Assembly: GCF_006345805.1 (NCBI RefSeq)
Contig: NC_042998.1
Coordinates: 131,068,001-131,132,000 of the forward strand
Length of the DNA: 64,000 nucleotides
Direction: 5' to 3'
Source: Octopus sinensis
Lineage: Eukaryota
This document shows positions 1 to 64,000 of the stretch, piece by piece. Under the pieces are notes generated by a model. It did no database searches. It saw nothing but the letters and a program-made list of their open reading frames with translations, and was not told where the DNA came from. The position numbers were made by a program, and so were the translations under genes. Positions within the stretch are counted from its first letter, which is position 1. Every line of letters starts with the position of its first letter.

Positions 1-199
1 CCCCCTCTCTCTCTTTCACTGTCTTTTTCTCTCGGTATGCAAAAATACATAAAATATACATATATAAATAGACACACGTATAATCTATGTGTGTGTTTAT
101 GTGTGTGTGTGTGTGTGTGCGTGTGTGTTATGCGAACTTTACAAGTGCAAATGTATATGGAAATCAACAAAAGCAACTGACAGAGCAAAATATAGTAGA

Positions 200-460
<261 letters not shown>

Positions 461-766
461 TAAGAGAGTTCCGAAAGAGACATATTGCATGGGAGCAGAT
501 GATTATATGGAGTAGAGTTGAGAAAAATTTCTCAGGTTCAAAAACTATTCAGAGTAGGTGCAGCATTTCCCCCAACTAATATTTTTATAGTACTAGCAAT
601 CTATTCTCTTCAGTTATGTTTCCATACTTGTAGGTCATCGGTTTAGCTTGTTCTGTTGCAATGGTCCCTCTCGTTGCGTAGTCCTCGTCCGGAAACTTAG
701 CACTATACTCTACAAGTGAAGTAACACGTCAGTGCTGGTTTACTTCAGCAATTCAAAGCATAAGGA

Positions 767-840
767 TGTATGTATGTATGTATGTATGTATGTATGTATG
801 TATGTATGTATGTATGTATGTATGTATGTGTGTACATATA
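767..840. repeat. (TATG)n tetranucleotide microsatellite
   Basis: About 15 near-perfect TATG units. Confidence 0.95.
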
Positions 841-842
841 TA

Positions 843-1068
843 CAGGGTTTGCTAAGAGTCGCCTGACAGTAAATCAGAATTCCATAAATATTAATTCTGT
901 ATTGACTCGAATCGAAAAATGTATCGCTCAAGAAGGGCTTCAGCTTGAACAATTTTCATGATGTTTCATATTTAGATGCTTTTATTAAATCCATTCAGTT
1001 GTTAAACGTAAATAAGTCTTGGAATTGAATGGTTTTGGTTTACAGTCAGGTGACTGTTGACCAACCCT
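843..1068 (+). mobile_element. Tc1/mariner-derived MITE (~225 bp) keeping the last codons of the transposase
   Basis: Imperfect TIRs cagggtttgctaagagtcgcctgacagtaaa / tttacagtcaggtgactgttgaccaaccct with TA on both sides; internal VLTRIEKCIAQEGLQLEQFS* resembles the Tc1/mariner C-terminal RxxxCIxxxGxxFE tail. Confidence 0.75.
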
Positions 1069-1269
1069 TAATGTACATATGTATGTATTTGTGTATTTAG
1101 GTGTGTGTGTATATATATATACACACACACGCATATACATATACATAAGTGTACACACATATATATACATAGACAAACACACACACCCACATACAAACAT
1201 ATATGCATGCACACATAAGTACATATATACACACCCGCACACGCACACACACACACACACACACACACG

Positions 1270-1314
<45 letters not shown>

Positions 1315-1789
1315 TATATACATATATGTATAAATATTTATCTTACTTCCAAGGAGAACGCTTATCGAATTTTCTGTGTCATTCGTCTCCTTGGTAAAAA
1401 AGAGAAAGAGTAGAGGCTAGACAAAGAAGTTTTCTATTAAATCGTATACCAGAACCATTACAAGACACTTATCAAATTTGGACCATCAATAGTATAGACA
1501 TAATAGAATAACATATGATAGTGCTTAAATCGAGTGAAGTGTCTCAAGTTTCACCTTATTTGTACTGTATTTCACAGAAGTGAGCAACAAATATTACCAA
1601 AGACGTAGAAATCTGAACGCTGCCCCCTCAGATAAATTCTCATGAACTTTAAGTTTGTTTAGGATTAACTTATCGCTTTCGTTAAATATGGCAGAGTGAA
1701 AGATAATATAATAATATAATACATATGTGTGTGTATGTGTTTGCGTGTGTGTGTGTGGATCTAATGAAATCCAGACACATTACCATATA

Positions 1790-1881
1790 CATATGTATGT
1801 ATACAATATATAATATATATTATATATATATATATATATATATTTATACATGCATACACACATACACCACACATACATACA

Positions 1882-1941
<60 letters not shown>

Positions 1942-1972
1942 CATATATATATACATACATATATATATATAT

Positions 1973-2068
<96 letters not shown>
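1790..2068. repeat. (TA)n-dominated microsatellite
   Basis: Directly visible. Confidence 0.95.
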
Positions 2069-2069
<1 letters not shown>

Positions 2070-2499
2070 AAATTGGGGCACAACAAAGTACCATTATTAC
2101 TGGAAATAGCAGGCGATAATCCTTCGACACAAGGCAAAGCTTCACTGAATGTTTAGAGGCAAACATATAAGCGGGAGGCGAATTTAGAAAAGAAGAATGA
2201 ATTTAAAATATCCCCTACATTGTATTGTAATAATATTTATATTTTCATATAAAACGTTTTCACTGATCTCGGTTCTGTTTATGGCTGGGACAATTGGCTG
2301 AGAATACATCCCTTGATGTAGCGGATAGTTTAAATATAGTCTCTTTGGTGCACCTAGCTGACGAGGTCCGATCAGTTTTACGATGACAAACGTATTGTGA
2401 ACAGTCCGAAACTCGCCTAATAGGTTGTCCATTTCTCTCACGTTCTTTCTGGAGGTAAGACGAATTTTTTTTTATATTCGCCGTCCGCACACATCTTTG

Positions 2500-2960
2500 C
2501 CTCTATACATTCAGGGAAGGCTGACCTTTGCAAAGACCTGATGATTGGTCTCCATGTTTCTGCAGTTGAGACAGTGCTGTTGTACATGTCTAAGACTTGG
2601 TCACTGGCCAAGAAACTCAGTCAGGTGGGGTGCTACACGAGAATGCTGAGGATGGCTCTGAACATGAATCAACATACACTGAGGATGAAGAGCCCACAGC
2701 TATATGAGAGCCTCCCAATAGTTAGCTCGCAAACAATACAGACGAGATTAAGATGAGCTGGACGTGCTCACCGTCATTTAGAGTTGATACTGTACTCAGT
2801 GCTCCCGTGGGAGCTCCTACATAAACACACTAGAAGAGGGTGAACGAGGATGACATATGCTGATACTCTAAGGACAAACACTGGTCTCTGGAAGCCATAG
2901 GACATGGCAGCGATGATGAAGGACAAAGACCGCTGGAGAGAACTCGTCCATGGATCTCGG
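2500..2960 (+). mobile_element. RTE-clade LINE, decayed 3' part of RT ORF
   Basis: AVETVLLYMSKTWSL...GCYTRMLRMAL...QLYESLP...QTRLR*AGRAHR matches the RTE post-RT consensus (ESVLLYGSETW...FYxRCLRxIL...RRLRWAGH). Confidence 0.8.
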
Positions 2961-3066
2961 AAATTTTACCCGCCCTAGATAGATATTTATACATAAGTAC
3001 ACACGCACGTACACATACACACTCACACGCACGCACGCACGCACGCACACACACACATACACACAT

Positions 3067-3105
<39 letters not shown>

Positions 3106-3237
3106 CGTATACACGCCAAGAGTAGCATAGCATTTTATCGTATCTCCACGAATGATTAGCCCTAACTATATGACAAATTGTCTACAGGCGAAATTGCACA
3201 GGAATGACTCGAAATATATATATATATATATATACAC

Positions 3238-3376
3238 GTATGTATGTATGTATGTATGTATGTATGTATGTATGTATGTATGTATGTATGTGTGTATGTA
3301 TGTATGTATGTATGTATGTATGTACGTATGTATGTATGTATGTATGTATGTATGTATGTATGTATGTATGTATGTA
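3238..3376. repeat. (TATG)n microsatellite
   Basis: Directly visible. Confidence 0.95.
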
Positions 3377-4064
3377 TACACGAGAATGCTGAGGATGAAG
3401 AACTCAGAGCTATACGAGAGCTTCCCAATATATGTATATATATATAGATATATATATATATATAGACTCAAACACACACAGACACAAACATACACACACG
3501 CACACACACGAACGCACACACACACACACACACATAATACTTTGAAAACACTTGTGTTCTTTTATTTATAGCTTGCCAGTGGCTTTCACATCTCCGATAC
3601 GTTCATCACATGAATGCTGAATATTCCGTTGCCAAATGACAATTCATATAGAAAGATTCAGACAAATCATTTTCGTTTATTTCCACAACATAAGCCAGTG
3701 CAAATGTTTTCTCCAGTAGATATCACGCATTGTATGCATACAACACTTGTTTCACATTAAAAAAACGGGTACTATCACATCCCTTTGATTAAACATATAT
3801 ATATCGATTATCCCGACCTTAGCAGCCACCAAAATACACACAAAACCTCTGTCTACAATGTTAAACATAATTGATATATAAATGCATACATCTCTATATT
3901 TAAAAGTAATAGATACGTCTGGAATACAAATGAAATACTTTTTATTTTATGCAAAATTATTGTAAATTATTGGAATCTATGTTGGTAATTATTAATGTAA
4001 GAGTAACTAAAATATCTATACATACAGATGCAGAGCAAATTGTGACAGAAATTATGGAAATTAA

Positions 4065-4970
4065 GAATTTTTGCAATATTTCATATACGCAAAATCTCTC
4101 ACAACATACTTGAAGCTGAGGCCTGCTATTCTCTTTGAAAAGTTTTGAGAAAATTTTGATCGACTGGTATAAATGTTAGTGAGCCTAATTTCCTTGCTGT
4201 TATTAATTCCAAAACAAGCTTCATACATTTCTTACAAATTGACTAATTAATTTTGAATAAATTAACTAGAATACTGCGAGCAATCTATTTCTATATCAGA
4301 GGAACTCATTGTTACATATATTTTGATGTTATATAAAATTCGTGACCTACGAGTCGCATTATATCTCGGGGGTTATGCTTTTGTAATCCAAAAGCAAGAA
4401 CTAGCTATGAATATCTCATGAACAAACCAGACACTAAAGCCATTAAACCTCCAGTATCAAGCATTAGTATCGACAATGCCATTCGTCTGTGGAGGACAAT
4501 AGATATTTAATAAACATCAACAAAAATTGCTCCCTCCTCTTGCGATAAATGCTGCTAAAAGAGTAGAAATTACCACCGGTATGAGAAACGGCGTTCGCTT
4601 AAATAATGATAGTATCTCTGTTACAAAAAAAACATAGATATCAACGCAAGGAGTATTGGCGAAAGAGTTCCATAAAAATTCTACCATGTGCAAACATAAA
4701 AGGCCTGCTATAGTTGGTTAGAATAGAGAAGAAAGTCTATGTACAGAAGTTAGCGGCCCTGCATATGTGGTCACCTGTTATAGCAGTCTGAGAAAGAAAA
4801 TATTTACAAAAAGCTGCTTCGAAGCCGGCAGCCCCTCTACTTTGATTAGAAATTCATATTGTATTAATCATAATGTTCGTAAATATTTACGTGACAATTT
4901 GGAGAAGCTACGATTATCTAGCAAATGGAGTGACTTCCTAACAAGAATTCTAACTTCAATCTGTAAGTAG
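4065..4970 (+). pseudogene. Decayed reading frame of unknown origin
   Basis: One frame (codons starting at positions divisible by 3) runs 4266-4970, 235 codons, with only 4 internal stops in AT-rich DNA; protein-like translation; no family recognised. Confidence 0.5.
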
Positions 4971-7789
4971 AACTGTTCAAATGTGCAAAATTTTCCTAAA
5001 GTACAGTATATAATCCACATCGCAACAGCTTTGTTTCTTTGTTAGGAAATCTCATGGTAGGAAGATTCTAATAATTGATAAAAATACAAATATATATAGA
5101 AATGTTTCTGTATATGAATGTTCTGCGAAAGTAAGAAATATTCCAAAATTAGAATCCAGCTGTTCTGCTGCCACATGAGTACAGTAAAACAATACACGAA
5201 CGATAGGTGATTAATACACACGCACACACGCTCGCAGACACACACGCGCGCACACACGTATGTATGTGTGTGAGTGAAAGAAAGAAAATGAGAGACAAGG
5301 AGAATATATACCAAGAAGCATATGATAAATGAGCAATAACAATAATAGATGCAACATTAACAATAGCAACTACGTCGACCGCAATAAATACAAAAACAGC
5401 AATAATGTTATTAACAACAACATTAGTAATAAATTTGCTTTGTTGTCCTTGATTACCTGGCATATTTGGTTTTGCATAAAGATGGAAGATCTATGGAACA
5501 ATAGAAGACGACGACAACGACAACGACGATGATAATGATGTTGGTTGTGAGGAGGGAGAGTAAGAAGAATAGGATTACCATGTTAATGATAAGACGTGGA
5601 GATAGAGGTGGCACTAGGGGAAATTAGAAATAAAGGAAGTAGTTTATGTGATACGGACAACGGTGAAGATATTGATGTGGAGTAAAAAGAACGCGAAGAG
5701 TTGGAAGAGAAAAAGAGGAGAAAGGGGTGGGAAATGATATCGATGTTTGTTGGGTGGTGGTTGCTTCGACGACGAGGAAATAAATAAGTTAACGGATAAT
5801 ACCTAATAATGGTGAAGATGTTCTTGGAGTATTGTAGGTGAAAGCGAGAAGAGAGGAGCGGGTACAGTAGGTGACTATTGAGGTTAAAATGAGAGCAAAG
5901 AGTAAAAGGGTAGAAGAGAAAAAATAACGAGTGAGATAGAAAGAGGACAAGAGAAAATGAATGAGAAAGGAAGAGGGAAAGAAAAGATTGAGAGACAAGG
6001 AGAAAAGTGAAAGTGAAAGGAGAAATGAGAAAGGAATATATTTAACAGAGTAAGAAAAGATGTGTAGGTGGGTATGTGAATCTAATCAGCTGGGTCGGCT
6101 TGACATTCCGGAAGTTGAAATTTGCTTAACTATGGGAGATATTGGATACGATTACGCTATGTACCCGCTCTCTTCTCCTTTCATCAACGCTATACTTTCC
6201 ATTTACCTCCTTCCTCTTCGCTGCCTTTAATGCTGCGTTTGCAACAACAAACTCTTAATCCTATTTCTATAACTACTACGGAATCAACTATGACCGCGAC
6301 AACGATTATTACTAGTAATCATAATAATAAAATTTTCTTCAACAATTTCGTGTGAATATTTTTTGATATAGACACAAATCATTGATTGGTACTTTATTTT
6401 ATCAACCTTAGAACAATAAAAACCTAAGCTGACCTAGGTAGTATTTGAACATTTGGTGTAAAGCACCCCAAAATACTGCAAAGCAATTTTCATGAGGTCC
6501 TAACGATTCTGCTAAACTCAATCACACACATAATTTCTAACATAAGCACAGTATCAGAAATTTGTCGGGAGGAGTCAATCAAATTATATGCCACCCAAAC
6601 TCCTTTTCTGAATGAGAAAGATGAAAGGCAAGATTGACTTCTGTGAGATTTAAACTCAGAAAGTAATAGACCGGAATAAATATATTCTATATGTTCAGCA
6701 TATACCTTCTACATATCAGTCGCACTCAATATGAATATTAGTAAATAGTTGTTTGTTTAATTTATCAAAAGGCAGCGGGTGAGGGAAACTAAAGGATACA
6801 CGGGTAAAGAATGTTGAAAATTTAGAGACTGTAGAGAAATATAGAGACTAGAGAAATATATTGAAAATTTGGTGTTTGGGGTCGTAACGGTGGAACACTG
6901 AGAGCGAATGAGAAAACCGACAAATATACGATTACTCTCGAGCTTGATGCGTCTGGTCTTTAATCACAGATTCAGAACAGACCGTTCAGCCTTAAGTAAG
7001 TCAATGTCACATATTTTCAGGCTGCTTAATGAAGAGCAACATATCTCTCTCTATTCTATCTTTCTCATGGATACTGTTGAATACGAAGAGGAAAATCTCT
7101 GTTATCCATTCCCTTAATCTCGTTGGTTGTTTCCTGAGAAAAGCCAGACAGTCAGGGTGGTGGGTGGTATAGGGACAAAGTAGTATACATATTAGTTACT
7201 TTCATTTAACCTCTCGGTGATAGCCTCATCAAAGTCCAATTCTGAGTGAGACTGCCAACTTTTTCACCATATCTTCCTAGATTTTATTTACCTTAGAACA
7301 TACCCTTGTTTCAGCGACAGAAACAGCCGTCTCGCATAAACTTGTCTCTCCATGTATCGAATTGCAAACGTACCAGCTCTTCCATGGTTAATGGAACAGT
7401 CACATTCTGATACTCCTTCAGAAGTGTACTGCGCTCCAGAATTTTCGATTAATTCGACATCACAGAGAGGGAGCGCTCTTACCCCTTAGATTCAGTGAGG
7501 AACATCTGAACACCACCATACTTCATAGTAGAGGGCTCAGCACCAAAACATACAGAAGAGGCGCGAGGTTTCGCCTCCCGTAAATGGAGCACGCTATGCA
7601 ATGCAGTTCCGTTTATTTTGACAACTGAACAAATGCCGCCACTTATTGTAGTGATCCATTATCTCAGATTGCAGTCCTGTCACACCTTAAATAGAGAAGA
7701 CAGACTATATAGTGCATCTAAGGCTAATGTAAATTGAGCAGAGACCCAACATAATCAGATCTACAAATTAATGCCTTCTAGGATGTGTT

Positions 7790-8330
7790 TCATGGGGTGG
7801 AGAATATTCTGAATATATCTCATTAGTATCCAACTGTACTGTCAATGAAAACTACCAGGCACTTGAAGAAAAACTCTGCATGTAATCTTAAGTGCATCTA
7901 AAGTCCCCAATTATGCTTCCCTTTTCCGGTTCATTTCTGAGTAGCATCACCGTACTTCGGCTCACACGATACAGAATGTTCCTAATTTAGTGCCTTCTGT
8001 ATTTTTCTGTTCTCTGTTCTTACAGCTTTCCCAACAAATTCCAATTCTTATTCTCTATTCTTACACTGGCCATCAAATTCCAACATTTTCTTCAGTTTGA
8101 GACCTGTTTCGGGGTAATTTGGAGTCACTGAGTTTTAAAATGACAATAGTGTTTTTCTATCACATCGAGTTTTCTTTTTCTATGGGCTGGCCCATATTGG
8201 TCCCAGTTGTAGTTCCATGTTTCAGAAATTTCTCGATGTGTTTTCCATAGAGTATCTGAAAGGTAAAAGTTCCAGTGCTAGTTGCATATTCGTTGAGTGA
8301 GATTGTGACGCTCTGTCAGCGTAGTATATA
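7790..8330 (-). mobile_element. Heavily decayed LINE apurinic-endonuclease remnant (RTE-like)
   Basis: Minus strand ataattggggacttt = IIGDF motif, preceded by a KAL..E..S.R-like segment; many stops. Confidence 0.35.
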
Positions 8331-9140
8331 TACCTGTGTAGAAGTGTGTTTCCTCATAACTGTGCGCTCGAACGCTCGATTGTCTTAATCTGCAATGCTA
8401 ATTTCTTATTATTATCAAAAAATGTATAACAGATATCATAGTCAAACATAGTTAAACATTTCTGTTGAATATTTATTTTATCTATATATTTAGACATGGA
8501 TTTAGACAAACCTAGATATATAAAAATGTTCTTTATTTTTTCTCTCTTTTCACTTTTATTTAATGAAATAACACGAGGCTTCACTAGCATGGCGTCATTG
8601 CGAAGGAAATATTCTTGTTATATATGTGGGTGTTTTATAGTACCAAGTCAAACAATGAGCATTAGTGACTTTGTGAAAAGATCTTGTTTGGCTTACTTTA
8701 AGATTAAAATTGGAGATCAGGATAAATGGAGGGCACCGCACAGTGGATGTAAACCCTGTGTCGAAAATCTATGCCAATGAGCAAAGGACACAAAGAACAT
8801 TTGACATTCCTATGGTTTGGCGGGAGCCAAAGAACGATAACTTTTGTCTCATTAAGATGTCTGGTCATAGCAAGAGACCGCGACAGAAAATAAGTTACCC
8901 GCATCTGAATTCGGCAATTCGTCCGGTGCTTCACTCAAATGAAATACCAGTAACCGTTTTCAGGGATCTACCTTCACTGCAAGATGAAAATTACATATAT
9001 ATATGTATATATATATATACACACATATATGTGTGTGTGTGTGTATACACAATATATAGTGGGAAAAAACAAAAGACGAAGCCGGGTGTGTAAATAAAAA
9101 AAACAGATGTAATAGTTTAACGCTCGGGAAGTGAGAAAGT

Positions 9141-9179
9141 CTTTTACGTTTCGATCCTACGCTCTTCGACAGAAAGGAA
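9141..9179 (-). ncRNA. Minimal type-I hammerhead-like motif, core variant CUGUCGA
   Basis: Minus: TTCCTTT CTGTCGA A GAGC GTAG GATC GAA ACGT A AAAG; palindromic stem III ACGT, GUA triplet, 4-bp stem I. Confidence 0.5.
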
Positions 9180-9493
9180 CACAGAAATAAACAGTGAGAG
9201 AAAATATGAAAAGGTTTAATGGTTAGCAATCTATCATGGCGAATGCCAGACAAAGGGGTGACACAGGAGAGCTAGGAAGAAGGAGAGATAATAAGTAGTG
9301 ATGATCCCAAAACGAAGGGGTGCGTGCGTGTGTATGTGAGAGCGTGTATGTGCCTGTGGAAGGGGACTAGTGACCTTGAGGTGTGTGTGTGTGTGGATGA
9401 TGTATATATATATAAATATATATCAATATATATCAATATATATTTACAATGCACCTGTCCTTTCACACAGAATTTCGTCTATATTTAAACCAT

Positions 9494-9581
9494 GACCCTG
9501 AAGTAAATCTATATATAAGGAAACTGTTATTATTTTATATATACCAGAAAAATATATATAAGCCGAAACAATTTGTTGGTC
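9494..9581 (+). ncRNA. Decayed type-I hammerhead-like motif
   Basis: GACC CTGAAGT...GCC GAA ACAATTTGT T GGTC; stem I GACC/GGTC, near-palindromic stem III; A9 and stem II damaged. Confidence 0.35.
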
Positions 9582-9825
9582 TTGTATGGTTTTAATCATT
9601 TTTTATGTTATATAATATTATGTTATGTTACATTATATTCATAATTTATTATGTAACATTATAATATACATAAATTATTGGAATATCAATAGTATCTCTC
9701 TTTTCGATTTATTTTTTTATTGCATTGTACCAATAATTATATGGTATTCAACTGACGTACCAGTGAATTGGATGCTTAAAACACACCCCTTTAAAAGATT
9801 TCTTTCCCACAGTTTGTTACTTTAT

Positions 9826-9873
<48 letters not shown>

Positions 9874-11184
9874 ATAAATTATGAACATGGTAGTGATACA
9901 GACTGTGTAGAAACATTAACTAATGAACGTGAAAACTTTAACCAAGGCAGAACTTAAGGAATTAGTTAGAGACCTAGTACTGCCAAAAGAGTTATCAGAA
10001 CTGTTAGCTTCTAGGCTGAAAGAGAAAAATTTGTTGCAGAAAGAAACAAACGTGGCTTTTTATTGGAACAGGGAAAAATATCTTTTGGCATTCTTCACAA
10101 TTGGAAAAAATTTGTTTACTATTGTAAGGTAACGGGATTGTTAAAAGGATGGTTGCTGAACAGTATGGTCCTAGCGAATGGTATCTTCTTGTAGGTAATT
10201 CAAAAATGAGTCAAAATGCGTAGTACTTCATGATGACAACTTGTTCGGATCGCTTCCTATTGGTCACTCTGTGCACTTAAAAGACAATTATAATCGCATA
10301 AAAGTTATATAAGATTTACTCAAGTATGATGAACACAAATAGTTCATATACGTGGATCTAAAAATGGTCAACGTTTTATTTGGTCAACAAGGAAGGTATA
10401 CAAAATATCCTTGTATCTTGCGTTTGTGCGATAGCCGAGTGAAAGACAAACATTGGGAACAGAAACTCTGGCCAATTAGGAAATGTTTGGCTGTTGGGGA
10501 GAAGAATAGCATACACCGAGTATTTGTTGAGTAAAAGAAAATCATCTTCCCACCCCTTCATATTAAACTAGGACTAATGAAGCAATTTGTCAAAGCTCTT
10601 AATGGGGAGGGTAACTGTCTCCAATTCAGACGTGCAACATTTCCTGGCCTAAGCTATGATAAAATAACGGCTGGTGTTTTTGATAGGCTACAAATCATAA
10701 AGTTAATGAAATGCTAGAATTTCTCGAGCTCGATGGCTGACAAAATAAAGGGCATGGGATTCATTTGTGGCTGATGTGAAAGGATTTGGGGGGGGTGATA
10801 AGGCTGCAAGCTACAAGGATTTAGTGGAGACATTACTTGAAAACTTGCATCCTTTAGGTAGCAACATGAGCGCAAAGTTTCATTTCCTCCACAGCCACCT
10901 CGATGAATTTCCGGCTAATCTCAGAGATATGAGCAATAAACATGGTGAGCTTTTGCATCAAGCAATCAAAATTATGGAGGCGAGGTATCAAGGCTGAGAG
11001 AACACAGATACTACGGGCGTATTCAAACAGACTGTGTACACAAAAAACACTCCAGATGCTCACACAGGCGGAAGTCTCTTCTGTGAATATGAAGGTATGT
11101 GTATAATGGTTACAGATTTATCCATCATATTAGAGAATTAACAATATATTGTTCTATATTTTAGAGATGAGGAATTCTGTACAT

Positions 11185-11527
11185 TAAATGCAAAGATCCT
11201 ATGGGATTTTATGATTCAGTGCGACCATGAGTTAGTGAATAGGAAGACGGACATAGTCTTAATTGAGAAAGAAAATAGACTATGCTGGATCATAGACATA
11301 GTATGCCCAGCTGACAACAAGGTTATCAAATAGGGGCTGCAATAAGGATGCAGCACTTGCAGAAAACAGCACTGCTTGGAACCGCTCGTATACTCCGGAA
11401 GGTGCTCGAAAAATAAGAGGTGTTACCTTAGTTCACTGGTAGTGAACAACTGATGCTGTAGTACATCTTCAGCGTTAGAAGCTGTGCAAAGGCAATAATA
11501 ATAATAATAATAAATAATAATAATAAT

Positions 11528-11558
<31 letters not shown>

Positions 11559-11560
11559 CA
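11185..11560 (+). mobile_element. RLE-type non-LTR retrotransposon 3' end (Dong/R4/NeSL-like) with (AAT)n tail, inserted in the Chapaev3 copy
   Basis: NAKILWDFMIQCDHELVNRKTDIVLIEKENRLCWIIDIVCP (PD..D/ExK-type nuclease) ... LQKTALLGTARILRKVLEK*, then (AAT)n. Confidence 0.85.
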
Positions 11561-11819
11561 ACAACAACAACAGCAGCAAAAAAATATCTTGGGAATGAGA
11601 ACCTAGGGTTAGGTTCAAAAGTCTACCAGGACACCTGACGCAGGCTGGAGAGTAAATCAGCCGAAAGACAATGCAAAAATGTAAATAAAATTAACAGTAC
11701 GTATTTAGTAAAAGGTGATGCTTTCTTACATTTCATTTATCATTTCACATTCTATAGATATTATAACTTATAGTTTGAGCTATAAGACTTAGTAAACTAT
11801 CCTGACCAAGTAAATTATT

Positions 11820-11929
11820 TATAAAATACGGATATGTTAGAAAAATGGATGTCATATTTGAAATCAGCACCTCAAAATTAACTAAAAGCAACCCCAAACC
11901 GAAGTCAGCGAAAAGTGTGTTGACCAGTA
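11820..11929 (+). mobile_element. Probable 3' terminus (TIR region) of the Chapaev3-like element
   Basis: gaaaaatggatgtcatatttgaaatcagcacctcaaaatta...gttgaccagt resembles ends I associate with this family; matching left end not found. Confidence 0.45.
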
Positions 11930-12654
11930 TTATATACCAGGTTTCTTTTTTATAGACATCTACAACTTAATCCTACCCTTCAATTCTCAGTAATTCACCA
12001 GTCCAGTCCTTGGAATATCTGTGATACGATAGAAGCATTCAGTTTCCACTATTCGGAGCCTTATTCTAAAATTTTTATTCTAATATTTTATGACTTGCTT
12101 AAGTTGTCCATGCAAAATTTGGTGGGCTGTGTAGCCAGCTGTACTAAACTGAACAACACACAGCGTCTCCTCTCGGTTAACCTAATGAAAACAATGTTTA
12201 TGTATATATGTATATAGTCTTGATAACCACTCCGTGATTACGTCTAACGTACTACTCCTGTCACCCGCTATTACTAATGAGCGAGATGTTTATAATATCG
12301 TTTCTAGATGCCTGCAGAATTTCGGCCTTCTACCTTCTGTCCAGGTCATTATTCTGCAAAAACTGTCAACTCCACTCTTTTTCACCTCTTTCACTCCCAA
12401 TTTACCATCTGGCCCTTGAAAGATAGTACAAACGTCTCAGTTCTTGATATTTCCTAAACAGCATTGTCATGCTACTTGATACAGGCAACCCATAAGAAAA
12501 GTAGACCTTGTAGTGAGCCAGAAGACTGAACGAGTAACTTTCAGGAATTTTTATCTCATTGATCACTATCACACTTTAATGGCTTGAGATTGTTCAGTAG
12601 ACATCATTGCCCCAGAGTGCATGTATTTTATACATCTCTGTCTTAATTCCTATA

Positions 12655-13524
12655 CGAGGTCTGATCAATAAGTATCCACACTATTGCCATAGTAACGACA
12701 CTAAAGCAAACAGAGTAAAGCCGCTTGTCACAGATTGACCTTAAACTCTGCTATGCATGCACAGTAGGTTTTAACATTCTAGCTTACTTCTGCTCTTTAC
12801 AGCAGTGCTTGGAAGAAAGGTATGTAGTGTGTGATCATGATAAAGTTGTCATGGCGATACCTGTTCAAAGGCCTGCACAAAGTTGCAGAAAGTGTATGGA
12901 GAGGAATGTATTAGCCGCCCACAGTGTACGAGTTGTTCACACGTTTCTAAGATGGCTGAAAAATGTCGATATTGACGAACGTTCTAGAAGACCCGTCAGC
13001 AGAACTGAGAAAAACATTGTAGATGTGCGTGCAACTGTGTGGAGAAATCATCGAATCACCATCCATGATTTATCAGAGGATATACTGATTAGTTGCGATT
13101 CAGTTCAGTCCATTATCACTGAAGATTTGGGTATGAGATGTATGTCTGTCAAGTTTGTGCCAGAACTGCTTTCAGCTGACCAAAATGTCACTCGGGTTTC
13201 AGTTGCACGAAATATCCTTGATTGAATCGAGAATGATGAAAACTTCTTGAAAACTTTGTAGAGAAGCCTCTGAGCAGGTACCGCCAAGCTTTTGGCAAAA
13301 TTTGATGCACATTCTCTGCTCAGCTTTCTCTGTCATAGCCAATGAAACGATCACACGCTACACACCTTTCAAACACTGTTGGAAATAGCGGAAGTGAACT
13401 AAAAGGTTAAAATTTAGTGCACATGCTCAATAGGTTCAGGTTTAATCTGTACCAAGCGGCTTCACTCTGCGTACTTTAACTTCGTTACAATGGCAACAGT
13501 CCAGATACTTTTGATCAGACCACG
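12655..13524 (+). mobile_element. Mariner fold-back derivative made of two 5' ends
   Basis: TA on both sides; TIR cgaggtctgatcaataagtatcc vs gatacttttgatcagaccacg; left arm encodes HTH region to KFVPELL..ENDENFLK; right arm read on minus strand encodes MTEKAEQRMCIKFCQKLG. Confidence 0.85.
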
Positions 13525-13859
13525 TAAAATGGCTTGCAAAATGTTTGAGGATAAAAAACACACGTCTTGTTTTAAACTTTGATAACCAAAGTGTTTTCAA
13601 CTATTTGTCCTCGGAACGATCGAATTGTACTTCACATAACATCGATTTGGGATTCTTTCTAAAATGCCCCACAAAACGTTGAAACTTTTAAAAAGTTTTT
13701 AGTAGTTTTCTGGTCTTGCTTGTATCGTCAATCCATTTACTGATGCTTCCAGAAGGAATTTATATATTTTCGCTCCATTGGGCCTTTTGTATCGTCTTGA
13801 TTAGCAAACAGAAAAAGAAAAATCATTGTCTTTGCGATTTCAGTTTCATTCGCTCATCT

Positions 13860-15010
13860 CTTTTTCCTTAATTAACTATTACCTTTGATTTATCTCTTCA
13901 CGTTATTTCAGTGTTTCTCCGACCTTTCTCTTCCATTTTTTTTCTGTCTTGGCAAAACATTTATTTTATTTTATCCAACATCTTCCCGCATTTCTTTCCG
14001 ATATTTCTCTTTTCCTTCACTTGTCCTATTCTTTTTTTTTTTTTACTTTTTCCCTATATCCCCTTTCTTCTTTGTTATGTTTCTTTTTTGTCCTTTTCTT
14101 TTTTGTGTGTATGTGCCAACTCATCTCATTTTCTCATTGCTGCCCTTTATCATTTTTCTTTTTCTTATCTTAATTCTTATTTCATTGCATATTTTCTGCA
14201 TTATCCTTTCCTCCTGATCCCTCTCCTACATAATACTTTTAATTTCTTCTCGCTTCTCATATAGTTTCCTGACATAATATTATATAGTTTCCTTTCTCCT
14301 TTTCATTTTTTATATTCGCTTTTCATTCCCAGCTTTCTATTTTTATTTCAATGTTCGACTATATCATCTTATTCTTACTTCTTTAACCTTTCTTTTATCT
14401 GTATCCATCCTTCTTTCGTGTCTCTTCCTACAATTCTCAGGTCATACTCTTCCTATTCTATTAATTTAATTCTCTATTTCAGTTTTCTTGTCTTCCCTTC
14501 AACGTTCATCGTTTACTTACAATCATTAGGTTATATATTTCTAACCATATATAATTTCGACTAATTTCATCTCTGTTTATCTTTTTGCAATTCCTCTTTT
14601 CTCTTGCATAGGAACCAGCTATTTCTTCTAATTTCAACTCTTTGTATTCATGATTTTTCTATATTTTTTAATGTTTTCCCGTCTTTTACCCCTCACTCAC
14701 CATATTTATTTCATATCTTCACATTTTTTTACCCTTATATTTTATGTTTCACTTTACACTTCACCTTATTGATATCAATTGAACTCTATGGAATTCTAGT
14801 TTCAACAGTAGGCTAACAGAACATTATTTATGTAGCATTTGTAAACAAACACATATTTTTCTTCTATATTATCTCCCATGTCTTTCATTTAATTTCTGCT
14901 TCTTCCCTATTTTTAAAATTCTTACTCTTACATTTTCCTTAATTTTCACTTTCTCTTTATAGATATTCCTCTAGATTGTCTTAGTTACTGTATTTTTTTT
15001 TTTTTTGATG
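13860..15010. repeat. Pyrimidine-rich (CT/T) low-complexity tract
   Basis: Strong T/C strand bias; gives spurious F/L/S-rich ORFs. Confidence 0.8.
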
Positions 15011-15324
15011 TGTTGGACTTAAGGTTAATACGCTTGATTTTCATTGCACATTTACGATAATCATCTAAAAATGAAAAGAGATATTAACAAATATGTGGTC
15101 AACAATTAAATGGAAAGAGAAGACTAAGAGATGGATATAGAGATTACCCCATTCAATTGACAGCGAAGCGTAGCCGACGTTCAACTGAATGTGTAAACAC
15201 ATACATGTGCTTGTGTGTTTGCGCACGCGCATAGAAAGTAAGACAAATCATAAAGGAATGTATGTTTATAAGATATTTAGTTATCCCTTCATACGCATGC
15301 AGATGCTCACACACACACGACCAC

Positions 15325-15357
<33 letters not shown>

Positions 15358-15411
15358 CATACATACATATATACATACATACATACTACATACATACATA
15401 TATATATATGT

Positions 15412-15775
15412 GGAGACACAATGGCCCAGTGGTTAGGGCAGCGGACTCGCTACCAAACGATCGCGGTTTCCATTCCCAGACCGGGCGTTGTGAGTGTTTA
15501 TTGAGCGAAAACACCTAAAGCTCCACGAGGCTCTGGCAGGGGTTGGTGGCGAACCCTGATGTATTCTTTCACCACAACTTTCTCTCACACTTTTTTCATG
15601 TTTCTGTTGTACCTGTATTTCAAAAGGCTAGCCTTGTCACACCATTTGTCACGCTGAATCTCCCTGAGAACTACGTTAAGGGTACACGTATATGTGGAGT
15701 GCTCAGCCATTTGCACGTTAATTTCACGAGCAGGCTGTTCCGTTGGAACCCTCGTTGTTGTAACCGACGGAGTGC
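15412..15775 (+). mobile_element. tRNA-derived SINE
   Basis: A box TGGCCCAGTGG, B-box-like GGTTTCCATTCCC, then a ~300-bp non-tRNA body. Confidence 0.8.
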
Positions 15776-15779
15776 TATG

Positions 15780-15838
<59 letters not shown>

Positions 15839-15850
15839 CACATACATACA

Positions 15851-15949
15851 CGAGGAGTGTATGAAAAGTTTTGAGCCTTCAGGGCCTTTGAGCATTGAAG
15901 TCTTGTAAAATCTGTTGTGTTTTTGAGGCTCAAGACTTTTCATACATCC

Positions 15950-15954
<5 letters not shown>
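15851..15954. mobile_element. ~104-bp mariner-type mini-MITE
   Basis: TIRs cgaggagtgtatgaaaagttttgagcct / aggctcaagacttttcatacatccttctg around a ~45-bp spacer; TA at right end. Confidence 0.75.
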
Positions 15955-16015
<61 letters not shown>

Positions 16016-16046
16016 CTATCTATCTATTTATATATATATCTGTACT

Positions 16047-16455
16047 TGGCAGAATCGTAAGATGGCCGGAAAATATCTTTCTGCTAATTGTTGCGGTTCT
16101 TTATGTTCTGTGTTCAAATTCCAACAAGGTCGTCTTTGTCTTTTATCTGGGAGGTCAATATCATTGACTACCCCTTCCTGTTTACTAAACTTGTGCCCAA
16201 ACTAGAAATCCTTATTATTTCATATAAATAGAATAATACGACGAGCTGGCAGAATTCTTAGAGTATCGGGAAAAAATGCTGAGACATTTCTTCTGGCTCT
16301 TTAGTTTCTGAGCTCAATTCTTGCCGAGATCAACTTTACATATCATCCCTCCGATGTCGAAAAAGATGAAACCCCATTCAAGTACTGATTTCAATGGTCT
16401 CGATTAACTCACTTGTCCTAAAATTATTGACTTCTCCCTCAATTTGAAACCTATA
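16047..16455 (+). mobile_element. Two adjacent decayed copies of a second SINE family (gagctggcagaa... head)
   Basis: ggcagaatcgtaag...gttcaaattcc at 16047-16207 and gagctggcagaattcttag...gctcaattcttgccgag at 16240-16455 align with each other and with 35126-35223 (-). Confidence 0.6.
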
Positions 16456-16818
16456 CACCTAAACTGTATTTTATTTAAATTTCTTCTCATTTACACGTTT
16501 AGTTTTAAACACAGAGCGAAAGACTTTATCGGTAATTATAAATAGATAGATAAGCAGATACATAAACACATAGAAATATAGATGTATGCTTACATTTAGC
16601 TTGCAAACATACATGTGACTCACTACGCATGTGTAAATGCATGTTCATGCAAATGTGTATATGCACATACATTTGCGTTTTGAGTAACCGCGTGTGCGTA
16701 TCTTAATGCGCATCCTTAAGTCTGTGGTATGAGTATATAGGCATGTGTATGAGTATGTATATTATATTCATGTATTTGCATGTCCATCAATATACATACA
16801 TATATACATGTATATATA

Positions 16819-16909
<91 letters not shown>

Positions 16910-17849
16910 TATGTTTACATATATATATATATATTAGTGAATATATTCATATAAGAGTGTACATGTGTCCATATGTATATATTATACGTGTGCATGTTAG
17001 TATATATATACACACACGCATGCATTTAAGATCAAACATTGTTTCATATGTGCAGAAAAAGTCATTTCTTTTTAAAATCCTCTGAATTTTAAGCTATTTA
17101 CTGTTTAAGAACTTTTTGTGAGTGTAGATATGTTATTAAAAATATAATCTAACTAAATAGGCCGTTATAAAATGTTTATCTGAAAGTTTTGCGTTTTTGT
17201 TTTAACTGCAAACGTAATGAAATGTTTTTGAATGCAAGAGTATAAAATATTTACCTGATACCAAGTGAAAAGTGTTTTGCCGATTCCGTTGCTTTGAAGT
17301 AGAGAAAAGTTTGTTTATTATACAAGCTGTGAAGAATAAGAAAGTAGGAAGAAATTTAGAGTGACTAAGTTTGACACGAAAGAGAGTAGGAAAGGGGTAG
17401 GGATATAGAGAATGAAAACAAATAAAATGAAATAAAGAATGGAATGAAGTAAATGAGAAAAGAAAGAGGAAGAAAGAGAGAAACAAATAAAAATGAGGGG
17501 AAAAGAAAAGGAAGGAAAGAAAGAAAGACAGAAAAATGGTAAGAGAAAGGAAAGAAAGAAAATTAAGAAAAATATTTATGATAAAATGTGAATGAATAGA
17601 AGTACAATTCAACAAAGGCAGGAAGGAATAAATGTCTGGATTACAAGAGATACCTGTGTGGGAGAGTGACACGCACACACAAACAAAAAGAAATAACGAA
17701 GGTGGAAAAAATATTATGTAGAACTTTGTCAAGAGCAAAAATGTAAGATTGTAACCATAGCATGTTCGAGTCCTACTTGACTGATAAGGCGACCATGTAT
17801 TCATTCATTTCGAACATAGGAAGGTAGATGTATTCAGAAGAAAAAAAAA

Positions 17850-19030
17850 GCATTTGTGTTGAGAGATGCCCGGCTGGTTGAAAATCCAGCTTGTTGAAAA
17901 AGGACTGTGAAACACGAAGTTATAAGACTCCAATATATGGATGATCTAAGATAGAGACTGATCATTGTGATAGTGAATTGATCTGTTTGGATGTGATATT
18001 CAGATATGTTGATTTATAAAACTAGTTGAAAATCCACCCGTGCCAGATTTGACATTTATAATTCTGAGGTTTGGTAAAATGTGTTACTTTGCATTCTGTT
18101 TTCATTCACATACCATGAACATGTTAACCTGTTGCTCATTTCATTCTATCGTTTGTGAATAAGATAACAAGATATTATTGATAATAGTTCTGTTATTATT
18201 GTCATAGTCTGAAGTAGTGTATGTTTGATGTTTTGTTACTTATTTTGTTTGTTGTGTGACAATTTAAAATTTTATCAAAAATGGGTTACCTGTATGATGT
18301 TCGCTTTTGAAATCCATTCCATAATTGACGCACCAGGTGGTATTTTATTCCCACCGTTGGTGGGATGTTAGTTCTTCATGCTCACAGTTTTTCTCCAAAG
18401 TTTGGTGGCTTTATACTGGAGTATTTTGAAATTTGAATTTCCATTTCATTGTCGAGTGCCTTGAAATTTTCTTCGTTGGGATTGGCTCTTAACCGTAACA
18501 GTTCTATTTCTATTTTGAATTATTTTCTAAGGCCATCTTTTCTCTAAATCTTTGTTGGTTTCCTGTTTCATATGTAATGGGTTTTATTTTCAGATTGGGG
18601 TGGAATCTTGCCACTTTTCATCAATGCCTGCTTTCTTACAGTTTTTTTTTACGAAGTTCCAAAAATCAAAACTTGCGTACTGTGTTTTTTAATCCAAATA
18701 TTATTTAGTGTCTGTTTTACTGAGTAAAAAATCTGTTATACGTTCTTGCATTTGGGGCATTTTTGTTTCAATGGTTTTGATCAATTTGTTTAGTGTTAGG
18801 ATAATATCGGTTGTTTGGTTAAATCCTCTTTCTTCCTGGTGTCCATTTAGGTAGATGTGCGACTGCTCCACTTTGTTGGTCAGGGCTGTTTCTATGTAAA
18901 CAATTTTTTGACTCATCACAGAGGATACACGAAGCCTCAAAGTTTTTCTTATCATTGTTAAAGACTTTATCACTTAATTTGAATAAATTTATGCAAACTA
19001 ATTTTTGACACCACAGACAATACACAAAGC
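17850..19030 (-). mobile_element. Possible decayed LINE ORF2 endonuclease-RT linker
   Basis: Coding-like pieces FDFWNFVKKNCKK and EIELLRLRANPNEENFKALDNEMEIQ; no diagnostic motif. Confidence 0.25.
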
Positions 19031-19894
19031 CTCATACTTTACTTTTGAAAATATTTTTTAATGAAAACAGTTAAATTAATAAATACTTTTATACGACTCC
19101 TACATTTTCAGATTCTTTCCCTTATATTATTGCTCGTACGGTAACCCCCAACTTTATTTTGTCATATATATATATATACGCACACATATACAGATATGTA
19201 CACGCACTCACATAAATATACATATGCAAATATATGTACATACACACGCACTCGTATACATACACAGACGCTAGTCTGTGTATACACACACACACGCGCA
19301 CACATGCAAACACACATACAGACACACACATATATATACTTGCGTAGATACATACATTCATGCATACTAAACACGCGGACAAGCACGCATACGTATATAG
19401 AGAACCGATACACGCACACATGGATAGTGGGAAGTGGAAAGGGAGATCGCACACTGAATAATAATTATAATTTTACTGTGTTGAATCTAGCAAATGCATA
19501 TTTGGCGCGGTGGCAGCAACTTGGTAGTTTCTCAGCCTGCTTGTTTACCAAATTTTCGTTACTTGACAGGATACACAAGGCTTCCTCAAGACACAGGTCA
19601 CATAAGCCGAATAGGGCACGCATTTTTTTATTATTGACCACTTCATATCATATTTTATTTTTCCTTCTTTTAATCTCCATATTAGGTCCGCTTATGATAT
19701 TGCGGGTCACCGGTTTATCTTTCGGAATGAGGGGATATGGTTACGATAACAGACCTTAAATTGGTTTTTAAATATTTTTAAGTTAGTGAAAGCAGTTAAA
19801 TTAATAAAAACTTTCATACTTTTATATGTATGAGTTATTTATGTTGGGGTGTGGTGATTGTGCATTTTTATATCATGTTTTTTTCATGCATTGG

Positions 19895-22120
19895 TTCCTG
19901 GGCGGACTGTTGAATGATGATAAAGGAAACTAACCTCCTACCGACCATACCTTATCAACCTGTACCAGCAGGTTCTCAATGGGAATAGTAGTAAACCAGA
20001 CTGGTTAGATTTGGCAAAACTAATCCCAAATTTGACAAAACTGATCCCCAAATACAGAATCCCTCACATAACAACAAGATCCAATGGCCAATTGCATGCC
20101 AGAACTTAATGTATAAAATATATACAGTATGTTTAAGCATCTTCCTCTAACACCATTGCGAAAGTAAAAACATCATCACAGCAGAACAAGTAGCTGGGAA
20201 GAAGGAAGTCTGGAGATGTGCTGAGCAATTGTTAATAAACAAAACTGTAATGTTAACGGTGCGGGAGCATGAAAGTAACCAAATTTCAATGTGGCTGGAC
20301 TACAAGAAAGCTTTTGACTCTGTTCCCATTCATGGATGCTAAAAGCCTTTCGACTTGCTAAAGCTTCAGTGAGCATAGTCAATGCCATAGCTAAAGTGTC
20401 TTCGTCGAGGGCTACCATCTTTAAGTTAAATACAAGGAGTGATTGTATTATGACTGACAGTATACAGTATCGCAGGGGTATATTGCAAGGGTACAGCCTC
20501 TCTGTGATGTTGTTTATACTTTCTGTAACCCCCTTGTCGATTATGTTAAGGAAATTTGAAGGGTATCTTGCTGGTTCACAAAGAAACAGAAATACCAAAA
20601 TTTCACACAGTTTCTTTATAGATGAATATGCATGAGACGAAAAAGAGCCTTGACTTGTTTACAACACTCTTAAAGGACACAAAGTTGGAATTTCGCCAGG
20701 ATAAATGTTGCTGTATGGCTGTGAAAAGAAGGGAAACTGTAAACCAGAATAACAACATTTCTATCAATGACTTAATTGTTTCCCCTGTATCTTTTGAGGA
20801 ATGTTACAGTTATCTAGGGGGTGAATGTAAACATATCTTACGATGGCATATGTAACAAAAGCACGTGTCACTAAAGAATATTACAGCCGAATAAAGAAAA
20901 TATGGATCTCGGAGCTCTATTCAATAAAACAGTAGCCCACAATGTGTTTGCAATGCCAGTACTTACACCAACATTTGGGCTACCTTTTGGATGCTTGATG
21001 AAATCTGAGCCACTGATGTTAGAACCCGGAAGATACTAACCAGCACACTTAATTTCCACATTAACAGTGACGTAGACTGCCTCTAACTAATACGAATCCA
21101 GATTGCCTTTGAATGCTGTATCATATCCCTTCGGCAACATCTTTTAAATACCAAGTGTGGAAGTGCAGCCCTTGATCAATTTTGCATACATAGGGCTGAT
21201 AACATCATAATACTTAGAAAGCATTCCTTGTCTGATAACCTTAAACACATGTCGAGTGATGTTAGCACGACTCTACCTCAACCTATCATCAGTTGAATGG
21301 AAGAACACATATTAGTAGAAGATCGTACATTGATGTGTATGTAGAAAGCTCTGGGATGACAGTAACAATGCTCATCAATGCAGTCTATCATGGACCAACA
21401 ACTGGATTACTCTCTCCCATTTTGAAGGATTTGCAATCCAGGAACAGAAAATATCAATCAAATACCTAATGCACGAAAGGGACAGAGACGCAGGAAAAGC
21501 AGCAAAATATGATGGAGACTGTGGGAAGTTGACAACGAAGATATCACCCATATCATAAGCAGTCGTCTGAAAATGTTATCACAGTATTATCTACTGATGA
21601 AACATGGTAGATAATTATGAACCCACAGTATGTTAGAAGTCATAGTCACTCAATTAGAAAGAGAACGATGGAATGTCCCAGTAAAAATCTCAATAACATT
21701 TAAACATAATATACCTGACATAGTGATTTGAAATAGAGAAGAGAAACTGTGTACAAATGTGGGAATCAATTGCCCAAAGCATGTTAACATAAAGCTAAAG
21801 ATCAGCGAAAAAGAAAACACCTACGCCGGCCTATTGAGAAATCTACAGTTATTCTATCCAGATTACAAGTTCAGGTTCATACCTGTAATTATTGAGGCAC
21901 TGCGATATGAAACACTCGGCCTAAGAACCAATCGTGAAAACTTAGGCTTCTCAAAACAAGAAAGGAGAAAGCTGATTCAAGGTCTACAGATTCAGCCCAT
22001 CAATGGAACTATAAAAATCTGTAAGACATCCCAGAAGTTAATAATTTAAGTATACATGAGCATGTTTAGACATGCAACTAAATGCATGAGATAGAAACAT
22101 AATGCAAAACATACAAATTT
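19895..22120 (+). mobile_element. RLE-type non-LTR retrotransposon (NeSL/R4-like), 5'-truncated and decayed
   Basis: RT motifs WLDYKKAFDSVP, YRRGILQGYSLSVMLF, HSFFIDE; C-terminal KHNIPDIVI and KENTYAGLLRNLQLFYPDYKFRFIPVIIEAL; ORF ends at 22049. Confidence 0.9.
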
Positions 22121-22287
22121 GCGGATATTCTTTTATTCTTTTACTTGTTTCAGTCATTTTACTGCGGCCATGCTACATACAAAAATACCCTGTTCATGTT
22201 GCTGAAATTCTACCGAAGGAGCCTTGGTTCTAGGTTGGAAACCGACTCTTTCTCTGTTGGCAAGAAATCTTGAAATAAATTAAATAA

Positions 22288-22349
<62 letters not shown>

Positions 22350-23012
22350 ACTCACACTCATACACACACACATGCGCGCACACATACAAGTTATGCCGAA
22401 GTGTAGTGAGTGCTGCACAAAATAATTCGATGCCAAATAAAGAATATACGAAAACAAATTATGATAAAAATGGAACTTTGATAGAATGTTACATCTCTTT
22501 AAAACTATTTTAGAATGACGTAAATACAAACATTCCATCAAAGTTAAATTTTAATAAAGCCCAAGTTTCTTTTTTTAAATAAATTCTCCATCATTTTCAA
22601 AAATAATTCAAAACTGAATGGTTGTCAACAAAAATATTGTAACCAAAGTTAAAGAGAGACAATTTCAAGAAGACTGAAAGTCTATGTAAGTACAACGAAT
22701 ATTTGATCCTTGTTGTTCGACACGTTTTTCCATGACATTATTGGTAGAGTTTAAAACATAATTTTTTACCAAACGGAATTTGTAAGATTACCACAAAATT
22801 AAGAGAAACATCTGAAATGAACTAATGGCTGTGAAAGTGAATACTTACGTAGAGACATGTTGGAGGCAACACAAAATAAATCGTTAATGCTTTGAAATAT
22901 CTCGGTGGGTTAGACGTAGAGAAAAGAAACAAAAAACTAGCGATATTCGCTTGTTGATTCTTAAGAACAAATTACACCATTCGTTTTCTCTCTCTCTCTC
23001 TCTCTCACCCCC

Positions 23013-23045
<33 letters not shown>

Positions 23046-23046
23046 C

Positions 23047-23694
23047 TCAATATTCAATAAAGGGTGGAATATAATTAATTTAATAAAATTAATCAATTTC
23101 ACCTAGTAGATTTGTCGGTATGGAAAAGACCATATTTGGTAAGGGTTATAATAATTATAATAAAGGGTTAAATGCAACAAGTTGCTCAAAACCACATACC
23201 GAAAATATTAGAAATAGCAGCCAAAATTGGTCAGTATTTCCTCTACTAGTAAAAAGTCTCCACAAACAAACAGAATTTGTAAGCTGTATATGGCAAAAAA
23301 AAGGCAGAAAATAACGAAAACCCAGCCTCTGGATTAATTATAGACGACTCGTTTCTGGATTAGAACCGAAGGTTCATTTCCTTGTCAATATAATATTTCC
23401 TATAGATCTAGAAATGCTAGGGGAAAAAACTTACCCGTTACACCAGTACGATCTGCAACATCGGACGGCTTAACGGAACTGCTAGCATTCGTACATCTAT
23501 AACGACATGCGAATTCATATTTCCCTCCAAAATCTATCACGTGAGCTACAAAAACATTACCAACGAAACGAAAAATTCGGAGATAACTTTTAAGGGAGCA
23601 AAAGTATTCAATATTCAATAAAGGGTGGAATATAATTAATTTAATAAAATTAATCAATTTCACCTAGTAGATTTGTCGGTATGGAAAAGACCAT
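23047..23694 (+). repeat. Identical 87-bp direct repeat (23047-23133 and 23608-23694)
   Basis: tcaatattcaataaagggtgg...gtcggtatggaaaagaccat read identically twice, offset 561 bp. Confidence 0.9.
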
Positions 23695-24080
23695 GGGTAG
23701 ACCGATCTTACGTTACAAGGATGTTTGCAAAAGGGACATGAAGGCCTGCAACATCAATATTAGCGGTTGGGATGCAGTTGCTGGAAACCGTGGAGAATGG
23801 CGACGTACCGTAAAAGAGGGAATACAAAGGAGTGACAGAGAGAGAGAGGAGAAATGGAAAGAAAAGAAGAGACGTCAACGAGAGACTATGGCATTACAAC
23901 CAGCCGGGAACAGTCTTCGCTACATTTGCGGTACCTGCCAGAGGGAGTGTTTGTCCAGGATAGGACTACACAGCCACAGCAGGAAATGTATCAGGACATG
24001 AAATATAAAAGCCGGACTAGACTACTTTATGCGCAACTCCATTGTCTCCCGAGACAGAAAGGATGCCAACCAACCAACAC
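23695..24080 (+). mobile_element. RTE/BovB-like LINE 3' end
   Basis: GRPILRYKDVCKRDMK...W...A..R..WR..V..G...YICGTCQRECLSRIGLHSHSRKC* (C-terminal zinc finger); 3' UTR ccattgtctcccgagacagaaaggatgcc plus (CAAC) tail. Confidence 0.9.
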
Positions 24081-24084
24081 ATAT

Positions 24085-24250
24085 AGACGACAGGCTTCTT
24101 TCAGTTTCCATCTACCAAATCCATTCACTAAGTCTTTGGTCGGCCCGAGGCAACAGCAGAAGACAATTGCCCAAGGTCCACGCAGTGGGACTGAACCAGA
24201 GCCATGTGGTTGAGAAGCATTCTTCTTACCACACAACCACGTCTGCGCGT
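24085..24250 (-). mobile_element. tRNA-derived SINE (third family), 5' part
   Basis: Reverse complement aligns with 27392-27550 and 46998-47097. Confidence 0.8.
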
Positions 24251-24289
24251 ATATATATATATATAATATATATATATATATTATATATA

Positions 24290-24329
<40 letters not shown>

Positions 24330-25417
24330 GTGCATCTGTGTGCGGTGTTGTGTGTGTGTGTGTGTTGTGTGTGTGTGTGTGTGTGTGCCTATGTATGTTG
24401 TGTATACACACACACGTATCAAATATAATACATGCGAATATCAGTGTGTCACACTTTTTCAACATTATTCATAAACGCCGTAGCCTAACATATCATACCA
24501 TTTTGGAATCATCCGACTCCGTAAGTAAAAACGTGCCGGGCCGTATCAGGACACGAAATCCTGAAATTTTGGACTCGCAAGTTTTTATTACAGCGACTTT
24601 TTCGGTGATAAAAAACTTTCAGTAGCTGAACCCGTGAAGACTTCACGGAAAATATAAGAAATGTAAGTAGTGTCTACAAATGTATACCCCACCGACTTTG
24701 TTGCCTCATAAATTTCATAATTAATCCCTTAGTTCCTGTTGATTGAGTGCATGTTATGATTTGTTGGAAAACAAAGATTCCGAGGGTCCAGGGATGGGAG
24801 TTGAAGTTTCCGCTTCATAACTTTCAGGAAAATTGATATTTTTTTAATGAAATTTTATACAAATACATTTCAAACGGCATAGAATAACTGTCACAATAGC
24901 GTTATCATATACATCCAAAGCGAAAAGTTTTGCATCTTTTTCTTTCAGAAAATAGCTTCCTCAGAGAATTGCCTATAACCTTTCTCCTTCGTTTAATGCA
25001 GTATATTTCTCTTGCCTCTCAGAGTTATCAATGTCCTCTCTCTCTCTCTTTCCCTCTCCCACTCTTTCACTCCCTCTTATTCTCTATTCCTTGCTACTTT
25101 GCCTCTTACTTCAACTATACATAGAAAGTTACATTTCCCTCTATTACCTTTCAACTAAGTGTGACACACACACCCAGATACGTATGTAACTACGTAGATT
25201 AGCATATTAGTAGAAAAAAAATTATAATATGGAAATAAATTTGTGAATAATCGAAATAAATTGCAAAATCCAGCGAAAGTCACCATGAAATGGAATTAAT
25301 TATTTGTATGAAAATTAAGGACCTACGTACATCAAATTATCTTTAAATTAAGTGGTGGCAGAAATTATCGTTGAACTTTTAAAATGTTGGCTTAAATATT
25401 AATGTAATACTTAAATG

Positions 25418-25707
25418 CTCGAATCCCGGACCGGGCTGCGTGTTGTGTTCTTGAGTAAGGCACTTTATTTCACGTTGCTCCAGTTCACTCAGCTGTAGAA
25501 ATGAGTTGCGACGTCACTGGTGCCAAGCTGTATCGACCTTTGTCTTTCCCTTGGATAACACTGGTGGTGTGGAGAGGGGAGGCTAGTATGCATGGACGAC
25601 TGCTGGTCTTCCATAAACAACCTTGCCCGGACTTGTGTCTAGGAGGGTAACTTTCTAGGTGCAATCCCATGGTCATTCATGACCGAAGGAGGTCTTTACC
25701 CTTTACT
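25418..25707 (+). mobile_element. tRNA-derived SINE, 5'-truncated copy of the 61808 family
   Basis: Aligns with 61855-62120 over ~280 bp with few mismatches. Confidence 0.9.
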
Positions 25708-25714
25708 TAAATGC

Positions 25715-25900
25715 AGCAATCAATTTTCAAGCTGCATCCAGAAGAGCATCGAATGCTCTTACCAAGAGGAGAGAAAGTGCATCACAAACACCTGAACAAA
25801 CTGAATCTAGAAGAGGTTCCAATGAGAAGAGTAAGGGATTCAGAAACACTAGAACAATCGGAACCCAGGAGAGCTTCCAATGTTGTACAGAAGTTAGCTT
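25715..25900 (+). pseudogene. STPR-like 23-aa repeat fragment, probably a Helitron remnant
   Basis: SRRASNALTKRRESASQTPEQTE / SRRGSN(frameshift)RRVRDSETLEQSE / PRRASNVVQKLA; first period is exactly 23 aa. Confidence 0.5.
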
Positions 25901-26794
25901 AAAAGCCGCTCTATCCGACCGCTTTGAAGCTATTATGTATAATACATATACATACACATATATATTTTTTTATACACACAAACACACATATATACATAGA
26001 TATATTTACGAATATATATATATATATGTATGTAAATATATATATATGTATATATGTATACATACATATATATACATATATAAATATACATCTATATATG
26101 TATACATATACGTATATATACATACATATATATGTATGTATGTATGTATCACAAAGCAGAATATATTCCAATGCAAATATCAGCTCACATATTTCGCAAG
26201 ATGCACAATACTTTAAATGTGCCATTGTAAATGCATTATGCTTCAAAGCAATGGAAAAGGCAGATCGTTTTCAAAATAGGACTGTAAAACGAATATTGAA
26301 TTATATATATATCATACATCACACTATTGTATTGATTTTATGCAACACGAGATAAATTGCATCAACCTATGTGACGCAAAGTGACAATCGACTACCTCGT
26401 GTCCCTTCATGAGTGAAAGATACAGGAGGAGGGGTAAGGGAAGGAGATGGTGTGGAAAGCAGTGTGAAATTTCTTTGCGTATTTGAAATCGTTTGCTATT
26501 GCGTGGATATTAATCATAAAAAAATGCAACAATTATGCATTTTCCACTAAACGTTAAGATTTTTCGTGTATGAAAGTGGCATAGCGTTGATTTCTGCTAT
26601 CCATATTAAATCAATGTAACGCAGAGTGTCGAGCAGTCATGTACCTAAAAACAAAATGCTTTTCAACAAAGTTTTCTAAGTGCAACATACAAATAAAGAT
26701 ATATACAAAAGACAGAAATTAATACGCGTCATGATACAAATATTAGTTCATGTAAATAAGTATGTGCATAATATTGGAAAAGGTATTATTACTA

Positions 26795-27163
26795 ACTAGC
26801 ACTATGGCCCGGCGTTGCCGGGTCAGAGTGCTAGTGCATGCATATACAGCTGCGTGCGTGCACACATACACGCGAGTACTGTCCAAATCTCCGACCAACC
26901 ACATACAGCTAGCTGGCATTCAATTGGTGTATCAAGTTTCGGGCATTTTGATTGGGTTTTGGATAGAAAATTCACAAAAAAGTCAATTAATTCTATTGAT
27001 TTTTTAATAGCTTTGCGGGGTGACTAGGGAAATGTAAAGATGTGCACGACCACCCTTGGACGGTTTTGAATGACCATAGAAAGTGCGAGCCCTCTGACTG
27101 ATTAATTGTGGATTTGTATAAAGGACACGACGCAGACATTTTGCCGTTTATATATAGAGAGAT
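26795..27163 (+). mobile_element. Non-autonomous Helitron/Helentron-like element (DINE/HINE type)
   Basis: Starts ACTAG with stem-loop actagcact-atggcccggc-gtt-gccgggtcag-agtgctagt; ends tttatatatagagagat. Confidence 0.55.
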
Positions 27164-27391
27164 GTATTGTGTTACAAATCCTTATACATATAAGTAAGTA
27201 TGAAATCAATTAATCATCGTATCAATGGCCAGCATGCAAAAAACCATATAGGTAAACATTAACATAAATATATAATTATGTCTATAAGGAAAATATATGT
27301 ATATATATAGTGAGAGGCACTTACACAAGGTACTGCTTAATGGGACTAATTCCCAAATCATACGGTTACAGAGAAATATTGTCAACATTCA

Positions 27392-27547
27392 GCGTGGCTG
27401 TGTGGTAAGAAGGTTACTTCCCAACTACATGGTTCTCCTATTCAGTCCCACTACGTGGCACCTTGAGCCAGTGTCTACTACTATAGCCTCGGGCCGACCA
27501 AAGCGTTTTGAGTGGATTTGGTAGAAGGAAATTGAAAGAAGCCGTTA

Positions 27548-27606
<59 letters not shown>

Positions 27607-27613
27607 GTATATG

Positions 27614-27647
<34 letters not shown>

Positions 27648-27848
27648 TGTATGTATGTACGCCTCTGTGTGTGTCTGTTTGCCCCCCCCCCATCGCTTGA
27701 CAGCTGATGTTAGTGTGTTTACGATCCCGTAATCTGGAGGTTCCGCAATAGATATCGATAGAATAAGTACTAGCTATACAAAGAATAAAGGCAGTGTTCC
27801 AGCATGCCCATAGTCAAATGACTGAAACAAGGAAAAGAATAAAAGAAT
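27392..27848 (+). mobile_element. Full-length tRNA-derived SINE with internal (TA)/(TATG) microsatellite
   Basis: Head gtggctgtgtggtaag...ttcagtcccactacgtggcacc; internal microsatellite 27546-27660; tail cagcatgcccatagtcaaatgactgaaacaaggaaaagaataaaagaat, also seen inverted near 22130 and 53790. Confidence 0.85.
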
Positions 27849-28504
27849 TCAGCCATCCTCAGGAAAACCCAAGCCAGTTACGGGTACTTTGTGCAGTTAG
27901 CCAATGCATTAATTTTCCTCATCATGATATACATTACCACTAACATTATGAATGCTATATAAATGCATGTCCTTCCTTCGTTTTAGAGAGAGAGAGAGAG
28001 AGTAAGGTGAGGGGACTAAGAAAAGAAGAAATGGATTTCTATCTTCGATCCCTTATATAAATCTCTTATAATATGTTGAAAACATTCCACTCCAGCAAAG
28101 CGGACCCGTAGCATTGTGTTAACGCTTTTTACTCAAACTATGTACACGTAAGTTATAAATGACCTTACATACAAACTTTCAAATATAAACCTCTTGCCAA
28201 TACGTTTCTTAACTGCCGCCATACTTGAGCAAAAAAAACAATCTAAAAGAGGTCATGTGGTAATATTTACGCACAAAGATAGCTTATTTAGCTGTAAATC
28301 AAAATATATGAGGATGAAATGACCAGATTATGATATGGAGAACGCACGCAGGAGTACGAATGGCACTATTTAAAATATATTAAGTTCCCAAATTATACAC
28401 ATGTAAAAAAACGGATCGATAAACGAACACTGCAGTGAAATGCATGTGGGTATGTTTGAGTGAATGGTTGCATGTATAAATGTATTGTTTATATAACTAT
28501 GTAC

Positions 28505-28521
28505 ACACATAGACTCCGCGT

Positions 28522-28584
<63 letters not shown>

Positions 28585-28602
28585 TATATATATATATATA
28601 TG

Positions 28603-28688
<86 letters not shown>

Positions 28689-28865
28689 TATATATATATG
28701 TTATATATATATATATATAATATAATGTATATATAATATATATATAATATTATATATATATATATAACACATGGAATGTTGAAAATAAGTGGTCCCACAC
28801 AGAAAAACACGCAGAGAGGCAGGCGAACAGGTAAAAATAGTGTGTAAAATAGAAAGTGTGTGTGC

Positions 28866-28911
<46 letters not shown>

Positions 28912-29146
28912 GAGAGAGAGAGAGAGAGAGGGGGGGAGAGAAATGAGAGAGAGAAAGAGAAGAGAGAAAGAATCTGAAATGGAAGTAGCACTAAATGACT
29001 GTCATTGTCATTGTTTATATACAAAAGCAACAAAAGAACATTCTTGAATATAAAATATAAAAGACTAAAAGAGTTGCAGAAAAAAAATCTACGCATGAAA
29101 ACAGAAAGACTAATAAAACAACGTGCATATATATCTATCTATCCAT

Positions 29147-29190
<44 letters not shown>

Positions 29191-29254
29191 GAATACATAT
29201 GCGCACATGTGTGTATATTTACACAAATATAACGTATATAATTTACAGTTATGC

Positions 29255-29294
<40 letters not shown>

Positions 29295-29561
29295 TAGATA
29301 GATAGATATATATATTATTTTTTTTTATGTAGATATATGATATATAAGTGCGTTATGTCAATATATATATATATATATATCATGTACGTATATTCATACA
29401 TTTTTTGCATGTCATCTATGAATACTCATCCTGATGCATGTACATGGATATATATTTACCTAAATATATATGTGTGTGCATGCATATATACATACATATA
29501 TATATGTATGTATACACACACACATATATATATAGGTAAATATATATCCATGTACATATAC

Positions 29562-29630
<69 letters not shown>

Positions 29631-30005
29631 CACGCACATATATATATATATGATGCATATGTCCGTGGTATCTGTTTTTATAAATATATATACATTTGTA
29701 TGTGTGTGCCTATATATACATGCATACATAGTCAAAGTACTTCAGTGGCTCCTATCTCGGCAATAAATCCTTTCCTAACATTTATCTTATGTAAAGCGGG
29801 TGCACTAGAAGATGGTTTCCAGTTTTATTGTCTGATGCAACTCAGCGATTGCAAAAGGTTTTCTGATCTAAGTATATATGAAAAAGATGAATGTTGCCTT
29901 TGAAGTAAGTGCAATGAGATACATATAGTATGCTGAATAAAGACGCTTGAAGGTAGATTTAATGCCTATACGTATATGTGTGCGTGTGGATATATAATAT
30001 ATATA

Positions 30006-30055
<50 letters not shown>

Positions 30056-30087
30056 TATATATATACATATATATATGTATATATATG

Positions 30088-30119
<32 letters not shown>

Positions 30120-30150
30120 TAGTATATATATATATATATTATATATATAT

Positions 30151-30183
<33 letters not shown>

Positions 30184-30185
30184 GA
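28505..30185. repeat. Cluster of (TA)n, (GA)n and (GATA)n microsatellites
   Basis: Directly visible runs separated by short unique spacers. Confidence 0.9.
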
Positions 30186-30653
30186 ATGCGTATGCGTATG
30201 TGTATATATGTGTGTCTTTGCCTCAGTATGTGTGTGTTTGTGTGTCTTGGAGTCAAGGAAGATGTAAATGCAAGGTCCAAAGAGGAAGAGGGAGATACCT
30301 TATGGAATAGATTCTTTAAATGTAGAAGAGAATATGTGAAACAATTTCTAAGCACATTGCAACCTTTAGTGCATTCAGTTCTGCCTCAGTGCTTATATCT
30401 ATATTGCGGCAGAAAACTGTTATTATTGTATGTAAAATATACATTTTATTTATCTATAGCACAGAGCAATAGAAGCGTTGAAGCGACAAAGAAAAGTGCT
30501 TTGCTGAATTCAGTTCCGTTGATTTTCTTCCTGAGTTCAGATTCAGATATTTTGGAGATTGCTTTTGCGCTTAATATTTCCAAAGGTATTTAGCTAAGTA
30601 CCAGTCAAGTACGGAGTCTATAAGATCGATTACGCGTCTTGCAAAATAGATAG

Positions 30654-30708
<55 letters not shown>

Positions 30709-31825
30709 TATATATATATATATACAGATAGATAGATAGATAGACAGAGAAACAAGCAGACAGACAGACAGACGGATAGGCAGACCGACAGACAGATAGA
30801 CAGATAAAATTAACGTCCCGAAAGTAAATTCAGAATTCAAGATCTGCGTTGAATGCTGTGTCTGATAATTTAGGCAGGAAATTTTTAATGTGAAAATTTT
30901 TTCATTCATTTTCAGTTAAAGAGAGGGATTAAAACCTATGCGTGACACACATACACACACGCGCGCACACACGCACACACACACACACGCACGCATGCAT
31001 GCACACACATACTGGCAGAAAAAGAGACAAACAGACAGAAAGGCAGACAGAGAGAGAGAGAAAGAAATAGTTAAAAAGAGAGTGATAGAGAGCCTCGCTT
31101 TTGTCATAAATATTTCCGCATTGCAACAGAGAAATTTAGAAACTGATAGAATTGATGGCCTGGGGTATTTGATGGTGTTTTTGGCAAATATAGTTATGGG
31201 GGTTGAGCTGACCCTAGAGATAACGTTGGCCCTGACCGGTGGCTATAGAATCTAGCTAGTGAATTTAAAACGCCGACATGAACTCGAAATGACCTTTAAA
31301 GGTCAACATATTTGATTGATACTAATTGATGTGAGGTATTCTTCTGTGTGAAACGTGTTTACATTTCTGTTTATTCGCATTTGTAAAGTAATTTCTATGT
31401 CTGTGTAGTTATAATTGTATCTGTTACTCTTAAATGTGTACATGTAATTAAGAAGCGAGTATCTATACATACACACACATGTACATATGTTTGTGAGCGT
31501 ATATGTATTTGTGAATATACTAATACAAACATATCCGTATATTTATAAATGTGTGTGTGTATGCCTGTGCGTGCGTGCGTGTATGTGTGTATCTGTGTGT
31601 GTGTGTGCGCGTATGCATGTATGTGTACACACACACATATCAAATGGATGTCACATAAAACTATTCCGCCATACCAACCTAACACACGACCATCAACAGC
31701 TGCCCCATCGATATCACTATGGTTTCGACACCTGGGCAATACCATATATGCATACATACATATATATATATATATATGTCTCTAATTAATATTATATATA
31801 TATGTCTCTATTAATATTAATATAT

Positions 31826-31867
<42 letters not shown>

Positions 31868-31904
31868 TAAATATATATAGATAAATATATATATATATAC
31901 GTGT

Positions 31905-31956
<52 letters not shown>

Positions 31957-32639
31957 TAAGGACGAGCCCCTACCAGGAAGTCAACCAAGCAGAACGCGGA
32001 ATTTAACCAAACCAAAAATAGGTTGTCCGAAACGAAAAATATTCCTGATCAGAGGAAAGTGACGTCACGAAACCTACAACCAATAAGAACCTATTCCTTG
32101 ACCATGGTCGTCCCCAAGAAGCCAATCAAACAAAGCACTAAACTTCGCCAAAACAAACATATATTTTTGAACCAAACTATCCACTAGAAAAGAATAAGAC
32201 TTCATTAAAATTATAACAAATCAAAAATTAGACCCTTTCCTGTAAACGCGTATATATACTAAATGATTGAACACAAAATAACTTCCGATTCCATCAAGCC
32301 TTGAAAGGTGAAGAGATCAGTGAACTGGAAGTGAAATTGAAAGAAAAAATAACTATATGCACCACGACAAATTGTAAAAATCAAACTTATTTTCTCCCTC
32401 TCTCTTTTTCTTTCTTCACAAATGTTTTAGAAACTCAATTTTTACTGAACTTTCAATAATGTACATTTGTTATGATCTTCACCGAACGTTTACATTGATA
32501 TTATCGATCCCTGTGAAACGCAGTGAAATTTCTGTGAACATTTGAACACTAGATGGTTTAAACATGTATGTCCAATGTTTACCTTGCAATGTTAAACTCT
32601 CCTAATCCCCTCGTTTATATATATATATATATATACTTC

Positions 32640-32679
32640 TACCATTCATAAGCAAGAAATTGCCGAAACGCATTTGGTA
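32640..32679 (+). ncRNA. Decayed type-I hammerhead-like motif
   Basis: TACCA TTCATAA GCAA GAAA TTGCC GAA ACGCAT T TGGTA; stems I and II still pair, core differs from CTGATGA at 3 positions. Confidence 0.4.
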
Positions 32680-32832
32680 TGTAGATATGTCTATTTAAAA
32701 AAGTGTACACGTTTTTCAGATTCACATGCAGTTTCAAACCCCAAAACAATTTCTCCTATATATGTATATACATTTATATAGGCACATATATTCGAATATA
32801 CATACATACATACATACACACATATATATATA

Positions 32833-32865
<33 letters not shown>

Positions 32866-32898
32866 CATACATCAAAATAAGTAACAAGAATGACTCCG

Positions 32899-32984
32899 GT
32901 AATTTGCTACGATCGTTTCGTACTACATCATTTTATTAAGTATTACAACAGATTTAAGATGCTGAGTACTCATCAGCCAATTAT
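32899..32984 (-). ncRNA. Type-I hammerhead ribozyme candidate with intact core
   Basis: Minus: AATAATTGG CTGATGA GTACT..GCATC...GATGT AGTAC GAA ACGATCGT A GCAAATTA; G10.1-C11.1, palindromic stem III, GUA triplet; predicted cut between 32908 and 32907; first stem I pair mismatched. Confidence 0.7.
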
Positions 32985-33119
32985 TGAGGTTTTCTATTAA
33001 TACAAAAATTTTCAAATCAAGTGGCAACATTATAGAGAAGGAAGATATACAGACAAAGATGTGGATTTAAACTTTAAGAACATATGATGTTATTGGGATA
33101 TTTACTTTATCAAAGAGCA

Positions 33120-33720
33120 AAGAACATTCTTCGCGTACGTGGTTTTACTTTGATGAGGAAAACCTTCGACCAAGACCAAAAGTCCAACAGGAGAAATGAC
33201 AGAATTATGTACAAATGATTTTGGCGTCTTACTAAGTTTCTTGTAGGCGTGATGGTTTCAATAGTTATGAATAACATTGGTCATGTCATGTCACATCACA
33301 CATTTTCACACGGTTTTAGAATTAATGATGTTGGAAACATTGAAGTGCTGGAGACAGTTGTAAGCCACTGGATAGATGTAATACGCAGTGCAAAACTGCG
33401 TATTTCAATAATACACAGCATCTTCTCACAAAGCCCACGTAGCCCAAGGAAAGATATGGGACAATCTTTCCCATCACGTAACACCAAACTTGTGACCTCG
33501 AAACACGTCAAATTTAGATTTTATGAACAATTGCATTTAGAATGTTATTGAAAAGAAGGCTAACAGACATCTCAATACCACAGCTTCCCTGAAAGCCGTC
33601 ATATTCATGTAATATGCGAAATAAACAAAGACATTTTAGAGCAAGCGTGTCAACAATTCCGGTCCTCCATTGAAGCCGCCAAGAAACTAAATACAGATCT
33701 ATAAATAATCTTGTAAGGAA
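33120..33720 (+). mobile_element. Tc1/mariner transposase pseudogene fragment (spacing compatible with DD37D/maT)
   Basis: gatgaggaaaaccttcgaccaagacc (DEK.FDQD region), HVM..H.FSHGFRIN...IEVLETVVSHW, SHKAH...VTPNL*PRNTSNLDF; catalytic residues decayed, 37 residues between expected positions. Confidence 0.75.
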
Positions 33721-35125
33721 ACTTGTCAAATCCATATGCACAACATATCATGAAAATACATTTGGTTTATGCTAGTTTAGGAGTTGCTTTACTCTGTTAC
33801 CAAATATGACCTCAAATACCCCTTGCACCTTGTATATAACAAAGTCGTAGTATCTGGGGGATTGCATACACCTGTGGGAGTAAAAATGTGTGTTTATCGG
33901 TAATAAGAATGATACATGGACACAGTATCAGATGGAAAATATGGACGTATGTTTTTATTCTCCTTCATTTAATTAACATCATAATGTTATTTTTTTTAAA
34001 TTCTTTTTTACAGATGTCATATTTGCATAACTATATAGTTGCATTGTGTATTATGAAATGAGTTTCTTTAGTTCTTTATGCTTTCATTAGGTTCTATAAA
34101 TGTCTCTTTAGTTCTTTATGCTTTCTTTAGCAATATATACTTCTATATAAATAGTTGTTTTTTCGAATAACTTTCCAAAATAGGCAATCCATTTTTTTTT
34201 TTGTCACTGTCTCTTCCATTCTTCTATTACACCCATTTAGATTAACTTCAAATATTTTCTTCTCCTTTGTTTCATTCCACTTTATTCATACTAACTCAGC
34301 CGCCCTACCGTTCTTATAAATATACGAACTATTCTTGTCATAATATACTCTAAATCTATGTTCTACTATCTACTGGAATACTACACAGTTGGTGTATAAT
34401 GGATAGGAATGGTAATTATGAATGTATAGTACCTGGCTATTATGTTTCGTTTCGTTTTTCACTTTAACTAAACTTAACTAATACTTATTTTTATACACAT
34501 TCCACTTTTAGTTTATCAGCAACATCCCCTTAAATCACACGTTTATACATGTGTATGCATATATATATATATATATATATAGTTACGGTATATTCTGTTT
34601 AGAACGTAGTAGAGTGCAGTACAAAGCTCATCCACCATCAGATTTCACCCTGTTCTATCCAGTAGTAGTTTTATACGTACTACCAGATTTGCACTTGGGC
34701 TTTTGTCGTGTGTGAATAGATAATTGAAAAAATTGGAGTCAACAAGGAGTAGGGTTGGACATTTATATCTATATCTTTCTCATCGTCTTTAAGTTTCCAG
34801 ATTAAAGTCGAAAGGATTGTTAAATATCTCTTATCACAGTACTTAAAATTCAAAAGATCGTTGTTATATCTAGATTTAGATTTTTCTTGAGAGGCTGTAT
34901 CTATTAAAAAACTTGAGAACCTCCAATGAGTATATAAATTCAAAGAACAAATTTTCTTTATGTCTACATTTCGGGAAATGCATCTTGTTGGAATTTTAAA
35001 AGAACTCAATGAACACTAAGTAAACCGTTAAAATCTGGTTGAATTCTGCTTGAAACCGAATTATGTTAATGTTGGTTATCTCCCTTGTGTTCTACTTTTT
35101 GTGTTTTGGGATATATTTTATCATT

Positions 35126-35223
35126 CCTGAAAGAATGAAAGCCAAAGGCGGAACTTGAAGTCAGACCATTAAGACGGACGTAGGCATTTTGTTCGATGTG
35201 CCAATGATTCTGTCAGCTCACCA
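35126..35223 (-). mobile_element. SINE 5' fragment (gagctggcagaa family)
   Basis: Reverse complement ggtgagctgacagaatcattggcacatcg...gacttcaagttccgcc. Confidence 0.6.
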
Positions 35224-37045
35224 AACACACGCGCGCGCGCATATATATATTAACGCTTGTTTTTATGTCGATTTATATATTAAAAATCTGTGAAATGAAT
35301 AGAATTATTTAGAACCATTTTATGCTGTTCAGCGTTCCACTTAATGCAAATATAATTCCTCGGCATACATAAAACCCGAAGTGATTCCCTCCCACTTTTT
35401 CCTATGGGGATTCATCCCCATATAGAAAACAACATTAAACTGAAGGATTACTCAATACTTTTTAGTGGAGTAGATATTTCTTAAAATTTTACAAGCGGTA
35501 TGGTGTTTCGAACATCTAGCCTTCCTCATATAAGCTTACTGTCTTCAATATTGTGATACGTCCATTAAAATACATTCTCACACGCAATCACAATACTCTC
35601 ACCTGCATACTTAATCGCACACTGAACATATATATATAAAGATTGCCTTTCCTAGCATTTGCATTGACCACCGTTTTACATGCCATAAGGACATAAATAT
35701 TAGCAACAGACCTGCAATTAGAGCTGACGTTTACAAATACCCTAAAACACACATCTATTTTAATAGGTAGTCAATTTTGTAATAATATACATCGATAACA
35801 CATCCCAAACAATCAAGTAATAAATATATGCTTTGTGTAAATTATTTTCCGTAACCCTAAAGCTATCACATCATAAATCTATATCTGGTTCCCTAACATT
35901 AATTCTTCTAATAGAGACACCCATTATTTTATTAGCTTACACGCCATAACAGTCATTATGTCATATTCTCATGACTCTCAAATTATCTACCATTTGCATT
36001 CGTATAATAGTTTACTTTACACACCTTTTTACATAATCTATTTTACCGCAAACCCACTGATTATCTTTTATGTATTACCCGCTCTTTTTTCATCGCTGAT
36101 CTTTAACATTTCTACCTTTCCTTAGATTAAATTACTTAATTTAATTTATGGTAAAAGCCTCGATATTCTTAATAAATTAATATTTATTCTAAACATTAAC
36201 CTCTTGTTCAGTTTATCACTCACCCTTACCGCTTACCACTTACAAAAATTGCCGAATAATTTAGATTGTCACAAAAAATATAACAGGCGTCATAAATTAT
36301 ATAAATCTCGTAAGTTACAAACTCTAATCTATTGTACTGGAATATATAGCCTCACTCACCAAACCATATTGCATTTTAGTACTACTTCTATCGAAATTTT
36401 AACGCAAGTGTAGAATAAATCTCAATTTGAATTTATCTGTTGCTCGTTTATTTTACTTCTCCATTACTTCAAAGGAATTATGAACACCTCTCTTCACTTC
36501 TACCTAAACAATTTCCCGATACTTTCATTCCACTTGTTTTTCATTTTACACACCATTCTCAAGTTCCATCTCGACGTTTAACTTCTCTGTATAGTTATAG
36601 CAATCTTGTTCGAACGTGTATAATTCATTCAAATATTTCAAATGTGTAAACAAAAAAGCCTATAAATAATTATACTCTTAATAATTTTTGTCTTAATCAT
36701 GAACGTTCTCACATATAAGCCTTCCACAACACTCAATATTTCCTTATAAACGCTGCATAATTGACATCGATATATTTCTTTCTTTTCTTCTCCATCGATG
36801 TTCTCTTTCTACCTTCTCACAACAAACCAATGCCTGGTTTCACACGATTACTCAATTAGTATGGTTTGAAAACCTAATATTCTGGTTTACTTTTTAACGT
36901 AAACATTAGCTGTTCAAAATGTTTTCTTTTATCACAAAGAGTAGATATAACTCCATGGCTTCTCTACACTCTCTCGCATTTACTTTACTGCTACGCTTTT
37001 TTATAGTCATAATATACATGCGCATTTATTTTACTTCCCAAATAC

Positions 37046-37108
<63 letters not shown>

Positions 37109-39581
37109 ACACTCTCACACACACACACAAACATTCACACATTTTATATGGTACATAAGTGATCCATACTGCCAGTGTTTAATCATCAGTGAGTTTGTCT
37201 TTCTGAAGTTGTTGTTTAAGATCAAATTCATCCTGCTGGAACTGTTTTATGATGATATCTCAGCGTTAACAATCCTATTTTTGTATAGCTGGGTCTGTCT
37301 TGACTAAAGATTATTTCTATATTTAAAAAGGTAGGTTGTAAAATGACAAAAGCTGGGCTGTTTTCTATCAGGACAAGAAACTGCGTAGAGACTGCCTTAT
37401 TGAGCTTAAAATTAATGAAAGTTACAGATATCACTTCGTTGCTGATAACCCCTGAGGTTCGAAGGGTTTTTGAGGTGTCTCCTGAGTTTTAATTTATTCG
37501 TAAACTTATTGGAAAGGAGCAAACTAGGGAGAATATTCGAAATCTTTCGATCTATTGAAAATAAATTATTAAAGTGGCGCTGAAAATGGAAAATTTCACA
37601 CAATTGTTGAAGAAAGTGAATTGTATGGCTCAGGGATAAATAGTCGATAAAACAGGCAAATATCTTTTATGGGTAATTCAGTATGTTCTCATGTATATAT
37701 AATTTCGATTAAGTAAGCACCACACTGCAAAATATTAACTATGATAGATCAGTGTCCGAGACAAGAAAAGAACATTATTCTCATAATAAGATAAACATCG
37801 ACCCTCGTGGAATGTCATATTTGAAAGAATAATTACCTTATTTTATATGTAAGATTGTGTTGGCAGGGTGAACATGGGTACAGACTCATCCACTGAGGTA
37901 TTTACTTAGGGTGTGCTTTGATCAGTTGCTCTTAGTTAAATAAATAAACGCATATCAGCTCAGTACATGAATTCGTCTATTGCAAGTAGTATTCTCACGA
38001 ATCGTTGCATATTTATTTTCATCTTTAAGGTGAATTATCTTGCTCAGAGATATAATACAACGCGTGTAGTTTGTCAAATACATTCGTCTTTACTCACTAG
38101 TTATTGTGTGTTGTATAAAAAAAACTTGAGATTCTTGATTCTGCTAAATAGTACCAAGTCTGCCTGTATTTGATAGTCGATTAAAAACATTGGTGAGATT
38201 TGTCTGAAATATTTTCGAAACAGAGATTACGTCTTCTTACAAATAGAATTTCTTTACTCACATTTGTTTTTTATATTAGTCATGTTGTAAATATTTGCCA
38301 AGAATCTTATGAAGTGAAATGCAAAACAATTTTGTCAGGGAAAGGGAACAAAATCTTACATTTATTTTAAGCAGTTGATCGTTTGAAAAAAGGACAGTAC
38401 CAATGAACTTTGCAGGGACGCTCAGACTGCAGTTAATACTCATCTTGAATATCCGGGGTGGAATGGGGGTTTCATTATCAGCTGTTAAACGTGAGCCAGG
38501 GGTTTGCATTTCTCAAATGTATCACTCCCTCCAAACAAGTATTCTAATGAGTTGGAAAATGGAAAAGTCAAATGTATGAAAGAAAATAGAAACAGAATTG
38601 ACAGTCATTCGATTTATTCAGTTCTATTTTGTTTCTGTTTTAAGATTGTTGTTTGTGTCTTGCATTCTTCAATTAAATCTGTTTCATCAAGAAAAACTAC
38701 CATCTTTTTATATTTTCATCTTATATTAAATTTAATAACATCTGCTTAACTACAGATTGAAAATACTTTTTTCTAATAGCTAAATTGCTTTAAATAACTG
38801 CAGACCCATTTAAAGCGTGGAAGCCATCTGTTTCTTACACACATACTACTGTTTCCATCCATTTGTTGTTATTGTTGTGGTTATTGTGGTGGTGGTGGTT
38901 ACTCTTGCTACTGCTAATGTTGCTGTTCGTATTTTGATTTTTCTCTTATGCAAGTGTCTCTTCAACTTTTCCTTCACCATGAAATACACGAAGGTGTATC
39001 TCATTGGAATTAATAATTTGATGGGGTCTATGTGCCTTCAGCAATCCATTATTAATACCATCCCTCATCACAAACAGCACAATCCCTGATTACCACAATC
39101 ACTATGGTCTAATCGATACAATTTTCTAATACTTACTAAAAACCACAATTTGAACGTCCGTGGAATCATATACATGTCATCTTCTCAATGTTAGTTTAAT
39201 TACTATTCACAAGTTCTATGTAAATTATTGTACAATCAACGCCTGAAACTATTTTCGTACTTGAATACATCTCAACCATGTCTGTTTGGTAATTTTCTCT
39301 GAGTCGATTCTCACACTGAAATAAATCAGAGGAGTAAACGATAAACTTAATCTAAATACTAATTAATGATAAGTGGTTTGAAAGATACGGACTCACTTAA
39401 TAACGCACACATGCACACGCCACACACACACAGAGTTGCCAAACATCTTCAGTAACTCTAATATGCAATAGTACTCTACTGGAAACAGTACTTTTCGATT
39501 ATATATGAATATGTGTGTGTGTGTGTGTAAAGATTAATAAGAGTGGCTTCATAATTTTGCCACTCTAATAGTGATATACGT

Positions 39582-39647
<66 letters not shown>

Positions 39648-39732
39648 CTTCAGATTTACAGAAAATAAAAAGCGAAGACAGGTGTAGGAACAACAAGCAG
39701 GTGTATTAGATTGACGCTCGGAAAGAACGAAG

Positions 39733-39760
39733 CCTTTGACGTTTCGAGCCGACAAGAGAA
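39733..39760 (-). ncRNA. Partial hammerhead-like motif (5' core deleted)
   Basis: Minus: ...GTCG GCTC GAA ACGT C AAAGG; same repeat family as 9141-9179, canonical GUC triplet. Confidence 0.4.
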
Positions 39761-40133
39761 ATGTTTGAGAGAGGAAAAATACTTGCATATATTCGTACTT
39801 GCATACATATTAACTATGTCTGCGTGTGTGTGTGTTATTAAGAGAGAAAAATGTGTAGGGATTACCGGTTCAACATCTGTGTGCACATATATATATATAT
39901 ATATATATACGTATATAAAGTAAAGGCTCTTCTGAAGGGATTCTGTTACTGTTTTTTTAGCCCCAAGAAACATCGTTTCTAGCTGGCTGTACGACACATT
40001 ATCCGTGTCCTTATATTTTCGAAGAGTGAGTTCAGCAACCCGCAATAGCTGCTTGGCCAGATGGTGTTGCTGAACTCACCGTTCGATTATATAGTTTTCA
40101 AAGTGACATACAGTCACTAATCTAAAAATAGAA

Positions 40134-40458
40134 ATACTATCATTGCTGAATCTCTCAAAGAGAGACATTCAGTCACAGTTCCTTAAAGTAAAGGCTATTT
40201 GCCAACATAATGTGGCTGTCCTGTAAAAGGCTATGTTACTTGGCCATCTTGCCAAGCAGCTACTCTGTTGATAAAGTGCAATAACCAGAAACTAGTCCAC
40301 AAATGTTGTGTCGTATAACCAGCTAGGAACGATGTTTCTTGGGGATAAAACAGGAACATCGTTCATTTCAAGACTACCACATTATGTTAGCAAATAGCCT
40401 CTACTTTAAAAATCTCTCACTGAATGTCTCTCTTTGAGAGATTTAGAAATAATACTAT
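40134..40458. mobile_element. MITE with ~90-bp TIRs; inverted partial second copy at 39918-40070
   Basis: aatctctcaaagagagacattcagt...ggctatttgccaacataatgtgg inverted at 40372-40455; internal segments re-occur inverted at 39960-40000 and 40047-40065. Confidence 0.75.
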
Positions 40459-40479
40459 ATATATATATATATGTTTGTG

Positions 40480-40519
<40 letters not shown>

Positions 40520-40954
40520 TATATATGTGTACGTGTATGTGTGTATGTGTATGCATGTATGCACTTTTCATTTCTTTAGAATTATTTAATTATCATGGAA
40601 GTTGGAACTGTTTTTCTCGTGTGTATATCAGTGTAGAAGTATAGGATAATATGTATTTAAAGAAAAGCAAGTCAAGCTATTATTCTTAAGTCACAAAACT
40701 AAAATCACCAATAATCATTGTTTCAAAGGCTTTACACATTACGGAAACAGAGAATAATTTCATTATTTGTCTGAAATAGAAGAAAATGTATGCCGATATA
40801 ATCACATTAAGAAAGAATTGCATCAAATTATGCACTCATTTATTAAACTTTAGCAGAAAAATAATCTTCATATGTTATTAAATAGAATTGAGTAGAACTT
40901 TATTAACTCTGTATATGTAAAGAAAACAGAGAAACCTCAAGTATAGCACTTAAG

Positions 40955-41007
<53 letters not shown>

Positions 41008-41212
41008 TGTGTGCTATATGTGTAATATACAAATATAGATATACATACGCACACATATGTATAATATTTATATATAATACAAAAACACGACTGTTGTAAG
41101 AGACGAGAGCATCCAACACCAGCCTGGTAGAATTTATTAATGTCATTTACGTGCCTGTATATGTATAGAGTTAATATGTAGACGTATGTCATGCTTGGTC
41201 TCTCTATGCCTA

Positions 41213-41253
<41 letters not shown>

Positions 41254-41294
41254 TACGTTATAACTGATTATGACGAAGCACACGTACACACATA

Positions 41295-41368
<74 letters not shown>

Positions 41369-41984
41369 CATACACACACACTCACATACGTATTTATTTA
41401 TATAAACTTATGTACGTATATACACGCGTACTTATATCTCAGCTAGATAATTAATATTTTAAATATTTTAAAATATTTCAAATTTAAAAAATAATAATAT
41501 TGTATATTTAATACACAGTTATTTGAAACAATAACTGCTTATCATGTATTCAACATAAAAATTGCAATAATATTTTAAATACATTATTCTCCTTATCACT
41601 GGTTGATTAAATTCGATTTAGAAGTGAGAATAGATGTCTCTGAATTATTTGTTTAATCTAATTTGGTTTCAATCTTACCTTAAACTTTTCCACTTTTTCG
41701 TACGGATCTTGGAAAATGTATTTGCATAAATATACCAGTTAATTCTGCTCAAATTTGTATAACTCTGTCTGTGTAACTATTGATAAAATATAGGTAAGTA
41801 AGCCCATCAACAGTCGATAAAAATACAAAACATTTCTTAATATTGATGAGCTATCAATCAAAAATATCAAAAATCAAACCGTTAAAAATTAAAACATTCG
41901 TCACTGGAAACACCTTCAGTTTTGACACAACGGAAATCTTCGATGTGACCGCTGATGGAAGAGATGGCTGAACCAGCACTTGGC

Positions 41985-42110
41985 TGGTGCTCTTTTACAA
42001 TTGAGTAGACTGGAGCAATGTGGAACGAAGTGACTTGCTCAAGGACATAATGGATCTTCTGGACTAAGATAAGTTCCTCAGTCGAGAGCCTTAACCGTTA
42101 GGCCAGGCAA
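41985..42110 (-). mobile_element. Decayed SINE
   Basis: Reverse complement has tggcctaacggttaagg head and ccttgagcaagtcacttc body. Confidence 0.45.
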
Positions 42111-43402
42111 CTTTTGAAGAAAGTTTGTAAGTAATTTTTTAAAACAAGTTCGTTATAACTGAAAATACTATTTATTCAACGAAGAGCCAAAGATACTTAC
42201 CTTATGAAATAAATGAATTATTTCGTTTTCTTTTGTTTTCCAAATTTCAGCAGAAATAACTGTGATTTCCAAATGTTATGAGTTTCTAATAACTAAAGAC
42301 AAATAGATATTGTGTTATGTACCCAAAACATAAACAAATTGAATGGCTATCCAAAAATATATTGAGACATTGAGATTTTTCTATATATAATACAATGTAC
42401 AAATTCATACAATCATAATCCATATCTCAAATATACGGGTTACTTGCAAAGGAATTAATTTGAATTTGGACAGGTAATATCATTCGTATCTTTTATTTAA
42501 TGAGCAAAAGATGTTTGACAAACTTACTTTTAATAGGGCTTTAACAATCATATTTAAAGCCTTTCTTATATGTAGCAAGAGTTCTTTGAAACGTATTATA
42601 TCGTATCATCCATTTCTTTACCTCAAGTGAAATACTGTAAAGCTTATGAGAGATGCATTCTTCCTATCTCGCTCTCTTTCTTTCTACCTATCTACCACTT
42701 TATCTGTATTCCCGTTTCATTTTTTCCCACATATCTTTTTATCGTTCCTTATATGTTTCTCCATTCATCCTTTATGAAAAATCGATACGAGACTTCGCTT
42801 ACATATCAAAATAAGGCAAATCCAGTTAGGCATCTCTGCTTTATACTATTCAAGAAAGTAATGATTTTGTTTTTACTTTGTTTTCTCCAATTGTCGATGT
42901 ATTTTCTAATGTGATTTATACAAATATTGTGTAATATTTTTCTCTAATGTTGTTCGACCTTCGAAGAAAATCTGGATCAAGTCGATACGAAGAATAGAAA
43001 CGCTCGATGTTTGGTGCTAAAATATATTAAGAATATTATTGAATTATGATTAGAACTTTCATTTGATTAATTTCACACAGACACAAGTTCACAATATTGA
43101 TTATACACACGCACGCACTCATATATACATACATACCTACATATATATGTAGGTATATATATTATATATATAATATATATTATATATTATATATATAATA
43201 TATTATATATATATATATTATATATAATATATATGTATATATATGCATATTTGTAGATATAGCTATATGTATATATGTATATATACATATACGTTTACAT
43301 TTCAGCTTTTTCACACCTAGACTCAACAGCACTTTTTTAGTTTGCTCCTGATCTTTCATAAGGTGAATACTTTTTGACATACATAAACACACATATATAT
43401 AT

Positions 43403-43465
<63 letters not shown>

Positions 43466-43466
43466 G

Positions 43467-43499
<33 letters not shown>

Positions 43500-43569
43500 A
43501 TATATATATATATATTATATATATATATCCGAATATATTATTTGCTACTTCCTCCATTGATGCATTCCT

Positions 43570-43690
43570 TTTATTACCCTAAGGAGGACAGTAGTATGTA
43601 ATTAATTTAATTTAATTAGATCAATTTTAAATTATTCTACCATGTCTTTTACATGTTAATATTGCAGTTCGAAACGATCGTATGCACGTA
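43570..43690 (+). ncRNA. Decayed type-I hammerhead-like motif
   Basis: CTAAGGA GGAC-A-GTAGTAT...ATATTGC-A-GTTC GAA ACGATCGT A; G5A change, long stem II, same palindrome as 32.9 and 55.5 kb; stem I poor. Confidence 0.45.
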
Positions 43691-43840
43691 TTACAATACT
43701 TTTATTAAAATTTTAACATCTCTTTTCCATCTTTAACAGTTTGTTGAGTTTCTATCAGATATCGTTCCATAAATTCTCATCATATATCATTTACATATAT
43801 ACATATATAAATACACGCACATATATATACAATATATATA

Positions 43841-43896
<56 letters not shown>

Positions 43897-43995
43897 TATA
43901 TAGATATATATATATATATATACATACACGCACATATATATATATATATATATATATTAAATTGATCAAAATAAAAACATGATGCGAAGGACTCA

Positions 43996-44028
43996 GCGGT
44001 ACATATGTTTCGGGCCTTTATTAGACAG
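43996..44028 (-). ncRNA. Decayed hammerhead-like motif
   Basis: Minus: CTAATAA AGGCCC GAA ACATATGT A; perfect palindromic stem III, two G-to-A core changes, stem I not recoverable. Confidence 0.3.
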
Positions 44029-44139
44029 ATTTATAACATCGCATCATGTTTTTATTTTGATCAATTTACTCCACCACTCCACCACCCCACCAACGGTATA
44101 CACATGTGCTTATAATTATCAAGTACTCACCCCCGAATT

Positions 44140-44253
44140 TCTATATTATATATATAATATATATATATATACATACACGCACATATATATAATATATATA
44201 TAATATATATAATATATATGCTATATAGATAAATATATATATATACATACACG

Positions 44254-44289
<36 letters not shown>

Positions 44290-44868
44290 TATATATATAT
44301 ATATATATATATATACGTATGTGTATATATATGTATACTATATATACGTATGTATATATATATAATACATGTACCATACACATAAGTATATATATATATA
44401 TAATGCATGTATACATACACATAAGTATATATATAAATGCATGTATACATACACAAGTATTTATAAAAATACATATATACATACACATATATATATATAT
44501 ATAAATACATATATACATACACATATATATATATGAATACATATATACATACACATATGTATACATATAAATACATATATATAGACATATGTACACATAT
44601 ATATAAATACATATATATAGACATATGTGCATATATATATAAATACATATATTTACACATATGTACATATATATATAAATACATATATATACAAATATGT
44701 ACATATATAATATATATATATATTATATACATATATACATACACATATGTATATATATATATATATGTACATACATATATATTTGTATATATACATACAT
44801 ATTTATATGTATATATATGCTTATGTATATGTATATACATGTATATATCTGTATAGAATACATGAATG

Positions 44869-44922
<54 letters not shown>

Positions 44923-45160
44923 TGTATATATTCGCATATATATATATATATATATTTATATCTATATATATATATATATATGCATATACATATATATATA
45001 TGCACTTATACATGTATATATATATATATGTATGTATATATATATGTATATATATATATGTGTATATATACATGCATATGTATATATATTTATATGTCTA
45101 TATATATATATATATATATATATACATACGTATATGTATATGTATATGTATATGTATATA
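44140..45160. repeat. ~1-kb compound (TA)/(TACA)/(TATG) array with an internal ~36-bp minisatellite
   Basis: Unit taaatacatatatatagacatatgtacacatatata recurs with variants at ~44390-44720. Confidence 0.9.
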
Positions 45161-45536
45161 TCCAACCGATCTTGAAGAAACTTGGCACGTGTGTGTGTGA
45201 CCTATGCCCATGTGGCCACTTACGTACTTCGAATTTCCAAAAAACGATAATCTGTAATGAGTACCGATATTTCAAATTGAATAGGACATTTCAGTGCAAA
45301 TTCTCTTGTGAATGCTATTTTTTGTCATAACTTTTAAAGTTTTCAACTTATTTTCTTGCAATTTTATGCACAGATAGAATATGTGCTAAGGATGGTTTGA
45401 GAGAAATCAGTTTTTACCTAGACTACTCAAGCAAAACGTAAGATGATATTTTATAAACTGATTTAACGATATTTGGCGTAAATTGTTGTTGGATTAAAAT
45501 GTACATCAATCATTGCCGCATTCTCACCTTGCTGTA

Positions 45537-45722
45537 ACATGTATTTTGTTAACACCTACACTTAAAATGATCGATTCTAAACGTTGGAGCCTCGTGTGCT
45601 AAAACATATAACATGCATTTTCTGAACACCTGCACTGAAAATTATCGATTATAAACGTTGAAACGTTGTGTGCTAAAACATATGACACGTATTTTCTGAA
45701 CACCTGTAATAAAAATTTTCGG
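45537..45722 (+). repeat. ~74-bp tandem repeat, about 2.5 copies
   Basis: ...tcgatt.taaacgttg.a.c.t.gtgtgctaaaacatat.aca.g.attttctgaacacctg recurs in tandem. Confidence 0.85.
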
Positions 45723-46219
45723 TACTAACCGAAATTTAATTCTGACGATCAGTGGAACTATACCTATGAAACACAGTAGTCAAATTAAGTGCCTTTTCAC
45801 TAAATAATTTTTGTCTACTTTTCACACCTTTATGTTCTTTTTTTTTTTTTTCATAGCACTCCTTTACAATTCCCGTCTTGATGTTTCCACTGATTATATA
45901 TTTGCAGCTTCAAACGATTGTCGTTTTTGCGATTTCATTTTTACACACAAACATTTTGAATATATGTACGTTGGTTTATGTCTAGCGAAACAGAGAGGAG
46001 TGCGCAATATATTCTGTAGAGCTTATGGTATGTCGTTTTTTCTTTTCCTGTATTTTCGGAAACGGAGCTCAGAGTTTGTCTAGCGACTCGAATCTCACCC
46101 CACTACGATCTTCAGAATTCCCAGGTTTCTTGACTGAAACCTGAATGACGTGAAACACGAATCACGCGACAGACTCGCAGTTTTAAATTTAAAAATACGC
46201 ATACGTTTACGATAACATG

Positions 46220-46900
46220 CAGCAACAACTATGCTCTGGAGCATATTGTGTGATACACATGAGCAACAGCGCCTCATTTCATGTACATATCGCCAAGATG
46301 GTGACGATATGCAGGCGAATGGACAGATGGATTCTAAGACCTTTCAGAACAAGGGACCAGAAATCTATGCTGGTTTTATGGAGGACGTTAGTTCTCAGCC
46401 GCATGGATTACTGTTTTCAAATGTGTTAATCCCACAGTCTACAATTGATACACCAGGAAGATTGTATCAACGTAACAACTGACACACTGGAAGAGACTGA
46501 AAATGTTAAGACTGCACTCCCTGGAGCAAAGACGGGTGACATATGCGGGGATATACATTTGGAAGTTCCTACAGAGGCTAGCACCTAACTTTGACATCAA
46601 GGGTTATACCAGCCTCCGAACTAGAATCAATACATTGTTACAAAGATCCCACCTATCCCTTCTGAAGTAAGGACCAGGTACTGCAACAGCTTAATATTCA
46701 AAGCCCCACAGCTTTTTAATATCTTGCCAAAAACGTCTGAGATATCTGCATGGAGTGAGGGTAGATGTGTTAGAAAAACTTGAACTTCTGCTATCCCAGT
46801 TCCTAAATGAACCTACATCATGGTAAGAAACTCAAAAGATGGCAACAATATCAAACTCCCAGCTTCACCAAAGGTCAATCACAAAGGCATGGCCATTGAA
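46220..46900 (+). mobile_element. CR1/L2-group LINE 3' end
   Basis: HMSNSASFHVHI..WILRPFRTRD..LVLWRTLVLSRMDYC..HWKRLKMLRLHSLEQRR..YIWK. Confidence 0.85.
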
Positions 46901-46997
46901 TTGATGAGAATTCAGTCTGTGTCTCAGCCTGACTACAGCCTTTGGGCTAACACGCATAAATGATTACATAAACACATAAACTCATACGTGCACGCAC

Positions 46998-47097
46998 TGG
47001 GTGACACCTTCCTCAAGTGACCTCTAGCATAACCTCGGGCTGACCAACCCTTTGTGAGTGGATCTGGTAAACGGAAAGTGAAAGAAGACCATTGTAT
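46998..47097 (+). mobile_element. SINE fragment followed by (TG)n
   Basis: Aligns with 27455-27545. Confidence 0.7.
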
Positions 47098-47110
47098 GTG
47101 TGTGTGTGTT

Positions 47111-47207
<97 letters not shown>

Positions 47208-49037
47208 TGGTGTATGAGGAAAATTAAAGTATGTCCAGAAATGCTGGGAAAGAGGTATTTCACGCTCGGATACGTTTTGAGAATTTAAAAGCTACACGTT
47301 CTACTTAGCCAAAAGTCTCCTTTCAGTGTAAATAGGTAATAATCTGAAAACTATAACCACCATGCACACATACATACATACATACATACATACATACATA
47401 CATACATACATACATACATACATACATACATACTCATATATACAGTATATATTTAATAATAACAGTCATTCTAGGATGATAGGAAAATTGCAGCAAGAAT
47501 GTGAGAGAGAAAATTGAGTGCATCTCATCTATTTTTCATATATTTAACGGGATTCTCAAAATGGGACAGCTTTATGATGCATAGGTAGACAAATATTATG
47601 GACAGAAAGTATCCATGATTTGTTTTCCACAAGAAGAATATCTTACATCATGTTCAGAATAATGTGGCTGATGCAAATGGGGTTGCGTTAAAGATGTGTT
47701 TTACTTGTTTTCTGTCCCACGGTGAATATTTATCTAACGAGAACTGATGTTGTTAGAAGAAAAGCAAACTGAGAATACATGTGAGAATAAAGAAATTCCA
47801 ACAATCATACTAATGTTTACTAATGTTCACTACAAAGAATATTGCTAAAATTGTTGGCAATTAGATAAATGTCTGCAAGTTTTTGCTGATAACCCTAACG
47901 ATGGAACTTAACAGAAAAATTACAAGACTAGTTAGCAATGATTTTGTTCCTACAGTTGCTGTACAAATAGATGGTGTATCATAGACATCAAGCAATTTTG
48001 GATATTCTTAACCCCTCAAATAAGTATTGATGACGGACTGTAATAAAAAGATAGGGCAACTCATCTTCCATGTGACTCTCAGTCCGCCCTTCACACAGTC
48101 GTCAACATCTTTCGTGGCAAGTGCGTGCCTTACTACGATATTCCGATTATCCATCCGCTGATGTTTTTCACTTTTTGAATTTCTCTTTACGACATTCCTA
48201 TACTTGTTATATGAACTGGAAATACGAGGGACTCTAATTAGAATTCATAATACTAGAATATAAGTAAAACTCTAAAACTCGATTCTAAACAATTACTCGC
48301 AAGAACCATGTACAAAAGTTTACATATTCTACTTGATATTCCTAAGTAAACACTAAAAGACAGCTAGGGGGATTTTGTTTACCAGTTTCGTCCCATCCGA
48401 GGTTTAAATGTACTCCCAACTTTCTGTTTCTCGACTTCTTCCTAAAGTTTGAAGCCGTCAGTCACTCATTAGTAAATACAATAAATAAAATCAACAGATT
48501 TCTTAATTTGGCACATTTCTCTACATTTATTGAGAGTTATACATCTATTGAAGAATCTGTCATCAAACGAAGTTTGTTACCGATTCTTATACTTGCTCTG
48601 ACTGCACTAAAGCTGATGTGTATCAATTATTGACATCAAAACCTTTTGATGTTTAGACACACGTGGTTTATGTAGCTATGAAGTAAAACATGCCTTCGCA
48701 AAACCTTATAGATCATCAACCTCAGCTGATCATTTATATAAAAATGGGGTCCCATTGGGCACAACAGCTTTGGGTATAGAAAAAACATTGAGTAGCAATA
48801 ACTCTGATGCCTTTTATCTTAGTTAAGCAGCAATAGCTAGGACACCAACAATAATTATCACTCATCAATTTCGAGTATCGAGTATAGAAATAAAGCCATA
48901 GATACATAAGCATGGAACATATGAAGATAAAAAAACTATATACACTGCAAAGAATAAAAGTGTGTGCGCTACTGAGTGGTGTATGAATTGTATGAATGTG
49001 TTAAAATATAAAGTTAATAAAGTGCTTACATTGAAGT

Positions 49038-51584
49038 CTATTCGTGGAGTTGATTGGCAATAAGTCTGTAGAACCACATTTTGTCGAATATAGCGTCAAT
49101 ATCTTTGAGAATGTCGTAAGTGTTGTCTACAGCAACGCTTTCAATTACGTCTATGAGAGTGAGGTTGAGGATTGACTTGGTAACAGCTTCATTAATCGCA
49201 ACAGAAACACTATCTGTAATACCTCGTATGACATTATTACAAATTCTTGTAGCTGTTTTCTCGGTAGGTTCCATAGCAACCACTTTACCAATTTCTTTCG
49301 TGACTGCAGTGCTTATCTCCATAATAACAGCTGTGCTAATTTGCAGTGATACTACTTTGCTGACTTCCAATGTGACAGCTTTACATATTCCTATCGTAAC
49401 GGCTTTACTGATTTCTTTAGCAACCGCTCTACTAATCTCCAATGTTACGGCATTACTAATCATCAATGACACAGACCTAGTGATATCCACGATTTTGCGT
49501 CTCTCTGCATCACAGTTTTGAATAACATTCAGTCCTACAGCTTTGCAGATCTCTGTTGCAACCGATAAACTGACTTGCATTGCAATATCTTTACTGATCT
49601 TGTTAGTTACTGCTTCGCTTATCTCTGAGGTAATGGCTTTACTAATGCCCTGAATGACGGCCTTAGCTATATCGATGGCAATGGCTTCACTGATCTCTTT
49701 GGTGACCATTTGACAGATTTGAAATGTCACACTTTTGCTTATGTTCTTGCAAAATGATTTGTTGACCTCATTGGTAACCGTTTTCTTGATATTTGAACAC
49801 ACCTGCCTGCAGATTTCTATAGGCACTGCTTTGTTAATTTCTGAGGAAATAGCATTAATAATCTCACTCGTTGCCGCCTCGGTGATATCCATATTAATTT
49901 CTTTATTCAATTCCAGTAACACACACTCTTCAAATCCCTTTACAACTGCGTTTCTGATTGCCATAATAATTTTATTGCTTATTATCCTTTCCACGACTGG
50001 ATTGCTGTGGATACTAACGTTTTGAATTCGCTTAGTAATTACGCCGCTAATATCCAGGCTGATGGTGTTGCTGAGGTTCTTCAAAACTTCAAAACTAATA
50101 TCAATGGAGATATCCTTCTTAATATCCATGGTAATGCTTTTGCTAATAACTTTGGACACACCTTTCCCAATGCGCGCTGTAACATCTTTGCTAATAGTCA
50201 TCGAGAGGCGCCTGTCGCTCTCGATGGTAATTCCGTCTTTGATCTTTTCGGCTACGATGGTACCGGTGTCTTGCAATTCATCAAACTTGCTGATTGCCAT
50301 AGAAACAGCATTTTTAACTTCTCTCTCAACATCACTGCTAAAATCTAGTGATATAGTTTTACTAACGATGTCTGTTATGATGCCACTACTAATTACTTGT
50401 GTCAGGTCATTGCAGATGTCAATCACTAAATTCTCGCTCACACCCTTGGAAACTGCTTTATTGATTTCTTGGTGAATGGTCCCATCTATCTCCATAGTTA
50501 CAGCTTTAAAAATATCTTTGCTAACATAGTCGCTAATAATGTTGTCAACTTCTATGTAGCAACTCTTGTAAGGACAGGGACTCTTGCTGATCTCCAAAGC
50601 CACTGCTTTGTTCACTTCCTCGGACATAGCCTGACTGATTTCTATAGTAACAGCGTCTATTATCTCTTTGTCAATAACCTTGCTGATATCAGCGGAAGCC
50701 TTTTTGCTAATTTTACTAATAACATCTTTTGTGATCACTCGGGTCACAGTTTGACTGATATGCCTAGTTACTGCCATACTGATTTCGCTAGTAATGGCAT
50801 TGTTAATCTCTAAGGCAACAGCCTTGCTAATTTCCCGTGTGACCGCTTTGCAAACCTCTCTGATAACACACGTGGGAACTTCTATATTCGCTGATTCACC
50901 AATTTGTACATCCATAGCTTTCCACATATTCTCTGATACAAGTTTGTTAATCTCCTTACCAATACATTTGCATATATAAGCCATAACGGATTTGCTTATC
51001 CCACTGGTCACGGCTTTGTTAATCTGCATCGTAACTGCTTTATCAATCTCTTTGGTTATGATATTGCAAACTTCTGTTGTAACAGCTTCACCAATTTTCA
51101 AAGCAACAACTTTACCAATCCCCATGGTAACGCATTTGCTTATCTCCAAAATCGCAGCATTTTTCAAATCGTGTGATATCGGATAAATGTTCTTTTTTTT
51201 CATAGCTTCGGTAATCTCAGTAGTAACAGCTGTGGTAATTTTTGATTTAATAGCTTCGTTAATGTCAATAGTTACAGATTTACGAATCTCTTTGGCGACG
51301 CTTGTACTTATCTGCAAAGTAAGAGGTTTGTTAATCGCCAGAGTGATGAAATTTTGAATTTCTGTTGTAACAGATTTGCTAATCTTCGTGGAAACAGCTT
51401 TAGAAATGTTAAGACTGACAGTTTTACTGTCAATATCGAACTGTACAGCTTTTCTAACCTTCCTAGCAACAGCCTTACATATCTCCGTGGTAACAATTCT
51501 ACTGATTTCCATAGCAACAGTTCCACTGATATCCATGGTAACAGCTTTGCTGATCTGAATATTTTCAGCGTTAGGGGTTTTCAT
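49038..51584 (-). CDS. Uncharacterised 848-aa octapeptide-repeat protein (consensus ISKAVTxE, ~100 repeats)
   Basis: 2547-bp uninterrupted ATG-to-TAG ORF in AT-rich DNA where all neighbouring TE ORFs are broken; strict 8-residue phase (I at 1, V/I at 5, E/D at 8) while the DNA units are strongly diverged; in-frame TAA 2 codons before ATG; no TE motifs, no signal peptide, no obvious TM segment. Confidence 0.8.
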   Translation of the reverse strand: MKTPNAENIQISKAVTMDISGTVAMEISRIVTTEICKAVARKVRKAVQFDIDSKTVSLNISKAVSTKISKSVTTEIQNFITLAINKPLTLQISTSVAKEIRKSVTIDINEAIKSKITTAVTTEITEAMKKKNIYPISHDLKNAAILEISKCVTMGIGKVVALKIGEAVTTEVCNIITKEIDKAVTMQINKAVTSGISKSVMAYICKCIGKEINKLVSENMWKAMDVQIGESANIEVPTCVIREVCKAVTREISKAVALEINNAITSEISMAVTRHISQTVTRVITKDVISKISKKASADISKVIDKEIIDAVTIEISQAMSEEVNKAVALEISKSPCPYKSCYIEVDNIISDYVSKDIFKAVTMEIDGTIHQEINKAVSKGVSENLVIDICNDLTQVISSGIITDIVSKTISLDFSSDVEREVKNAVSMAISKFDELQDTGTIVAEKIKDGITIESDRRLSMTISKDVTARIGKGVSKVISKSITMDIKKDISIDISFEVLKNLSNTISLDISGVITKRIQNVSIHSNPVVERIISNKIIMAIRNAVVKGFEECVLLELNKEINMDITEAATSEIINAISSEINKAVPIEICRQVCSNIKKTVTNEVNKSFCKNISKSVTFQICQMVTKEISEAIAIDIAKAVIQGISKAITSEISEAVTNKISKDIAMQVSLSVATEICKAVGLNVIQNCDAERRKIVDITRSVSLMISNAVTLEISRAVAKEISKAVTIGICKAVTLEVSKVVSLQISTAVIMEISTAVTKEIGKVVAMEPTEKTATRICNNVIRGITDSVSVAINEAVTKSILNLTLIDVIESVAVDNTYDILKDIDAIFDKMWFYRLIANQLHE

Positions 51585-51859
51585 AGCTTAGCAGTTTTAC
51601 TGCCCTTAAAATGACAAAAATGACTTTCACCGACGCTGTTCTTTTCCCCAGCTTCGCTGCAATCTTTAAATTGAGAATTGGAAAACTTCAAAGATCACCA
51701 TAGTAACCGTTTGGTTTGTTGCTATGACAATAGCAACAAATGTTGATAGCATGAAAAGTCCTTTAAACGTCAGAATAGAAAACAAAAAGACAAAAGCAAG
51801 ATTAGAAATTTTAATGTGTGCGTATATATACGTACTTACAAACATATATCCATACATAC

Positions 51860-51879
51860 ATATGTATATATATATAAAA

Positions 51880-51921
<42 letters not shown>

Positions 51922-51948
51922 ATATATTTGCATATATATATATATATA

Positions 51949-51985
<37 letters not shown>

Positions 51986-52111
51986 TGTGTGTGTGTATAT
52001 GTACATATAATATACTGTATATATATATATGTATATATAAATATACATATATATATATATGCATGTATAGATATACTGTATATATATATATACTGTATAC
52101 ATATATAACAG

Positions 52112-52145
<34 letters not shown>
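51860..52145. repeat. (TA)n-dominated microsatellite upstream of the 848-aa ORF
   Basis: Directly visible. Confidence 0.95.
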
Positions 52146-52148
<3 letters not shown>

Positions 52149-52234
52149 ATCCAAACATGAAAACACAAAGAGAAAACAACAACAACGCGAGGACGTGGAA
52201 CAAATATAGTATCAGGAAGGAAGGGAAGAAGGGG

Positions 52235-52270
52235 GTTTAACATTTCGAGCGGAGCTCTTCGTCGGAAACA
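52235..52270 (-). ncRNA. Minimal type-I hammerhead-like motif, core variant CCGACGA
   Basis: Minus: TGTTT CCGACGA A GAGC TCC GCTC GAA ATGT T AAAC; perfect stem II, stem I GTTT/AAAC differs compensatorily from CTTT/AAAG of the 9.1-kb copy. Confidence 0.5.
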
Positions 52271-52571
52271 TAGGAGAAGGAAAGATCCAGAGAAGGGAAG
52301 ACAGAAGAAAAAAAATCACCAACGGTACACACGCGGTCACATTTTGACATATACTTACTGTATATATATAGTATTCTATCTGCGCACATCTATCTATGTA
52401 TGTTGATGTATATATGTATAGTTTAATATGAATATGTACTGTTGTGTAATATTTTAATGCATTTTAACATTTTGATTTCAATTTTCATGTATTAATTATA
52501 TTTCCTTTATTAATGACAATATGTATTTTAACCAAAGATTCGATGTAAGGTTTTTTCCTCGAATTTCATAA

Positions 52572-52604
<33 letters not shown>

Positions 52605-52732
52605 AGCTCATTTTTGTTTATCGCTCGAAAATTGACCGTTATTTGTAAAGGACCAATCAAACAAGTCCATTTTTAAAGGCGTAGCGTTTATACTAGTCTG
52701 GATAGAATTGACATATCGGTTCTATTCTAGCA

Positions 52733-52779
52733 AAAACTGTCCGACGAACGGGAACGTGAAACTAAGCGTAACAGGCTTT
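52733..52779 (+). ncRNA. Type-I hammerhead-like motif, core variant CCGACGA
   Basis: AAACTGT CCGACGA ACG GGAA CGT GAA AC TAAGC GT A ACAG; stem I CTGT/ACAG, 3-bp stem II, GUA triplet, predicted cut after 52770. Confidence 0.5.
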
Positions 52780-52877
52780 GTTGAATTTTCTGCTGCTTTA
52801 AATAAAGTATATAGTATTCTATATAGATATAAAGATATATATAATATTATATATATATATATATATATAATATATAT

Positions 52878-52915
<38 letters not shown>

Positions 52916-52953
52916 ATGTATATATATATATATGCATAGTATATATATGTATA

Positions 52954-52986
<33 letters not shown>

Positions 52987-53021
52987 CTATGCATATATAT
53001 ATTATATATATATATATATAT

Positions 53022-53399
53022 AAATTATAATTTAGGGTTTCTAAGAGATACCACCACGCTTGAAATAACAGCCAAAACTTGACTCTAAAACCACATGAAA
53101 AGTTCATACAGCACCAGGAGAGAAGGCAAGAAGACAAAATAAACTAGCAAAAAATAATTACTTCATAATTCCAGATCCCGGATTTCTGACATTGCATAAG
53201 AAATGCTTTGCCTCATCAGTGGAATACACTCTGATAGCACATAGATACAAATATATATATATATATATAACTTAAGAATACTTTATATACGAACGTATAC
53301 ATACATATATATGCACGTATGCACACGTGGTTTTAGAGTCAGGTTTTGGCTGCTATTTCATGCGTGGTGGTATCTCTTAGATACCCTAAATTATAATTT
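53022..53399. repeat. ~76-bp inverted repeat pair (53022-53097 / 53324-53399) enclosing a hammerhead
   Basis: aaattataatttaggg..ctaagagataccaccacgc.tgaaata.cagccaaaac.ttgactctaaaaccac.tg on both strands. Confidence 0.85.
53168..53225 (-). ncRNA. Type-I hammerhead ribozyme candidate
   Basis: Minus: ATTCCA CTGATGA GGCA AA GCAT TTCTT ATGC AA TGTC A GAA ATCCGGGAT C TGGAAT; perfect 6-bp stem I, near-palindromic stem III, AUC triplet; one extra A before G12. Confidence 0.65.
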
Positions 53400-53492
53400 T
53401 AATAATAATTATTACCTTTCAAGGTTTTTATTTCCATGCGGTCACTTGATAAGTTCGAAATTTAAATAACAATCTTATCCTTATTTATATAA

Positions 53493-53539
<47 letters not shown>

Positions 53540-53647
53540 TATATATATATATATATAAAGGAGCCCTGCGCTGAAACTACAGAGAAAAATTTGTATACAT
53601 ACATACATACATACATACATACATACATACATACATACATACATACG

Positions 53648-53732
<85 letters not shown>

Positions 53733-53829
53733 TATATATACATATATATATATAAATTTTTCTCTGTAGTTTCAGCATAGAGCTGTGGCCATGCTGGAGC
53801 ACCCCCATTTCTGACTTTGCTGATGTGTG

Positions 53830-55430
53830 AAGTCAGAGATATAGGCCTATAGTTTTTGTTATTATTCCCTACTTCAGTTTGCTTAGCAGCCTGCCAGTTG
53901 CGAGAAATCTCTGGAAGAGAATCTGGGAAACCTTTTACGACCAGCAGGTGAGTTTGCCTCCACCTCAGCTATGGCTAGTAGTATATCTTCTTCGCTAATG
54001 TAGATGTAATCCATCGTAACTGCCTCGCTGATTATAGGTGAGTCAGCAAAGAAAACCCACTGGCTCGCTTACTTGTCTGCGTTCCAACGGAGCGGTAAAC
54101 ATACTTTTGAACTGGTCATTCCGTACCTCACTGATCTTGATTGGACTATCTGTGAGGGGGCCATTCTTTTGGAAGAGGGGTCCTATTTTGCAGTGTACTG
54201 AGGCTGTTTCTTTGTCATAATGAAAGGAGGCGTTTGGTTTTACTTAATGTTTTTTTTATAACCAAAGGCTTCTTTGTCTGTTCTCTCCCTCACATAGGAT
54301 TGTTGCAGGCTTTTTCCAATCTCCATCAGAGTTGTTTTTAGGCGGGACTCTTCACTACTTTTGGTTGAAGGGATTTGCAACCTTCGTCCTCGTCTCATGA
54401 GGATCTTCCTCTCCCTTGGAATCTTGTCCCTCTTTGTGTAGGCCATGTGCTCAGGAGCATATTTCTGGCATATAGTTTGTTTAACAGACATGAAATATTC
54501 TAGTTTCATGCCAATGTCTGGTGTGGAGAGATATTTCGGCCAGTCTTGTATGAGGATCACTTTTTGGATCGATTTCCAGTTTGCTTTGTGGAAGTTCAGA
54601 TTGGAAAAATACTGGGTGCTGCCTTTAAGCTGTATTTCTCTGGCTACTTTTGGTCCATACATAGATAGCTCTGTTATGTTGTGATCCGAAACTAATGACG
54701 TCACTTTCACATCATGAACGATGTCCATAAGCTTGTGAAGCAGAAAACCAAAAAGTTATTCGCTCTAGTTGGTCTGAGTACAACTTGCTCCATGAATAGG
54801 GCATTGGTGAGGTTGAGCAGGAACTCCACCTGTGCTTATTTGCAATGAGTCATTCCCGAGAGCACGAGTCCTTCGGGCCATTTGACAGTGGGGAATTAGA
54901 AATCACTCATAAGAAATACGCTCACATTGTGTTCCAGTTTTATGAGAATTTCATTAGTTCTTATGAGGCAGTCTTCAAACTTGCCTATGTGGTTTGGAAC
55001 ATCCGGTGGGCGATATGTATTGCATATGACTATATTGTGTTGTCTTATGGATACAATTTGAGTACGACTGTAAGACCTGGGGTGTGAGGTCATCAGGAAT
55101 GTATACAGCAACTCCACCATGGCTCCTTTCTCTTCTGTCTGTTCGCAGTATGGTATATTTTGGTAAGTATACTTCTGCATCCTCTATATCAGGGCTCAGA
55201 TGAGTTTCCACGAGTGCTATGCAAAGGGCTTAATTACATGCAGCAAGGTCTCTCAGTAAAAAAGTTTTGCCTTTATTATTGTGATGCAACAGGCCCCCAA
55301 CATTTAGTAAAAATATTGGCGTGACGACTGCGCAGGCGTTAGGGGAGAGCATCCCGAGTCTGCTGATTGCGGTGGTCTTGTGCAGTGGTAGGCAAGGTTC
55401 CTTACTTGCGCTTTATATTTGTGCTTGATT
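53830..55430 (-). mobile_element. CR1-like LINE fragment (endonuclease and linker)
   Basis: LVETHLSPDIEDAEV..YTILRTDRRERSHGGVAVY, YRPPD, FLMSDF, SDHNI..LNFHKANWK. Confidence 0.9.
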
Positions 55431-55437
55431 ACAACTT

Positions 55438-55530
55438 TTTCTCTGACGAGTGGATATATTATCTGATAATGATTATCAGTTTTAGATTTCATTTAGAGAG
55501 GTAATACATTCATGAAACGATCGTAAGATA
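55438..55530 (+). ncRNA. Type-I hammerhead ribozyme candidate with long stem II
   Basis: TCT CTGACGA GTGGATATATTATCT...GGGTAATACATTCAT GAA ACGATCGT A AGA; 14 of 15 stem II positions pair, inner hairpin CTGATAAT-G-ATTATCAG, GUA triplet; 10.1-11.1 is G.U; stem I only 3 bp; predicted cut after 55525. Confidence 0.65.
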
Positions 55531-55599
55531 TTTCAAGGTTTTCAAATAATCATACTTTATATATTTTTATATTTATCTATTGGTACACTATTATTTTGG

Positions 55600-56900
55600 A
55601 CGTATATCATCTGTGCCTGAAATTTCATAGCATTGATTTGCATGTTATTTTTTGTTACCCATTTGTATATTTTATTCAGATCTTTCTGCAGTTTTATTAT
55701 GTTTTCTGGGTTCCTAACTGCCTGCGATACTTTTGTGTCGTCAGCATAACTGGTCAGATTTGATGACTGTACCTCTGAGAGGGCCACCACAAATAGTAGT
55801 GAGACTCCACTGAGAACTGGTGTCTCTTCTGAGTAAGCATCATTGGCTACAACTGTCTGACTCCTGTCCGTCAGAAAGTGATGCAGCCACTCTCCCAGTT
55901 TCCCAGTAATACCAATGTATCGCAGCTTGTGACATATCATGTCATGATCAACCTTGTCGAAGGCCTTGGCAAAGTCGAGGTATATCACATCTACAACTGA
56001 CTGGTTTAGCTGTTGTTCCTCTGTCAGGTGTGATCTCATACTATAATTGAGGTGTTTGTTTAAACGATTCAAGATCTTTATTCTCCACCGCATGAATATT
56101 CTACTGTATCGGGAATGATGTTTTTGTGTGTATTGGCTCTCTTCTCTGGGGCATATTTAATGCATATAGCTCGCATTATTGACATTAATATATTGGAGTA
56201 TCTCTTTTTCAAGTGACTTTCAGTCAGCCTTCTAGAAATTTAGGTAGGATAGATATTGAGCGCCACTTGTGCGGGGTTTACCTTTAGTTAATTCTGGGTC
56301 ATACATTGTCACTTCTATCATGTTATGGTCTGAGAATATTGTCGGTGATATATTTACGTAATGGATAATTCCCACCCTCTTTGTAAAACAGAGATACAGG
56401 ATATTTTCGTACCTGGTTGGAGAGAGCATGATCTGCTCTATGAATAGCATTTTCGTAAGATCAAGTAGAGATTCTGCTTGATTTCGCTCTTTTTGCGTTA
56501 TTCCTGGGGTTATGCTGCCCTCAGGCTACCTGATGTTGGGGAAGTTGAAGTCACTCATCAGGAATATATTATTACGTTGATCCAATTGTGTTAGTACTTC
56601 TTTTATCGCACTGAGGCTTTCCTCAAGTTTTCCATCAAGATTTGAGACAGCAGGTGGGCGATATAGTGTGCAAGCCCCTATAACAAGTTGTTTTAGGTGT
56701 ACTATGTGTGTGTCACACACCGAGTTCGAGTTCGGCTTAATGCTCTGACATCATCGCGGATGTACATTGCAACTCCACCGTGACTTCGTTTTCTTCTATC
56801 TGTACGGAAGATAGTATACATTGGTATGTGTATCTCCGCATCATGTATGTCAGCAGATAGGTGTATTTCTGTAAAAAATACACCTGAGAAATACACCTGT
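55600..56900 (-). mobile_element. Second CR1-like LINE copy (EN, internal deletion, RT core)
   Basis: FTEIHLSADIHDAEI..RSHGGVAMY, YRPP, SDFNFPNI; RT VDVIYLDFAKAFDKVDH, SYADDTK, LQKDLNKIYKW..NNMQIN..KFQ. Confidence 0.9.
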
Positions 56901-56924
56901 CTGATGATGATACTACTACTACTA

Positions 56925-57009
56925 CTACTACTACTGCTACTAGTAATAATAATAATATAATAATAATAATAATAATAATTATAATAATAATAATATTAAT
57001 AATAATAAT

Positions 57010-57060
<51 letters not shown>
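56925..57060. repeat. (TAC)n/(AAT)n microsatellite
   Basis: Directly visible. Confidence 0.95.
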
Positions 57061-58480
57061 TTACAGTTTCAATATTGTTAACTGGTCAATTACTGAAATA
57101 TGTCAGCTCGACAGAAAAATAAGGAAACTGTTGACAATGCATAGAATGCACCACCCTAAGGCAGATACAGAACGACTCTATCTGCCAAGAAAAGAGGGAG
57201 GCCGTGGTCTTTTGCAACTGGCAATATCAATGAAGATTGCTACAATTGGCCTAGACACCTACCTGAAAAACTCTGAGGACTGGATGTTAAAACTTGTCTC
57301 AAAACATGTAAACAAGAAAGCATCATACTCAGTAACAAAACAGGCAAAGGAATATCTAAGTGAATTCCGAAAACAACCAATTTCGTAATTAGAGATAGAT
57401 ATACAAGAAACAAGCACAGAAAAAGCTAGGCGCATGAAAACCCGTGCCAAAACTGCGGCCTTAGATATTCTGAATAATAAATGGCAAGAAAAACCTCTCT
57501 ATGGCAAATACCCAAAGAGAGCGAATAATGCAGATATCGACAAATCCCTGACCCATCAATGGCTAATGGCCTCTGGCTTAAAATCTGAAAGAGAGGGGTT
57601 TATCATAGCAGCTCAAGATCAATGCCTACCAACAAGAAACTACCAAGCCAACATATTAAAGAACGGCAGTAGCCCAACATGTCGTGTATGCCGACACCAA
57701 AATGAAACCATTGACTATGTTGTCTCCAAATGCAGTCTTCTAGCGCCTACAGAGTACCTCAGTAGGCATGATAGAGCTGCACAATATATTCACTGGGTAA
57801 TTTGCAAAAACCTGGATTTGCCCCATGAAAAAAACTGGTGGGAACACAATCCACCTCCTGTGCTTGAAAATGACCACATTCCTCTGGAACTTCACCATTC
57901 AAACTGACAGGAAGATAGATGCAAATAGGCCAGACATTATATTGAAAGACTTCAGACAAAGAACATGCCTCCTCATTGTCCCAATCGATATAAACGTATC
58001 TGTCAAGACCTACCAAAAACTGAGCAAGTATAAAGATCTTGAAATAGAAATCAGCAAAATGTGGAACCTGAAGACTAAAACAATACCTGTTGTCATAGGT
58101 GCCCTGGGAATGATAGCGAAAGGGACTGATTGCTACCTAACTCAGATACCAGGAAACCCCAAAATGGCAGAAATTCAAAAGATAGTGCTCACGGGAACTG
58201 CTCATATCCTACGCAAAATACTCTCTATGTAATCCCAAGGTTTAAAACAAACTTTTTTGTTTATTTATTTTAATTTTTATTTTATTTATTTACTTTTTTT
58301 TAAATTTATTTATTTATTTTTTTATTTTTATGTATTAGACATTCATTAGTACAACACCAAAAAAAACCCAAAAAAACCCCAAATATATGGCACAGAACTT
58401 CCAACCTGTTGTCTCTTGAGGTCTCTGGGTGAGACTTGGAGCCAACTTGTACAGACATAAGGCAAAAGTCAAACATAGAA
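57061..58480 (+). mobile_element. Dong/R4-like RLE non-LTR retrotransposon, 5'-truncated, flanked by (AAT)n
   Basis: LLTMHRMHHPKADTERLYLPRKEGGRGL, AAQDQ, CRVC..ETIDYVVSKC (CCHC), NRPDII..K..KYKDL..E, PVVIGALG..ILRKILSM* (58232); (AAT)n on both sides. Confidence 0.9.
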
Positions 58481-58499
58481 TAATAATAATAAAATAATA

Positions 58500-58543
<44 letters not shown>

Positions 58544-58548
58544 TAATA

Positions 58549-58623
<75 letters not shown>

Positions 58624-58624
<1 letters not shown>

Positions 58625-59260
58625 GATGCCCTGATGCAGTACCATGCCCTGATATAGTACCTCAATGCCCTGATGCAGTACCAGGCAGTGGCTTTCAGGA
58701 CTTCTGATCTTAACTGATTGGAAGTGTTATTATGTACATATTTTGTCTTGGTATAAAAGATGGGCTACAGCAAATATTCTGCTCAATACCACAGATTTGC
58801 TAGTCATTTGTTTGACCTTAACCATTTGAGCATGTCCCTTAGTGGCTGACGATATGTGCATCTCTGATCACGAGCAGAAGTAGTCGGGGGTGGTATCATA
58901 GGCATGTGTTGAGAGGGATTCTTTGGGTTTGAATAATTCACCTCTGGAAACATGGGTGTTTCGTTCAACATCCTTAAACAACCCTTATGCAGGGACATTT
59001 TGAACGGGATGGGTTACTCGATCTGAAGAAAATTCTAACTGGGCTCCATCTGCAAGGTCATGTGCTGTTTATCTTGATATGAGATCACCATGTCGCGCAC
59101 ATATGGTTGTGATGCATGTGCCTGGTGTACCCTTATCAGACGGGTAGTCATGATGGGTATACTGGGCTTCGTATATTTTACCCCAGTGTCACTTTGATGG
59201 CATGCTCTGATCACTCACTCAATAATAATAATAATAATAATAATGGTAATAATAATAATG
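58624..59260 (+). mobile_element. ~600-bp non-coding repeat ending in (AAT)n, probable non-autonomous partner of the Dong-like LINE
   Basis: No ORF; begins in and ends with (AAT)n; 5' 18-mer atgccctgatgcagtacc present three times. Confidence 0.55.
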
Positions 59261-59323
59261 ATAAAGATTAGTTTATCGAGAACTTTGTGTTCGCGGTCAT
59301 ATTGAGCGACCAAGGAGGATATA

Positions 59324-59360
<37 letters not shown>

Positions 59361-60132
59361 ATGTGCATGTGTGCGTGTGTCTGTCTGCACGTGCGTTCGT
59401 GTGCGTGTTTGTTTGTGTGCGCGCAAGTACGTATAAATATGTGCAAATTCATACACACATGAAGCCATATACGCGTACACACACATATACATATGCATAA
59501 ACGAGTTAATGCACAGCCACCTACCCATAACACACACACACACACATATACGCGCGAATGCACGCACACACACAGACACACACGCGTGTCGCGCACACAC
59601 ACATACATGGACATACACACGTTTTGCCTTTACTTCCCAGAATTGCAAATGTGTTTTATGCAAAATAGGAAACTTCAAATATAGATTCGGAAAATTTGGT
59701 AAATGTTAGAGGTTAATGGAATTTTTCAACTGGAATGGCATTTCTGTCATATGGACTGAAATTAGAGTTTGAAATCAAACGATAAATAAAAGATAAAACA
59801 TCCTGTGGATATTGCACAGAAAATTATATGTTTTTGAGTTTTTTTTTACATTTGGCATAGTTAAAGTAAAAAGAAGCATCACATAAGTTATCAATATATT
59901 TTTTAGTCCTCTCCCTGCGTTATTCTTTTTCTCATACCTCGATAGTATCTTTACATGATAGTGCATGGACAGCTAAAACAATCAGTGAGAAACCGTAGTA
60001 AATGCTATTGCATTAAACTCGTTTGTCTATAATATGCTATACCAAATCATCCAACTATATATATATTATATATACATACAGATACATACACACATGTATA
60101 TATATACACACAAATATATATACATATATATG

Positions 60133-60184
<52 letters not shown>

Positions 60185-61807
60185 GTTAAGATTTTATCAA
60201 GTAGGCAGCTGTAATAAAAGCCATATAAGTAACAATTAATACAAATATATAATTATATAAATATAATTATAATAAGGGTACTAATGAGTAACACCACATA
60301 CTAGAAATAGACGCCAAATTGCTCTGAAAACTACATTATGTACTCCATTAGCGTGAGTTGAAAGCGAGGAAACTGAGCAAAGATTTATTTTTTAAAAAGG
60401 GCTGACTATAGATCGATTTCTAACTTAGAGATATAAAATCCCTTTGCTGTCATGAGTATAGCATAACACATTCTACATACATGCAAATATTTATACATAT
60501 CCATACGGATAACACATATCCTAAGTCTGACCCTTTGAACATTGACATCTTATAACATTCGGCAATTCCATTCCGGCACATGTAGTTACTTGCCCACCTT
60601 ACATAAGATAATTTTCCATTTTTTTGTGAACAAAAGTTTATGTACCGACATTATTCTGCATAATGCTGAGTACCTATGGTGTTGCATTTTTTTATAGACT
60701 CCATTTCGAATCAGTAAATATCATCTGCCTCCTTAGTGCATTTGGCAGATTCTACCCTGTTGCATGATAATTCGAACTAGATTTCCGACTTTTAGGTAAC
60801 CTTATCCTTCCCTTTCGCTTATGAGGTCAAAACTCGGTGCTTCTTCCGGTAACAAGCCCATAAAATAAACTAAATTTTATAACAATAGTAAAATTTAAAA
60901 TAAAATGAAATTATTGTGCTGCACCGATTCTTTCCATGTTCATTGGGAATATCAAATACACAGTATAGCGCCTATTGAAAAGTGGTGGTTAATGTGGAAG
61001 CCATAGAATATTTCTTATCAAAGATAAAACTGGCGGAACTAAAACACTTACCGTTACGTATTTTATAGTAGAAGATCTCATTAAACATTTTAATTAGACA
61101 TGCACATACTATCACACAGACATACACACGGAGGCACACACACACACACACACGCGCAGATATAAAGAGCAGGTGACAAAGTTAAGTTGAACTTATTGAC
61201 AGTGACAGGAAATGAAGCCATTTGAGAAAGTATTTTCGAAGTTGTCTTGTTGAAAAATTAATACAAACTACAGACATCGCAATTTGCCATCCGATTACCC
61301 TTTGACCAGGCAAAAATATTTCGAATATCATCACGTTGTAAGCAATGGGTGTCGGATCTATGTATACGTAACTAAGTGTGTGTATGTTTGAGGAAGTATA
61401 CAGATGTGTAACTTCAGCAAGCAAAACTTTAAAATACAAAATATCGTAAGAAGATTCAATTCATCTTGCAGCTAATAAAGTGTGAAACTTTTCATGCCTT
61501 GTTCAAAGACATAGGTAAAGCATGTACTGCAAAACTAATATGTGCGCTAGTAAGCTGAGTTAATAATGGATTGAGAGTATCTAATAATAGCATATTCTGT
61601 TATGCTTTCCATAAATAACAGAAAAGAATGAACATGCGACCTTCAATTTTCCCTTACGTGCGCGCGCGCCTGTGTGTTGCTCTTTGTTTAGATAAAGAAA
61701 AAGCACTCAATAGTGACACACAATTAAAATATTCGTGTTATCCTTCAAACGATATATGAATATATAATGGTATCACATTGTGCCCTAGTTATGCTGATTC
61801 TTGTGAA

Positions 61808-62120
61808 GGCGCATGGCTCAGTGGTTAGAGCTTACGATCACAAGGTCGTGATTTCGAATCCCGGACAGGGCTGCGTGTTGTGTTCTTGAGCAAGGCACTT
61901 TATTTCACGTTGCTCCAGTTCACTCAGCTGTAGAAATGAGTTGCGACGTCACAGGTGCCAAGCTGTATCGACCTTTACCTTTCCCTTGGATAACACTGGT
62001 GGCGTGGAGAGGGGAGGCCGGTATGCATTGATGACTGCTGGTCTTCCATATACAACCTTGCCCCGACTTTGCCTTGGAGGGTAACTTCCTAGGCGCAATC
62101 CCATGGTCAGGCATGACCGA
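61808..62120 (+). mobile_element. tRNA-derived SINE, near full length
   Basis: A box TGGCTCAGTGG, B box GATTTCGAATCC; body matches 25418-25707. Confidence 0.9.
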
Positions 62121-63435
62121 AGGATATCTCAGATATGCTGATTCTTAATGATCAAGACGGATCACAGGTTTAGTATGCTCGAGGTTATAAAGGAAGATGA
62201 CTTCTGTAACGTAAAGAAGACTGTCCAATCCAACATTTGACAACCATGTTTTCAAGAAAAGTTACTTATCGTAGTTCATCGGATCCTAAATCTATTAAAT
62301 TGGGTCATTTAGCTCACGGTTATCGGATATTTGTAAATTGTTTAGAAGAAATATCCTTTGTTGACAGTTATATATTATCTAGGGTTGACCATGTAAGAAG
62401 GACTAACGAGATGTCGAGGCTATGTTTATTGTATGTATCTCGTGGTGGAAAAAACTATATTACTTTCTTTTATCTGGTTCTCATCTCGTAAGAATTGAAT
62501 GGGATTAAGCTTCACCAGAGAAATTCCTACGTAAGTCACTCCTAGTTAGTAGATCATTAACATGGAAAGCAGCTCTGTTTACATTTCTCGGTCCGAGGAT
62601 ATATTGAAGTGTTTCCCTCTGATCCCAGCCAGGATATAAGTATTTACAGTGGGTTATTATTGGAACTTTTCTTCATGTATATAGTTGGCTCACCACATGA
62701 ATAATGCTTCCCTAAATTAAAATTTAGCGCTATATCTAAGATGTTAGTCATAATTCAATTACTACTTATAGTTACATCATTGCTACCAGCCTTCTTAAAT
62801 AATCTTTTCTAAATTAAATCATGGTGAGGCACTTCATATTCCATATGATTTTTAAACCGACATCCCTTACAGCTTTCAGCTATGGGTGTCAACGGAATTC
62901 AATATTCCACGATGGTACCATCCAGATCACCAAAGACGTACCTTTCTGATATAAGATTTATAGCATGATAGGGTTTTTTTCTTAGCGTTCATTACTATCC
63001 TACAGTCAAATGTCAAGGTCTTATTCATTTTGAATTATGTTTTGTTGTTCAGGTATTCAAAAAGAGGTATAACGATCCATGAATTTGGATTCTATGAATT
63101 CCCAGGTTATTTTATGTACAATACCATAGAATCACTTGATAACAGCGATGCGAAAAAATATAATTTCGCAAAATTTGGATGCGTTAGTCATGATAGCTTT
63201 TCATAATCGAAAGTTCAGTATCTTTTCATAGAATACAGGAAACTGGCTGTTTTTAATCCGCAACAGTTTAAGCAAATAACATCCTGGCCAATAAGAATTT
63301 GCCCACGAAAAGTAATGCTGGCATACTATTCCCCATTGTTATTCGGAAGGTATGTTGTGAACAATCCTATTTGTAGCTTACAGCTGAACTTTTCGAGGAA
63401 CAATGAAAGGAATCATCGGTATTAAGCTTTATATA

Positions 63436-64000
63436 AGAGGGGGAGTCAAAAATTATCCGCACTTTCGCCATAACATTTTTATTATTGTCACACGGCCGTC
63501 TGCGCATGCATGCATGCAGTTGATATTATTGCGGTCACGTGATCGAAGTTTGAGCCTAATCACGCCATTTTTTTCTAGCTTTACAGTATAAGCATGTAAG
63601 CTCCACTAGCAATATGCACCAAAGAAGAACAAAGAGCAGTGATCGGTAAGATGGTAATGGTGAACCGGTTCACCATTACCATCTCTCGAGCTTGCTCAAT
63701 CTTCTCGTCAGTGGTGTGGTTGACGGGCACCCTGCTCCCTCTTCGTGCGTCACGCTTGTCCGGCCACTTTTAAACTTCTCGATCTACTCATACACACGTC
63801 TATGCGTTAGTGCACTATCCCCGTATTATGCTAAAAGCCTCCAATGAATTTCAGCACGTGACACACCTTTCGACCAGAAAAATCGGATCATTACTCCCTA
63901 TCTTCTTTGGTGCACATTGCTAGTCGAGCGGCCATGCTTACACTGTAAAGCCAGAAAGAAAAATGGCTCGATCAGGCTCAAACATCGATCACGTGACCAC
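63436..64000. mobile_element. Mariner fold-back derivative (two 5' ends), running off the window
   Basis: TA then TIR-like agagggggagtcaaaaattatccgcact; 63527-63647 inverted at 63880-64000; minus strand encodes MCTKEDRE..RFFWSKGVSRAEIH..YGDSAL..FKSGRTSVTHEEGAG; perfect 36-bp palindrome 63649-63684. Confidence 0.85.

What the first reader, a model, noticed from the sequence alone, without database searches (positions are those of the whole stretch)
49038..51584. Intact orphan gene for an 848-aa protein made of ~100 octapeptide repeats (ISKAVTxE)
Seen: the only long intact ORF in 64 kb. The repeat keeps hydrophobics at positions 1 and 5 (4-residue spacing), small residues at 2/4/6, K at 3, acid at 8, and Cys recurring at position 2 (ICKAV). 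Long in-phase runs are broken by short linkers (NIYP, SPCPYKSC, FDELQDTGT, SIHSNPVV, QNCDAERRK), with a short non-repeat aromatic C-terminus (MWFYRLIANQLHE). DNA units are far more diverged than the protein pattern, implying selection on protein. Established: left-handed coiled coils use 7-residue and right-handed ones 11/15-residue periods; a strict 8 (4.0) period fits neither well and differs from reflectin or suckerin repeats. Inference: lineage-specific structural protein forming an unusual strongly right-handed helical bundle or a solenoid, perhaps disulfide-crosslinked; no signal peptide, so intracellular unless an upstream exon supplies one.
Basis: partly seen in the sequence, partly recalled or inferred. 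Interest (0 to 1): 0.85.

Follow-up and report, generated by a model that had tools for sequence, protein, structure and literature searches.

The report
Orphan octopus gene: 100 eight-residue repeats
An unannotated, intron-less octopus gene, kept intact by natural selection, encodes an 848-residue protein made of about 100 eight-residue repeats that probably form long helical rods, with a strict four-residue hydrophobic spacing that ordinary coiled coils cannot use; its function is unknown.

Summary
Window 49038-51584 (-) is an intact 848-codon ORF, the only long one in 64 kb. The window is Octopus sinensis. O. vulgaris, which diverged about 2.5 My ago, carries the identical protein at the syntenic site. 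The two ORFs differ at 5 silent third-position bases, with no amino-acid changes and no indels, while unique flanks differ by about 0.7%. Within the gene, Ile and Val are held at octad positions 1 and 5 while third bases are almost random. It is therefore a real gene under purifying selection. No relative was found in Pfam, PDB, 1.84 billion representative proteins, 5.8 billion clusters, or viral and metagenome contigs. The only hits are unrelated low-complexity proteins with their own V/I-every-fourth-residue arrays. AlphaFold2, given an alignment of internal repeats, predicts one continuous helix (pLDDT 91) that breaks at a Pro linker. Hydrophobic periodicity is exactly 4.0 residues, outside the published accessible range for coiled coils. 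My best reading is an intracellular fibrous protein of about seven helical rods. Expression, oligomeric state, function and presence in other cephalopods are untested.

The parts
49038..51584 (-). Complete single-exon CDS: 848 codons plus TAG (stop at 49038-49040, ATG at 51582-51584)
   Evidence: Identical protein in O. vulgaris, with 5 silent differences, no replacement differences and no indels.
51585..51620 (-). Immediate 5' context. TAA lies in frame 2 codons upstream of the ATG and again 3 codons further upstream. A pyrimidine tract followed by AG (ttttgtcattttaag) could be the acceptor of a 5'UTR intron. The sequence is conserved in O. vulgaris except at base -1.
   Evidence: read from the sequence; the splice site is inferred
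51192..51554 (-). Octad run 1 (aa 11-131, about 15 units, with a one-residue phase shift at aa 51)
51180..51191 (-). Linker NIYP (aa 132-135), a predicted helix break
50583..51179 (-). Octad run 2 (aa 136-334). It is the longest in-phase stretch, 25 units with no phase slip from aa 140.
50559..50582 (-). Linker SPCPYKSC (aa 335-342), with 2 Pro and 2 Cys
50286..50558 (-). Octad run 3 (aa 343-433), more degenerate
50259..50285 (-). Linker FDELQDTGT (aa 434-442)
50016..50258 (-). Octad run 4 (aa 443-523)
49992..50015 (-). Linker SIHSNPVV (aa 524-531)
49521..49991 (-). Octad run 5 (aa 532-688; 18 in-phase units at 543-686)
49494..49520 (-). Linker QNCDAERRK (aa 689-697)
49272..49493 (-). Octad run 6 (aa 698-771). 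AlphaFold2 with the internal-repeat alignment predicts one continuous alpha-helix here, with pLDDT above 90.
49254..49271 (-). Hinge EPTEKT (aa 772-777), where the confident helix ends
49080..49253 (-). Degenerate octads (aa 778-835)
49041..49079 (-). Non-repeat aromatic C-terminal tail MWFYRLIANQLHE (aa 836-848)

Best explanation
This is a genuine, single-copy-looking, intron-less protein-coding gene of Octopus (O. sinensis and O. vulgaris). It is absent from public protein sets.

Shown:
- The frame is open and under purifying selection.
- The selected feature is an aliphatic residue (Ile/Val) at every fourth position, within an eight-residue unit that also favours Ser/Cys, Lys, Ala, Thr and Glu.

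Predicted:
- The octad runs fold as long alpha-helices. There are about seven rods of 58-199 residues, roughly 90-300 A long.
- The rods are hinged at short Pro/Gly/Cys-containing linkers, and every linker also shifts the octad phase.

Inferred:
- It therefore cannot form one continuous seam as in a coiled coil.
- The rods would have to bury the ridge against several neighbours in turn. That could be lateral packing into bundles, sheets or a paracrystalline fibre, or crossing at about -50 degrees in 4-4 ridges-into-grooves fashion.
- I therefore read the product as an intracellular self-assembling fibrous or scaffold protein of a specialised cell type.

Function, tissue and oligomeric state are not shown.
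For: Real gene:
- 848-codon ORF, against 17-135 stops in the other frames.
- O. vulgaris has the identical protein at the syntenic locus.
- The two ORFs differ at 5 of 2547 bases, all third-position transitions and all silent, with no indels. dS is 0.0093, similar to about 0.007 in unique flanks, and dN is 0 over about 2005 sites. The probability that all 5 are silent under neutrality is 4e-4.
- The two species split about 2.5 My ago (10.1101/2023.05.16.540928).

Selection on the pattern:
- Codon position 2 is invariant at octad position 1 and 93% identical at position 5, while third positions are near random.
- Ile is spelled ATT, ATC and ATA.
- Silent-site identity between units is about at the codon-usage expectation.

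Helix:
- AlphaFold2 with an alignment of ten internal blocks gives a continuous helix over aa 702-771 with mean pLDDT 90.6, ending at EPTEKT.
- The low-confidence full-length model is also mostly helical, with breaks at the linkers.
- Gly plus Pro make up only 3.5% of residues.
- Glu-to-Lys pairs at i+3 number 34, against 12.7 +/- 3.1 in shuffles.

Periodicity:
- The hydrophobic moment peaks only at 90 degrees and its harmonics, and sits at noise level at 95-105 degrees, over runs of up to 199 aa.
- Coiled coils are limited to about 3.33-3.9 residues per turn, and 4.0 is stated to be inaccessible (PMC4786415).

Intracellular: there is no signal peptide, and in-frame stops lie just upstream.
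Against: - There is no expression evidence of any kind. The exact protein, and any fragment of it, is missing from a 15-billion-protein collection. That is compatible with very restricted or low expression.
- The single-sequence AlphaFold2 model is poor (pLDDT 36). The confident model rests on a shallow pseudo-alignment of internal repeats, and AlphaFold2 tends to favour helices for such sequences.
- The protein is 34% beta-branched (I+V+T) and also has strong period-2 amphipathicity, with a 180-degree moment of 0.8-1.3. A beta form is therefore not excluded.
- No assembly model was computed, and the packing argument is geometric inference.
- Other exons splicing into the ORF cannot be ruled out.
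Confidence: 0.45

Rival explanations
1. The octads form beta structure. This could be long amphipathic strands with I/K/V/(L,M) on one face and S/A/T/E on the other, stacking as a cross-beta or silk-like sheet. It could also be a beta-solenoid, as in bacterial ice-nucleation proteins. The protein might be helical when soluble and convert to beta on assembly or drawing.
For: I+V+T make up 34% of residues. There is strong period-2 signal: it is the top FFT peak, and the 180-degree moment is 0.8-1.3. The architecture of about 100 contiguous octapeptides recalls ice-nucleation proteins (from my own knowledge).
Against: AlphaFold2 predicts a helix at pLDDT 91. No octad position is enriched in the Gly/Asn/Pro turn-formers a solenoid would need. 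There is no 16- or 48-residue super-period; identity at lags 8, 16 and 24 is 0.24, 0.23 and 0.22. A charged residue every 3-5 positions limits the length of any aggregating stretch.
Confidence: 0.17
2. The rods are monomeric. They would serve as a spacer, tether or ruler, like a stable single alpha-helix, or as a docking platform for many copies of a partner that recognises the octad, rather than as a self-assembling fibre.
For: The helix prediction. An excess of Glu-to-Lys i+3 pairs. The spiral ridge cannot form a continuous dimer seam (PMC4786415).
Against: Only 24.5% of residues are charged (208 of 848), far below ER/K-type single helices. With 26% Ile+Val exposed on a monomeric helix, the protein would be very sticky.
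Confidence: 0.15
3. The ORF is one exon of a larger gene, for example with an upstream exon spliced into the ORF body. The real product would then differ and might be secreted.
For: A plausible acceptor lies just 5' of the ATG, and a GTAAG lies 12 nt after the stop. This suggests the transcript is spliced in its UTRs. Cephalopod genes often span large distances.
Against: In-frame TAA codons lie between that acceptor and the ATG. The whole ORF from ATG to stop is conserved without a single replacement. No other gene call lies within +/-10 kb in either species. No paralogous exon is present in the window.
Confidence: 0.1
4. This is a non-functional open frame: a decayed 24-bp minisatellite that happens to lack stops, or a transposon or viral ORF.
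For: There is no annotation, no homologue and no expression data. Retroelement debris lies nearby at 55.5-57.9 kb.
Against: The units are only 49% identical in DNA, so a decayed satellite would be full of stops, as the other frames are. All 5 interspecies differences are silent and there are no indels. There are no LTRs or TIRs around the ORF, no Pfam domain, and no viral or metagenome relative. The RT fragment lies 4 kb upstream on the same strand, which is the wrong side for a LINE ORF1.
Confidence: 0.04

Closest known systems
Non-heptad (right-handed) alpha-helical coiled coils: hendecads 11/3 (tetrabrachion), pentadecads 15/4, and YadA 19/5 = 3.8
   Same: Long predicted alpha-helical rods with a strictly periodic aliphatic core-like comb, with Ala next to the aliphatic residue, and with phase shifts at discontinuities.
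   Different: The period here is exactly 4.0 residues. That is beyond the most extreme known case of 3.8 and outside the range stated as accessible (PMC4786415). By Crick geometry, a two-stranded version would need a pitch of about 50 A and a pitch angle of about 31 degrees (my calculation).
Bacterial ice-nucleation proteins (InaZ type)
   Same: A large protein made almost wholly of about 100 contiguous octapeptide repeats.
   Different: Ice-nucleation proteins are Gly/Ser/Thr/Tyr-rich, have 16- and 48-residue super-periods and form beta-solenoids (my own knowledge). This protein is Ile/Val/Lys/Glu-rich, has no super-period, is predicted helical and is eukaryotic. There is no sequence similarity.
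Uncharacterised proteins with arrays of V/I at every fourth residue, found by HMMER. Examples: Diploptera punctata KAJ9580655.1 (EIAEPVAE), Cherax quadricarinatus XP_053646480.1 (VTSDVVQQ), Haliotis rubra XP_046549145.1, P0016 (IRESVTAE plus ankyrin repeats), P0031 (NISKAVSR), bacterial Mrr_cat proteins with AVAQPVAD arrays (P0004), and fibre-like proteins P0007 and P0021
   Same: The same 4/8-residue aliphatic periodicity. P0031 and P0016 share most of the octad motif, with 25-34% identity over the array.
   Different: Similarity is confined to the repeats and holds in any register. The flanking domains and taxa are unrelated, and many of these arrays carry a Pro in every unit. I take them as analogues. 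None is characterised, and none is from a cephalopod.
Cephalopod-specific repeat structural proteins (reflectins, suckerins)
   Same: A taxon-restricted repetitive protein of a cephalopod with no relatives outside.
   Different: There is no Pfam reflectin hit or any other hit. The composition and repeat length are different, and there is no evidence yet for tissue or material role.

Membership tests
Canonical/non-canonical alpha-helical coiled coil | Hydrophobic core periodicity within about 3.33-3.9 residues per turn (7/2, 11/3, 15/4, 19/5) | tested here: not met
   The hydrophobic moment peaks sharply at 90 degrees (4.0) and sits at noise level at 95-105 degrees, over runs of 74-199 aa. Limits are from PMC4786415.
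Canonical/non-canonical alpha-helical coiled coil | Alpha-helical secondary structure over long stretches | tested here: met
   AlphaFold2 with the internal-repeat alignment gives a continuous helix over 70 residues at pLDDT 90.6. This is a prediction only.
Canonical/non-canonical alpha-helical coiled coil | Two or more helices packed knobs-into-holes | not testable with these tools
   No multimer prediction or experiment was available.
Ice-nucleation-protein-type octapeptide beta-solenoid | Hierarchical 8/16/48-residue periodicity and a Gly/Ser/Thr/Tyr-rich consensus | tested here: not met
   Identity at lags 8, 16 and 24 is 0.24, 0.23 and 0.22, with no super-period. Gly is 2.5% of residues. 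No hit to such proteins.
Stable single alpha-helix (ER/K) domain | Very high Glu/Lys/Arg content with dense i/i+4 ion pairs | tested here: not met
   K+R is 106 and D+E is 102 of 848, or 24.5%. E-to-K pairs at i+4 number 13, equal to shuffles, and only i+3 is enriched.
11-mer amphipathic lipid-binding repeats (apolipoprotein, perilipin, synuclein, LEA) | 3.67-residue periodicity giving a straight amphipathic face | tested here: not met
   No moment at about 98 degrees. No Pfam hit.
Reflectin / other named cephalopod repeat families | Match to the family profile | tested here: not met
   Pfam scan at E<=10 gave only noise; the best was LptD_2 at E=0.047, below its cut-off.
Transposable-element or viral ORF | TE or viral protein domains, terminal repeats, relatives in viral collections | tested here: not met
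   No domains. No LTR or TIR around the ORF. No relative in IMG/VR or JGI metagenome contigs.

The most novel reading that the evidence does not exclude
The protein represents a natural alpha-helical fibre architecture that has not been described. Its rods would have a hydrophobic comb repeating every 4.0 residues over up to 25 consecutive octads. That lies beyond the limit for coiled coils. The rods would therefore assemble by a different rule, such as a spiral Ile/Val ridge shared among several neighbours, continuous 4-4 ridge-groove packing, or one pi-bulge per octad. The scattered uncharacterised arrays of V/I at every fourth residue in other animals, bacteria and giant-virus-like proteins would then be convergent uses of the same rule.
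Probability: 0.2. Interest if true: 0.8.

Novelty: new variant of a known kind. Interest (0 to 1): 0.62.

Why it matters
If the rods are helical and assemble, this would be a natural test case for what happens beyond the coiled-coil periodicity limit. Until now that question has been approached with engineered insertions (PMC4786415). It could also add a new building rule for protein fibres and for design.

For cephalopod biology, the finding adds a selected but unannotated gene of 2.5 kb. This shows that current octopus gene sets miss intron-less repetitive genes, and it may mark a specialised cell type or material.

The conflict between near-saturated silent sites and the absence of any relative also makes it a useful case for asking how old 'orphan' repeat genes really are.

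Tried and rejected
- Pfam on the protein gave only sub-threshold noise.
- The word-indexed search of 5.8 billion clusters with the full protein reached 8000 candidates, apparently a cap, and returned nothing. Repeating it with the non-repetitive C-terminus (89 aa) and the middle region (145 aa) also returned nothing.
- The exact-sequence cluster look-up did not find the protein in the collection.
- Full HMMER against 1.84 billion representatives gave 53 hits, the best at 1.6e-31. I read 42 of the sequences and looked up sources for 20 of them. All are low-complexity analogues with different units, domains and taxa. I rejected them as homologues.
- PDB searches by sequence and by repeat profile found nothing below E=0.09.
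- Single-sequence AlphaFold2 was uninformative, with pLDDT 36.
- I did not run Foldseek on the single-helix model, because any long helix would match.
- Rfam and tRNA scans of the window were empty.
- The repeat scan for LTRs or TIRs found only microsatellites.
- tblastn of the protein against the window found no paralogue.
- Viral and metagenome contig scans found nothing.
- Literature searches for cephalopod octapeptide repeats, octad repeats and octopus orphan repeat genes found nothing on this gene.
- I considered an AKAP-type RII-binding helix, which has phi-phi-x-x with period 4. I rejected it by inspection, because octad position 8 is acidic where that motif needs an aliphatic residue.
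- The weak DUF4599 and antifreeze type III matches are noise.
Full report
**1. Observation**

The window holds one long ORF, 49038..51584 on the minus strand, running from ATG to TAG and encoding 848 aa. No other ORF exceeds 300 aa. The 292-aa runner-up lies in an AT microsatellite. The other five reading frames of the same 2.5 kb contain 17-135 stops.

The protein is 15.7% Ile, 10.6% Val, 10.1% Ser, 9.8% Lys, 8% Thr, 8% Ala and 7.2% Glu. Gly plus Pro make up only 3.5%.

The periodicity is strong:
- Hydrophobic autocorrelation is +0.43 to +0.47 at lags 4, 8 and 16 and negative at odd lags.
- Residue identity at lag 8 is 0.24, against 0.084 expected.
- A dynamic-programming segmentation gives 103 octads.
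- Position 1 is Ile or Val in 87 of 103 units, and position 5 is Val or Ile in 83 of 103.
- The other positions are looser: S/N/C at 2, K at 3 (44), A at 4 (38), T/S/A at 6, variable at 7, and E/D at 8 (53).

Each linker also changes the octad phase.

**2. Source and conservation**

An exact-protein look-up places the ORF on two chromosome-scale records. One is GCA_006345805.1 CM016860.1, which contains the window itself. The other is GCA_951406725.2 OX597815.1. The first assembly is Octopus sinensis and the second O. vulgaris, which diverged about 2.5 My ago (10.1101/2023.05.16.540928).

The flanks align, so the loci are syntenic. The two ORFs differ at 5 of 2547 bases. All five are third-position transitions, all are silent, and there is no indel.

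With about 539 silent and 2005 replacement sites, dS is 0.0093 and dN is 0. The probability that all five changes are silent under neutrality is 4e-4. Unique flanking DNA differs by about 0.7%, with many indels in the microsatellites. At that rate about 14 replacement changes would be expected if the ORF were neutral (my arithmetic). None is seen.

Within the gene, pairwise identity between 85 clean units is 0.52, 0.61 and 0.35 at codon positions 1, 2 and 3, against 0.27 for random. The second base of the position-1 and position-5 codons is 100% and 93% conserved, while Ile is written ATT, ATC or ATA. This is the signature of selection on the protein pattern, not on the DNA repeat.

**3. Gene structure**

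TAA lies in frame two codons before the ATG and again three codons further upstream. A pyrimidine tract followed by AG just upstream could be the acceptor of a 5'UTR intron. The context is conserved in O. vulgaris. No contiguous N-terminal extension, and hence no signal peptide, is possible in this exon.

An AATAAA lies about 500 nt downstream of the stop. No LTRs or TIRs flank the ORF. No other gene is called within 10 kb on either side in either species, and there is no paralogue in the window.

**4. Relatives**

None was found.
- Pfam gave only noise.
- PDB by sequence and by repeat profile gave nothing.
- The word-indexed search of 5.8 billion clusters gave nothing with the full protein, with the non-repetitive C-terminus or with the middle region.
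- Viral and metagenome contigs gave nothing.
- The exact sequence is not in the 15-billion-protein collection, so the gene appears to be unannotated.

Full HMMER against 1.84 billion representatives returned 53 hits. Reading them shows unrelated proteins that each have their own array with Val or Ile at every fourth residue. Examples are cockroach EIAEPVAE, crayfish VTSDVVQQ, abalone, oyster, frogs, bacterial Mrr-endonuclease proteins with AVAQPVAD, giant-virus-like fibre proteins, an ankyrin protein with IRESVTAE, and a metagenomic eukaryote protein with NISKAVSR. Similarity is limited to the array and holds in any register. I treat these as analogues. They do show that 4.0-period aliphatic arrays recur in nature without having been characterised.

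**5. Structure**

Single-sequence AlphaFold2 is unreliable at pLDDT 36, but it is mostly helical and breaks at the linkers. Given an alignment of ten internal blocks, AlphaFold2 predicts aa 702-771 as one uninterrupted alpha-helix with mean pLDDT 90.6. The helix ends at the EPTEKT hinge.

The hydrophobic moment over in-phase runs of 74-199 residues has a single sharp peak at 90 degrees, plus harmonics at 135 and 180 degrees. It is at noise level at 95-105 degrees.

Hartmann et al. 2016 (PMC4786415) give 3.33 to about 3.9 residues per turn as the range coiled coils can adopt. They give 3.8 as the known extreme and state that 4.0 falls outside.

My own Crick-geometry estimate assumes 3.63 residues per turn, R0 = 4.9 A and 1.51 A rise. 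It gives a right-handed supercoil of about 50 A pitch, about 31 degrees pitch angle and about 18 A bending radius. That is not credible for rods of this length.

The Ile/Val ridge must therefore spiral around each straight helix, about one turn per 36-39 residues, and meet several partners in turn. This is inference.

A beta alternative remains possible, given 34% beta-branched residues and strong period-2 amphipathicity. However, there is no turn-forming position in the octad and no 16/48-residue super-period.

**6. Most likely nature**

I read this as a selected, intracellular, fibrous protein of about seven hinged helical rods that assembles laterally through a spiral aliphatic ridge. My confidence is:
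- about 0.9 that it is a real gene under selection;
- about 0.6 that the runs are helical;
- about 0.3-0.4 that it is a self-assembling structural scaffold.

The rivals are a beta or convertible form, a monomeric spacer or docking rod, an exon of a larger gene, and a non-functional or transposon ORF, which is largely refuted.

**7. Unexplained**

Silent third bases of same-amino-acid codons in neighbouring units are 0.39-0.43 identical, against roughly 0.27-0.39 expected from codon usage for the abundant residues. No internal DNA duplication longer than 93 nt or above 77% identity over 40 nt or more exists. With the interspecies dS as a clock, the units would have separated of order 1e8 years ago (rough estimate, my arithmetic). 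Yet no relative is annotated anywhere.

Either orthologues exist in other cephalopods but were missed by gene prediction, or silent sites in this array evolve unusually fast. No tool here can search eukaryotic genome DNA, so this stays open.

**8. Verdict**

The protein is a new variant of a known kind: a periodic helical fibrous protein with a period not known to be usable. Interest is moderate to high, and the finding needs expression and biophysical data.

Noticed in passing
window 51824-52144 (and 52391-52600): An (AT)n/(ATAC)n microsatellite block starts about 240 bp upstream of the gene's ATG. The O. sinensis/O. vulgaris alignment degrades exactly there, with 29 mismatches and 21 gap columns in 250 bp. 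Any promoter must therefore lie in the short unique stretch 51585-51820 or beyond the microsatellite.
   Followed up: partly
window 44127-45330: An AT-rich microsatellite block forms long imperfect inverted repeats (arms 44404-44723 and 44845-45164, 72% complementary). It produces the spurious 292-aa and 187-aa ORFs.
   Followed up: no
window 55557-56093 (-) and 57434-57907 (+): Decayed retroelement fragments. One ORF of 178 aa matches RVT_1 (E=1.1e-9). Another matches zf-RVT weakly (E=0.006, below cut-off). They lie on opposite strands, are not linked to the octad gene, and have (TAC/TAA)n arrays nearby at 56905-57057 and 58468-58632.
   Followed up: partly
window 45535-45682: A 74-bp unit duplicated in tandem at 85% identity, in otherwise unique DNA.
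   Followed up: no
window 49120-51614 (+), inside the gene: Six antisense ORFs of 86-137 aa. Two antisense frames carry only 17-18 stops in 849 codons. This looks like a by-product of the codon periodicity of the sense strand rather than coding.
   Followed up: partly
window 48975-49028 (-), just 3' of the stop: AATGTAAGC, a good splice-donor look-alike, lies 12 nt after the stop codon, and a pyrimidine tract plus CAG follows about 50 nt later. This could be a small 3'UTR intron. The first 1.1 kb after the stop is as conserved between the two species (2 mismatches) as the ORF itself.
   Followed up: no
L003 3001-5682 (ENA metagenome contig ERZ26052494, protein P0031): An unnamed 893-aa basic Ser/Lys/Arg-rich protein of an unidentified eukaryote carries about 20 octads of consensus NISKAVSR, including ICKSV. 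This is the closest motif match to the octopus protein. Homology is not established.
   Followed up: partly
HMMER hits P0004, P0024, P0027 (bacterial) and P0007, P0021 (fibre-like): Bacterial membrane proteins with an Mrr_cat restriction-endonuclease domain, and large fibre-like proteins, carry long arrays with Ala-Val at every fourth residue (AVAQPVAD..., AVNxAVDx...). No Pfam family confidently covers these arrays. The only hit there is YTV at E=3.8e-4, just below its cut-off.
   Followed up: partly
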